From contig CBFDEM010000062.1 in NCBI GenBank assembly GCA_965603825.1, positions 496,001-560,000 of the forward strand: a stretch of DNA of 64,000 nt. Direction: 5' to 3'. The position numbers and the translations under genes were made by a program. Positions 1 to 64,000 of this stretch are shown here, one piece after another (positions within the stretch are counted from its first letter, which is position 1; every line of letters begins with the position of its first letter). Source of the stretch: Blepharisma stoltei ATCC 30299 (taxonomy: Eukaryota > Protista > Ciliophora). The notes under the pieces are model-generated. The model was not told the origin of the DNA. It searched no databases and worked only from the letters and a program-made list of their open reading frames with translations.

Positions 1-186
1 TCAAGCCAAATTTTAGTCCAAACTTCTGTTCTATCGCCTTATACAGAGGATATTGAAACTCTTCAAAAGAAAAATGAAATTCTGAGGAAGCTGGGAGAGC
101 CTTCCCTAAGCAAAAAAGCTGGGACAAGCTCTATGGCAGACCTACAGCCGGCAATTCAGCAAGTAAAGAAAAATGCTCAACAATAA
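1..186 (+). CDS. 3' end of an unknown protein (partial)
   Basis: Frame 1 is open from base 1 (SSQILVQTSVLSPYTEDIETLQKKNEILRKLGE...KNAQQ) to TAA at 184-186, followed by AT-rich spacer. Confidence 0.6.
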   Translation, partial: SSQILVQTSVLSPYTEDIETLQKKNEILRKLGEPSLSKKAGTSSMADLQPAIQQVKKNAQQ

Positions 187-433
187 TATTCTTAATAAAT
201 ATATAAACAATTATTAAAGTTATCAAAATCTTCTTATTATATTTTGTTTTTAGTTTCCTATAAACTTGCGATTTTAATAATAATTCTTGATTTTATTAAA
301 AGTTTTTTATTGATAGCAGTTATAAGGATAATTATATAAAATTGTATTTTATATTTTTATTAGATACTCTCTCTTACTTCAAGATACCAAAATAAAAAAC
401 CATAAAAAAACTGATTAACTTATAAATCACATA

Positions 434-3400
434 ATGTCAGTTCATCCAGTCGACGGATCTATTACTGATCTTAGGGCCGAAGAATTCGAAAATTGCCCAA
501 ATGAAGAGACTTTCCTAGACAAATTAGAGAAAAGAAAGCCATCAAGAAAATTTAGTTTGAAATCTCCGGATGTTGATAATGCAAGAAAAATCAGAGTTAA
601 TTCAATTGAACAAAATGAAGCTTTCCCCTCAAATAAAGTACGAACTTCAAAATACTCAATCATTACGTGAGCACCTAAAAGCCTACTCTGACAATTCAGG
701 AGGGTAGCAAATATTTATTTCTTAATTATTTCTATCTTATCGGCAATGCCGTTCTCTCCGAAAAATGCTTTTTCAACTGGTGCCACTTTTGCAGCAGTTC
801 TTGTATTTACTATGATAAAAGAAGCTTATGAAGATTATTTTAGGCATAAGCAAGACAATGCAGTAAATAATATGGAGACTCACATTTTAAACAGAAAATA
901 TAATAAATTTGAAAATGCCCATTGCAAAGATGTAAAGGTCGGTGATATTTTACAAATTAAGGATGGGGAAACTTTCCCAGCGGATTTAGTATTCATTTCT
1001 TCCAGTGATCCAAATGGGCTAGCTTTTGTAAACACAATGAATCTAGACGGAGAAACAAATCTAAAAGAAAGAATTGCATTAGAAAGCACTAAAATCTGCC
1101 AATCCCAATCAGACATTTCCTCTCTTTCCTGCGAAATCTGGTGCGATCAGCCCAATATTTCAATGGTGAAATGAAATTGCAATATAAAATTAACTGAGCA
1201 AGATTGAGAACCAATGAGTATGAAGCAACTGCTAATGAGAGGATGCGTATTAAAAAACGTTGAGTATATATATGGAATTGCTGTTTACACAGGCCATGAC
1301 ACAAAAATTATGCTTAACAGCAAAAAAGCTCCAAGCAAAGTTAGCAATGTTTTGAGGAAAATGAACAGGATTTTGTATACAGTTTTTGCATTCCAAATCG
1401 GAATTTGTGTTTTATTTGCTGGGCTAAGCATGACTTGGAACAAAGAAAATCTTGAAAAGCACGAATATCTGCATCAAAGTAGTTCATCTAGTGGATCAGC
1501 ATTTTTTATTCAAATTCTGACGTATTGGGTAGCTTACTCACACTTGATTCCTATTTCTTTATATGTTGCGCTTGAAGTGATAAAGTTACTTCTTGCTTAC
1601 TTGATTAATCAGGACCTTGAAATGTATTACGAAACTAACGACAAACCTGCGAATTGTCGATCGTCAGATTTAGTAGAAGAATTAGGACAGGTCGAATTCG
1701 TGTTTAGTGACAAAACAGGGACACTTACCTGCAACATCATGGAATTTAGAAAATGCTCTATCAATGGTGTAGTCTATGGAAATACAGGAAGCAAGTTTGG
1801 ACAACTTGATTCTCGTCCAACCTTAATTTTAGCAGACAAAGATCACAAAGAGCATAAAGCTGTCAGCGATTTCTTTAAACTCCTTGCAGTCTGCCACTCT
1901 GTATTCCCAGCAAAAGATAAACAAAACGGCGAAATTCATTATCAAGCCGCCTCACCGGATGAGCTCGCCCTTGTAGAATGCTCTTCATTTATAGGAATAA
2001 AGTTTTATGACAGAAATGATGGAAAAGTCTATCTGGCTTACGAGAATGGGACAACTGAAATATGGGATATTTTGGTGGAAGTGCCATTTAGCAGCGAAAG
2101 GAAAAGAATGTCAGTGATTACGAGGCATCCTCAAACCAAAAAACTTTTACTTATGGTGAAAGGAGCTGATTCTATTATGCTAGGGCTACTGAAAGAGACA
2201 TATTTAAGAGAAACTTATGAAAAGCATTTATATGATTTTGCGGTTGAAGGGTTGAGGACTTTGGTGATGGCCCAACGAGAGATTACAGAGCAAGAATTTG
2301 AACCTTGGTTTTATGACTGGCAAGATATACAGTTGAGCAATTCAAAAGATAAAGAAGAAAGACTAGACCGCCACGCTGCCCAGCTTGAAAAAAATCTTGA
2401 AATTGTTGGATGCTCTGCAATTGAAGATAGGCTTCAAGATGGGGTTCCCTCTACTATAGAATTATTAATGCGAGCTGATATCAGAGTATGGATCCTGACA
2501 GGTGATAAAGAAGAAACTGCTGTTGAAATTGGTAAATCCTGTAACTTAATACAACAAGACATGGAACTAATTGAGCTCTCATCAAACTCTTTTGAAGAAA
2601 TCTCCAATAAACTTAAGGAAAAGAACCAAATTTTTGGAATCGAGCATCTTACTTTTACTGAACTTGATGAAATTAAGAAAAATGTTAAAAAGAAGATAGC
2701 ACTAGTTATAAATGGAAGCACATTGGCGTATGTTTTTGGTGATAAGTCTGGCAAATTGCAGCTTTTATTTTTTAAAATGGGCTATATTTCAGCTTCTTGC
2801 ATTTGCTGCAGGGTATCCCCTGGACAAAAAATGCAGGTCGTGCAGCTTGCAAAAAGAAATGGCTCTTGAATTACTCTTTCAATTGGAGATGGAGCTAATG
2901 ATGTAAGTATGATCCAAGAAGCTCATATAGGAGTTGGCATTGCAGGGCTTGAAGGCACACAAGCTGTACAAGCAGCTGATTTTTCGTTTTCACAGTTTAG
3001 ATATTTAGGAAGGCTTTTGCTAGTTCACGGAAGGCTAGCCTATAGAAGAATATCTTGATTTATTTGTTATTATTTTTATAAAAACATTGTAGTTGTGTTT
3101 ACTGAGATATGATTTGCGTTTTTCAACGGATTTAGTGGACAAATTTATTGGCTGGATTGGCTTCCTATGCTTTACAATGCATTGTGGACCAGCTGGCCTT
3201 GTATGGTCACTTATGTTTTCGAGCAAGACATTGATGCGAAAAACTCAATTAAGTATCCTTTAATCTACGCTGCAGGACAAAGAGGTGTATACTTTACCTT
3301 TAAAAGGTTCTGGATTTGGGTGATCCTTGCTATTTGGCATGGAGCATTCTGCTATTGGGTGCCTATTTATGGACTTGCTGGAGCCACCGATGATAAAGGC

Positions 3401-3778
3401 CATATCGGGGGCTTTAGCTGAACATCGACACTATCATTTACTCTTGTAATCCACCTGATTACCTTAAAGCTTTTTTTAGAAAGCTTTTTCTGGACCAAAA
3501 TTAGCATGTAAGATATATATAGAATCGTTGGATTTGGAAGTATAGCTTTCTATTATCTTTGTGTAATAGTCTTAAACTCTCCTGCTGTAGGCAGCATTTT
3601 TCAGCCAGAAGCTCCATACATATTTTTCAATTTATTATCAAATGAAAAGGTATGGATTACTATTTTAATAGGACCGTTTATTGCTCTTACTCCAGATTTC
3701 ATAATCATTGCGTATAGGATGATTTTTACACCTAACCCTGTAGAGGAGCTGTTAAAATATTTAAGGACTTATTATTAG
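434..3778 (+). CDS. P4-type ATPase (phospholipid flippase); 8 TGA=Trp codons and one 15-nt intron
   Basis: ORF pieces 434, 746, 1214 and 3167 are one frame joined through TGA at 668, 689, 1172, 1205, 2867, 3056, 3110 and 3419. Motifs: [69 protein letters not shown]. Intron 3508-3522 removes an in-frame TAA; stop TAG at 3776-3778. Confidence 0.93.
3508..3522 (+). other. 15-nt spliceosomal intron GTAAGATATATATAG
   Basis: GTA..TAG with A at position 10; contains in-frame TAA; removal restores the last TM helices of the flippase. Confidence 0.88.
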
Positions 3779-3853
3779 AGTTTTAGTTCACTTTTTAATT
3801 AGTTATGTTATGCTGCATAAAATTGATGACATCTTTGAAAATGGATAATTTAG

Positions 3854-5083
3854 ATGCTAGGATCAGATAAATTTGGGCATATCAAGCTAGCGCCTGATGA
3901 TGCAATTCTTCAAACTGCAATTGCTTTTAGAAATGACTCACATACTGATAAAGTTAATCTTGGAGTTGGTGCTTATAGAACAGATGAAGGAAAACCTTTA
4001 CTATTTCGGGCAGTAAAAGAAGCAGAAAAGCAGATTTTAGCTGACCCAGCTACAAATAAGGAATATCTAGGTATCGATGGGCACTTAAAGTTTAATAAGC
4101 TAGCTCAAGAGTTATTACTAGGAGAATCTAGCTCAGCAGTACTTGAAAAAAGAGTTGCATCAGTCCAAACAATTTCAGGCACCGGCAGCTTGCGAATTGG
4201 GGCAGAATTTTTGTCTATGTTTTTTAACCCTTCATGTGTCCTTATTAGCCGTCCCACCTGGGGGAACCATATTACAATATTTGAGAGAGCAAGAATTCCA
4301 GTTAAGTATTATCCTTACTGGAACCCAAAAACTAAAGGAGTAGATATTGAAGGCATGATAAACGCTCTAAATGATGCTCCAGAAAAATCAATAGTCTTAT
4401 TGCATGCCTGTGCACATAACCCTACAGGCGTTGATCCTACACCTGATCAATGGGAAAGAATCGCTGATGTCATGGCCAGAAAAGATTTGCTGCCTTATTT
4501 TGACAGTGCTTACCAAGGATTTGCCACAGGAAGCATAGAAAGAGATGCATTTGCAATTAGAATGTTCATAAGCAGAGGGTTTCAATGTGTCATATCCCAA
4601 AGTTTTGCAAAGAACATGGGACTGTATGGAGAAAGAATTGGAGCTCTGCATATAGTGTGCAGGACTAGTGAAATTGCTGACAAGGTTCTAAGTCAGCTGA
4701 AAATTGTGATAAGGCCTATGTATTCCAATCCACCTATGCACGGAGCACTTATTGCAGCAAAAGTATTGGAAGATCCAGCTTTAAAAAATATATGGCTAAG
4801 TGAGCTTGAGCAAGTTTCTCAAAGGATAATTCAAATGAGAAGAGTCTTATTAGAAGAATTGGTTAGGATAGAAACCCCTGGAGACTGGACCCATATTACT
4901 TCCCAAATAGGGATGTTTTCCTTTACAGGATTATCCCCAGCCCAATGTGAAAACATGATTAAGAAGTGGCACTGCTATATGCTTACAAATGGAAGAATTT
5001 CTATGGCAGGCATAAACTCGAGAAATTATCAGCACGTCGCAAGGGCGATTAAGGATTCCTTGCAGATTAGAGAAAAGTTATAA
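3854..5083 (+). CDS. Aspartate aminotransferase
   Basis: VNLGVGAYRT, QTISGTGSLR, HACAHNPTGVDP, DSAYQGFA, SFAKNMGLYGERIG (PLP lysine), GRISMAG. Confidence 0.95.
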   Translation: MLGSDKFGHIKLAPDDAILQTAIAFRNDSHTDKVNLGVGAYRTDEGKPLLFRAVKEAEKQILADPATNKEYLGIDGHLKFNKLAQELLLGESSSAVLEKRVASVQTISGTGSLRIGAEFLSMFFNPSCVLISRPTWGNHITIFERARIPVKYYPYWNPKTKGVDIEGMINALNDAPEKSIVLLHACAHNPTGVDPTPDQWERIADVMARKDLLPYFDSAYQGFATGSIERDAFAIRMFISRGFQCVISQSFAKNMGLYGERIGALHIVCRTSEIADKVLSQLKIVIRPMYSNPPMHGALIAAKVLEDPALKNIWLSELEQVSQRIIQMRRVLLEELVRIETPGDWTHITSQIGMFSFTGLSPAQCENMIKKWHCYMLTNGRISMAGINSRNYQHVARAIKDSLQIREKL

Positions 5084-5129
5084 GATATTAATTAGAATCT
5101 TGTGATAAAATGGTTTAAGTTACAGTAAT

Positions 5130-7157
5130 ATGATTGATCATCAATTAGTTAATGAAGAGGAAAGCTCCAAAACTCAGTCTCCAGACAAAAGTGAGGAGAG
5201 TGAAAACGACAACGCAATGCCAAAACGACCCAAAAAGAAAGGCAAAAAAGTAATAATGAATGTCGCACTTACAAAATATCAGGTTGTTAAAAAGACTGCA
5301 AGTAAATTTTTTGGCTGAAAATTAACAAAAAAAGAAGACGATGAAAATTGAGATATTTTTTGAACAGATGCTTCAGTTGAGCCTGAAAAACTTGCTAGAA
5401 TGAAAATTTATCAAAAAATCAACCATTTTCCAGGAATGTATGCGCTTACTAGAAAAAATCATCTTGCTAAAAATTTGAATAGGATGAGGAAGCAGTTACC
5501 AGAAGTCTATAATTATTATCCTAAAACCTGGCTTGTTCCTGCAGAGCTATCTGACCTTCGTCTTTACTCAAGCAAGGAAAAAAATCAAGTTTTTATAGTG
5601 AAGCCTGAAGCGAGCTGTCAAGGAAGAGGAATTTTTCTGACAAAGAAATTTGATGATTTTTCTTTTGATGACAGATATGTCGTTCAAGAATACATAAAGC
5701 AGCCATTTTTAATAGATGGGCTCAAATTTGACTTAAGAATATATGTGCTCGTCGCAGGCTGTGATCCTTTGAGGATTTATTTGCATAAAGAAGGACTAGG
5801 AAGATTTGCAACAGAGCCCTACTCTCAGCCAAATGCAAGCAACTTAGCAAAACCGTGCATGCACTTAACAAATTACGCAATTAATAAGAACAATGAAAAC
5901 TTTGTATTTAATGAGAATGAAGAAGATGATGGTGTTGGCCATAAGCGAAGCTTGACTTCTATAATGAAATACCTTGAAGATTCAGGCCACAACACAGAAA
6001 AACTCTGAAATGAAATAAAAGCAATGATAGTGAATACTTTAATAGCAGCCCAACCAATGCTTTCTCATACATACAGAGCATGCCAACCAGATGACCCTTC
6101 TAACAGCATGTGCTTTGAAATCCTTGGCCTCGACGTCATGCTGGACAGCACTCTAAAGCCATGGCTTCTCGAGGTGAACCATTCTCCTTCCTTTACCACC
6201 GATTCTCCACTTGACTGAAAAATAAAATTCGAAGTAATTAGCCAAGCTCTTACCTTAATGAATATTTCTTATAGCAATCGAAAAACAGCTGAGTCTAAAA
6301 GGAAAAAGAGTATACTTACTAGATCCCTTACAACCTCGCAAGAGAAAAAAGAAATTAAGCAGCATGAAATTAGAAGAGCCCAAAGGAAGCGGGATATATG
6401 GGAACAGAATAATATAGGAGGATACACAAAAATTTATCCTACTGCAAACCCAAAAGAATATGAAAAAATCTTTGAAACTTCAAGACAAGTCTACGAAGAA
6501 TGGGCAGGATATAAAAAAGTTAATAAAAAAGAGGAAAAAGCCCAAGAGCTAAATAGGCCGAAATCGCAGCTCATGAGAACTAAAGCATCAGGCTTCCAGA
6601 AAAAAGAGACTGATTGCCAGAATCAAAGAAGTATGTCAATTATTATGTGTAACACTGAAAGCGAGGCCATTGCTGAAGGATTAGTAAGGTCTTCAACGCC
6701 TTGCGTGTATAATAGGCTGTATAGTCCTGTTAAAAGAACATACAAAAATGAAGGCTTACAGAGCAATTTTCCTATGGTGCATTTAGACAAGTCTCATCAA
6801 TCCGAAGTTCCAGTTAGACAGAGTCTTATTATTGAAACATCTTCTCAAAATAACAAAAAATCCCAGAGTCCTTGTAGAAAACCCCAAAATTCTACAATAG
6901 AAGACCTTATTAATGAGTCAAAAGCTATCGAAAACTTAAAAAAGAGGCTAATTTACTATAACTCTCCGCTAAAAATTCAATCAGTTCAATTAAGCCATAA
7001 CTCAGAAGATAATTCAGTTAACATTTCTGAGTTCCAAGATTTGCAAATTCCAAAAATAAAATGCCCTCAAATCGAATATATTAGAAAGCAATCTAATAAT
7101 CTCCGAAACCCTGCATATTGGAAAAAGGTTCTTACTCGACTGGAAAAGCAAAATTAA
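5130..7157 (+). CDS. Tubulin polyglutamylase, TTLL6/TTLL13-like; 5 TGA=Trp codons
   Basis: Four ORF pieces in one frame joined by TGA at 5316, 5349, 5361, 6006 and 6216, giving (W)DIF(W)[62 protein letters not shown]. Confidence 0.93.
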
Positions 7158-7221
7158 CTGTCATAATTAACAAAATAATTAGCTTAAATGGCATCTTGAC
7201 TAAGCAACAACATCATAGACA

Positions 7222-8136
7222 TTAAAAGACATTACAGTTACACATTTTTTGCTTATTCATAGACTCATTCTGCACCTTACTGTGAGATTTCACCTCGTTC
7301 ATATTGGTCAAGACTTTAGGTTCGACTTTTAGAGACCTAATAGGAAAAGTGCAAGTTAACTCATTAAAAGTATCATTAACAGTGCAGCTGTGCGAACTAT
7401 TGCTGGGATGGCCTATCTCAATGTCATTTTTCTTCCTCTTTTCGAGGATGCATACAATATATCTGTTTAAATAATCAAGCTCATCTCCTATTTGTTGGTT
7501 TTTGTATAAATCAGAAGTTTTTTTATTCTTTACATCCATCATACTTCTTTTGTGATCTTGGCTAGCTTCGCTGGCATCTTCAAAAACAAGTTTTTTTAAT
7601 TCTATGTCTGACTCTTCATATTCTAAAGGGACATTTTTTGTATTCAAAACTTTGTTAATTATTTCTGTTAAGGAATATTGAAGGGTTTCTATGGTGATGT
7701 TAAAATTAACCTTGATTTCAAAGGAAATAATTAGCTGGATTAAGCTGCAATCAACATGGACGTCAAGCCATATGTCATTAGAGGCAATGTCGCATGTAAG
7801 ATGCTCGCCTGTTTTTACATGATCTCCTATTGTCCCAATCTAACTGATAATTACGTTAGGCAAAAGTACTTGATTGTTCATTAAGTTTATCGCTCGCAAA
7901 TTTGTAAGTCCTGAGAAAGTTGAGTATTTTTCCATTGCTTCACCAATACGAAAACAAAGGTATGATAATGAATCACTGATTAGGAAATACTTTCTATTAA
8001 CTGTAACTAATATAACTTGCTTTGGAACAGGATTTCAATGAACAGTTACCTCTATCATTTTTTGAGCTATTCCGTCTTTGTCAAGGTATATATAATTTTC
8101 ATCGTCAAGACCTGCATCTTCTAGCAAATTTGTCAT
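7222..8136 (-). CDS. Hypothetical protein with C-terminal CaaX-like end (CNCNVF); one TGA and one 15-nt intron
   Basis: The listed ORF frame extends upstream to ATG at 8136 (MTNLLEDAGLDD...) once intron 7840-7854 is removed and one TGA is read as Trp. Confidence 0.75.
7840..7854 (-). other. 15-nt spliceosomal intron GTAATTATCAGTTAG
   Basis: GTA..TAG with A at position 10; its TAG is the only TAA/TAG interrupting the frame. Confidence 0.82.
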
Positions 8137-8236
8137 GTTTTATTGTTGATTTATTGAATATCTGCGTAAATTTATGGAATCCTAAAACAAATTATTTTCT
8201 AAAAATCAAAGATTTTTATAATTAAATAATCAAATT

Positions 8237-8875
8237 TTACCGATTTAGTTTTCTTTCGATGTCTCTTTTAACTATTTCTAAGCCTGCTTCATCAAGCTCC
8301 TTTAAGAGAGCTAAAACTGCACAAAGAATATTCTCGCTCCTACTTTCCCCTTCTGGCTTTCCTCTTTTAACTCTATTTCTGCTCTCTGAACTAGTGGCAG
8401 GTCTTTTTGGTTCTTCCTTTTTTATCGGTGCCAAATTTTGAGCATTTTGACTTGGAGAAGGCTGCTGATCTCCTACGCTATTCCTCTCTTCTGGAGTTAC
8501 TGCTTGATTGTCAAGCTTTGATAAATTAGGAAGATGACTTATTATGTATTGTCTATAATTTGGATTTTCTGCACATGGATTATCCCACAACCATAAAACT
8601 TTCAAATTTGGAAGATTTTGTAGATATCGGATTTCGCTCACATCTGCAATTAAATTTTTTCTTAAATAAAGCTCTGCTAGCTTTTGGCAATTTCTAAATT
8701 CCCTAAGGCTAGAAATTTTGTTGACACTTAATGATAATACTTCAACATTTGGCATATCTCTGAGAATTCTAACATCATCTATATCATTTCCCCAGAGATT
8801 GAGATTTTTAACACTGTCAAGGCTTTCTGCTTTACTTCTACTGAGGACAAGCTCTTCTGTTAAAGGTTTTCCCAT
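8237..8875 (-). CDS. CFAP410: LRR ciliary protein CFAP410 (C21orf2)-like
   Basis: VKNLNLWG..DV.ILRDMPNVEVLSLSVNKISSL..LAELYLRKN..LWLWDNPC and C-terminal NILCAVLALLKELD. Confidence 0.88.
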   Translation of the reverse strand: MGKPLTEELVLSRSKAESLDSVKNLNLWGNDIDDVRILRDMPNVEVLSLSVNKISSLREFRNCQKLAELYLRKNLIADVSEIRYLQNLPNLKVLWLWDNPCAENPNYRQYIISHLPNLSKLDNQAVTPEERNSVGDQQPSPSQNAQNLAPIKKEEPKRPATSSESRNRVKRGKPEGESRSENILCAVLALLKELDEAGLEIVKRDIERKLNR

Positions 8876-10199
8876 TTTAGAAATTCAATTTTATTCATAT
8901 TCGAAAAATAATTCTAGATAAATAAGAATAGTTTCAATTTTTATAGAGCTAAAAATAGGCAAATTTATAACGAAGAAACTGAAAAATCTATTCAATTAGA
9001 TTTACTAATCAATTTTGCTGATTAATTAAGGCTTAAGAAATTCAAACAAGCAATCCTGTTAACGAGCGAAGAATTTTCATGTATTTATTTCACTATATGA
9101 AAGCTAAACTAGGTTGATATAAGAAATAAGACTCAAATTCATAAAATATTGAAAATACTGATTATCTCTTTTCCTAATATTATTAAATATTCTTTCCTCT
9201 CCTCTAATTAAGAACAAAACATTTTATTCATCTCAAAATTATTATAGGAAGATAATTTAGCGATAACTACAAAATATCTTTATACTTAGCCATTTTCTCT
9301 ACTAAATTTCATGATATCTTTATGAATCGTTTATTTATTATTTATGCATTGATTGCTCAATACTGAACTTTTTTCTTTTTAATAATAATTCTGCCTTTCA
9401 AAATTATATCTAATTCAGATATTTCATAAAGCTGGATGATTAGCATAAAATATTATAAGCTATTCTCATTTATAGCAAGTTAAAAGGTTTACTATTATGC
9501 TTCAATTATAATTTAATGCTTCGAACTTCTAAAACTGGCTTAAATACGTAATTAAAATAATTCTAATAAATAAAAGCCTTAACACTCTATGCATTTAGCA
9601 TAAAAATATAAAAATTTCAATTATAATATTTAGCAAATAGCTTATTAGTTTATTATTCATATGTAGTAAAAATTTTTATCTTAGCATGACTAGTTTCTTT
9701 TTCTTCTCAATTTTTTTTTATTTTTCTTTGGCAAAAATTTCTGCAAAGAGGCAATTTTATGTTTTTTAATTTTAATTTTATAATGATTAAACCACTATTT
9801 TGTTATTTATAGTAATAAAGTTTAAATCATTACTGAGTTCTATTACATAATATAACTATAAATAAGATGACGAGACCTACTGATTTAATCAGCTTGGGCT
9901 AAAAAAGAGGTAGGCTTTATGCTTGCTCATACCTTAGTGCTATCTTAAATTCTGAGCATGATTACTCATCAATAGCAATAAAATTTAAGGACTGAAAGTA
10001 ACAGCAGAGCAAAAATAATTAAAAAGTCAATAATCAATAAAGTGCAAGCTATTTCTTTAAAGCTCTTAAACTTGGCATTAAAAATTCCTTTGAATATTAA
10101 TATATATTTGTCTAAATTATTTTTTAGTACTTTGCTTATTTATTTAAATCCCATTTATATGTCATATTGATTTCAATGAATGCTTTTAGTATAATAAAA

Positions 10200-10463
10200 A
10201 TGGGTTCATGTACATCTGTTTCTTATTCTCGAGTAAACAAAAAAAAATCAACTCCTCCTACAGAATCTAACCTGAATGTAGACCCAAATAGCATCCGAGA
10301 CAATTATAATAAAAATAAAGTAATTATGATAGATGAATTCATCCATCAACTTATGAAAGAGCAACTCCTTAGAAAGAAAGCTAAAGAAGCTCCTTCGCTG
10401 TCTATATCAAAAAGTGATCTATACAGTCGAAGATTAAGCCAAGTACAGCTTATAAACCTATAA
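10200..10463 (+). CDS. Small hypothetical protein (87 aa) with N-acylation-like start MGSCTS
   Basis: ATG after an A-rich context; MGxCxS N-myristoylation/palmitoylation pattern; coding-like island within an AT-rich spacer. Confidence 0.55.
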   Translation: MGSCTSVSYSRVNKKKSTPPTESNLNVDPNSIRDNYNKNKVIMIDEFIHQLMKEQLLRKKAKEAPSLSISKSDLYSRRLSQVQLINL

Positions 10464-11034
10464 GCATGCTAAGTAAATTAAAGACTAATGTTGACTTTAA
10501 GTGTATATAAAATATATATATAGTGCAAAAATAATGCAGAATTTATTATTTATTAAAAACTTATAATCCTTTAGTGATAGCATGCAGTTGAGACTTTATC
10601 TGATTTAAAATTTATAGGATCTGTATCTATCGTAATCTTGGTAAAAGGGATATAAAGCTTGAAAATTTTCAGATTAGTTTTTAATGCTAAGATTGCTAAT
10701 ATAAGTGCTTTTTGAGATTAAACTATTAATTTGAACAAGTTACCAGCCTTATGTTATGACGCTACTAATAAATGGTTTCAAATTTTCCCCATTTTATAAA
10801 ACTTATATTTTCCTATAACTATACTTATGTAATTAATTATAAATCCATTTTACTAATATGCTACACTATTGGGGAATATTATAAAACCACATACTCAAAT
10901 AGAAAATCAACAAATTTTATTAATCTATACACTAAAACATTATGTGAAGGCGGCCTAATTTTTCATTATCTTTAAGTAAATTAGAGTAAAAAAGAGATTT
11001 GCATGAAAAATGTAAAAATTATCATAATAAATAA

Positions 11035-14000
11035 ATGTCAGTTCTATGAACTCCTAAGACTTTGACTTCAAAAAGTCTTACAAAAAAGAAGGATCAGAAA
11101 GATATCAGGCTCACAAAGTCTGAACCGCTAGAAATATTTCCTCCAGAAATTGTGTTTAAAGATATAGAGCCTGACCAAACTTATGAAGTTACAGTTAGTG
11201 TGCGTAACCTCTGCTCAGTTGTGAGAAGAATTCGATTTATTCCTCCAAAAACTTCGAAATTCTTAGCAGAATACGAGACACTTGGAGCAATTGCAGGCGG
11301 CACTCAAACTAACATCGTTATTTCTTTCGAAACTGATCATGTCGCTGATTTTCACGATGAAATGACAATAATTTCAGAAGACTCTACTTATACTCTTCTC
11401 CTTCACGCCTACCAGCCTTCTCCAGAAATCGCATTTGAACCTTTCATCAATTTAGGTTTAACTTCTGTTTACAAGTCAAAATCTACTCTTATCCTCTTCA
11501 GAAACGAAGGCAGCCGCCAAGGCAAAATTAGTTTGAATTATGACAAAAACATCAGCCCAGAGCTCGTTATTGAGCCAGAAAACTTTACCCTTGATCCAAG
11601 GAACGAAATTGACATAAAATTCACTTACACTCCCAGAGAAGTAGGAGTTTTTAGATGCCCTGTAGAAGTCAATGTAGAAGGTCAAGAAAAAATAAGGCAC
11701 ATCGATGTGAACGGAACTTGTGTAGAACACCAAATGTCGATTGTGGCAGCAAACGTGGACAAGTTGAATTCAGATTCAGACATTGGTCTTGGGAATAACA
11801 TGGCAGTAACGACTAATTTAAATTTTGGGCACATGTATCATGGAGAAATGAAATCACTCGACTCTTATTTGGTAAATAATGGACCTGTTAAGGTTCATTT
11901 TTCGATTAGATTTATTTTAGGGTCTGAAGAAGAAGCAGAATCGGACCAACTTGTATACACCCCTCAAGAACAAGCTAAGCAAGAGCTTAAAAGAGTAATG
12001 AAAGCAGAGCCTAGCCATGGGATTGTTGACGCTTACTCCCAGCTTCATATTTTATTTACTTGCCACAGCAAAGTCCTAGACAAAGTCAAGGGCCATTCTT
12101 CCAATATGATGGAAAATGGAAATGCAGCATCAGGTGACATGAATGCATCTTATATAGTAGATAACATGATTAACTACTTTTACACAGCAATTTTCAACTT
12201 CCAAGAACTTGATAGTAAACTTCCTCTCCAACTTCAAGCTACCGCTGTAATTCCAAATATCAAAGTTTCACAAAATGCAGTGTTTTTCCCACAGTGTGCA
12301 GTGAACGACAGAAGAGATGTGCTAGTTAAAATAGAAAACATGAATGACGAGCTATCGGTAGATTTCAGCTTTAACCAGGTTTCTCAATTCTCGGTTGACC
12401 CTGCAAAAGGTGTATTACTCCCACTCCAAAGCAAATCAATAAATTTTTCCTTTATTCCTAAAAACCTTGGAATTTTCCATTCAGTCATGACCCTTCATTT
12501 TATAAAAGAAGCTTATAAAGTTCCTATTCATCTTTATGGTAAATCCACTGGAATATCTGAAAAAGGCAAAGAAATCAGAGGACCTGAAAGCACTGTCAAG
12601 GATTTTGAGCCTGCAAGAAAATACGTGAGCGAAAGCGACCTTGCAAATATGCATAAAACGAAGGTAAAAACAGAAGGAGATACACTTAAGACTGATTATT
12701 CTTTACAGATGGACCAAGCAATACTTCAGGATTTTGTTAAAAAGCAATATGTCGACTTCTTAAGAACACAAAGAAAAGAACGCTTAGCGAAAGAAAAGCA
12801 AAACGAGCTACAGAGGACTGGAAAAATAGTCCCACTTACTAAAGAAGAAATGGAAAAAGATCCAGATCTTGGTATCAGTCGCGATCTGCTAAAAGAGCCT
12901 ATGCTTAGCCTTCCGAACGCCTCAGATCAGCTATTTGTAAACAAGCAAATTGGGCTATACGAAAATTCCCACAGCAACGACAATATGCACGATCCTGACC
13001 GTGCTATAAAAAATGTGAGGAAAAAAGCCATTGACCGCAAAAAATTCAAAGAAGTCCCTTACTCACTTACACCAACTAAGCAGGTCGAAATTAGAGAATG
13101 CTCAAAAAAACTGTCAGCAGAAGAGCTGCAATTTATATCAGCAGGGCCAAAAAACCTTGATTTTGGGAAGGTTGTGATGAACTCTCCTTCATTTAAGTGG
13201 TTTAGTATTGCTAACGATTTAAAGCATAACATCTTTGTAGAGCTGGTCTCAGCTGTTTCAGAAATTAATACTATGGAGCCAAATTCATTGGTGATCCCAC
13301 CAGGACTTAAAGGAGGCTTTAAGCTTGGGCTGCTTTCATCAAGAGCCCAAGAATTAGAAGGGATTGTTACTTATAAAATCAATGGAGAGCATACTTTTAA
13401 CTTCAGGATTATAGCAAAGGTAGAACCAGCTGAACTTAGAATATCAAAGAACTATTTGAAGTTTGTATTTGATGATGATAATATGGAAGAAAGCTTATGC
13501 GAAAAACTTTTCGTCGAAAATGGCTGCAACGCTGATACAAGATTTGCTTGGGTTGTCCCACCGAATTCAAATTTTGAAGTAGAGCCTCTTGAAGATTTGG
13601 TGGAAGCAGGAAAAACGAGACCAGTGATCGTCAAGTTTACGCCTTCTATAGGAGCAAATAGGAATGATGAAGAAAATTTAGTAATGAAAGTACAAAATGG
13701 GGAGAAATGCACACTCAGATGCAAAGGGGAATTCACTGAAGCTAAATGCCAATTTTTGCAAAAGCAGCTGGACTTTGAAGTAGTAGCAGTTGGTATCAAG
13801 CATGAAAAGTCTGTCACAATAAAAAATCTGTTGAGATCCACAGCTATTTATCATATCAAAAAATGCCCAACAGAAATAACTGTAACCCCAACTAGAGGGA
13901 AAATTTCAGGAGATGGTAGGGCAAACCTGAAAATCGAGTTTTGCAGTTTCGAAGAGCAAGAACTCCATGGAGAGCTTGAAGTCTTAATTAGAGGTGGAAA

Positions 14001-17000
14001 GCCCCTTGTCCTTTCTATTCATGCTTCTGCAATTATACCAAAGGTCTACATTCAAGAGCCAGAAATTGACTTCGGAGGGGTAACTTACAAATGCAGTGCT
14101 TATCGAAAGTTCACAGTGGTCAATGAAAGCCCAATTGCTTGTGTTCTTTATATTAGCCTTCAGGAGCACCCAGAATTTGAAGTATCATTACCAGCTGACC
14201 ACCTTGGAGAAGGGGAATGTGAAAGCACAGTGCTCATGGGAGCTGCTTCAGATCGAGGGAATCCGTTTGTACTTAGAGATGAGCACGATGAGCTGGAAGA
14301 TATCAAAATGGAGGCTGGAATGCAGGAAGAAGATGACTCTGAAGAAGAGGAAGAGGAGGTGGCAAGAACTTTTAGGCTAAATCTTCATCCAAGCACATCA
14401 ATTACACTTCAACTTAAATTTACGCCTAGTGATACTGAAACCTATTTATTTGATTTGCCTGTTATGATGGCTGGAGTAAATGAGACATTAAAATCCTTAA
14501 CCAGACCTGTGTCTGGAGAAGGGCTGCAGCCGAAATTCTTAATAGAGCCTGCTATAGTTGACTTCAAAAAGAAATACATCACAGCTGGAGAAAAGTCCTT
14601 CCCCGACTACAAAGACGTGATATTTTCAAATCCTGACATTTATCCGCTGAGATGGAAGCTTGATACTTCTACTATCGACTCAACCAAAATCTTTACCATA
14701 AGACCGCTTGAAGGGTATCTGGAGCCAGCTGCTTCAGTAACAGTTAGAGCAAGCTTTAACCCAAATCAAGCTATTGATTATGAAGAAAAAATTAATTTGT
14801 TCATTGACAACTCAACAGAACCTTACTTAACGCTTACTCTTAGAGGAGAAGGTTCAATCCCACGCATCTCATTTGACAGGCGGTATGTGATTCTCCCTAT
14901 AACTCCTCTGGGGATTTCTTCAAAATCTATCTTCAAAATCAATAATGAGGGCTATCAAAATGTAGAATTAAAATACCGGCTTCCAAAAGATGCAGGCAGA
15001 ATTCCATTGCAATTAAATTTCCCTGATGGCCAAACTTTAGGATCGACAAAACAAAAAATCCCAGTGGAAGTTATCTTTAATTCTGATCGTGCCTTGTCAT
15101 TTACAGCGAATTTAGACTTTTTTGACAATGAAGGAAATAAATTCACGATAGCAATTTCAGGAACAGCTGATAATTGCTTGTTTACGTCTTTTCCCTTTAT
15201 TCAAAGTCATCAAGAAGATATCAGATTTAATGTTGATGAAAACGGAGCAATGAAACTAGAGTTCGAAGAAGTCTCAGATGGAGATGAAGCTTCAGGAAGA
15301 TGGGGAACTGGAGGCCCAGCCGGAGCTCCCAGAACAAGTGCAGCGAGCTCGGTGTATTCCAGGTCTGCTAAAAGCATCGTAGGATATCAGCCTGTCCCTC
15401 AATTTTTGCTAGAAAAAGGGTTAGACCACTTGAATAGATGGCTAAACCACAGTGTCCTCAGTTCTACCATTAACAAATTCCCTGATGATTTTGTGAATCA
15501 GCATGGTGCGCCACTTTATGAGCTGGTTTTTGCACTGTCAGGCAAATACCCACCAGGGCAAGTTAAAAATCCGAATTCCTTGGCCCCGAAAGAACTTGCA
15601 AGACAGCTTTTTAAGCAATATGACGACTTAATTGAGTATTTGAAGAGAAATGGAGCAATGCTAAATACGCTTAGACCTGAGTTCTTATTAAGCCAAAATG
15701 ACTTTGCAAGGTTTTTAAAGTCTACGCCGCTAGAACTCCAGCTAAGGCCTAAACAAATCCAGCATCGGTGGCCATATCTTTCTATGGATTCTTGGACAAC
15801 CTTGATTTTTCAAATTGTTAAGCTGTATCTACTCAATAGGGTGACACCTAAAAGCTTCAAAAACTTACCTGGAATGAACCCAGAAGAAGCAAACATCGAT
15901 GCAGGGATGACTAGTTCCAACATTTACTCTGTGTCTGAATGCATTTTACTTAAGTGGCTAAGCTATCACTATGAGTGCATTCATCCGCACACTCCGAAGA
16001 AAATTTCCAACTTTGAGTCTGATTTGTCTGATGGCACAGTGATCTCTTCTGTCATCCAATCTCATATAGGGAATGTCAAGGCTTTAGGCAATATCAAAGT
16101 CAACCCTAACAGTGAAGAGCAAAGAAGCCAAAACTGCGAAAAAGTAATAGCAGGGCTCAGTGAAATAGGCTTGCCCACCCACTTCACTGCAAATGATTTA
16201 GTTCGTCCTAGTGCGCGAGAAGCTTTGCTATTTGTCTTGCAGCTATATCAGGGACTTCCCCACTATATTCCTAAATGTAAAATTATTTTTTCATGCCCGC
16301 TCAGCGAAAAAATTGTTAAGAATATTGAACTTACCAACCCGTCTAACAAATCTGTGAATTATTGGGTTAGAATTGAAGGTAGCTCTGACTACACATTTGA
16401 AGCGCAGGAGTCAATAACACTTCCATCAAAATCAACAGTCCAATTCCCAGTTACTTTCCAAAGCAGAGTGACTGTTCCGGTGCAAAAAGCCAAGCTAAGC
16501 TTCACAAACCGAACTACAGATGGCGGTGCTCAGGGTGCAGCTCTTGTTTTCGAGTTAATTTCTGACGTAAAGGCGCCTATAAATGTGATGCAAATAGACT
16601 TTGAAACTCCACTTTATAAGCTGTTTAATAAAGAAGTAGAAATAAAAAACAATTATTCCCAAGAGGCAGAATTCGTGATCCAGCTAAATCCAATTGAAGA
16701 TGCACCAAAGAAACCTCCTGCAAATAAAAAGAAAGGCCCACCCGAACCTCCTCCTCTGCAATTTCCGCCAGCTTTTTATATTAAAAATGAGAAAGTAAAA
16801 GTCAAGAAAAACTCAGTTAGCTTCATAGGTGTCCAGTTTTTACCTTTCGAAATGAAAACCCATAAAGCTGAACTAATTTTGTGCGACGAAAAGGTAGGAG
16901 AAATTCATTACTTGCTAGTCGCGAATGTGAGTATGCCAGAATCGCAACTGATTACGATGAAGCAGGAAATGGGTGACTCCATGCAAGTTGTGGTGCCTTT

Positions 17001-19749
17001 GAAGTCGAAGAACGAGCAGCTGGAATTTGCGAAGTCAAAATGCAGGGAAAGATACCAAGCTTCACACAAGACTCGAGAAAGAGATACTTTGAATGAAATC
17101 TTTAAGAAACTGCACACAGAAGACACAAATGTGTATGATATTGTCTTGAGCTCTCCTTTCTTTGGAGGCCCTAACACCATTTCTTTAACAGAGTTCAGCA
17201 AAAGTAAAGGTGGTAAAGGAGGGCTTGATACTTCACAAGTAAGTGACGTCTCCAAGCAAGAAATTTCCTTGCAAAGAAGCAAGAAAACGCCAAGTAGAAG
17301 CTCGCATACTAGCCAAGCACCTGCAGGGAATTCCTCTTCTGGACAAGATGCACAAAATAAGCTCCAGCTCAGCTTTTCTCCAAAGACTCCAGGCGAATAT
17401 CCTTGCTTTGTAACCTTAACATCAACTAGAAAAACTGACATCAGAATATATGAAATCGTTGTAGCCGTAAAGCCAAAGAAAAATGTGGTCACGCTAGAGA
17501 TGACTGCTCCAGCTAGAGGTGAGGTGAAGCAAGACATCCCAATTATAAATAACTCAGACAAAGATTGGCCAGTCAAAGTAAGCTTAACCCAAGATGCTAA
17601 AGAATTCAGTGTTTCTAAAGATTTCGTGGTAAGAAGAAAATCAACTGGGTATTGTCCATTAGTTTTCAAGCCGATTTGGACTTGTGATGTAAAAGGAAAG
17701 CTGCTGCTCGATATCCCACTTACAGGAGATCTATATGAGTTTAACCTCAGAGGGATTGGAGAAGAACCAAATGCTGAAGAGCATATGACAATTGACTGCA
17801 AGGTCAAGGAAACTTATTATCAGCTGATTCCTATTATGAATCCAAACGATTTCCCAGTTGTTTATAAGGTGGAATCTGATTTAGTAATTGCTTCTGGAGA
17901 CCCACAAATACAAGTTCCTGCCAAAACTAAAGGACAATATGAGCTTCAAGTAAAGCCAATACAAAGTGGCATGTACTCTGGAGCAATTACATTTTATGAT
18001 AATCAAGGCAAATTTTATTGGTATACACTAGAAGTTAGAGCCCAAGAACCTGAGCCTGAAGATGAAAAAATATTGATGACTCAGTGCAGAAAAGCTGTCG
18101 AATTAAAACTTACTGTTTATAATCCATATCCAGAAAACACTACTTTTGAAGTCAACATCCAAGGCCATGGACTTATGGGTGATAATATGTTTTATGTTGC
18201 TGCTAAGGAGCTAGGCACTTATGAACTCCTCTATTCTCCACTACTCCCTGGTGAATCATATGGAACGATTTCCTTCGTCAGCGAAAAAACTGGTGAATTT
18301 TGGTACAAGCTTAAACTGATTGCTTTGCCACCTGAGCCATTTGAATTAGAAATTTTTGAATGTGAACTTGGGAAATCAGAAACCCAGCACATAGCATTAG
18401 AGAACCCTACAAATGAAGAAGTCATTTTAGACTACAGCTGCTCTAACCCTCTAAACTTTGAGTTGGTCCCTGAGCGAATCATTCTACCTCCTTATGAAAC
18501 AATAGAAGCTACAGTCAAGTATTCTCCTTCTACACTCAAGCATGTAGAAACTGGCGAAATCAAGCTCAGCAGCAAAGCTCTTGGAGACTGGATCTTCAAA
18601 CTGAGAGGCAAAGGACGTCCACCTACACTTATGGAGCCTCTTGAGATTGCTGCGACTATTGGAGAAACAAGCTCTACACAGATTACATTTAAAAATCCAT
18701 TTAGGGAAAACATTACGATTTCTATTGCTTTAGAAGCCAGTGAGAACGTATTCCAACTGCTTGTGAGGAAAAATAAATATGCAATAGGGCCTTTAGGATC
18801 ATTGCTGATTCCTGTAGCTTTTATTCCAACATCAATGGATGAGCACACTGCTGTTCTGCTAGTATCGATTACAGATGAATTGACTTGGAGATACCCGCTT
18901 AAAGGCATCACTGAGAATGCTTCTACACGCATTGACTACTCTTTCAAGACCAAGTGCAGAACTTCATTAGAAATGCCACTAAATATTGTTTTGAATGATT
19001 TAGTCGATCTTACAGAAGAAGAAAATTTCACCAATGAAATTAACGTTATAGACCAGGCTGTCAAACATTTCGTCGACAAAAGCTTGCAGATTGAAACTCA
19101 CAAAAACATTATTTCAAGCCCAGCAGAAGCTTTAGAATTTTCTGTAAAATTCGAGCCATTACGGCCATTTAAGACACAAGTTGAGCTTTTAATCTACAAA
19201 GGATCTGGAGGAAGATGGAAATATAATATCATGCTTGAAGCTCTTGATCCAGATATTGATGACACAATCAATATAGAATCTCAAATAAACAAAACAACCA
19301 GCATTGCCTTCAAGCTAACCAACCAATTCAAAGCTTTTGCTGAGTTTGAAGCATTTTTCACCCCAGAAAGTGATTCTTGTTTTGCGATTCAGCCCAATCA
19401 AGGTATTTTAGAGCCATATGGAAGGGAAGGGACAACTTTTATAGTGTCGTTTACTCCTGTTGAGTATGGAGCTCCTAAGGTAGGGAAGCTTGTGATTCAG
19501 ACAGAAGATATGATGTGGACTTATCTTGTTAAAGGATCCCATCCTCGCTATCAACCTCCTGAAGCTAGCGGTGGCAGAATTGATAATAGGCTTCAGAGAT
19601 CGATACAGCCACAGCAGAGCTCAAAGAAAAACTTCATAAAGAAAAACATCAAGGGACTGTCGCCGACTAGGTCAAAGATGGAGTCTTCAATGAAATCTTT
19701 ATCCCCAACAAGAAAGGCACCATCTCAACAAAGAATAACAGAAATTTAA
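11035..19749 (+). CDS. CFAP47: Cilia- and flagella-associated protein 47-like (Ig/ASH-like repeats plus CH domains), about 2900 aa
   Basis: Repeated beta-rich ASH-like modules, RRIRFIPPKT N-terminus, CH-like NIYSVSECILLKWL..NFESDLSDG. The in-frame ATG at 11035 is reached through one TGA at 11047. Confidence 0.82.
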
Positions 19750-19777
19750 TAATTTATTTAAATTTAGAAATTCGTAA

Positions 19778-20194
19778 ATGGAAGCCAGTTTTTAATTCGA
19801 TAACCCCCAGGCACCGCTTCGAAGAGCAATATGAAAGAAACCTCAATTTATTATCAGTCAAGTTTATTACAGTCTAAAGAAGACCTCAGAAAAGGGTTAG
19901 TAGAAAATTACCCAGAAGAATGTGTCTCTAATTTTGATTAAAAGTTTGAAAAATGTCGAAATCTCAGAGAGCAACTGCAAAGCTTAAATAGAGGTGGTGC
20001 TATAAATGATAGGATCGAATACTAGAAGGGGAGCAGAGCTTTTTTAATCTGTGCGTTCACTTTTTACACTTTTAAACAATCAACACGGTCAGGTGAAAGA
20101 TTTCAAATGGCTCAAAACAGAGCATTCGCCTAACTAGTTTACAATTTATGAAGCTTTGAAAGAAGTAAGACAAGTAATGGATCTAGCGATAAAA
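19778..20194 (+). pseudogene. Possible decayed gene fragment
   Basis: Coding-like composition with protein-like runs broken by TAA/TAG and frame changes; no homologue recognised. Confidence 0.25.
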
Positions 20195-21463
20195 TTATTT
20201 ACTATATGAATAATTTTCTTTATTCTCAAGCTCTACTTGGGATTTTTTAATCATGCTAACGACTTTTTCTTTATATTCTTCAGCTTTCTTTATTATCTTC
20301 GAATGCTCTGTTTCTAAAATTTTTATTTCTTCTTGATATTTAGCTTTCTTCGAGCTAAATTGGTCTTTTAATGATGAGAGTTGGTCTCGCTTGTCAACTA
20401 ATTCCTGCTCCAAATTTTCTTTTTCCTGCAAAAGATAAGTTTTCTCTGTTTGCTTTTCTTTTATTAAGTCTCCCAGCCTTAGTAAGCTAGCATCACTGGC
20501 GAGACTTTCGATATTATCAAAAGATGGCAAATCCATTTTTATCAAAGCAATAGACTCTTCAAGATCTTTGGCCTGCTTTTTCTGCACAGAAACTTGATTT
20601 TCAAGCTCGCCACATTTTTTCTTTACATCTTCACAATTTTCTACAAGTAATTTTGCTTCTTTTACAATATTTATAACTTTTTCCATATATTTTATTTTTT
20701 CCATAACTTCTTCATCACAATTTCCTTCGTTTTCGCTTCTAAATTTAGAGTATTCTTGATTTATCTCCGTATCAGAATTATTAAGATAAAACATTGCTTC
20801 ATTTAGCCCAGCCGCTTCCGCTTCTAAAACTTTAACTTCTTTTTCAATTTTTTTCCTCTCATTTTCAATTTTTTCTTTTTCTCTTCCCAACTGATCGATT
20901 TTCACTTTTTTCTGCTCTATTATCGGGAACTTTTCTTGGTTTTGTTTCTTGAGCATTTGTACTTCAGCATATTTTCTCTCGTATTCCTCTTTAGTTTTAT
21001 TGCATTCTTCAGCAGCTACTCTCGATAGTGTTGTTTCAGGGTTTTGCACAAAAATAAGTTCTTGCTCTTCAATCATGAACCTAATAAAGTTTATAAAAGC
21101 TGATAAAAACCTTACTGTCCTTCTGGGGTCAGGGGTAGTTAAATCAGTTATTCTTAAGGGATCTGCTTTGCAGCCTATTTGTGATAAGACTCTTGTGAGA
21201 TGCTTGTAGAGATTTAGATAGGAAATTGCGTTATCATGAAGTTCTACGCTCTTGTTTAGCTTTGGATTGCATGATTTTATGAGTAGAAAATCATCCCTTT
21301 GCTTGTGGAAGACTATTTGAAGCAGTTGAATGTAAATGATTTTGATTGCGTTTGGGCTTGGCCGAAGAATTTCTTCTAGAGATGAAATTGTGATGCCAAG
21401 GGAATCTTTTAGTTGTGTATATATATCTTCTGGAGCAAGATCTGGAAAAGAGTATCTTTCCAT
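20195..21463 (-). CDS. NUF2: Kinetochore protein Nuf2-like
   Basis: N-terminal YSFP.L, P.P..I..IY, DL..PDPRRT.RFLSAFINFIRF, followed by a long coiled coil. Confidence 0.82.
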   Translation of the reverse strand: MERYSFPDLAPEDIYTQLKDSLGITISSLEEILRPSPNAIKIIYIQLLQIVFHKQRDDFLLIKSCNPKLNKSVELHDNAISYLNLYKHLTRVLSQIGCKADPLRITDLTTPDPRRTVRFLSAFINFIRFMIEEQELIFVQNPETTLSRVAAEECNKTKEEYERKYAEVQMLKKQNQEKFPIIEQKKVKIDQLGREKEKIENERKKIEKEVKVLEAEAAGLNEAMFYLNNSDTEINQEYSKFRSENEGNCDEEVMEKIKYMEKVINIVKEAKLLVENCEDVKKKCGELENQVSVQKKQAKDLEESIALIKMDLPSFDNIESLASDASLLRLGDLIKEKQTEKTYLLQEKENLEQELVDKRDQLSSLKDQFSSKKAKYQEEIKILETEHSKIIKKAEEYKEKVVSMIKKSQVELENKENYSYSK

Positions 21464-21705
21464 TAACGAAATTAAATTATGAATTTTGTATATGAAGAAA
21501 TTGCAGTTAAGAAGCTTTTAGAGAAATTTCAGGGTTTTTAACTTTTACAATAAGAAATAAGAGGTTCTATGAGTTTTTTTAGTATTTTTTAAGCAGAAAA
21601 TACAAAAATTAAATTTCCCTCCATTTCGTCCTATAGCCCCATTTTTCAAAAATATTTATCGAAGTTTACGCACTTTACATTTATAACTAAAATTAAGCTA
21701 GGTTA

Positions 21706-23778
21706 TTAAGATCGATAATAAATTGGAGGAGTATCCGCAGGAGATTCATTTAAACTTCTTCTATAGTACGACGGAGGATCTTTAGTCTCTTCTAATAGTC
21801 TATAAGCATCTTGCGTTTCTTGCATATTTTTACTAATAATCTGATTCAGCAAGTCTTGAGAGTTGTAATGAGAAAGTAATTTCCTTTGAGATTGCATTCT
21901 TGGCGGATCAATATTTTCATGAGGAATTGCATTTTCATTTGGAGTTTCAATGTCTTGAGCTTGAACCTCATTCACAATTTCAGGTTGGAAAATCGTTGAT
22001 CTCTGACTCATAGGAGTTTTATTTTGGAAAAAGTTTTTTTCTTGGATTTGTTCTAAATCTTTTATTTTTTGTTCGAGCTCTTCTCTTTGCTTTCTAATCA
22101 TATTAAGCTCTTCTTTCTTTTCCTGCTTGACTTTCTTAATTTGCACAATCAGCTGCGCTTTTGTTTTTGATATTTCTGTTAATTCTTTTGTAGTTTTTAC
22201 TCTTTGGTAGCTTTGATTTCCTTCATACTCTTTAGCTAGTTCTGCTTCAATTTCTTTTTTGTCCCTTTCTAGTTTTTTCCTCAAATTATTTTTTATTTCT
22301 TTTTCTCGTTTTTCCAGCATTCCAGCTACTTGTTTAGCAACTTCTTTTTTTTGCTGAATTGTATACTTTTCTTGTGCTGCCTTAAGCTTTGCATTAAGCT
22401 CATGCCTTATTTGTTTTTGGCGATTTTTATAAAGATCAATCAGTTCGTTTCTGATTTCTTCTTTTACTCTACTTTCTACCTCTTCGTAAACTTGAGATTC
22501 CATTTGTAAAGTTAGCTCTTTTCTTATTTCTCTCTCAATCTGCAATTTGACTTCAGCATCAAGTGCAGTTTGCAGCTTGGATTCTTGTTCCTTTCGAAGA
22601 GCTTTTTTCATATCTTCTTTTATTTTTTCTTTTAGAGACTCATAGTCCCTTTGGGCTACCTTTTGAATGTAATTTTTTATCCTTTCTTCAGCTTCCTTTT
22701 TGATTATTTCTACTTTTCCTTTGATTTCTACATCAGCGTCTTGCTTTACCTTGCTTTCTACCTCAGCCAATTTTTCCTTTAACGATGGCTCAAGCTTGCT
22801 TCTTATCTCAGGCAGAATAATACTTTGGATCTCTTCTTTCCATTCATTCTTTTCTATTACAAGCCTTTGTTGAAATTTCTCCTCCATTTCACGTCTCAGG
22901 TCAGTAAGAAAATCATTAGGGTCTTGGGTTTCTTTTTTGGCGGCTTCAACTCTTTGATTAAGCATGATTTCATACTCATTTCTCAATGACACTTCAATTT
23001 CTGCTTTAAGTCTCTGCGTTTCTACTGCTAGCCTTTCTTCATATTGCGACTGATAAATCTTTTCTAATTCTGAAGTGGAGCGCGGCCTTGCTTCTGAAAG
23101 CTGATTTATTTTGTCTTCAAGTTCCTCAGCTCTCTCTTGCCAATATTCGTTAAGTCTGTTTTGGACTTCTGAAATTTCTTGGTTCATCTTGTTTTCGTAG
23201 TCAAACCTCAGCTGTTTTCTTTGTTTATCAAATTCAACTTCGCACTCATCCCTGACAGCTCTTTCCATATCTTCTACTTCTTTTTGGTATTTTTCCTTAA
23301 TGGCTTCTGAACATTTCTCAAGATCAATTGGGCCAACATCTTCTCCTTGGTTTTCTAAGCTTCTTCTAAATATGCTTGACACTTCACTACTGGAAAGGTT
23401 AAACATGCTTTCCTTGCTTGACGCCTTGTGACCTATTCTTTTTAAACTTTCTATTTCTTCCATTCTCGCAATTTCAAATTGCTTTAATTCTTCAATACTT
23501 AGGTCATCATTAGTTTCCAGAGTTCCTGGCCTGTTTTCCAGCAGCGCTTTTTTCATGTCTTCGCTTTGTATTTGACTTATAAGTTCTGATTCTCTGAATA
23601 GGTAGTTTTCTCTGATATTTCTAATTGCATCTTCAGTTGCGGCACGCAGCTTTTCGATGTCCATTCGCAAATTGTTGCTTTCAACTGAGCTTTCTTCAAA
23701 TTCAAGCTCCTCTTTTGGACTCCCTCCGCTGAAATCTAAATCTCCGATATTTAGCCTTCCTTCTCCTCCGTTGTGCAT
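21706..23778 (-). CDS. E/K-rich coiled-coil protein (690 aa)
   Basis: Long uninterrupted ORF with coiled-coil composition. Confidence 0.8.
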   Translation of the reverse strand: MHNGGEGRLNIGDLDFSGGSPKEELEFEESSVESNNLRMDIEKLRAATEDAIRNIRENYLFRESELISQIQSEDMKKALLENRPGTLETNDDLSIEELKQFEIARMEEIESLKRIGHKASSKESMFNLSSSEVSSIFRRSLENQGEDVGPIDLEKCSEAIKEKYQKEVEDMERAVRDECEVEFDKQRKQLRFDYENKMNQEISEVQNRLNEYWQERAEELEDKINQLSEARPRSTSELEKIYQSQYEERLAVETQRLKAEIEVSLRNEYEIMLNQRVEAAKKETQDPNDFLTDLRREMEEKFQQRLVIEKNEWKEEIQSIILPEIRSKLEPSLKEKLAEVESKVKQDADVEIKGKVEIIKKEAEERIKNYIQKVAQRDYESLKEKIKEDMKKALRKEQESKLQTALDAEVKLQIEREIRKELTLQMESQVYEEVESRVKEEIRNELIDLYKNRQKQIRHELNAKLKAAQEKYTIQQKKEVAKQVAGMLEKREKEIKNNLRKKLERDKKEIEAELAKEYEGNQSYQRVKTTKELTEISKTKAQLIVQIKKVKQEKKEELNMIRKQREELEQKIKDLEQIQEKNFFQNKTPMSQRSTIFQPEIVNEVQAQDIETPNENAIPHENIDPPRMQSQRKLLSHYNSQDLLNQIISKNMQETQDAYRLLEETKDPPSYYRRSLNESPADTPPIYYRS

Positions 23779-23810
23779 TATTTAAATGGGTTTGTTTAAA
23801 AAGATTGGTC

Positions 23811-25046
23811 ATGGAAAATCAAGATATCAATTTAATTATCAGCAAGTATTTAGCCAGCCCACACAACTCGCTTGACCAAATAAATTTCTGCACTGAGCAG
23901 TCAGAAATACCAAAAGTTGAGGAATATGAAAAGATTGATCAATGCTTGCAAACTTTTAGCTCAGATAATAGTAAAGATAAAGAGAGAAATTTAGATGAAA
24001 AACATCAAAAACTGAGGAAAAATGAATCAGAATTAATTGATGAAAATACTTTGACATGAAGAAGGCAGAACAAAGAATATGTTGAAGAATTATTGAAAGA
24101 ACTTATTGCTGAAAATAAAACACTTAAAAAATTGAGAGATACATGGGAAAGTGAGTTTCAAAGGCAGCAAAACCAATTAAAAACAGTTGAAATTAAAATG
24201 CAAAAAAGTATAAATTCTTTAAAATCTGACAAAATGAGCTTGCTAATCCGCATTGAAAATTTAGAAAAAGAGATTTGTTCTAAAAATAATGAAATAGAAA
24301 GATTAAAACTCACAGTAAATGATGCTGAAAGCTATAAAAATGCTATTAAAGAAGAGCTTGATGCAGAGAAGAGAAACGCAATTTCATTATGTGAAGAAAT
24401 TAAAGATTTAAAGAAAAGCATAAGCGATCAAAAAGATTGATATGATGCCCGAGCCCATCAATTAGAAATTGGATTTTCAAATAAAATATCCCAGTTATTA
24501 TCACAGCTAGGAGAGCTAGAAAATATAAACAGAGCATTAAAAGAAAACGCAAAAGTAAAAGATGAAAGCATAGACTGCTTAAATAGCGAGATCAGCAGTC
24601 TTCATAGTGCAATTAAAGCAATCCAAGAAAACCAAATTGATTATGCAAAAAATGAGTATGCTAGACATCATACGGAAAAGAAATCTAGTAGCCATAAGCA
24701 TAAGCATTCAAAAACTTCTCATCATAATTCATATTCTGCTCCTCATCCAAATTCCACCAGTGGCTCAAAACCTAAAGGGAATTTACCGATTGCATCCCCA
24801 AAACACCAACAAAGTCAAGAAAAGAAATTTTTATCCGCCTCAATTACAAAATTAGAAAATGAATTAAATAATTTAGGCTTAAAGCACAAAAAATTATTTG
24901 AGCTCTCTAATGACAGTGCAAGCAGTCTAATTGAAATGAGAAGAGATTTAGATACCCTTGCTTCAACTATGAACAAGGAAAAGAAAGAGCTCCATAGCCT
25001 GAAACTATTATTCAAAGACGATAATTTTAAGAAGAGCTTGAAATAA
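23811..25046 (+). CDS. Coiled-coil hypothetical protein; 2 TGA=Trp codons
   Basis: Single frame from ATG 23811 through TGA 24057 and 24438 to TAA 25044-25046. Confidence 0.75.
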
Positions 25047-25070
25047 TTAATTGCTGAGCTTTTTAAACTA

Positions 25071-26930
25071 TTAAAGCTTAAAGCCATAAAGTCTCCTTCT
25101 TTCACTTTTATTTTGCTCTTGAGAAAGCTCAGTAGCTCTTCTTAAAATCTGCTCGGACATTTTCCTTGCAAGCTTGTCATTATTTTTCAGCCTCTTTTCC
25201 CTGTACATCAATAATTTCCCCTCTGATCCTTTTGTAGGACTTCTCCTGGTTTCTCCCAGAGGGTAGTTTTTTTGCAAGTATTCGTCATCGTCACTATTCT
25301 TGTCGCTTATTAAATTTTTCAGGTCTAATTCTTCCTGAATCCCTGGTATCATTTCAGGTACAATTTCGTTTAAGTTTTGAAAGGTAAATGAACTCTTTAC
25401 TCCTTGATGAGTTGAAGAGTAGGAAGGCTCAGGTAATGATTCAATTGAATACGTTTTAGAAGTCTTGCTCTGGGTTAAAGGACCTGACCGAGAGTTAGTC
25501 AGAGATTTTGCTTTTTTGGGTTCGCTCTCTAAGCTGACTTCTCTACTTTTCTTTCACTCTTGCACCTGCAGCTTTTGAGCTTCATATTTCTCTGGGTTAA
25601 ACTTATAATTTTTCGATAAATCGTTATCAGGTATTCTGGTGGGAGAAACCCCAAAATGATGGATAACGCCTTTGCATTTCTTTGAATAAATCGCAATATC
25701 ATAACAGCCTATGTCTTTGTAAAGCAATAATTTTTTTTCGTACGGAGTCAAAGATCTATAACTAGTCCCATTAATTGAGTCGTATTCTACGTCGAAGTAG
25801 AATTCTGATAAAAGCTCGAGGAACTTCAAAAATTGGCTTTCGTTGATTTCATATTTAAAATTGGTAAATTTCAAAAATAGTTTTTGAACTAACTTTCTCT
25901 GCAAAATTTTTCTGTCAGTTCTTTTATTAGTATCCATTAGATCAAATTCCCTTAAAAATCTGAAAAACTTGCCCAAGCTCATAGTTTCATTATTTTTTTC
26001 TATTAGCTCAAACGTTGGAGAAGTTCCTCCATTCGGACCAAATTGTTTACAGTAGAACATATATATGTCATGCAACCCTATATTGCATTTTTCTTCAAAG
26101 TTCCCCTTTAACTCAATTCTAGCTTTATCTTCAATAGGCATATTTAGATGTTTCTTGAACCTGCTAATTATTTCATCCACACTTGAAATGTCCCCGCCAG
26201 ATTTTAATATTTCTTCTCTCACATTTTCATAGTCATTTATTGTACTTATCAGTTTTAATTTAATATCTTGTGGTAAAATTTGCAAAATTGCTGGCTTACA
26301 CTTTTTGAACCATGTTATCAATATTTTTTCTATGTCCATATCTTCTCTTAAAAGTGTAGGAATTCTCTCACTTTCTGCATTTAGCATAGGTTTTCCATTT
26401 TTCGAATTTTCTGGTTTGTGGTTAGGATTTTTGTATGATGGCATTTTAAAAGAGGAATTTTCAATTGGTGGGATAAGATAGTTCATAAATTTCTCATCAA
26501 CACCATTTAATCCTTCGTTTTTGCCTTTAGCCTCCCTATTTAGCATGTTGCTGTAGGCAATTTCAAACATGCGCACCAGCTCTGAGATCTGATCTTTATT
26601 TGCTTGCACTTTACAAATTGTTAAAATTTCTTTAAAAGCATTCTCAAAACCTGAATTGGCCAAACTATGCTTAATAAATCTTTCAATCCCATGAATTCGC
26701 TGGGAAAATTCTTCAACCGAAGCCGAGTTTTCAGCTTGTTTGTTGTCGTTTGAGATACCTTTATCAGCCTCAAAATTCCCTTTACCTGGAATGTCTAAAT
26801 TCTCTCCACTTTTTTGAGTACAAAGACTTGGGTAGTTAGAAGTTTCTTCTGATGGAGCTTCTACCTTGTCCCCATCGATCATTATTTCTCTCATTCCTTG
26901 AAAGTTTTGAATATAATTTAAATTCTGCAT
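25071..26930 (-). CDS. Hypothetical protein with p25-alpha/EF-hand-like helical region; one TGA=Trp
   Basis: ORFs 25554-26930 and 25071-25352 share a frame joined via TGA. LHDIYMFYC..MSLGKFFRFLREFDL..INESQFLKFL resembles a TPPP/p25-like fold (weak). Confidence 0.7.
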
Positions 26931-26974
26931 ATACTAGCTATAATTTTTTATTATTTGTAAGTAAATAAAATTAT

Positions 26975-28189
26975 CTATCCTTCCAGTTTATGATAGTCTT
27001 CTGGCTTTTTAAGAGGAGGTTTTTTCTTCCCAATTGTTGAATTTTGTTGCTGCGGCTGATTATTAGGGTTGGTTGAAAAGATGCGTGAAAGTCTATCATA
27101 ATCAGCTTCATCAAGAATGTCTGCTTTTAATATTTGTTCTAATACATCTTCTAGTGTTATTATTCCTAGAACATTCTTTTCAGCTGATGGGACACTTTCA
27201 GGAGAGTCCGAAACAATTGCCATGTGGCTTTTACCTTCCTGGAAAATTTCTAATAAATCTAAAATTGTGAAATTTGGGTTGATATAAACTGTTTCCCTAA
27301 GCTTTATTCCTGAGCCTTCGATTGTATTTCCTTCTTTTGAGCCAATTAGCTTCTTCACTAATAAAATCCCAACTATATCGACTTTATTATTTCCTCTGTA
27401 AATTGGTACCCTGCTATATCCTTGAGCCATTATCATTTGAAACGTAGACTTGCTTAAAACTGTTTCTGTACTCAGCATAAAAACCTTTTCAAAATTAATC
27501 ATGTGGTTTTTCACGATCTCCTTATGTGAGTCAATTGCTCCATGAATAATCTTGATTTGCCCTGCCCCAAGACCTGTTTTATCAGCAGGACCTACACTGT
27601 AAGTTTCATGAATTCTAACAAGTGCTTTTAAGTCGTCATTTTTAAGCTTTTTCGAATGTCCATGTCCAAAAATCTTGTCGAGAAGTTTAGCAATAGGGTA
27701 GCTTACAGGGAAAAAAATCACCATTACAAATTTTACAATTGGGACGAGCTTGCTTGCAATTTTCAATTGATCAGGCCCTGTGCACAAAGCTTGAGGCAAA
27801 ACTTCTCCAAAAGCCAGCACAAAAGTGACACTCAACACTACTGCTATAATACTGCTAAACATTTCATCGAGAAAAATAGGCAAGGTTTCCATAGCAGCTG
27901 CATTAGCTACTAAAAGAGTAACAAGCAGGAGGTGATGCTGATTAATTATGGGAAGCACTTTGCGAGCTTGTTGTCGCTCTATTTCAGTGCCGCTTGCAAG
28001 CTTCATTTCTAAATCAAGTTCATCGATACCCATCATACCTACTGTTAGGCCTGACATCATCCCTGCAAAGAGAACCAAGCCTATTGATACAAATGAAAAT
28101 ATTATATAATCTTCAGTCGGAAGGACATGTATAAGTTGCTCATCTGCAAGCACGAGTTGAAGTAATAAAAATGAGAATAGTCTTATCAT
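26975..28189 (-). CDS. CNNM/DUF21 plus CBS-pair metal transporter
   Basis: FAGMMSGLTVGMM, HHLLLVTLLVANAAAME.LPIFLD, FGEVLPQA, GYSRVPIY, GKSHMAIV, GIITLEDVLEQI. Confidence 0.93.
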   Translation of the reverse strand: MIRLFSFLLLQLVLADEQLIHVLPTEDYIIFSFVSIGLVLFAGMMSGLTVGMMGIDELDLEMKLASGTEIERQQARKVLPIINQHHLLLVTLLVANAAAMETLPIFLDEMFSSIIAVVLSVTFVLAFGEVLPQALCTGPDQLKIASKLVPIVKFVMVIFFPVSYPIAKLLDKIFGHGHSKKLKNDDLKALVRIHETYSVGPADKTGLGAGQIKIIHGAIDSHKEIVKNHMINFEKVFMLSTETVLSKSTFQMIMAQGYSRVPIYRGNNKVDIVGILLVKKLIGSKEGNTIEGSGIKLRETVYINPNFTILDLLEIFQEGKSHMAIVSDSPESVPSAEKNVLGIITLEDVLEQILKADILDEADYDRLSRIFSTNPNNQPQQQNSTIGKKKPPLKKPEDYHKLEG

Positions 28190-28404
28190 TATAATAAATC
28201 TTGCAAATTTATAATAAAATTAATTAATTTTATTCAACAAAATTTTATAATAGCATAAAAGCCTGCTAACTAAATTGGCATTTAAATGAAAATAATTCTC
28301 CAATGAGCCACATTCAAGCTAAAACTCACATTAAAGAATAATTCTGTCATAATTCTCTCTAAATCTTTGCATATCAAAACTTATTTTTCTATTTTCGTTA
28401 AATA

Positions 28405-28863
28405 ATGGCTGGGCTGCTAAGACTAGAAAAGATCTTCACAAAAGTCCGGAACCGGACTAAACCCAGCTTCGACATGGACCTCTATATCCGAACTCTAATT
28501 GAAGATGTTAAAGAAACTGAAAACTCATTTAATGCTAAGTTCAAGTTCTACGTTACCCCAGAATATTGTAATCACAATGGTCTTTTACATGGAGGAGCAA
28601 TTTCTACTATGCTCGATAATTATACATATCTAGTAGTAATTGCTGCTGATAAGCTCGACAGAACAGCCTTATCCACCAACCTCACTCTTTCCTTTATTTC
28701 CTCAGCAGCTGCAGGAGATGAGCTAACAGTAACAGCTGAAGTTTTGAAAATCGAGGATGAGTTAGCACATGCCCAGGCAGAGATATGGAATGGGGGGAAG
28801 TTAGTAGCCCATGGTAAGCATACTTTGGGCTTTGTTAGCAGAAAGAACTATCTACTTAATTAA
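28405..28863 (+). CDS. Hotdog-fold acyl-CoA thioesterase (PaaI/ACOT13-like)
   Basis: NHNGLLHGGAISTMLD motif and STNLTLSFIS. Confidence 0.88.
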   Translation: MAGLLRLEKIFTKVRNRTKPSFDMDLYIRTLIEDVKETENSFNAKFKFYVTPEYCNHNGLLHGGAISTMLDNYTYLVVIAADKLDRTALSTNLTLSFISSAAAGDELTVTAEVLKIEDELAHAQAEIWNGGKLVAHGKHTLGFVSRKNYLLN

Positions 28864-28896
28864 ATTAAGATTCAATAAATAAAGGTTTATTTATCT

Positions 28897-29826
28897 TTAT
28901 TCTCCTCCTGCACCACCTTCGATTCCCAAATAAGCTTGGATTTTGTTGTAGAAGACAAGCACAAGAGCTCCACCAGTTCCTCTGATTACGTTGCTGCCAG
29001 CTCCTTTGAAGAAAGGCTTAAGTCCACCTTCATTAGCGAAAATCTTGAAGAAGCAATCTATGGTGCCTTTGTATTGGATATCGGCACCTTTTCTTCCACT
29101 TTGCATCATCATACGTCTTCTGACAGTATCTAGTGGGTATGAAGCGATACCAGAAGAAACTGTGACTGCTTGTGCAAAGGCCCAAACTAAGAAAATGTTG
29201 GCGTTCTTGAAGTCTTTGAAGAGAATGTCTTTGCCAGAGTCGAACATACCGAAGTATAAAGCACGGTAAATAATGATTCCGACCACAGAGATACCGAATC
29301 CTCTATAAAGACCAATTGGACCGTCGTGTTTTAGAATCTTTAAAATGCAGTCATTTAGACCATTGAATTCTCTGTTTGTGCCCTTGCCAACATCAGTGGC
29401 AAGTCTTGTTCTTGCGAAATCAAGTGGGTACACAAAAAGTAGTGAAGCGGCTCCAGCCAAGCCACCAGCAGCCATGTTTCCAGCGAAGAAGAACCAGAAG
29501 CTCTTTTTCCTGTCATAGTAGAACCATCTTCTGAAAGTGTCTTTGAAGGCAAAGTTAAGTGCTTGGGTTGGGAAGTATCTGATGACGTTAGCGAGATTTC
29601 CTCTCCAGAAGCTAGCAAACCCTTGCTCTCTATTGACTCTACTAAAGCAATCGACGATTCCTTTGTACTGGTCTTCAGGTTTTATTTGTTTGCTGGATGC
29701 CTGAAGCTGTAAAAGGAGCTTAACTCTTTCAATTGGAGCCACAGCTGTTTTGGAAACTGCAGCTGAGACACCTCCCAGTAAAAAGTCCTGTAAGAAGTTT
29801 GACTGCTTTGGCTTTCCGGTTGCCAT
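28897..29826 (-). CDS. Mitochondrial ADP/ATP carrier
   Basis: [47 protein letters not shown] signature. Confidence 0.97.
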
Positions 29827-30602
29827 TAATTATAACAATATGGAAGCTTAAAGAGATACGTAATAAAGACACAGAGAGTAAAAGTGAAAATTAGGTCACC
29901 AGTAAAAATTTTGGAAATTAATTTTACATTAACAATGGGATGATGCTTTTTAAGTTAATATTAATTTCTAAGTAATTGTATATAAAGCTAAGTTTAAGAA
30001 TGATTTTTAAAAGAAGTTAAGAAGAGTACTCTAATGTAAAGCGAAATTTATATTTTCATAGGATTTTAGGCTGACTGATAAATATATAGATATCAAAAGT
30101 GCATAGAGTTAGTTTTTTAATGACAATTGCTCAGCTTATTGACATAATTCTTTTAAATTTCACGATTATAAAAGAAACAGTAATTTATTATAGAATTAGT
30201 GTTTTTATGTTTTAATTATTTTATGATATTAAGGTTAAATATCTAAAAAATTATATAGCTACATTAGATTCCTTTTATGATGCTTTGAACAATCCCTCGA
30301 TTAATTTTCTTGAGGGCAATTAAAGGCATTTTTATTTAAGACACAAAAATTTAAATCAAATAAATCGAATTTATTAATAGCTGATTAACGATTCAATAAG
30401 GACATTGTAGTGTATTTAATGACAGCAAGCAAATTTTATATTCATAACGCTGGCAATTTAAACTTATCTTATCATTTATTATAAATTTGCAGAACTTGTG
30501 CTATTATTTATTGTTTTTGTGCATTAAATTTTTATTCAACAAGTTCTTCTTATCATTCAAATGATGATGGCTTATTCTTCTCATATTAAATAATTTCATA
30601 GC

Positions 30603-32492
30603 ATGTCCGCAACAGCAGAGCTTGAAAAATACATAGAGCAGTTCAAAACTGGCTACAAAAAATACGTTCCAAGCGAAGACACTTCTTCAATGGCGTCTTC
30701 AATCGACACTGATGAGTTGCTAAGTGAGACAAGCTCAGACTCATCATCAATTGATGCATATAGTTTCAAGGCAAAAAAGACTGATAAAATTAAAACGCTA
30801 TCAAGTCTTAAGAAAAAGAAGAAAAAATCTGTCAAAGTCATTAACAAGCCCTCATACTTGAAGCCTCTTCATACAACCCCGCTAAAAATAATAAACGAAG
30901 AGGAAGAAGACCCAGAAAACAGAAGAATTAACTATAATTTATCTGAGTTTATGCCAAGACAACTTCCTTTTGACATCAGCAAATATTTGCCTCAATCTGA
31001 AAGCCAGCGACAAGCAAAAATCAAAGAAATCATTGCGTCGCTAGATACAGAGAGCGAAACGACATCTATTTGCAGCTCTATTGACACTGAAGCTCTTCTA
31101 AACAGTTCAGACGAAGAAGAAGAGGAAATCCCTTCCAAAAAATTTAGCCTAGCAAAAACCGCAGGTACTTCTACTCACTTAAAGTCTTATTCAATCAATT
31201 CATATCCTTCAGTTTTAAATTCAAAACCAGAAATGTCCTCAATTCTGAATCCGAGAATGTACTCGTCTAGCATAGACATAAAACAATCAGGAAATTTGCC
31301 ACCTAAAAGCAGCTATAAGTTAGGCTATGATACTTTGCCACTATCTCAGAGCGACCCAGCGTTCAAAAATCAGATGAGTTATGATGGGAAAACGATGAGA
31401 AGGAGCGAGCTTAATATTCAAAAAGCTAATGAATGCTCAGTTATTCCTAGAAGGCTAGATATCTCAACAAACTCTCTGAGTATATCTCCAATTTCCAGCC
31501 AAAACTTAAAATCAAATGCAGCAAAGTCTGCATTAGCCAAAAGCGAAATCAAGCCTTCAGCATTTTTAAATAGCATAACCGAAAGCACTCAAAGCTTGTC
31601 ATACTCTAACTCCTTCAGTAAGTTAACTTTATGCACCTGCATACTCAAAGGAAGCCTCTACTCTCATTTTAGCAATTGTCAACGAGTACAAGTAAAAGCT
31701 GTTATTCCAGACAATATCCAGTTTTCTACTACAAAAATTAAAAAATTTGGCATGGTAGAGTCAATAGTGCTAATTCAAAGAGAAATAAGAAACTTTTTGT
31801 CTAAAAGAAAATTGAAAAAAACGCAGGCAAAGCAGCCCCTTTATAAATCTTCGCCTTCTATGCCACCACGATCAATCCAAACTCCTCCTCTTTCTGCTTC
31901 AGTAATTCCAACTAGATCACTCCAAGCTTCACAAGCCTTTTCTGCGTCCTCAATCCCTCAGCCTCGATCAGCCCAGCCATCTTCATCATCAATCCCTTCG
32001 CGGTCTGCCCAGACTCCTCCTCTTCTTACATCCTCTATGCTATCAAGGACATCCCAAGCTGCTCCTATTTCTACCCCTCCGATTTCCACTCCTCCATTAA
32101 ATTCGGTAAACGAAATAGAAAAAGCAACACAAAGTTTATATCAAGCAATCGAAGAATTAAAATCGTTAAAGCAAAAAGGAACAAGCTCCCCAGGAAGCTC
32201 TTCTATTAATAGCTCGTTTTCACTAACTGAGTACAATCTAAAAAACCTTCCTAATTTCGGCAGCAAAGCTTCTTCAGTGAAGAGATATGTAGAGACTCCC
32301 AAATCCCCTTCAATTTCTTCTAGTCACAAAGAAAAAGAAAATAACGCACTAGATACTCCAATATCAATAAGGGACGAAATCCCTGATGACAAAGTTTCCT
32401 CACATAGCTCTAGCATCCCTGATGACATAAGTGATGTCAATACTGAAGAGCTGTTAAATAGCACGTTTTCAAGCATTTCCAGTGCCCTTTAA
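30603..32492 (+). CDS. Ser-rich low-complexity protein with an IQ-like motif
   Basis: 629-aa ORF; IVLIQREIRNFLSKRK IQ-like motif; P/S-rich internal repeats. Confidence 0.75.
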   Translation: MSATAELEKYIEQFKTGYKKYVPSEDTSSMASSIDTDELLSETSSDSSSIDAYSFKAKKTDKIKTLSSLKKKKKKSVKVINKPSYLKPLHTTPLKIINEEEEDPENRRINYNLSEFMPRQLPFDISKYLPQSESQRQAKIKEIIASLDTESETTSICSSIDTEALLNSSDEEEEEIPSKKFSLAKTAGTSTHLKSYSINSYPSVLNSKPEMSSILNPRMYSSSIDIKQSGNLPPKSSYKLGYDTLPLSQSDPAFKNQMSYDGKTMRRSELNIQKANECSVIPRRLDISTNSLSISPISSQNLKSNAAKSALAKSEIKPSAFLNSITESTQSLSYSNSFSKLTLCTCILKGSLYSHFSNCQRVQVKAVIPDNIQFSTTKIKKFGMVESIVLIQREIRNFLSKRKLKKTQAKQPLYKSSPSMPPRSIQTPPLSASVIPTRSLQASQAFSASSIPQPRSAQPSSSSIPSRSAQTPPLLTSSMLSRTSQAAPISTPPISTPPLNSVNEIEKATQSLYQAIEELKSLKQKGTSSPGSSSINSSFSLTEYNLKNLPNFGSKASSVKRYVETPKSPSISSSHKEKENNALDTPISIRDEIPDDKVSSHSSSIPDDISDVNTEELLNSTFSSISSAL

Positions 32493-32547
32493 AGTAAGCT
32501 AAAAAATTATGAAATTAATAATTGAAATTAGTATCTAATAAATGTAA

Positions 32548-35500
32548 TTATATAAAGCCAAATCCTTCCTTTCCTTCACTACAAGCCAGCTTGAGTTTTG
32601 AGCGGAGGATTTCTTTTGATGGATACTCTGGCAGATCCAGTTGGTTCATGCAAGTGTGAGCTGTAGGGAGACGGTCGGTGTCCGTGAAACTTTTATGGAT
32701 TTGGAAGAGTTGGATGCCGCCCATTCCTGGAAGAGATTTAAAGCCTTCTAATGGGACTTTGCTAGAACCTGTCACGAATTGCAAAAACTCAGCTCGCTCT
32801 TCATGTGAGAATTCTTCAAGGACTTCCCAAAACCATACTATCACAGGCGTTGTTTTCGTATAATTATGGTACTCTGTATTTGCTTTGAAATCTTCAATAT
32901 CAATTTCCGGCAGCCCAGAAATTAGCAATTCCAGCTCTTTGCTATCAAAAATTGAAATCAGCTGTTTTGGTACGATTTCATAGAACCCTTCCAAAAACGC
33001 ATTTATTTGTTTCAAAATATTTTTTGTCATTTTCATATGGCAAAGCAACTTGATATATTCCATTTTATTGGCTTCGGTGACCCTTATGGTTTTCCCTCCT
33101 GGAATTAATTCTTTGACTTCTAGTTTGCCGAACTCCTCTTCTTCTAAGGCAAAGTAATACTCATGAAGGTCACTGTCATTTAAGTTGATTCCTAATAAAT
33201 ATTTGAGTGACTTATAGAAATCTGGATCCAAATCCTCCATGTCTTGGTAATTAACCTGCTGCCCAAGGATGTGCTTATAAAATGACCTGGTAAAATAAAG
33301 GTCGAGGGAGTAGCCATCACATATTGCTTTCCCTATGATTCTTCCTACAAAATTGAAGAAGTCTAAATGCTCAGAGTTTATATAGGACATTGAGTTTGGT
33401 TGGAATGCGACTGCGTTTGCTGATGGGATAAAGAGAGCATAGTTAGGGTTAAACATCTCACGAGCTAGCAAGGTGTACCATTCTCTGGTCAAGCCACCTG
33501 CATCTAAGCCTTCTTCTCCAATAAATTGGACTCGGAGTTTTCCATACATTTCGTTAGGGTTTCTGACTTTCAGTTGGTGGAAGCTATCAATAAATACATG
33601 AGCTCTTCTTACGTGAAGCTTTATGCTTTCATAACCTTGCTCTAAGCGAAGTTTACGGATTTCGGCTAAGAAATAATTTCTTTTATTTTCAAAGTCAAGA
33701 AGTGATGGGAATCGGGTTATCAAAGAATGGAAAGTGTCATTCAACAAGCTCGGATTTTGCTTGACCAATAAGTTGATAAACTTGCGGTTTTTGTCGCAAA
33801 ATGTCTGGAATGCCTCTCCTCTACTCCCATCCATGTGATAAATAAAGAATGTTTCAATAACTGGGAGCAGTTTGCTTAATGTTGGGTTTGTGGTGCTTTC
33901 TAAGTCAGATTCTAAAGTTGTTATTGAGTTCAGCACATCTGTAAGTGGCCCCCACAACCCTTCTAGCCCTTCCGATTTCCCTGAAACGCTTCTTAAGACT
34001 GTGCACAACCTTAAGAGTTGCAATTCCTTAATCCCTGTCCTTGATGTTTCATTCCTCTTCAGCGATTCTGCTATTTCTTCTCCAAGAACTTTTACCTCAG
34101 TGTTCAGTGCTTGTTCTATATGAACCCGGTTTTCTTCATTTTGTGCCAGTTTGGTCACAAGATCCACGACAACTTTGACTGTCGCTTCATTCAAGCTTTT
34201 ATAGCTTAAAAGGCTGCACAGCTGGCTTATTGCGAACTGGTCTATTTTCTGAACATTTGTTCCTTGCTTGTCTACTATTGCCAAAATTAAGTTAATAAGG
34301 GGAGTCAAATGACTGCTGCTTGTCCTGAATAGCTGCTGCTCAACTAGCTCTATAAGGGAATGGAAGCCTCTGATGTCATCATTTCCTCTGATACTTTTAA
34401 TCAAAGGAAGTCGGAACTTGGAAGAAGATGATAGGTCTAAAGAAACCTTAGGATTCATCTTGGCAAGGTGTTGCAAAATGTCAAGGATCCTGCCAGATAC
34501 AACTGCATATACTTGGTTGTAGTTCTCTATAAGAGAATCCGACCCATAAAGCTGTCGTGGCGGAAAATCATCTCTGGGCGTTATCTGCAGAAGTAAACTA
34601 ATGAGACCGTCAAGCATTTTATGACGATTTGGCTGTTGTGCTGATAAGTTAAGCATCAATGATGCGAAGATATCGCGGTTTACAGGATTTGCTATATATA
34701 AGCACTTAAGCAAAACTTCTAAAAAGCTGTCTTCCACTTGTATGAGAGAGTTGGCAAGCTTGTCGTCAGCAACTACTTCGGAAATAGCTTTTCCTTCTTC
34801 TAAGGATGGAGGCCTGTGCTGTTGGGCTTGGTTGCGTTCCATCATGAAGTTTTGTCGATGCTGTCTTACTCTTTCTTGCAACATTCTAGCTTCAGCTATA
34901 AACTCAGGTGGCAATGATGCAAGAAACTCATCAGTTGCAGTTAATAGCACTTCTCTTCTCAGATCTGGAGCTAGAGACGCTACGAAGGCTGCATTATCCA
35001 TTTCTTCAGGTGGTCTATTAGCTGCTCTCTGCTGCTGCATTACTTCCGCCCTTAAATCAGGAGGCAGAGCATCTAAAAAGTCATCGTCTGCGTTAGCATT
35101 ATTTTGCCTTGCAGGTGGAGCTCGATACTGAGCTAAAATTTCGGAGCGAATGTCCTCAGGCAAGGCTTCTAGAAATGCAGGATCAATTCCTTCAGGGACA
35201 GCTGAAGGGTCACTTGGAGCTTCTCCATTGGGAATAGCCGCTTTGGCCTCTTCCTCTATATGAGGCTCAGGCGATTTTTGTTCTTCATGAGGGATTATTT
35301 CTATGGGATTCACATTTTCTCCAATTATTAATGCAGGGATACTCGGCTCTCCTTGTTTTATTTCTTCTGGGATAGATTCGTCAAGATGCATAGGAGGGAT
35401 CACGATTTCTTCGTGGCCTATTGAGAGTTCTTCTTTGCTTTCTTCTGGAGACGATAATGACTCCATTTCTGCAATAAATTCTTCTGCATTTGTGGAGAAC

Positions 35501-38500
35501 TCTTGGGCAAGCTCATCTAAGACGACAGTATCAAGCTCAGGAACTAGTCTGGGAGGATTTCTTTCTATTGGAGCTTCTCGTGGCTGTGCTCTGTTTCTAT
35601 TGAGCAAGACCTGTATGAATTCTTCATTTGAGGAGTCAAAGTCTCGCAGCAGCTGCATTATCTGGGTTGGGTCTTCAAATTCTCTGAGCAGTCCTCTCGC
35701 TTCTCTTGGCTGGTAAATTGCGCTGCCATCTTCAGCTTCTTGCTGAAAAGCATTTTCCAGTATATGTCTTTCTCCTCTGTTATGATCTTCTCGTCTACCT
35801 GCAATGCCAGGTCCCCACTGTCTTCCAGGTTCAATTTCTTCATCCTCAACAAAATCGTCTGCCCAAAAGGCTTCAGTATTATGACTTTCCAGTACCATTC
35901 CATCTAGTGCTTCCTCTTCTTCTATATGATCACTTTCATCTTCCACTAATTCTTCCTCATCTTCCTCCTCTTCCTCTTCTTCCTCTTCAATCTCAATTTC
36001 AATCTCTTCATTTCCTTCATTTTCACCTGAACTAACTGAGTTGTTTTCTTCTATTGGGTAATTTTCGTCCTGCTGTGGGAGCTCTTCTGCAGCTTCATCT
36101 AATTCTTGAGAAGGTTTAGATAAGTGTAATATGAAGTTGATGTTGTATCTGGTCAACAACTCAAGTGGTGCCAAAATTAGATTCAAAATTGATGCAGCTT
36201 TTCTGAAGTTTAAGTCAACTTTCTTGACGGTCTCTGAAAGAAGCCGCACCATACTTATTTGGTCAGAAACCAATAGCTTTGCGATTTCTGCAGGGTTGGT
36301 AGTAACAAAAGGAGATTTAGACGACTCACGAAGCAGCTGCATAATAGTAATAGAGACTGTTCTCACAATGCTCATAGATTTTTCATTTTCAAACCAAGGC
36401 TTCTTTACCTGCTCTGTAAACATATCACGAAGCTCCCTGAAAATTCTTTTTCTCGCTTTGAGTATTGAATTATTATTTTCTAGTAAAAGCAAGTTGTGGA
36501 GATCTGCAACTGGAGTGTTGGGATGCCTATGGGTCTGCTTAAATGTCAGCACTTTTAGGAGTTTTGTAGTTGTTTTTATCCAACTTTGATAAGTTTCAGG
36601 AGAAATGGACTGATTCGTGCCTGGCTGATTAAAAATTATTCGGGTTTCTGTTAGCTGTAAAGTATATCGGAAAGGGATGAAATTTCTAACTAAGTGGGTT
36701 AGAAAAGGTTTTGAGGTTTTTTCTGCGCACAAAGGATCTGATGCTGTTAGGGTCAAATCAAAAAGGTTTTTAATGAGAATTGGATAGCATTGAATTATGT
36801 CAGCCATCAGAGAAACAATATGCTCAGTTCCAAGAATCATGTCAGATTTCCCGATTTGTTCGTCTTCATATGCTTCTGAGAGGGCAGTTGAAAGGATTTC
36901 TATAGTTTTCCACTTTTCAGCTGTGATGTCTTTCCGGTCTTTTTTTAATTTCACAACAACTGTTTTTTCTTTTTTCATTATCACGCACATATTATCCATA
37001 GCGTGCTGGAAAATTTCTTTGCTCCGGTTAGCCTGGGATTTGAAGTTTTTAAGGAAAACATCTAGCTGAGGAGTTCCATTAAGTGCCTGTTGTATAGCAA
37101 TTTCAAAGGTAGCCTGCAAAATATAAGGATCCTCTGAGAGCTGCTTAACTAAGTTGAAATAGCTGGTTAATAGCGCTTTTCCTCTTGGTTCTGGCTTCGA
37201 AATTGTAAATGTGAGCAGTGGCAGCAATCCTCCCTCATCTAAAAATATTTTTGCACATTCAATATTGGCAGTAAGAGAAGTTAGTAGCTGTATTAGCAGC
37301 ACTACTTCATTTTGATCTAAAATTGGTCCTTTTTCTTTATTTACTTTTACAAACCTCGCCAAAGTGAACGTTAATTCAGCTTTGCCAGTTTCCCCAAACT
37401 TCACGAGTATATCAGCAATAGAAAATAAATAGCCTATCCAATGATAATTTTCTTCACTTATTTCAGGCTCATCACAGAGTTTTTGGAGAAAATTCACTGC
37501 GTGCTCACAGAAGTTATTCCCTTTGATAATTTCCAAAATATCTGCTGATTTCGACGATAAGACTGAAAGAACTTGCAAGGAAGCGCTAAATTGCTCAAAA
37601 GTAGCTGGGATTTCAAATAGCTCTAAATTTGTCATTCCTTCAGTCACGTCTTTCAGACTCCCTACTTTTAGCTTCTCATTTGCAACATTCCCCACTAGGG
37701 AAAGAAGCATAAATGCAATATCAGCATGTGGAGCGTCTGCTTTATTGCAAATTTTCAACAGAATTTCTCCTACTGATGCACTCATAGATGGAATAGCTGG
37801 AAGAGAATTTATCAGCATTTGGTGGAGATGTTCAAAATTAATAGAGATTGTAGGTGATTCTTCTTTTGGAGGCGGAGGAGCTAGATCATTGGCTTCAGGG
37901 TGGTTGAAAATTCACTCCATTGCTAATTCAATGCTGGATGCGCCTGTATGAAGAAGAGCTTGACGTGCGACGTTTTCTGGGAAGCCCATTTCGACGAGCT
38001 GGGTTGTGGTGGAGTTATCCACTTGAGGAGCCTGCTCTTTTGACATGTCTGAAAGCTGCTTTAAGACTTCTAAAACAGACTTCGCGAAAGCATTAGACAC
38101 AATTCCACACTCGAGGAAGTTAAGATTCTTTATGCAGGTGAAGACAGAGTTTTGCATTTTTTTGACAACTTCTTTGGGACCGTCAATATTTAAGGCTTTC
38201 AGAACAGCTGAGCCTCCAGAGCCTGCATATTTTCCACTCACTAGTCCTTCTAAAGCTTTTCCTGAAAGATTTCATAATATTTGAAGCGAGTTCACTAAAT
38301 CATATGGCAATTTCTCTTCTCTATACAGCTTAAACGAAATCTCTTTCAGCTGATACACAAACTTAAATATATTTTCCAACCCTCCTGCTTGTGAAAAGGC
38401 CCATAATGTCGAAGGACTTGACCCTTGTTCATGCAGCAAAATTTTCAAAATATCAGAAAATTGCAGACAGAAATAATAAGCCTGTGCTTGATCTGTGTTG

Positions 38501-41112
38501 TTTAGATTTAGCAATGATGTCAAGTCAGCCAAAATATCACCCATAACTCTACTGATTTTCACTCCAACCTCTTCAGAGACGCTTTGTCTGCCTCTTGTGC
38601 TTGGTATTCTTGTAGCAAACCTGAACAGCCTCCTCACAGAAAGCTGGCAAGTGAAGTAAAAATTCTCCTCATAGCTCTTCATTTCAGCGTTTTCTATGTT
38701 CTGGATGTCAATTAGCATGTTGAATTTATTTGTGAACTTTTCGTTGGATTTGCTAAATGCTGAAAGTCTGGCTTGTTCTGCTATTAAAAGTCTCATATAA
38801 TAGGAAAGCCTATTAAGGGTGTTGCAGAGCTCATTAATGTTATTGGTGACTCCAGTGCCGTATTGGAGGACAAGTCTCGTCATTTCGACGTAAGAGTCAG
38901 TTGCAGTCAAGATGAACATAAATTGGGTTTTTAGGTCGTCAGTGACATGGCTGATATCTGAAAGCGTTTTTAAGTCTCCAATTATATCTTCCATTTTCCC
39001 TAATTGCTGATTCAAAGCTTCCAAAACTTTTCCAAGAACAATTGGCGTCAAATTTACAGGAATCGATTTAAAGCATGTCAAAACTGTATGAAACTCATTA
39101 CTATAAGTCAGTGGCAAAATGGGCAGCCTAAACAGCCCCAAAAACTCTTCTAAGCCTCCATTGTCTAAGAACCCTCTTATCAAGTCAGTTGAATAGTTAA
39201 AGAGCATCGCTAGCAGTCTGCCTATATTGGTAAGCTGCGTAAAAAATGACTCTTTTGCTGATAAATCGCATGATCTCAAGTTATAAATCAGCTGAATGCA
39301 TCCTTCAACAGCTTTATCTCTGATCCCAGGGACAATGGTCATTAGCTCCTGCAAACTTTCTCCTATTCCTACAGCTACATCATTTGATAGCACACTAGTA
39401 TCAATTGAACCAAGGGCTTGTAAAATTCTTGAAATCGTGCTAAATCTTTCTATTAATTGAACGCCTTCAGCCTGCAGAGATATTTGACATAAAAACCTGG
39501 TGATCACTCCCATAAGTTTGGAATTTGGGGGCAGTGTTGTTTCTAAGCTGTTAAAAAAAGCAACCAAAGTGCCGTCTGCTATCCATTCAGCAACAATAGG
39601 GACTTCTCCGATTATTGTATTTAAAATTTGAATAGCTGGTTCATATAAATCAAATCTTTGCTTTTCAAATAATTTTTTCAGTGACTTTATCAAGCCAGCT
39701 TCCAAAATTTCTCTAACTTCTTCTTGTGCAGCTCCAGGTTCTGCTTTGGTCAACACAATTTTTATTACCCTTAGCAATGGTCTTAATAATGCAGCTCTTG
39801 TAGTCTCTGTCGGTATAATATCAGCAGTAAAAGAGTAGAAGCAGTCTTGAGGGCTCGTCAATAGCTCAATTTCGTTATTAGTTAACTGAAGAACAGTATC
39901 GAGACCATCTAGCTCTCTAAACATATCAATGGAATGCGATATGAGAACAGTCAAAATTCTGGTGGCCTTTGCCATTGATGTTAAAGAGTATCTATATGTG
40001 TTATTTTCAGGCATTTTCAGCATAAGTAGCAATGATACTATCATACCAGGCACATGAGAAGAATCTACTCTGTACTTATAATCAGCAAAAATACTGGCTA
40101 AGTGTAAGACTCCGTCAATAAAGTCACTCGATCTAGCTGTTTCTGTGATTATCAAGGCTGGAATAGGGTATACAATGTCTCGTAATAAGCTTTGCATTAA
40201 GCCATGCTGCTGCCAAGCAGCTAATAAGTTATGAGTTGCTGTTATTAATTGATTTTGGGTGACTTCATGACGAGATGGCTGCCCTTCCAGCATGACTAAA
40301 ACTGCACTTAGCAAATGTATCGCTTGGATATGAACCTGTGGACTTGCTGGCATTCTTAGCAGTTCTGAAATTGCAGGCAGCAGCCACAGTTCTGGAAGTG
40401 ACCTATTGAATTCTTGCAGCATATGAAAATCAGGTGAAACTTGCAGAAAAATGCTCAGTGCCAGGAGTTGGCAAGAGACTATCAGTTGGCGGTCATGAAA
40501 GCTGTGAAGAGAAGCATTAATTCTCTTTCGGTTCAAAATAATATATTTGAGGTCTTCAGGAGTCTCATTAGTCCCTATAAGCTCTTCTTGGATTTGGAAG
40601 GAAGGGATCTCTTCATCACTGCAGAGAGTTTGCAAAGGAATCGAAGTATTGTTGTGAAGCTGCGAGCCAAGCCCAATCACGTATAATTTGTGGGTCAATT
40701 TATGGTTTCGATGTGCCTTCGTGCTTTTCATAGTCGGATTGATCCTGTTAGCTACTAGATAAAGCACTTGAAGTGCTTTATAGACCAGATCCCATTCTGA
40801 GAAATCAAGAATGAAGATTAAGCTGTCAATTGAGTTGTAAAGGGCCTTTGAAGTTGCAGGCTTTAGCAGGATCTGAGTCTTGTCTAAAAGAATCCCAAGG
40901 AGATCAAGATCATGAGTGGAAAGCGAATCCTGCAAAAGTCCATTAATTCGGTCGAGAACTGGGAGAACAGGTGCCAAATCATCAACTCTTTGCCATTCAT
41001 AGTCTTTCAGCTCCATAAGTTCGTGTAAAAACTCATCTTTTGGTAGTATTGATACTGACTTTGCCCACTGGCTTAAGTCTTCTGACGTACCTTTAGCTTC
41101 GAGGTTATTCAT
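32548..41112 (-). CDS. HUWE1/Tom1/UPL1-like HECT E3 ubiquitin ligase (about 2850 aa); 2 TGA=Trp codons
   Basis: Three ORF pieces in one frame joined by TGA at 38272-38274 and 37912-37914. UBA motif LVEMGF..ELAME(W)IF, acidic tract, FLEALPEDIR repeats, HECT motifs GEEGLDAGGLTREWY and LPTAHTCMNQLDLPEY. Confidence 0.93.
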
Positions 41113-41420
41113 TTATATCAGAATCGTAGAATTGATTATAATTTAAGAGCATAAAAACTAAGAAATGTTTAGTTTAGCGGGGTTCATATCTAAATTGGTA
41201 AAAATTGAATGATTAGGAAAATATTTTCATAGAAAGATTATATTAAGTGTGCAGCTAATTATGAGAAAATATGTTTTTCCTAATGGAATGGCTTAGGTTG
41301 GCTGTTCAAAAATCATTGTGATAGTCTAAAGAATATTTAAATACTTGGAGAGTAACAAAATACTCAATGCAAGATCATTCTAGATTAGCTACACTAATAA
41401 GAATAATTCATGATGAATAA

Positions 41421-42164
41421 TTAGAATATGATATCTGCATCTTTCTCTTCCATGTTAAGAATGTTGTGGCTTTCCTCTTCAGCGGCTGCAGCTCTGTCTT
41501 CGTTTTCTTTTTGCGCTCTTTCCCTTTCTATATGCTTTTTCTTAGTGTCTTGGACTTTCTTAAGCCTAAAGAAATCTTCTCTTTCCTGCTCGTCGAGTTC
41601 TCTTTTGATATAAGCAATGGCGCCTTGAATCCTAGGGATGACGACATTTTCTAATGCATTGACTCTTCTACTGGTGATTTTAATAATTTCGTCCAAAGTA
41701 AAGAAAGATGATTGTAGTCCTGCAATGGTGATTAATAGTTTGAGAAGCTTATTGAACTTTTCCTTGCACTTCTGAATGGCTGCTCCACCTCCACTGATAC
41801 CGAGTTGCTTGGTAGCTTCGTCACCAAGTTCTTGTTTAGAATGGAAGACTGGGAGATAAACACCACCTTTAGGAGTTAGGCCTAATCTGACTTGATTAGA
41901 TGCGCGCTTAACAGTTTCCACTAAGATTCTTCCAAAATCTCCTGCACCCCATTGAGCCTCTGCGAGAGCGAAAACAGCTTCATTCATATCATCTCCTAAC
42001 CCTTTCTTTGTTTTCAAAATATCATGTAGAACTTCATTAAAGGTCTTTTTTAAGCCGTCTAGTTTTCTCTTTAGCAAGTCATGGCCTTTGCTTGCTCCTG
42101 TCAGCTTGCCCTTCCACATCTGAAGCTGTGCCCTGCTGGGCAAAATACGCATGGTCATAGCCAT
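41421..42164 (-). CDS. V-type ATPase subunit D
   Basis: GHDLLKRKLD, IKITSRRVNALENVVIPR, ELDEQEREDFFRLKKVQ. Confidence 0.95.
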   Translation of the reverse strand: MAMTMRILPSRAQLQMWKGKLTGASKGHDLLKRKLDGLKKTFNEVLHDILKTKKGLGDDMNEAVFALAEAQWGAGDFGRILVETVKRASNQVRLGLTPKGGVYLPVFHSKQELGDEATKQLGISGGGAAIQKCKEKFNKLLKLLITIAGLQSSFFTLDEIIKITSRRVNALENVVIPRIQGAIAYIKRELDEQEREDFFRLKKVQDTKKKHIERERAQKENEDRAAAAEEESHNILNMEEKDADIIF

Positions 42165-42312
42165 TTTATTATTCTAATTTACATTGGTTTAGTTATCTAC
42201 TCTTTAATGTTTCTGGATTTATGTTGGAGTGTGAATAGTTAAAGTGTCAGATAAATTTATAAAGAATTTGATAGATATTATTATTTTGTCAAAAATTATA
42301 TTATAGCAAACT

Positions 42313-44313
42313 TTACTGGTCTTCTTGGAATATATATGGGAAGAATTTACAGAAACGTTCCCCATATTCAGCTGGGTTAGCAACACTTAGGTCTTTATTT
42401 TTGCCTTTAAGCACAGTTTTAATAGCTTTTTCTGTTGCCTTTTTAAATGTGTATTCTTGGAAAATATCGATAATTCCAAGAGAGTAGCACAAACCAGTAG
42501 GAGAGAATTGCAGATATCGACATTTAATGTTAGGAGCCCAGCTTTCTTGATAAAAGGCAAGAATTAATGAGTAGTCCATAATATCAACGCTTCTTAGCAT
42601 CTCTGAATCAGAGTTTATAGCTTTTATGAGAGATGTTTTTAGATTTTCATTTAAACGAACCCTTTGGGAAAATTCCCTAAAATTATTGTCTTTTTGAACT
42701 ACCCCTAGTAAAGACATTTCTGCTCCAAAGCAAGAAGTTCTTCCGACAGTGCTTCCTTTTAGATCAAAAATATAAGCTTTCGATTTATTTGGGATAATAT
42801 TTTCCATCAGAATTAAATTCACATTAAATGGCAAGAGTGTAAAAATTCCTAAGATTCTGACAATTAATGAATCTGGATTTGTGATGATATGATTATAATA
42901 AATACCCAAAAAGTCCTTAAGAAAAAATTTTCTTTCTGTTGCAGTCATAGTTTTTATTATAAACTTTTCATCAGAGGTTGTATAAATAAATGCCTGGCTT
43001 TTTCCTCCTTGGTTACTTTGCCTTACATTGATCGAGTCTAAATTTTCTTTGTTAATTAACGATCGATATAGCTCTTGCACAGAAACTCCTGTTTTCTGTC
43101 TCAAGGATGCAAAAATATCTGGGGCCCATTCTTTTAACTTCAGCTCTGGGTAATAAACTGAATAAATTTTACGCTTGTTTAAGTCTATTCCATGATATAA
43201 ACTTATCCTTTTGAAGTCGTTTAGCTGAAAACTAAATAATCGATGCATTTTGAATGACTCAAATCTAAGTTTCTTTTACGTTATTTCATATAAATCAGTC
43301 CAATCATTTAAATTCTCGAACCTAAGCGATAAAGTGCAAAGAATTTCTAAGACTGTCTAAATAAAAAATACTTTTTCAGTCAAATCATGGAAAAAATCGC
43401 CAAGGTAACTTATATTTTTGGAGAATCTAGATGGTAAAAGGTCTGGCCCAAGTGAAATATTTGACTTTGTTAAAAGATCTTGCTGCATTGAAATATTATA
43501 TTCTCTTTGGATAATACCTTTTCTTTTAAATAAAGTGACATAAATTTCTAATAGCAGCTCTTTATTGCTTAATCTTGCTACCGCAACAACAATCCCTGAT
43601 AAGCATCCTAAAATGACTCCAATAGGAACGACAACATTTTCTTCTTGCTCATTGAAAACATCAAGAACTGATGCAAGTGTAGATATAGTTCATATAGAAG
43701 AAATACATAAAATGACCATTGTATAATTAAACATAACTTTCGCATAAGCGTTTTCAATTTTTCTTACAGCGATCACTACTGAGCTTCACATGATTGGCAA
43801 GTGAACAACTAAAGGAACAAATTCTATATAATGTCCGGATGTCTGAGGATTAATAAAACAAGTTCGAAGATGTGAAGTCCCAAAGCTCCCGACTATTATG
43901 ACTATCAATACAAGGAAAAATGCAATAAAAGAGGAGAGAGCGTGATATATCCTTAGTCTTGTTAAATATGCGGTATCTCCATTAAATGTCAACTTGATAA
44001 TTATCTCCAAGCTAAGAGCCACAAGATAATTTCAGGCTAACAAAAAGAAAAACACATTAAAGCCACCAATGACTTCACATAAGTTATTGTCAACAAGAAA
44101 TCTACATAAAATATACGTGTGGATTCTTTCTTCTCCAGAAAATCAATGGAGATCATACATTGCCTGAGTCAGACATTGGATGAAAACAAGCTGCCCAGGG
44201 TGATCCATCATTTTTGGGATAAGAAAGTGAACCATCGCAGTAGCGATACTAAATACAAATGAGACAGAGGCAAGGACAACACCTAAAGTTACAATTTGAT
44301 CAAGAGACGCCAT
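42313..44313 (-). CDS. GPCR-PIPK fusion: 7TM domain plus phosphatidylinositol-phosphate kinase domain (about 651 aa)
   Basis: ATG at 44313; one frame through 4 TGA codons and introns 44102-44116, 43357-43371 and 43265-43279. Seven hydrophobic segments precede GGKSQAF..FIIKTM, MENI, FDLKGS, IMDYSL, GIIDIFQEY. Confidence 0.85.
43265..43279 (-). other. 15-nt intron GTAAAAGAAACTTAG
   Basis: Contains in-frame TAA; A at position 10. Confidence 0.85.
43357..43371 (-). other. 15-nt intron GTATTTTTTATTTAG
   Basis: Ends in in-frame TAG; A at position 10. Confidence 0.85.
44102..44116 (-). other. Probable 15-nt intron GTATATTTTATGTAG (stop-free)
   Basis: Matches the consensus of the other four introns but is not needed to keep the frame open. 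Confidence 0.6.
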
Positions 44314-44429
44314 GTTTCATACTAAAGTTCACCTTAATAATTTCAATTTTATACAACTTTTTAAATTGTGATCAATAGAAAAATAAAGAAATTCTCTGAG
44401 AACTCCTTATATAAAATAATTACATATAC

Positions 44430-46766
44430 TTAATTTCTTAAACTAATCAGCCCAGGTGCTGCTCTCTCTTTTTTTATCCTTTCTTTTTCTTTATTTCTCG
44501 GCGACAAGCCGATAATATATGGGCTTGAATTGAATTTATCAGCGATTTTCTGAGGAGATAACTTTGAGTTTTTGGCGCTGTTTCGAGAAGAAGTTGAAAA
44601 CCCACCATCAGATCCTGTTGCTAGCCTTTCAACAACTTTTCTCTTTAACCCACCTGGTGGCTTCTCTATTGAGACGCTTTGCTTTTTCTTATTGGGGACA
44701 TATTTTTTATGAGGAAGGAGTCTATTAACACTCATACTTTTCTGCATGCGATTTTTTGAGACTAAAGGATTAGGAAAATTAAGCACATTTGCCCGTGGTT
44801 TTGGGATCTTTGAAGGCGAAATTTCAGGCAAAACTGTATAAGATTTATTGCTATAGCCTTCTACCTTAGTCATTTTTGGGGAGCTTATTTGTGGTAAGTT
44901 TATAGCTACTTCGGATGTGATCTGATCAATTGGTTTCAGCTCCTTAAACCCTCTGAGGATTGGCTCTGGGAGAGTTATTGACTGGTTTTTAAATATGACT
45001 TGGGCTTCATCTATAATAGAGTCTCTGATTTTCAGCTGGTCTTCTAAATTCTGTATCAGATGGTCTTTCTGCTTAATCAAGTCGTTATGTCTTTCTTCGT
45101 TTCTCTTTATTTCTAGACTATTCAAGTCTAAAATATGGTCCTTCATCTCACATTGAAGTTGAGCAAGCTGAGCATCAGGGACTCCCAGCTTCATCCAGCT
45201 GGCTTCAAGGACTTTTCTTTTCTTTTCTAGCTGCTCAAGCTTCTGGTTTTCTCTTTCAGCTGAGTCTATATGATCATTTATAGCGTTATTTAACAGCTTA
45301 ATCTCATCTTTTACACTAGAATATTGAACAGAGTCTTCTCCCTTGTCACTTGCAGCCTGTAAAAGTTCAGAATTTCTCTGTGCAAGGATAGTTTTAAGCT
45401 GATCAATACTCTGCTCAGCCTGATAGATCGCTTTTTTCGTTCTGGCTTCTTCTTGAAAGTGATTTTTCAGTTCAATTTGGTATTTTTCAACATTTACTGA
45501 AGGTAGGTTTCTTCTATTATTTAATTGATCTCTTAAATCTAAAATCTCTTGCCTTAGCTGTGAGATAATAGATGTATATCTGGCTATATGATATTGGACG
45601 TTCACGACGTTTCTTTGAGACGTCGTCTTAATGTGTTTTGCCCTGTTTGCATAAAGTAATGTGTTATAAGTATCCTCAAAGGATCCAGCAAATGGAGAAA
45701 TGCAAGCAATCATTACAGTTCTGCAGTTGCCACCTAAGGAGTCTTTAAGCAGCCTAGTTAATTTTGAATCTCTGTATGGGACATAAACTTTGGTATTTTT
45801 TTCATTCATTTCACATAAGGCATTGATGCAGTTTCCTAGAGCTAAAAGCGATCTATTTATATTTGCTCCTTCAATAAGTCTTAAGCCCCTATTTTTTGTG
45901 TTTGCAGCCCTTTCCGATCCAGCTAAATCAATAAGATTTAATTTTCCTACAAGTACCTCTGCTTCAACTCCAGAGGCTTTATCTCTGTGCTCTGCGATGA
46001 TTTGCAGAACAGCATGTGATCTGCTTGAAGTTTCATTGGCTTGTGTTGGCTCCTGAGTCCTCCTTCTATTCCCGTTTCTTATGCTAGTAATCACATGCTC
46101 TGGAGAAGTTGCCATAATTTCAGTCAGCCCTGCTATTACAACCCCTTTTATAGGATCTTCCCTAATTTCTAACGTCTCCATACTGGGGTTAATCAGATCC
46201 CTCACAATTTCGTTATAAATCTCCAAATAGCTCAATTTGACTGTATAGTCTCTTTCTCCTGACATCTCTTCAATCTTGCTGAAAATTTCCAAAAAGGTTT
46301 TGAGCATTAATCCAGGTCCGTCTACTTCTCCTATCATTGTATAAGTTTTTCCAGCTCCAGTAGGGCCATATGCAAAAACAGTAGCATTGAAGCCGTTTAG
46401 AACTCCATCTATCAGGAATTTTGTAGTTTTTTCAAAAATTGAGTCCTGTGATGCGTTCTGATTAAATGCATAATCAAAGGCATATTGCTTTTCCCTGGTT
46501 CGGTTCTGCCGAAAAGCTTCTTCAGGGATATTTTGTCAGTCTGAAGGGTCAAGCAGCACAATAACATTGTTGTCAAGAACTTGAACGATCTGATGATCGT
46601 CGACTTCTTGCTCCTTTTTGGTAAGTGGTCTAGCCCTGACAGCGACTAAAATATTGGAGGCTCCTTGCTGCATTTGTTGTAGATGGTCGTCAACTTCAAC
46701 ATCGCTGCTTTGTGACGATTTTTTATCAAGGTATTTGCTTCGTTTGTCTTCTCTTAGTGAACTCAT
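44430..46766 (-). CDS. Kinesin-8 family motor (KIF19/KIF18-like); one TGA=Trp
   Basis: NILVAVRARP, joined via TGA 46536-46538 to YAFDYAF, FAYGPTGAGKTYTM, SSRSHA, LIDLAGSERA, GANINRSLLALGNCINAL, PYRDSKLTRLLKDSLGGNCRT. Confidence 0.92.
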
Positions 46767-47193
46767 TTACAAGTTATAGAAAAATCTCTGTGTTTTTTAT
46801 TTTTTTGTATATTTCAAAAATTTTTGAAAGTATTTAAAATTATATATAAGATAATAATTTGATTACAAGATATACCGAAATATAAAATTAAAATATTACT
46901 ATCTTGAAAATTTATATAATGATAATTATTTTAGGATAGAATTTTGAAATATGGATACCAGGCTATTCGAATAATAAAAATATAGAATTTATTTTAAATA
47001 TTGAGGTATTGCATAAATCATGCTACGAGATCTTAATATTCTTTGAGGCAGGGTAGCCTTATAAATTTTAGATTTGTTTAGATGCAACGCATAATATATG
47101 AATAAATCTTCGTGCGTATTGACAATTTATTACAAATTATTATGAACAATAAAATAAGTGTATATATAAGCAAAACTAAAATATAATTTATAT

Positions 47194-47276
47194 CCGATTA
47201 TAGCTCAGTTGGTAGAGCATGGGACTGTAGAAAAATAGTCATCCCAGGGTCCCCGGTTCGAATCCGGGTGATCGGA
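47194..47276 (+). tRNA. tRNA-Tyr(GTA) with a 10-nt intron (47231-47240)
   Basis: Acceptor stem CCGATTA/TGATCGG, D arm GCTC-AGTTGGTA-GAGC, anticodon stem TGGGA/TCCCA with GTA at 47227-47229, T arm CCCGG-TTCGAAT-CCGGG, followed by oligo-T. Confidence 0.95.
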
Positions 47277-47283
47277 TTTTTTT
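47277..47283 (+). terminator. Pol III oligo(dT) terminator
   Basis: T7 run immediately after the tRNA discriminator base. Confidence 0.8.
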
Positions 47284-47494
47284 ATTCTATTGCCTATAAT
47301 TTTCTTAAAATTTTATATTTATTTAATTGAGTTTATCTAAAAATTTATCATCCAATCATTTAGCTTACAAAAGAGTTTTCTGACTAAAATTTTCTGTTAC
47401 AGAGTTGTGATAAGTATCTGAAGCATTCTAAATTTCTTTATATATAATTTTATGAAAAATTTAAATTAATGACGAATTTCAAAAGTAATGTAAG

Positions 47495-49216
47495 ATGGAT
47501 AATCACATAATACCTCAGCATTCAAACATCTTCATAGATGGCTTAACATTTTTCAGCGACTTTGATTCAGGGAATCTTAATCGTGCATCTAAAGTAGGAC
47601 AGAATCAATATGAGCTTTGTGTTGCTGCTGACGCAGCAGATAAGGGTTTCAACAATTACCGAGTGTGGTTTCATTTCGGAATTAAAGGATTAAGAAAAGG
47701 CAATTTTTTTAAGCTCACGATCATGAATTTAAGCAATTTTAGACTGATGGCAGCTCCTTCATATAGGCCTGTATGAAGATCTATCCCATCACAGCCTGAA
47801 TGGCAGAGAATTCCAACAGATTCTTCGTTTGAAGCAAGCATCCCTTCATGTTTCAAGCTTTCTTGGGTTTTCGAGATGAATTACATGGACAATGACCTTT
47901 ATTTTGCCTTTGCTCCACCTTATCCTTACTGTGAAGTTGCCAAAAGCATAAATAGTTTTCAAGACATTTGCCCTATAGATTCAATTTTTTATCGTGAAAT
48001 TATTACTAGAAGTATTGATGGGAGAGATGTAGAGCTTATTACTATTTCTAATAGAGAAAATTTTACTACAGAAAGAGAAGACAGACTTTACCCAGCATTT
48101 TTAACACAAGAAGCTAGGTGCTATAAGCCAGCAAAACCAGTTATTTTTATCAGTGCAAGAGTGCATCCAGGAGAAACTCCGGGATCGTTTATGCTTGATG
48201 GATTTTTAAAAGCGTTATTAGCTCAGGATAGGAGAGGGTATGTATTGAGAAAACTTTTTGTTTTTAAAATAATTCCAATATTGAACCCTGATGGAGTTTA
48301 TCGAGGGCATTTCCGAGTTGATCAGAATGGGAACAATTTAAACAGGTACTATATTAATCCTACGCAAAATGAGCACCCAACAATTTTTGCAGCAAAAACA
48401 TATGCAGAGTATTTAAACTCTATATCAACAGTGGCTTTTTATTTAGATTTTCATGCCCATGTCTCGAGAAGAGGATGCTTTTTATTTGGAAATTACTTAG
48501 AAATAGAACAGCAAGTAGAAAACGAACTATTTGCAAAACTGATGGAACTTAATTCGCCCTTTTTTGATTTTAGTGAATGTGATTTTTCTGAAAAAAGCAT
48601 GACTGCAAAAGACCCAAAAGACCAGCACTCTAAAGAAGGCTGCGGAAGAGTAGCTTTACATAAAAGCACCGGAATTATAAGATGCTACACAGTTGAAGGG
48701 CCTTATCATGTGGCTAGGCCTTTGCACACAATTACACCCTTGATAAATATAAAGGTGGGGAGAAGACATCCAGAATTACCTATAATAATTATGAATCAGG
48801 CAATTCTGGTTTATAATAGGTTCTTGTTTGATGACTTAGGATCCGCTATTGCTGCATCAATACTTGATACATCTGGGTTGAATCCACTCTCAAGAGTTCC
48901 TTCAACTGAATATAAATGTATTGAAACCTTGAAAGAATTCATTTCCTCAAGGATAAACTTGCAAAGAAAAAGGCATAATTTAGTCACAAGAAGTTCATCC
49001 AAGACCGAGATGGAAAAAGTGAATAAATCCAACCCTAAACAAATTTTACCTAAAGTCGCAAATAAAGTAGCTAGAAAGCTGCCTATTATTTCTCCTATTC
49101 TTTCGGAGAGAGTTGCCACAAGCTTTTCTTTGCAAAAGTCAAACCAAAAATTGGCGACTTTGCCTCCGAGAAGGCAAACGACTACTCTTCTTAAATACCA
49201 TAAGGCTCAAAGTTAA
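47495..49216 (+). CDS. Cytosolic carboxypeptidase / tubulin deglutamylase, CCP5 (AGBL5)-like; one TGA=Trp
   Basis: FFSDFDSGNL, WFHF, joined via TGA 47774 to FAFAPPY, SARVHPGETP, PILNPDGVYRGH.R.D..G.NLNR, DFHAH, SKEGCGRV, YTVE. Confidence 0.9.
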
Positions 49217-49588
49217 GGGAGGGCTATTTATGCTAATATAACTTAATTATTTTTATTGCTTAATTTAATCAGAGAGTTTAAAAGCCCTTTGCCGGTCTCT
49301 TTCCCAGGCGAGTGATATGATAAATTAAGTGATTTTTATTTTCAAGATTTTGAAATTATAAATAACCCTGCACTAATATAATTTTAAAAAGATATAGTTG
49401 ATCGAGCGAATAAGATTTATATCTAAAAGTATAATGAAATCAATATATCTAGCTTATTCATTTATCTTACCTCATAATAAGTTAGCTCTTAAACAGAGAG
49501 TTTGATTTAGCATTATAAATAGTTATTATGACGTAAACTAACAAATCAAGAAGTCCTTAAATTACTATTTCTTCCTAAGATTATAAAA

Positions 49589-49843
49589 CTATTTTTTTTG
49601 TCTCGGCGTAAAAGTTGACACTCTTTCAATATTACTCTCTCGAAGTTCATGCAATTTTCTTTCAGCTGTGCTATAAAAATGATCGACTTCTGGAATGTTT
49701 TTTCGAGGAATTTTGGCTCCTCTTTTGAATTCATTCCTAGTTTGAATCAGCAGGCTTTCTCTCATTCCGAGAGGTCTTTTCATTATAAGCTTCAAGTAAT
49801 GTCTGTACATTATGAGGACTTCGAACTTGAATGATGACTGCAT
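49589..49843 (-). CDS. LYR-motif protein, SDHAF1-like
   Basis: EVL.MYR.YLK..R.EFK....IPRKN...VD.F....ERKL; 84 aa. Confidence 0.7.
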   Translation of the reverse strand: MQSSFKFEVLIMYRHYLKLIMKRPLGMRESLLIQTRNEFKRGAKIPRKNIPEVDHFYSTAERKLHELRESNIERVSTFTPRQKK

Positions 49844-50205
49844 TTTTAAAATGAATTATCTATTTATCAAATCAGATATAGAAATTTCCATTCAGCTATT
49901 TAGAGGGGTTTAATTATATTACATCAAGACGGTCTAAGACTATAGTAAGAGTAGTTTTTATTAAGATAGATCTTATCCTATGCTTAATTTTATTGCGAGT
50001 AATGATATATCAAAAAGTTTAGCTAGCCCTAAATATGTAAAAAATAGAATAGTGCATATTTCTAATAGATTAGCATTTTTGGATATGCATTTAATAATAA
50101 TTTCGGTAATTGTAATCTTATTTATTAAACAATATTTTCTAAAATATCAAAAGTGTATAAGATGTCATATTTACTGATGAAATTTAAAATTAATTTGTAG
50201 TAATA

Positions 50206-51318
50206 ATGGAGATGGATCATTTTACAAATGTGCAATCGAGAAAGATCCTCGACGGTATTGCCCATTCAGAAATAAACTCTATCATAGTGCCAGAGTTTAG
50301 CATAGTCTTAACATCAAGAATGACTCCATTCGGAGTTATCTTGCGAACTGAAATCCCCAAAAATGCAATAAATGCTTATCAAAACATAGGATCTATAGTA
50401 TTTGAAATTCATTTAGAAGGAAAATATCCTTATCAGCCTCCCAAAATCCTTTGCGAAACAATTTTTAGTTATCCATCCATTTCTGATGGCCGAGATCTTT
50501 TGGCTGAAATTTTAGAAACTAGCTGGTCTCCTAAAGTCAAAATATCTGATTTGATTAAAAAAATACCAAAATTTGTCGAAAAATTATCAAAAACAAATAT
50601 ATTAAGGCATCTTAATATAGGGAAATTTCATTTGGGCCATCCAATGCATCTGACAAGTTGAGCATTGAAAGAAAATATGGCATATTTTATATGCCACGAA
50701 ATTGATTTAAAACTCCCTATCATTAAGCATGAAAGAATTATTGTAATAACTCATACAAGGATTTTAATTTTAAGCGTAAGCAAGGACTTTCTTGGTGTTG
50801 GCCATTTAATTAGCTGAGCTTCATTGGATTCAATATATACAATCATTAGATCAAGATCTCAAGAAAACAAAGTAGTGATTCAATGGAAAAAAGTAGCTAG
50901 GGAAAGACAGATTTCTCAGCAATTTCTGATAGATCAAGCGTCAGAGTTTGTTACGCTAGTATGTAGTAATATTCGAAAACTAGGTGATCTGTACAATAAA
51001 AATTTAGAAAACGAGCTTGAAAGTGATGAAATAAACTTAAACGAAGGGAACAGTAAAATTTTAGAAGAGATATCTAAATATGAAAGTATGTTTGAAAGCA
51101 TAAATAAAATAGAAACAGTTGATTCTTTAATGGTTCTATATCAAAAAGCTATAGAGTATTACTCTCTCAAAGATGAAGCAATGTATCAAAAATTAATCCA
51201 GAGGATGCATCTGTTCCTATCGAAGAAAAACATTATGAAAATGTTTGAAAAAAGAAAAAAATTAGAAGAGGGGAAGAATATGGAAAATTTAGAAGACGAG
51301 AAAGAAAAACTTATATAA
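50206..51318 (+). CDS. UBC/UEV-like domain protein; 2 TGA=Trp codons
   Basis: F.IHL..KYPYQPPKI, PSI.DG, ETSWSP; frame continues through TGA 50659 and 50816 to TAA 51316-51318. Confidence 0.72.
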
Positions 51319-51430
51319 TGTTTATAATATTTGCTATAAGCTTCAAAGCATTTTAAATATTTATAAATAAACACAACTAGTGCGCCATTCTAAAGTAAGA
51401 ACAATATTAATATTTGAATATATTTTTAGC

Positions 51431-52750
51431 TTAGCTCGCTTCTTGCACTATATCTATAATGACACTCGTAAACCCGATTATCGCCAAAGTCCAGCTGGCA
51501 ATCAAGACTATAAGATTTCGAGGTGTCGTGAGCGGTTGTTCACTAAGCTTGATGTACATTAGACCTGGAATTATCAACCCCATAACCCCAGCGCAAAATC
51601 CTCCCAAAAAATTAAAAACGACTGTTATATTTGGATAAAACATAGCTATAAGCATGCAGCCCATAATTGTAGTCAGAGTTATGGACAAATGCATTATTAA
51701 AGACGACGTACCATCCACTTTAAATATTAATTTTTCAATAGACGTTCTGCAAGGGAGCAAATTTATTGGAATTGCTATCGTTAGCGTAAAAGAAATCAGG
51801 AATCTTGCGATCACCATAGCCCAGTCGTTTCCTATGCTGTCAGGTGCTTTTCTCATAATGATTAGATTGGGGGTATCATTGAGGCAGGATAAATAACCAA
51901 ATAAGGCAAGGATACAGAAGAGAGAGCTCATTATGTATATAGAGTTTCGAGTCACTTTTTTCATCCTTGGCTCTGTTCGATTAAAAAGTTCCCCTTGAAT
52001 TCTTGCAATGTTCTGATGACAGAGATAAGCAAACATTCCAATTGAGAAAGCGCTGAAAATATTTATGTCGACCACAAAGTAGTTTATTTTAGAAAAGTTG
52101 TTATGTTTAACAAAAAATGGGAACTCTATGATTACCACAAGCATAACGAAAGTCAGACAAATGACGTTGAACAAAGCCTTGAATCTGAGAGTTGTTAGTT
52201 TTCTCATAAGTCCCAAAGGTGTAACTATAAGTACATTTAAAAATAGCATAATTAAGTCTCTTTCTAGTGCTCTGTCAAAGTTCATATTCAAAGACTTGAA
52301 AATACTTGGGACGATTTCGCCGACAATTATATTTAAAGCGATAATTAGGCCGATTCCATTTAAAATTATTGCTGTGTCTAATAGAACGGCCCACTTCACT
52401 CCAAGCATTTCTTTGCAGACGGTCGGATAGTGGTAAATATTGTACTTTTTAGCACAATTACTGACGGTTTTCAAACTGTAATACATCAAGAAAGCACAAA
52501 GAATAACAATCGCCAGACCCAAAATTAAGCCTGCCTGTAGTAAACATAGGGGTATTGCTAGATATCCAGCACCCATTGCTGTCGAGGTCAGAATAAACAC
52601 AGATCCTCTAAGAGAGCCTTGTTTCATTGGCCCAAAAGTTCTGTGCACCCAAGAATTCCTTTTTGCTTGATAATTATTTAAAGGAGGAAGCTTGGTTGCC
52701 CCATCTTTGTCGTTGTAATCAATTAAGCTGATTTGTTCACCGGTAGCCAT
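51431..52750 (-). CDS. Amino-acid transporter (AAAP/SLC38-like)
   Basis: GSVFILTSTAMGAGYLAIP, FAYLCHQN, LFGYLS, multiple TM helices. Confidence 0.9.
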   Translation of the reverse strand: MATGEQISLIDYNDKDGATKLPPLNNYQAKRNSWVHRTFGPMKQGSLRGSVFILTSTAMGAGYLAIPLCLLQAGLILGLAIVILCAFLMYYSLKTVSNCAKKYNIYHYPTVCKEMLGVKWAVLLDTAIILNGIGLIIALNIIVGEIVPSIFKSLNMNFDRALERDLIMLFLNVLIVTPLGLMRKLTTLRFKALFNVICLTFVMLVVIIEFPFFVKHNNFSKINYFVVDINIFSAFSIGMFAYLCHQNIARIQGELFNRTEPRMKKVTRNSIYIMSSLFCILALFGYLSCLNDTPNLIIMRKAPDSIGNDWAMVIARFLISFTLTIAIPINLLPCRTSIEKLIFKVDGTSSLIMHLSITLTTIMGCMLIAMFYPNITVVFNFLGGFCAGVMGLIIPGLMYIKLSEQPLTTPRNLIVLIASWTLAIIGFTSVIIDIVQEAS

Positions 52751-53098
52751 ACTTATGTAAAATTACATAAATACGCCACAATAATTAAAGCATCGGGAAT
52801 TCAAAATTTAAATGCTGATTTAACTCTCTTTTTATAAAGAATTTTGGTAAGATTAAAAAAACATTATAAAAATAGCTTATGAAAGGGTTATAAATTAAAA
52901 CTTTACTGCTGCATGGTTGATGGAGTAAGCAGTAATTTGGTGCTAAAAATTGATTTTTAAGTTTGGGTATTCTTTGTTTATCCATTATTGATTCAGAGCA
53001 AAATATGTAAATTAAATATTAAAAAATTTGGTTTATTATAAATACAACTCTTTGAAAAAGCTTTCAACCAAACTCATAGATTTAAATAAAGATAAGGT

Positions 53099-53944
53099 CT
53101 AATGCTTATTCAAGACTCTTTTTAGTTCATGAAGTCTTTCAGTTGATAAGCTACTGTTCATCTGGCTTGCATTGAGTATAGGAATTTGTAAAATTGGACG
53201 ATTAAAGTGAGTTAGTTGTTCTGATCTAGATTTTCCATTCCTATTAAAGCTTGCTATAATATCAAAAGCCGATTTTGACCTTGTATTGGTCATTTTCTTA
53301 GGAGAGGCTTCTTTAAATAAAACTTTTGGATATTTTAACAATGTTTCTTTTACTGGTTTTGACTCAAAATTTGATTTTCTCTTTATCCTTTCAGTATATA
53401 TTTCTTGAGGATTAAGCCCATCACTTTCTTGAGGGTTTCCTGAAGCTGGGGAAATTAGAAAGGGATTCCATTTTGGCCTATTCAAATTAACTCTACCAAG
53501 ATCTGGGCCTTCATTTTGTCTTAGCTTAAGCATGGTGATACTTCTATAAGAATAAATTCTCGTGGTATTGCTTTTCTTTTTCCCTTTAAAATGCAATTTT
53601 CCATCTGAAAAATTCTTTGAGATAATTTTCTTGAGAGGGAGCTTAGGGATGCTGCTAAGATTTGCTTTATCTATTGGGATTAAAAAGCAGGTTTTTATTA
53701 TTTCATCAATTTCTCCTAGCATTTGGTCCATTTCGCTATCAAACTCGTCATATCGATCTTCATCCTCTTCAAAAACCTTGTTTAAAGCTTCAGGATCTGG
53801 CAGATATTTCTCCAGCAATTGAGTTTGGGAAAAATAGCTTTCTTTCATCTTTTCACGTCGAAATCTCATGACCATTTCTTGAGCTTTTTCATCCCTATCA
53901 CTGGGTTTGAAGTGGTAAATAATTCTTGATCTTGATAAGTCCAT
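53099..53944 (-). CDS. Hypothetical protein (281 aa)
   Basis: ATG-to-TAG ORF with AT-rich flanks. Confidence 0.7.
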   Translation of the reverse strand: MDLSRSRIIYHFKPSDRDEKAQEMVMRFRREKMKESYFSQTQLLEKYLPDPEALNKVFEEDEDRYDEFDSEMDQMLGEIDEIIKTCFLIPIDKANLSSIPKLPLKKIISKNFSDGKLHFKGKKKSNTTRIYSYRSITMLKLRQNEGPDLGRVNLNRPKWNPFLISPASGNPQESDGLNPQEIYTERIKRKSNFESKPVKETLLKYPKVLFKEASPKKMTNTRSKSAFDIIASFNRNGKSRSEQLTHFNRPILQIPILNASQMNSSLSTERLHELKRVLNKH

Positions 53945-54096
53945 CTATAACAGTGGGTAGTTTAATTATTATTTCATTAAAATTGTCAATAATTAATATT
54001 AACTTATAAAGAAAGATCGTTTCTTTAATGGAAAAATTGGTGGCTTTTAGTATTAATATAAATGCAATGTTGAAAGGTTAAATTTATTAAAACTAT

Positions 54097-54372
54097 TTAG
54101 CAAAGCGCTTTCAATAGCTCTTCAACCATAACCTTGAACTCTTCTAAGTTCAGCTTACCATCTTGGTCTTCGTCTAAAGCTTCGATGAGCTCGTTTACCA
54201 TTTCATCATCAGGGGGAGGCGTTCCACAATCCTTAGATATCATACCTAGAGCCTCTTTCAATTCACTTCTTTCAATATTTCCTGAGTGATCTGTATCGAA
54301 ACTGTCAAAAATCACTTTTGCAATTCCATGAACTTCTGCAGGGTTATTTAAAATTGATTGAATTTCGGCCAT
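54097..54372 (-). CDS. Small two-EF-hand calcium-binding protein (91 aa)
   Basis: DTDHSGNIERSE and DEDQDGKLNLEE loops; ATG at 54372 (MAEIQSIL). Confidence 0.88.
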   Translation of the reverse strand: MAEIQSILNNPAEVHGIAKVIFDSFDTDHSGNIERSELKEALGMISKDCGTPPPDDEMVNELIEALDEDQDGKLNLEEFKVMVEELLKALC

Positions 54373-54540
54373 TTCAAAATTATATATTAATATAATAATT
54401 TTTTTTTCAGTATATTTACTTTGAAAGCTGATTTGGGTAATCAAATAAGATAAGAAATGAATGTCTCTTATAAATAGTACATATATTATTAGTATTAAAT
54501 AGATCTTTACTAAAACTAATTCCCAAATAAAGTAAAATCC

Positions 54541-56289
54541 TTATTTTTTCATGACTGAATTCAGTAATACAAATGATCTTTTCAATCCTTTTAACTCTTT
54601 TTCTAAATCAATTTTCTCGATAAATGTCTTCCTTTGAGGACGAGGAGTTTCTGTAATGTCACTTTTTTCTTTATCAAACTCATGCTTTTCAAGCTCTTTC
54701 TCATATAGAGAAATTATATTTTCATACTTTCGCTTGACGAGCTTTAGTGAGTCAATTTTTTCTAAATATTTTTTTTCTTTTGCAATCATATCTGATTTTA
54801 TCATTTTAATTTCATGTTGAGCTTCTATATTTTCTGCTTTATTTACTCTCTCTTGGTCAAGCTCTAGCTTGATTTCTTTAATTTTTTCATTATTTGCTCC
54901 TACTACTCATTCACAAAGAAGGAAAATCCCTTTTAAGCATTTTTCTAGAGCTGTAGAATACTCTGGGATAAACTCCGCAATCCCTCGAATAATTATCCGT
55001 AAATGTCTTGAATATTCCCCTATTCAATACTCAACCTTTTTACTAAGTTCTTCATTATTTATCTTTTCGTTGCATTGATTTTCTAATAATGATAAAATGT
55101 CTCTATTAAAATATTTTGCTTTTTCTTTCATTTTTTTACAGACTTGGAGAAGCTCTTCAGGGGTTGGCTCTACAATATTTTCTGTTTTTTCTGGGCTATA
55201 GGCTGTTAGCTCATCATTTTTGTTACTGATTGTAATTCTATCATGAAATGAGTCACTTTCATATAACATTAAATTTGGTAAAATAATTTTTATAGGTGAT
55301 CCGAGCTTTAAATTTCATTTTTTGCCATATCCTGAAATAGCTAAAGTATTAGAAGTTTCAATATCTTCTTTAAGATCTTTCAATGAAAATTTTTGTCTTA
55401 CTTTTCGAGCTGTTGAAGGTCTGCTTGGCATACTCCTCTCTGTTAATAAGCCTAAGTCCTCCGTATTTTTTCTATGTGTACTAGGAGGCTTTGGTATTGA
55501 TATATTTTTACTATCACATTGAATCATCAAGCAAACTCCCTCAATTCTATTAGGCTCTTTTCCAGTTTCGCAATCCTTGCATATGAACAACTCATTCTTT
55601 GTATTCAAATAATACGAATTTCCACATTTCTCGCATTTCTCTATAAATCCAAGAAAAGAAAAATCAATTACTTGATTTTCTGAGGTTTTTTTATTAGTAA
55701 ACGTCTTCTCGATGTTTTTGGTCATCTGGTTAATGTCACAAGTATTATGTTTTGGCTCTGTTATCATTGAATATAATATTTTTGATAAAAAATTAGGCGA
55801 ATTTGGTTTTGATGCAATGTCATAATTGTAATCAATCAAGGAAATAAGGTTGTTTAGATGGTTCATTTTAGATAAAATCATTTTATGGATGTTTTCTTCA
55901 ATTTCAAGTACTTTTTGGTACTCTTGAAGGAATGGAGACTCTTCAAGCATATCTGTAACTTCTCTGACATGGGCTAAATATTCATCATGTTTTCGTCTTT
56001 CTTCGTCTTCTTGTGAACAGAATATTTTCATAAGGAGATCGTTAGGGGTAATTGATCGTTGCTCTATCATTCTGTCATAAGGCTTAGCACTTTGTGCTCT
56101 TTTTGCAGGAGAGTTTTCATTAGATAATGATGCTTGTGATGGTGTAAATCTTTTCATTCTTTTGAAGCTTTGAGGCCTGATCTGGATTTGTGGACTAATT
56201 TTTTTGTCGTTTATGTTAAGCTTTGATATAAATTCAGCAAAACGTTTGGAGCTTATATTTAGATTTGATGTCTGCTGACTTTTCAACAT
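54541..56289 (-). CDS. Hypothetical protein (582 aa) with a CxxC..CxxC motif and C-terminal coiled coil; 3 TGA=Trp codons
   Basis: ORFs 55315-56289, 55024-55269 and 54541-54804 are in one frame separated only by TGA; CEKC..CKDC motif. Confidence 0.72.
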
Positions 56290-56392
56290 TTAGAGATAAT
56301 TGTTATAATAGGCATTTTAACTAATTATTGTATTAAATTTAAAAGGATTTTGTGCTAACAGATATAGGAATTTTATTAAAGATATTTATAAA

Positions 56393-57142
56393 ATGTCAAA
56401 GCTCGATGAAAAAATATCAGATCTTTTAGTGCTCTCAATTGCTGGGTCTCAAAAAGAGCAGAAATCAGCAGAAGCAGAGCTTGAGATTCTTAGCCAAGAC
56501 AAGAAATCAATATTTACAATTTTAAGCAGATTATTAGCAAATCCAGATACTCCACAGATTCTTAAAAGTTCAGCTGCCTTTCACTTAAGACAAACAATTA
56601 GAAAGGCAATTGAATGCAATGAACTCGACTCAGAGGTTCGCCACTTATTATTTAACTCTATTTCAGCTGCATTAGTAAGTCAAAACTTGGATACAGTCAC
56701 TAAAGGGGCTTTACAATATTCCCTAAATCTTGTTATTACTGGGGAGTGAATAGAATCATTAAAGCCCTCTAAAGAAAAATTAGAGGAAAATAAAGCATCA
56801 TCTGTAGGAAAAAAGAGTGCAAAGAAATCTAAAGAAAGCCTACAATTTTCAGCTCAATCTGTATCTAAAATCATGAAAAAATTCAAAATAACTAAACGAA
56901 TCGGATCTGGCGCTCCTGTTTACCTCGCTGCTGTTTTAGAATTTTTAGCTTCAGAAATGCTTGAGCTTGCAGGAAATGCTGCAAAGGATTACAAAAAATC
57001 TAGAATTGTTCCTAAACACATACAATTTGCAATTAGAAAAAACAAAGAACTGAGTAAGCTAATTATGAATAAAAGTATTGAAGAAAATATAGCAAACATT
57101 TTAGAAAGGCAGAAAAAAGATGCAGAAACTCATGAGCATTAA
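56393..57142 (+). CDS. Fusion of an importin-beta N-terminal-like helical domain and a divergent histone H2A (249 aa)
   Basis: ORFs 56393-56749 and 56873-57142 share a frame with only TGA 56747-56749 between them. H2A core [49 protein letters not shown]. Confidence 0.82.
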
Positions 57143-57306
57143 GCATTGTAAGCGATGATAATTTTATTTTAAAAAATTACTTATATGAGAAATGGTTTTT
57201 AACTTTTTTATTAATTCATTTTGGCTCTTTTAGTAAAGAGAATTGCTAATAACTTAATCTAAAATTATTATATAAAGCAAAAATTTAAGCAAATAATTGA
57301 AAAAGC

Positions 57307-58479
57307 TTAAGTCAAAATATCTTTAACCAATTCCACCCAATAAGAAGCACCTATGAGCATGGCTCTCTCATCAAAATCAAACGTTGAAGAATGAAGGTGA
57401 GATGTATGCTGGCTATCCCCACACCCCATCATAATAAAGCATCCAGGCTTTTTCTCAGTGAAATATGAAAAGTCTTCTCCAATTAGAGGTGATAAGTTAT
57501 TAATATTCGCTCCAGGACAGATTTTCTTAAATGCATTCCCTGCTATTTGTGATGGTTCTGGAGAATTTATTGTTGGTGGGTAATAATTTTGAAACTCCAG
57601 CTTTATTTCACATCCAAAGCTTATTTCTGATCCTCTACAGAAATTCGTTATTCTTTTTTCTATCGTTTCCTTTGTTTCAGGCTCAAAACATCTAATAGTT
57701 CCACTAATTTTACAAATATGTGGAATTGCGTTAAAAACTTCTCCAGAATGAAATGTTGTTACTGCAATTGAGGCCTTTGTTTGAGGGTCTACATATTTTG
57801 ACAATATTGTATTAATATCTAGTACAATATGAGCTCCCGCATGTATAGGATCAATAGATAAATGAGGTGTTGAAGCATGTCCACCTTTGCCTATAATATC
57901 AATATAAAAATAACTACTATAGCAAGAGGCATATTTTGATGAAATCAGCACATCGCCGATTTTTTCGCTAGCTGTTATATGAAGCCCGTATACTTGTTCA
58001 ACATCCGGGTTTTCAAGCGCGGGATAAAGAGGGTCATTTATCATGGCCTGAGCTCCAAATTCTCCTTCTTCAGCAGGCTGGAATAAGAATTTCAAGCTTC
58101 CTTTCAGTTTTTCTCTGAAGTTTGATATTACCTTGGCTGCTATGAGAAGCATTGCGACATGAGCATCATGCCCGCATGCATGCATCCGACCTTGTATTTG
58201 GGACTTATACTCTACATTATTTTCTTCTTGGATTGCTAATGCATCCATATCTGCTCTTAATAGGTAGCAAGGGCCTCCGTCAGATTTCAGCACCCCAATG
58301 ACGCCTGATCTGCCAACTTGCGAGTAAACTTCGACACCTGATAAGGAACTTAAATATGTTGTAACTAAACTTGTTGTATTTGGAAGCTCATACAAGAGCT
58401 CAGGATTTTTATGAATCTCTCGCCGAATTGTTTTCATCTCATCAAAAAGTTCTAAAACATGAGAATTTATGTTTTCCAT
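57307..58479 (-). CDS. M20D amidohydrolase (ILR1/hippuricase-like)
   Basis: RREIHKNPEL, LRADMDAL, MHACGHDAH, FQPAEEG, GKGGHA, GEDF, HLHS; ATG at 58479. Confidence 0.93.
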   Translation of the reverse strand: MENINSHVLELFDEMKTIRREIHKNPELLYELPNTTSLVTTYLSSLSGVEVYSQVGRSGVIGVLKSDGGPCYLLRADMDALAIQEENNVEYKSQIQGRMHACGHDAHVAMLLIAAKVISNFREKLKGSLKFLFQPAEEGEFGAQAMINDPLYPALENPDVEQVYGLHITASEKIGDVLISSKYASCYSSYFYIDIIGKGGHASTPHLSIDPIHAGAHIVLDINTILSKYVDPQTKASIAVTTFHSGEVFNAIPHICKISGTIRCFEPETKETIEKRITNFCRGSEISFGCEIKLEFQNYYPPTINSPEPSQIAGNAFKKICPGANINNLSPLIGEDFSYFTEKKPGCFIMMGCGDSQHTSHLHSSTFDFDERAMLIGASYWVELVKDILT

Positions 58480-59589
58480 AGATGTTGATAAAAAAATAAG
58501 TATCAAGGAAATGAATAATTACCATATTGAAATGATTACGATTGAAAGTTTACTACGAATAAGTTTTTATAAATAATTAATTTGGATATTTCAGAAACTA
58601 ATCCATAATTCTTCTTGAAATTATTTTAAATTTTATTCGAAGTTTTCAAGCATTGAATTTGGAAAATCATTAATATTTGCAATTCTAGGAAGCTCAAGCT
58701 TATTAACTTGTCTTCATAATAAGTAATATAAGTATTAGTGTTATTGATGACTGGCAAAATTCGTTTATTTTTGGTTTTAAGTTAATTTAATTTTAAAATT
58801 ACGTCATTTACTTTATTATGGCTTTATAAAAAAAGCATCTTTAAATAATGTATTTCTGTCATTTTAAGTATAAAATATTGGTAAGAAAATAAAAGTTGAG
58901 CTTTGAATTTTATCAATGTTATAGTAAATTAGATTAATAAAAGAATTCCTCAAGAACGTCAGAATATTTAACAATTCGCTTGAAACTTTTTCAAATATTC
59001 CTAAATTCGCAGATAAATATCGAAGTTGAAGCAAGAAAGAGAGTGCATAGCTGAAATCAAAGTTCTTTATATTTTAATTAAAATTTTAAAGTATTTTCTG
59101 TCGAAGTTATAAATTATTACACTTTTCAATTTTATTCATTTATCTAGTTTGAGAGTATTTAATGGAAGAAACTGAAATTAAAAAACCAAAAATTTTTATG
59201 ATCTTGGCTGTGGCCGTACAGAAGGATAGGTTTAGAGTCTCAATTAATAATTTAGATCAAAAAAACTCTTTACTTTCTATTTCTTATTGGCTTTTCTCTA
59301 ATGCTAATTTTAGAATTCGTTAGTTCAAAATTATTAACTGAGCCTCAGATATTAAAATTGGTATTTTAGATACTTACATATATTTTCCTCTCCTTTATAT
59401 AATTATGAAAAATTGCAGCAGGGATAAAATTGACTCAGGAATGATGGAGTATTTATTATTCATTATTTCAATACAATTATAAACCTCAATTAAATGGCTC
59501 ATAGTTTGCTTTCTCAGCCTGGCTCTAATAAGTCCTAATTACTTTTTAAGTTAAGCTCATTTGTTGCTAATATATGGTTTCTAATAAAA

Positions 59590-60966
59590 ATGCAGTCCAT
59601 ATTTGCTCAAACAGCTTACTCTTCAGATGAATTTTGGCTTCCTTATAATCAGGTTTGTTTATCGGTTTTATGTGAAGGCAGCCTAATTGAGATCACAGAA
59701 GAGGGTCCTAAGCAGAGTTACTATATTCTCAATGAAAATTCTCTCCTAAAGCTAAATAAAAACTCAGTCCTTGTTGAAGAGATGGCAGTGGTAAAATGGA
59801 AGAAAATTTCGAGATTCGTTGAATGCATTGAAAGTTACTGCTTTGGATTTAAATTGGTGGGCAAATCAACTCACAGGACCTTTTATGTAGAAAATCAATA
59901 TGAACTTGATAAGTGAGTTTTAAATCTCTCTTTTGTAGGAATTATGGAAAATATCAGTGCGGATTATTTTTTTGTCGAGGAACTAGGCAAAGGGTCTTTT
60001 TCTAGAGTGTTTTTAGCTGTTGAGAACACCTCACAGAAAAAGTTTGCTATAAAATGTATACAAAAAAAAGACTTATTAAGAAGGAAAAATGGTTTAAGTC
60101 ACATAATAAATGAGATCGAAATTGTTCGAAAGCTTGATCATCCAAATATCATCAAACTCCATAAAGTTTATGAAGACATTGATTACGTTTACTTAGTTTT
60201 AGACTATATTGAAGGCAAAGATCTTCATAAACGGTTACAGACAAAAAACTATTCTGAAGAGGCAGCATTTTTTTTTGTGCAAAAGCTATTAAAAACTGTT
60301 GATTATTTGAGCTCACATAATATAATTCACAGAGACATAAAGCCAGAAAATTTGATTCTTGAAAGCATGGATAATGATATTGAATTTAAATTAGCCGATT
60401 TCGGCTTAGCAATAGAAGGAAGTAAAAACATTGAAGGGAAGTGTGGATCGCTTGGGTTTGTAGCACCCGAAATACTCAAAGAACAAAAATATAGCTCAAA
60501 TGTAGATGTCTTCAGTTGCGGAATTGTATATTATACTTTGATTGCTGGGCATACCCCGTTTAAAGGAAAAAATCATAAAGAAATCTACTTTAATAATGCG
60601 AAGTGCAATATAAATTTTAAAGAAAAATGCTGAGCAAAAATTTCTATTGCAGTTATAGATACAATTCAAGTGATGACAAAAGCAGACCCTCATTTAAGGC
60701 CTTCTGCAAAGAAGGTCTTGAGAAATAATTTATTCAAAACTGTTACGAATTCCCAAGAAAGCATTGATGATTCATTAAATAATGAACGGGCTCAAGAAAA
60801 TTTAGGCGAGAACAAATGAATTTTAGAGAAGATGGCAGAGAGAAATTACCAATATATGTACAATCAAGATCAAATTTACTTGATGCACTATTTGTCTGTC
60901 ATGTTTATATGAAATACATATTGACTATATCGCAATCAATATTTAAATAATTTTTATCCGATTTAA
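59590..60966 (+). CDS. PH-like domain plus CAMK-type Ser/Thr protein kinase; TGA=Trp codons (3' end uncertain)
   Basis: ELDK(W)V is a PH terminal helix with TGA 59914. Kinase motifs GKGSFSRV, AIK, HRDIKPEN, ADFG, APE, DVFSCG, then (W)AKIS..DP..RPSA via TGA 60631. First TAA is at 60964-60966. Confidence 0.85.
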
Positions 60967-61175
60967 AGTAAATTTGTAATTTGATAAAAATTAATCTCAA
61001 TACTTAATTAATAATATTTAATAAAAAATAAAAATAATACATAGAACGCCCTAACACCCTATCATTAGAAATAAGAGCTCAATGATAGAGTAGTTTTTAT
61101 TTAAGATAATTAAGTTGCTAATTAGAATAATAGTAAGTTTTATCCTAGTTAAATTTTATAATTTGCTTATATTGA

Positions 61176-62849
61176 ATGTCAGTAATTCCAGAAGATTATA
61201 ATGCAAGGTCTATACTGAGCTTCTCAGGCACACAAAACAAAATAAAAAATAATGAAAATCTCTCAACAAACGATTTCAATGCTACATATACAGATGGATT
61301 CAAAGAAACTAAAGCTTCTTTAATCGAAATTATACAATTGACCCTTTCAGAGTTAAACCACCATAAAAGATTGCAGTCTATAAATGTAGCTAAGCAAATA
61401 AGTGATTTGGAAGAGAATTTATTATGTACAATATCTCGAGTTAATACTCAGGTAAATTATTGTAAAGCGCTTTTACAAGAAATTATTTTAATAGAGAGCC
61501 CTCAAGAAATCAATACATCATTTCAAGCACTCTTATCTAAATCACCTGAAGAAGCAATTTCCAATGTTAGAAATCAATTTTTAGCCAAAATTTATCAAAT
61601 ACTTCCTAATGAATCAAAAAGAGCGCTTGAGTTAAAATACAACCCATACTATGAAACTCTAGAGAAAAAGGAGCTTGAAAATCTAAAATCTAAGCTCAAA
61701 AATACTTTAGAATGCGAAAAACATTTAGATACCATAGTTCTTCAAAGCCGCTTCTGTAAAACAATGTCTTATTGTGATGATATTGAAGAAGCAAGAAAAA
61801 AAGTTGAGAACTTTAAATATGAGCTAGAAAACTCTTATTATGAGCTAGCTTCCTCAGGCCAAAATAATGCAAATTTGAAGCACCTTTATGAGTCAAATAG
61901 TGAAATGAAAGATCTTTACCACAATTGTGCAAAAATCTGTAAAGAGATTTCCAAAAAATGCGATTTAACGTTGGAAAATCTGAGTCAAAAAGAAAAAGAA
62001 TGCAAATTGTATCATGATAAAAACATCTATTTAATTGAAAACTATCCATATGATGACAACGAAATTCAAACAAAACTAGTGATTTTTGACACAGAATCTT
62101 TACAAATAAATTATAAAGCTATTAAAACTCCAGAAGCCTTGTCAGATGGAACTTGCATAGCACAACTACCAAACAATGAATTATTCTGCTATGGAAATTA
62201 TAGCCCTCTTTCAGGAGTTACAATCACTATTAATACTAAAGACTTATCATTCCAATCACTCAAAATTGGAATTCCTTGCTGTTCATCTGGCTGCACATAT
62301 TATCAAAATTCAGTTTATGCTTTTGGAGGAAATATTTCTGAAGAAAATTATTTAAACCAAACAAGAAAATATGATTTTTCTGAAGACCAATGGATCGAAC
62401 TGTCTTCAATGCCCATTGCATCTGATGGGTGCTCTTGCATTCCTTTTAGAGAATCCATTTTAGTATCCGGCTGAAATCACTCAAAAGTATATCGATATGA
62501 TATTAATGGAGATATTTATTCAGAAATTCTGAATATCAGTGCCGAAAAAGATAAAATTGTATTTACAGGAAATTCTAGAGCTTATATTGTAGAACAAGAA
62601 GGAAGTATTTATGAAAGTGAAACTAACGATGAAAATATTTGGTACAGAATTGGCAACTCTAGTACAGGGTTTGCGCTTCAAAGTTATAGAACTTATTGCA
62701 ATGGCTCAATATTAATTGGGATGATAGATGATGAAGAAGACGAAGACTGAGATGAATATTATTGCTTTTACACATTTAACTTGAAAAGTAAGACACTAGA
62801 CAAAATAGAAGAAATTTGTCCCATAGATAATTATTATCGTAACAGTTAA
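61176..62849 (+). CDS. Coiled-coil plus Kelch-like beta-propeller protein; 2 TGA=Trp codons
   Basis: LPNNELFCYG, YYQNSVYAFGG..KYDFSEDQWIELSSMP, ILVSG(W)NHSKVYRYD; frame runs to TAA 62847-62849. Confidence 0.8.
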
Positions 62850-62880
62850 AATTTTTTAATCCTCAAGCTTTTATAATTAA

Positions 62881-64000
62881 TTAAAAAGAAATGAGAATAA
62901 ACGAAGTTGCCAAAGCTACCAAAGAGGCATTATCAGTATTTCCACCATTGTTATAATTTTCTTCTGCTTTTAAATAATATGGGAAAAAAGTATTAAGAAC
63001 GCAATCTTCTGAGTTGAACGCAGCCACATACATAATTGCATATATATATCTATAAAGTAATATTGAATAGGGCTTTGAGCCATAATATTCATAAGCGCAT
63101 TGAATCTTGCTATTCACAAAAGTCGGATTTCTCCAATAAGTGTGACATTTTTCAATTGCTGCACTATTTTGCCAGTTTTGAATCTCAGTTAATAGTGCAG
63201 CCTGTGGGCTATCCCCTGGTTGAAGGCCACAGTAGGAATCTCCGTTTTTATTCCAAGCACAATTGCAGATAGTATAAATTTCTGCCCCTGTTGATGTATC
63301 TACTTTTGATTCACAGCCTGCTGTGGAGTTATAAGCATAAGTGCATTGCACAGGAATCTGGCCATTTGAGACTATTGGTCCAGTGCAAAGGAATTTTCCT
63401 TCGTTGTTTTTGGCGCATTTTGTTGAGGAACAGACATTGGAGTTCACAGTGCAAGTTTCTTCTGAAATTTCTGTCCCTGAGGCTAGTGATCCGTATTTAA
63501 TGCATGTATTCTTTGTTGGGTCATTAGTTGAGCTTATATTGCACCCACCATTATAAGTGCAATCATACTGCTCTAAACAGCCTGTTTCTCCAATTCCTAT
63601 TAAAGGTGCGCATTGCATCACTCCGTCTATGCTTTGGCATGACGCACCTGGGTTGCATTGAAGACTGGAAGTGCAGGTTTTACCAAGTCCATCTCCTTGG
63701 CATCTTCCTTTTTTACAAGATATAGAAGAGTCCCAATAGCAGTTTCCTAAGTCAGAGCATTCGTCCCCAGGCAATGATATTTCAACTGGTGGATTATTAC
63801 TGCAAGTCCTATTTGACAATAATTGAGTTGTGAAACAAGTATCTGCACTATTCTTGCAAGGCTTAGAATAAATAACTTGATCTTCTGGGTTGAAATATCC
63901 ACATGTTTCGCTTGTAAATTTTTGGGTTTCTGTTTTACAAGTATATTTACTGCATGTGTCTATATCTTTTAAAGGTTCAACTAGTTCAGGGAAAATTCTT
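62881..64000 (-). CDS. Cys-rich secreted/surface protein with a GPI-signal-like C-terminus (5' end outside window)
   Basis: Frame open to the window edge; many Cys; ends DNASLVALATSFILISF. Confidence 0.8.
   Translation of the reverse strand, partial: RIFPELVEPLKDIDTCSKYTCKTETQKFTSETCGYFNPEDQVIYSKPCKNSADTCFTTQLLSNRTCSNNPPVEISLPGDECSDLGNCYWDSSISCKKGRCQGDGLGKTCTSSLQCNPGASCQSIDGVMQCAPLIGIGETGCLEQYDCTYNGGCNISSTNDPTKNTCIKYGSLASGTEISEETCTVNSNVCSSTKCAKNNEGKFLCTGPIVSNGQIPVQCTYAYNSTAGCESKVDTSTGAEIYTICNCAWNKNGDSYCGLQPGDSPQAALLTEIQNWQNSAAIEKCHTYWRNPTFVNSKIQCAYEYYGSKPYSILLYRYIYAIMYVAAFNSEDCVLNTFFPYYLKAEENYNNGGNTDNASLVALATSFILISF

What the first reader, a model, noticed from the sequence alone, without database searches (positions are those of the whole stretch)
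56393..57142. Importin-beta-N-like domain fused to a divergent histone H2A, hidden by a UGA codon
Seen: one frame from ATG 56393 to TAA 57140-57142, broken only by TGA 56747. It encodes about 118 aa of helical sequence, a K/S-rich linker ([15 protein letters not shown]) and then a clear H2A fold starting at LQF, upstream of the ATG where the ORF track restarts. The N-terminal part ([35 protein letters not shown]) resembles the IBN_N first HEAT repeats of importin-beta karyopherins; this is my pattern recognition. Established: IBN_N contacts RanGTP, and importin-9/Kap114 imports and chaperones H2A-H2B. Inference: an H2A variant with a globular N-terminal domain, the mirror image of macroH2A, possibly tying chromatin to Ran or nuclear transport in a cell with two kinds of nuclei. 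I know of no described H2A with this architecture.
Basis: partly seen in the sequence, partly recalled or inferred. Interest (0 to 1): 0.85.

Follow-up and report, generated by a model that had tools for sequence, protein, structure and literature searches.

The report
Importin-fragment–histone H2A fusion gene
A ciliate (Blepharisma-type genome) has one selectively maintained gene that joins the first three HEAT repeats of an importin-7-like nuclear transport receptor to a divergent histone H2A, a pairing I found in no paper searched; its function is untested.

Summary
ATG 56393 to TAA 57140-57142 is one 249-codon frame with a single TGA (56747). TGA is an ordinary Trp codon in this genome, so nothing is really hidden.

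- **N-terminal domain.** Residues 1-118 are a true paralogue of the N-terminus of the genome's own ~1070-aa importin-7-like proteins (39% identity, BLASTP E 5e-19). The model is three HEAT repeats (pLDDT 91.6). It superposes on residues ~1-120 of karyopherin-beta proteins (Z 12-15.5).
- **Histone part.** After a disordered basic linker comes an H2A fold, 57% identical to canonical H2A. Helix alpha1 straddles the internal ATG, so only the fused frame gives a complete fold.
- **Orthologue.** A deeply diverged relative (Logan SRR24908292) has the same fusion with TGA at the same codon. Synonymous sites are saturated (pS ~0.8). pN is 0.31 in the HEAT part and 0.11 in the H2A fold, so both parts are under purifying selection.
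- **Changed H2A features.** Alpha1 arginines are lost, the acidic patch is weakened, and the docking domain is 5 aa shorter.

The scan had already noted other histone fusions in this genome, but not this one. Verdict: a real gene, a new variant of the domain-fused histone kind.

The parts
56393..57142 (+). Whole coding sequence of the fusion gene: 249 codons plus TAA, read with TGA=Trp
   Evidence: The orthologue with the same layout is L030:305-997.
56393..56746 (+). N-terminal domain, aa 1-118: HEAT repeats 1-3 (IBN_N-type), derived from an importin-7-like paralogue
   Evidence: Own-genome hits to the N-termini of ~1070-aa importins, best E 7e-15. BLASTP E 5e-19 at 39% identity. Pfam IBN_N E 0.006. 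AF2 pLDDT 91.6 with six helices. Z 15.5-12 onto karyopherin residues ~1-120. 57% identical to orthologue P0001.
56747..56749 (+). TGA codon read as Trp119, at the junction of the HEAT module and the linker
   Evidence: TGA=Trp is shown in window genes. The orthologue also has TGA at the homologous codon (TGEW[IF]ESL).
56750..56839 (+). Basic K/S-rich linker (aa 120-149), probably the remnant of the H2A N-tail
   Evidence: pLDDT below 50. Net charge +4. 12 codons shorter but in frame in the orthologue. The frame is open in only 5% of shuffles.
56840..57067 (+). H2A histone fold (aa 150-225): LQF motif, alpha1, L1, alpha2, L2, alpha3/alphaC
   Evidence: Pfam Histone E 5e-13. 57% identity to the genome's canonical H2As. 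86% identity to the orthologue with pN 0.11. Nested in the canonical H2A group. Helices from the model.
56873..56875 (+). Internal ATG (Met161) where the standard-code ORF track restarts. It lies inside helix alpha1 and is unlikely to be a real start.
   Evidence: Alpha1 is C-piece residues 35-44 and Met is residue 42. No other Met lies between the TGA and this ATG in either species.
57068..57139 (+). Divergent C-terminal region (aa 226-249) replacing the canonical docking domain and tail, with a 5-aa deletion
   Evidence: Alignment A3. No Histone_H2A_C (PF16211) match. Predicted as a helix at low confidence. 39% identity to the orthologue.

Best explanation
**What it is (shown or strongly supported, about 0.9).** This is one gene encoding a 249-aa lineage-specific H2A variant. 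It arose when the 5' end of an importin-7-like gene (start codon plus HEAT repeats 1-3) became joined in frame to a duplicate of a canonical H2A. UGA is simply Trp119. The fusion predates the split of two deeply diverged Blepharisma-type lineages, and purifying selection has acted on both halves since.

**How it most likely works (inferred, about 0.3-0.4).**
- The near-canonical alpha2-L2-alpha3 core pairs with H2B.
- The dimer enters chromatin as a weakly anchored, 'short-H2A-like' nucleosome component. Alpha1 arginines are lost, the acidic patch is changed from NDEE to KNKE, and the docking domain is shortened.
- A ~30-aa flexible basic linker holds a folded three-HEAT module where the H2A N-tail normally exits.
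- That module is the part of karyopherins that contacts RanGTP. RanGTP is therefore the leading candidate ligand, and the protein would act as a chromatin-borne docking site for the Ran/transport system.
For: - **Single frame and code:**
- **Importin origin of the N part:** own-genome paralogues at E 7e-15 and 1e-13 with a gapless alignment over all 118 aa. The paralogues carry IBN_N plus Cse1 domains, and their profile hits Xenopus importin 7 (6n88) at E 4e-42. The N-domain tree nests the fusion in one importin-7 subgroup (99/99).
- **Fold:** pLDDT 91.6 with 3 HEAT repeats. Z 15.5-12 and rmsd 2.0-2.6 A on 110-115 residues, always onto karyopherin N-termini, including Ran complexes of Cse1, Kap114, Kap95 and TNPO3.
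- **H2A part:** Pfam E 5e-13. It sits in the canonical H2A group at 91/97.
- **Translation through the junction:** H2A homology and helix alpha1 lie upstream of the only downstream Met. The Pfam score rises from 42.1 to 49.8 bits when the pre-ATG stretch is included.
- **Conservation:** orthologue L030:305-997 has the same order, the same TGA position and an in-frame 12-codon linker indel. pS is about 0.8 (saturated) against pN 0.31 for the N part and 0.11 for H2A. The parent importin between the same two organisms has pN 0.19 (N part) and 0.26 (rest).
- **Transcription:** an MMETSP transcript ORF is 96% identical to the C part (P0007).
Against:
- The N-part ORF was not found among MMETSP or other proteins. 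The only transcript evidence therefore covers the H2A part.
- Pfam IBN_N is below its gathering score.
- Three HEAT repeats are only one of the Ran contact areas of full-length karyopherins, so stable Ran binding by this fragment is doubtful (my knowledge of importin-beta:Ran structures).
- The fused N domain evolves faster than the parent's N domain (57% against 75% identity). That fits a changed ligand.
- Loss of alpha1 arginines, two acidic-patch residues and part of the docking domain could mean it never enters nucleosomes.
Confidence: 0.55

Rival explanations
1. The fusion protein is real but not nucleosomal. The histone fold serves only to capture H2B, or an H2B-like partner such as the TPR-H2B fusion of the same genome. 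The result is a soluble heterodimer that works as a chaperone, decoy or regulator in the histone-supply or Ran/karyopherin pathway.
For: DNA- and nucleosome-contact features are degraded while the H2B-pairing core is near-canonical. PVGR becomes SAQS/SVNL in alpha1, NDEE becomes KNKE, the docking domain has a 5-aa deletion, and PF16211 is absent. The same genome holds several other histone-fold fusions to repeat scaffolds.
Against: The L2 arginine (RIVP) and the KRIG L1 arginine are kept, and net charge of the fold is +10. Mammalian short H2As with similar losses still form nucleosomes (my knowledge). There is no direct test either way.
Confidence: 0.3
2. These are two separate genes or products: a 118-aa importin-N fragment ending at UGA, and an 89-aa truncated H2A starting at ATG 56873.
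For: A standard-code ORF track shows exactly this. The MMETSP ORF P0007 is called 'complete' at 89 aa, and no N-part ORF was found in that resource.
Against: UGA encodes Trp genome-wide. An 89-aa product would start inside helix alpha1. H2A homology continues 30 aa upstream of that ATG in both species. The frame and the TGA position are conserved across saturated divergence. A 'complete' call by a standard-code ORF finder in fact requires an upstream in-frame stop, which here would be the TGA itself.
Confidence: 0.05
3. It is a decaying or neutral chimera: a by-product of segmental duplication with no function of its own.
For: The N part is only a fragment of its parent. The H2A part sits on a long stem branch (1.26). 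Linker and C-tail are poorly conserved (32% and 39% identity).
Against: The intact orthologue has saturated synonymous sites but pN of 0.31 and 0.11. All core positions invariant among importin-7 paralogues are retained. The N domain gives a confident fold. There are no stops or frameshifts in either species.
Confidence: 0.05

Closest known systems
[quoted passage not shown] 2012, PMC3380720)
   Same: It is a ciliate H2A variant that carries a folded, repeat-type protein-binding domain in addition to a divergent H2A fold. From my memory, not checked here, its extra domain is also N-terminal.
   Different: The partner domain is LRR, not HEAT/IBN_N. No LRR Pfam match occurs here. The two have independent origins, since this H2A part nests within heterotrich canonical H2As.
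macroH2A (animals)
   Same: An H2A fold joined by a basic linker to a globular ligand-binding domain.
   Different: The macro domain is C-terminal and binds ADP-ribose derivatives, and the family is restricted to animals. Here the domain is N-terminal and karyopherin-derived.
Importin-7 / karyopherin-beta N-terminal (IBN_N, PF03810) region
   Same: Homologous sequence (39% identity to the genome's own importin-7-like protein). The same three-HEAT fold at the same N-terminal position.
   Different: Only 118 of ~1070 residues are present. The cargo-binding and nucleoporin-binding arches and the further Ran contact areas are missing, so it cannot be a transport receptor.
Importin-9/Kap114 with H2A-H2B and RanGTP (PMC6453568, PMC9901172, PMC10629556)
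   Same: It brings together a karyopherin N-terminus, Ran and H2A-H2B. The model superposes on Kap114 and Imp9 N-termini at Z 15.0-12.4.
   Different: There the association is non-covalent and uses the whole 19-20 HEAT solenoid. Here a fragment is covalently fused, and the donor is importin-7-like, not importin-9.
Mammalian short H2A variants (H2A.B, H2A.L and relatives)
   Same: Weakened acidic patch and shortened docking domain.
   Different: They are unrelated by descent and carry no added domain. The comparison is one of features only and rests on my knowledge of those variants.
Other histone-fold fusions of Blepharisma stoltei
   Same: Same genome, same theme: a histone fold at the C-terminus of a larger scaffold.
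   Different: Different partner domains and different histone classes. None of them contains IBN_N.

Membership tests
IBN_N domain (PF03810) | Pfam score at or above the gathering cut-off | tested here: not met
   17.0 bits against a cut-off of 21, E 0.006. The match covers profile positions 1-71 of 73.
IBN_N domain (PF03810) | Significant sequence homology to the N-terminus of bona fide IBN_N-bearing karyopherins | tested here: met
   E 7e-15 and 1e-13 to own-genome ~1070-aa proteins. BLASTP E 5e-19. The best paralogue passes IBN_N at 32.5 bits and also carries a Cse1 domain.
IBN_N domain (PF03810) | HEAT-repeat fold superposable on karyopherin residues ~1-120 | tested here: met
   pLDDT 91.6 with six helices. 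Z 15.5-12 and rmsd 2.0-2.6 A over 110-115 residues. Foldseek TM 0.69-0.79.
IBN_N domain (PF03810) | Binds RanGTP | not testable with these tools
   Needs a binding assay or a multimer model of the full protein.
Karyopherin-beta transport receptor (importin-7 family) | Complete solenoid of about 19-20 HEAT repeats (~900-1100 aa) with cargo and nucleoporin sites | tested here: not met
   Homology to the paralogues stops at residue ~118. The rest of the protein is linker plus histone fold.
Histone H2A | Histone fold (PF00125) above the cut-off | tested here: met
   49.8 bits against a cut-off of 26.4, E 5e-13.
Histone H2A | Groups with H2A, not with other histone classes or H2A.Z, in a tree | tested here: met
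   It lies inside the canonical H2A group (91/97), apart from three H2A.Z-like genes (100/98). It is 57% identical to canonical H2As.
Histone H2A | H2A C-terminal/docking domain (PF16211) | tested here: not met
   No PF16211 hit at E up to 10. The precomputed domains of P0007 and P0008 list PF00125 only, while canonical H2As list PF16211. There is a 5-aa deletion.
Histone H2A | H2A signature AGLxFPV ahead of alpha1 (PROSITE motif, recalled from memory) | tested here: not met
   The sequences read SLQFSA and TLNFSV in place of AGLQFPV.
Histone H2A | Dimerises with H2B and is incorporated into nucleosomes | not testable with these tools
   The alpha2-L2-alpha3 core is near-identical to canonical H2A, but there is no biochemical test.
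macroH2A | C-terminal macro domain | tested here: not met
   No macro domain in the Pfam scan. The extra domain is N-terminal.
H2A.Y (Tetrahymena) | Leucine-rich-repeat domain | tested here: not met
   No LRR match. The N domain is HEAT-type.

The most novel reading that the evidence does not exclude
The protein is a self-chaperoned, Ran-gated histone. The fused HEAT1-3 module folds back over the DNA-binding face of its own H2A-H2B dimer, as the N-terminal repeats of importin-9/Kap114 do in trans. Nuclear RanGTP binding to the module then releases that face for deposition. In a cell with germline and somatic nuclei, and alongside the genome's GLFG-H3, TPR-H2B and ARM-H2A fusions, this would be part of a histone system wired directly into nucleus-specific transport.
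Probability: 0.1. Interest if true: 0.85.

Novelty: new variant of a known kind. Interest (0 to 1): 0.62.

Why it matters
Histone variants with an added globular domain are rare: macroH2A in animals and H2A.Y in Tetrahymena. Each has revealed a new way of coupling chromatin to cell physiology.

Here the added domain is the Ran-contacting end of a nuclear import receptor. It is fused to the very histone class that karyopherins import and chaperone, and selection has kept it across a deep divergence.

If the module still binds RanGTP, this would be a natural case of Ran-system components built into a nucleosome subunit. That bears on how chromatin marks itself for the Ran gradient, normally through RCC1 on the H2A-H2B acidic patch. 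It also bears on how ciliates tell their two kinds of nuclei apart.

Even if it does not bind Ran, the gene gives a clean, datable example of domain capture creating a new histone variant. It adds to a striking set of histone-fold fusions in Blepharisma.

Tried and rejected
- **Exact look-ups.** Neither standard-code piece was on any public contig on record.
- **Word-indexed protein search with the N piece.** It found nothing. The exhaustive HMMER search then found the orthologue P0001.
- **PDB sequence search.** The single importin paralogue found nothing. A four-paralogue profile then hit importin 7.
- **JGI metagenomes.** Two scans gave no orthologue, only 33-37% H2A relatives.
- **Tiny-intron reading.** Six GT..AG candidates of 15-18 nt lie in the CDS. 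The 15-nt one just before the TGA is coding, and lacks GT..AG, in the orthologue. So the TGA is not intronic.
- **Synteny.** The downstream neighbour is not conserved.
- **Errors of mine.** The first H2A tree used a wrong frame offset for L030 and is superseded.
- **Left out.** Only its two pieces were used, so no model of the whole protein or of domain-domain contacts exists.

Full report
**1. The observation**

The window reads ATG at 56393 and stays in one frame to TAA 57140-57142. One TGA lies at 56747-56749. The bacterial-code ORF list splits this into a 118-aa ORF (56393-56749) and an 89-aa ORF (56873-57142).

The TGA is not a stop in this organism:
- The P4-ATPase-like gene at 419-3511 has eight in-frame TGA at Trp-type positions.
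- ORFs of 2,900 and 2,850 codons are interrupted only by one or two TGA.
- Nearly all long frames end in TAA or TAG.
- Long frames hold 50 TGA against 107 TGG.

The genome is 41.46 Mb in 64 contigs. This fits the published 41-Mb Blepharisma stoltei ATCC 30299 somatic assembly, which uses UGA=Trp and has 15-16-nt introns. The gene is therefore a plain 249-codon ORF. 'Hidden by UGA' describes the ORF track, not the biology.

None of six GT..AG candidates of 15-18 nt inside the CDS is credible. The one abutting the TGA is coding, and lacks GT..AG, in the orthologue.

**2. The N-terminal part is a piece of an importin**

Pfam alone gives IBN_N below threshold: E 0.006, 17 bits against a cut-off of 21, though over 71 of 73 profile positions.

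Searching the organism's own genome was decisive. Residues 1-118 match the extreme N-termini of at least seven open frames of about 650-1130 aa. The best are contig 13 (E 7e-15, 39% identity) and contig 54 (E 1e-13). Pairwise BLASTP gives E 5e-19.

- Five of these genes were fetched. They are 1027-1074 aa.
- The closest has IBN_N (32.5 bits) and a Cse1 domain.
- A profile of four of them hits Xenopus importin 7 (PDB 6n88) at E 4e-42. Importin-9 scores only E 0.002.
- The alignment of the fusion's 118 residues to these N-termini is essentially gapless. It keeps every column that is invariant among the paralogues.
- In a tree the fusion N domains sit inside one importin-7 subgroup (99/99).

AlphaFold2 on this alignment gives pLDDT 91.6 and six helices, that is three HEAT repeats. 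Foldseek's top hits are almost all karyopherin N-termini, with TM 0.69-0.79 but weak E-values. VIA-align gives Z 15.5-12 and rmsd 2.0-2.6 A over 110-115 residues. It always aligns to residues ~1-120 of transportin, Cse1, Kap114, importin-9, Kap95, Kap121, TNPO3 and importin-13. Z values of this size can occur among helical repeats in general. What counts is the consistent N-terminal register together with the sequence homology.

**3. The C-terminal part is a divergent H2A whose fold needs the upstream frame**

The 130 residues after the TGA match Pfam Histone at E 5e-13 (49.8 bits). The 89-aa piece from the internal ATG scores only 42.1 bits.

In the genome, the best matches are five canonical H2A genes (51-57% identity over residues 8-110), then H2A.Z-like and more divergent genes. 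The tree places the fusion's H2A part in the canonical H2A group (91/97), on a long stem (1.26), away from H2A.Z.

The model shows three things:
- a disordered linker (pLDDT below 50 for C-piece residues 1-25);
- helix alpha1 at C-piece residues 35-44, which contains the internal Met (residue 42);
- a long alpha2.

No other Met lies between the TGA and that ATG in either species. A complete histone fold can therefore only be made by translating from 56393 through the TGA.

Compared with canonical H2A:
- The alpha2-L2-alpha3 core is nearly unchanged.
- The AGLQFPVGR segment becomes SLQFSAQS, so the arginines are lost.
- NDEE at the end of alpha3 becomes KNKE. By my numbering from memory, two of six acidic-patch residues are replaced by Asn and Lys.
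- Five residues of the docking domain are deleted.
- The H2A C-terminal Pfam domain is not detected.

**4. Conservation**

The exhaustive HMMER search with the N piece found only six proteins. The best is a 117-aa ORF, 57% identical. It lies on an 11.9-kb Logan contig of run SRR24908292 and is followed 87 nt later by a histone ORF.

Read in one frame, that locus (L030:305-997) has the same order:
- the HEAT module;
- TGA at the homologous codon (TGEW[IF]ESL);
- a linker 12 codons shorter but in frame;
- the H2A fold;
- a short basic tail.

The organism is deeply diverged. Its orthologue of the parent importin is 61% identical to that of the window's genome.

| Region (between the two organisms) | aa identity | pN | pS |
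|---|---|---|---|
| Fusion HEAT module | 57% | 0.31 | 0.76-0.83 throughout (saturated) |
| Fusion H2A fold | 86% | 0.11 | same |
| Parent importin, N-terminal 119 codons | 75% | 0.19 | same |
| Parent importin, remainder | 60% | 0.26 | same |

Both halves of the fusion are thus under purifying selection. The HEAT module is constrained about as much as an average stretch of a working importin.

The linker frames are open in only 5% and 14% of shuffles, while the other frames carry stops.

An MMETSP transcript ORF is 96% identical to the 89-aa piece, so the H2A part is transcribed in a close relative. That it was called 'complete' by a standard-code ORF finder implies an in-frame stop upstream, which would be the TGA. 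This hints that the transcript reaches back into the HEAT part, but it is weak evidence. No N-part ORF from that resource was found.

No orthologue appeared among Stentor proteins in the protein searches or in JGI metagenomes. The fusion looks confined to the Blepharisma lineage.

**5. What could not be done**

There is therefore no read-level proof of a single mRNA and no expression profile. Only its pieces were used, so contacts between the two domains were not modelled.

**6. Mechanism**

Shown:
- one conserved ORF;
- an importin-7-derived three-HEAT module;
- a flexible basic linker (net +4);
- an H2A fold with an intact H2B-pairing core and degraded nucleosome-anchoring features.

Inferred: the protein pairs with H2B and places the HEAT module where the H2A N-tail leaves the nucleosome.

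The only established ligand of this part of karyopherins is RanGTP, from my knowledge of importin-beta, Cse1 and Kap114 complexes. Several of these are among the structural matches. RanGTP is therefore the first ligand to test. Against this, full-length receptors use further contact areas, and the module evolves faster than its parent.

A soluble, non-nucleosomal role as chaperone or decoy is the main rival. Two separate genes, or a decaying chimera, are unlikely.

**7. Comparison with the known, and novelty**

The B. stoltei genome paper reports eleven H2A genes and two H3 genes with VIT-VWA domains. It does not mention an importin-H2A fusion. That is understandable, since IBN_N is sub-threshold in Pfam. 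Literature searches for such a fusion found none.

Domain-bearing H2A variants do exist:
- macroH2A;
- Tetrahymena H2A.Y, with a leucine-rich-repeat domain.

This scan has also noted TPR-H2B, ARM-like-H2A and VIT-vWA-GLFG-H3 fusions in the same genome. I met the ARM-like one independently as L024.

The finding is therefore a new variant of a known kind. It is real and conserved, with an unprecedented and suggestive partner domain, and its function is still open.

Noticed in passing
L024 (G000:C39:418121-421378), + strand frame 1-1809, first ATG 268: This is a second, much longer H2A-fold fusion in the same genome. About 380 aa of helical-repeat-like sequence (weak Pfam Xpo1 match, E 0.0014, below cut-off) is followed by a Q/N/P-rich stretch, a basic tail and a histone fold (Pfam Histone E 2e-6). 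There is one in-frame TGA. Its N part has no clear paralogue in the genome (best E 0.003). It appears to be the 'giant ARM-like H2A' already noted by the scan.
   Followed up: partly
window 419-3511 (+): A P4-ATPase-like (flippase) gene with eight in-frame TGA codons at Trp-type positions. It is the clearest in-window proof that TGA=Trp.
   Followed up: partly
L025-L029 (G000 contigs 13, 54, 11, 37, 62): The genome carries at least five full-length importin-7-like paralogues of 1027-1074 aa, only 29-33% identical to each other. One (L029, C62:487800-492300) lies about 60 kb upstream of the fusion gene on the same contig. It is not the closest relative of the fused fragment.
   Followed up: partly
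L023 (G000:C4:330501-330671, - strand): An H2A-like fragment with an in-frame TAA that breaks off after alpha2. It is probably an H2A pseudogene.
   Followed up: no
L030:1006-2223 versus window 57307-58506: The gene downstream of the fusion differs between the two organisms. It is an M20-peptidase-like gene in the window and an unrelated 405-aa ORF in the orthologous contig. Local synteny is therefore not conserved although the fusion gene is.
   Followed up: partly
window 55315-56289 (-): The divergently oriented upstream neighbour is a 324-aa ORF with a Cys-rich C-terminal segment. It lies only about 100 nt from the fusion gene's ATG, so the two genes must share a very short promoter region.
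   Followed up: no
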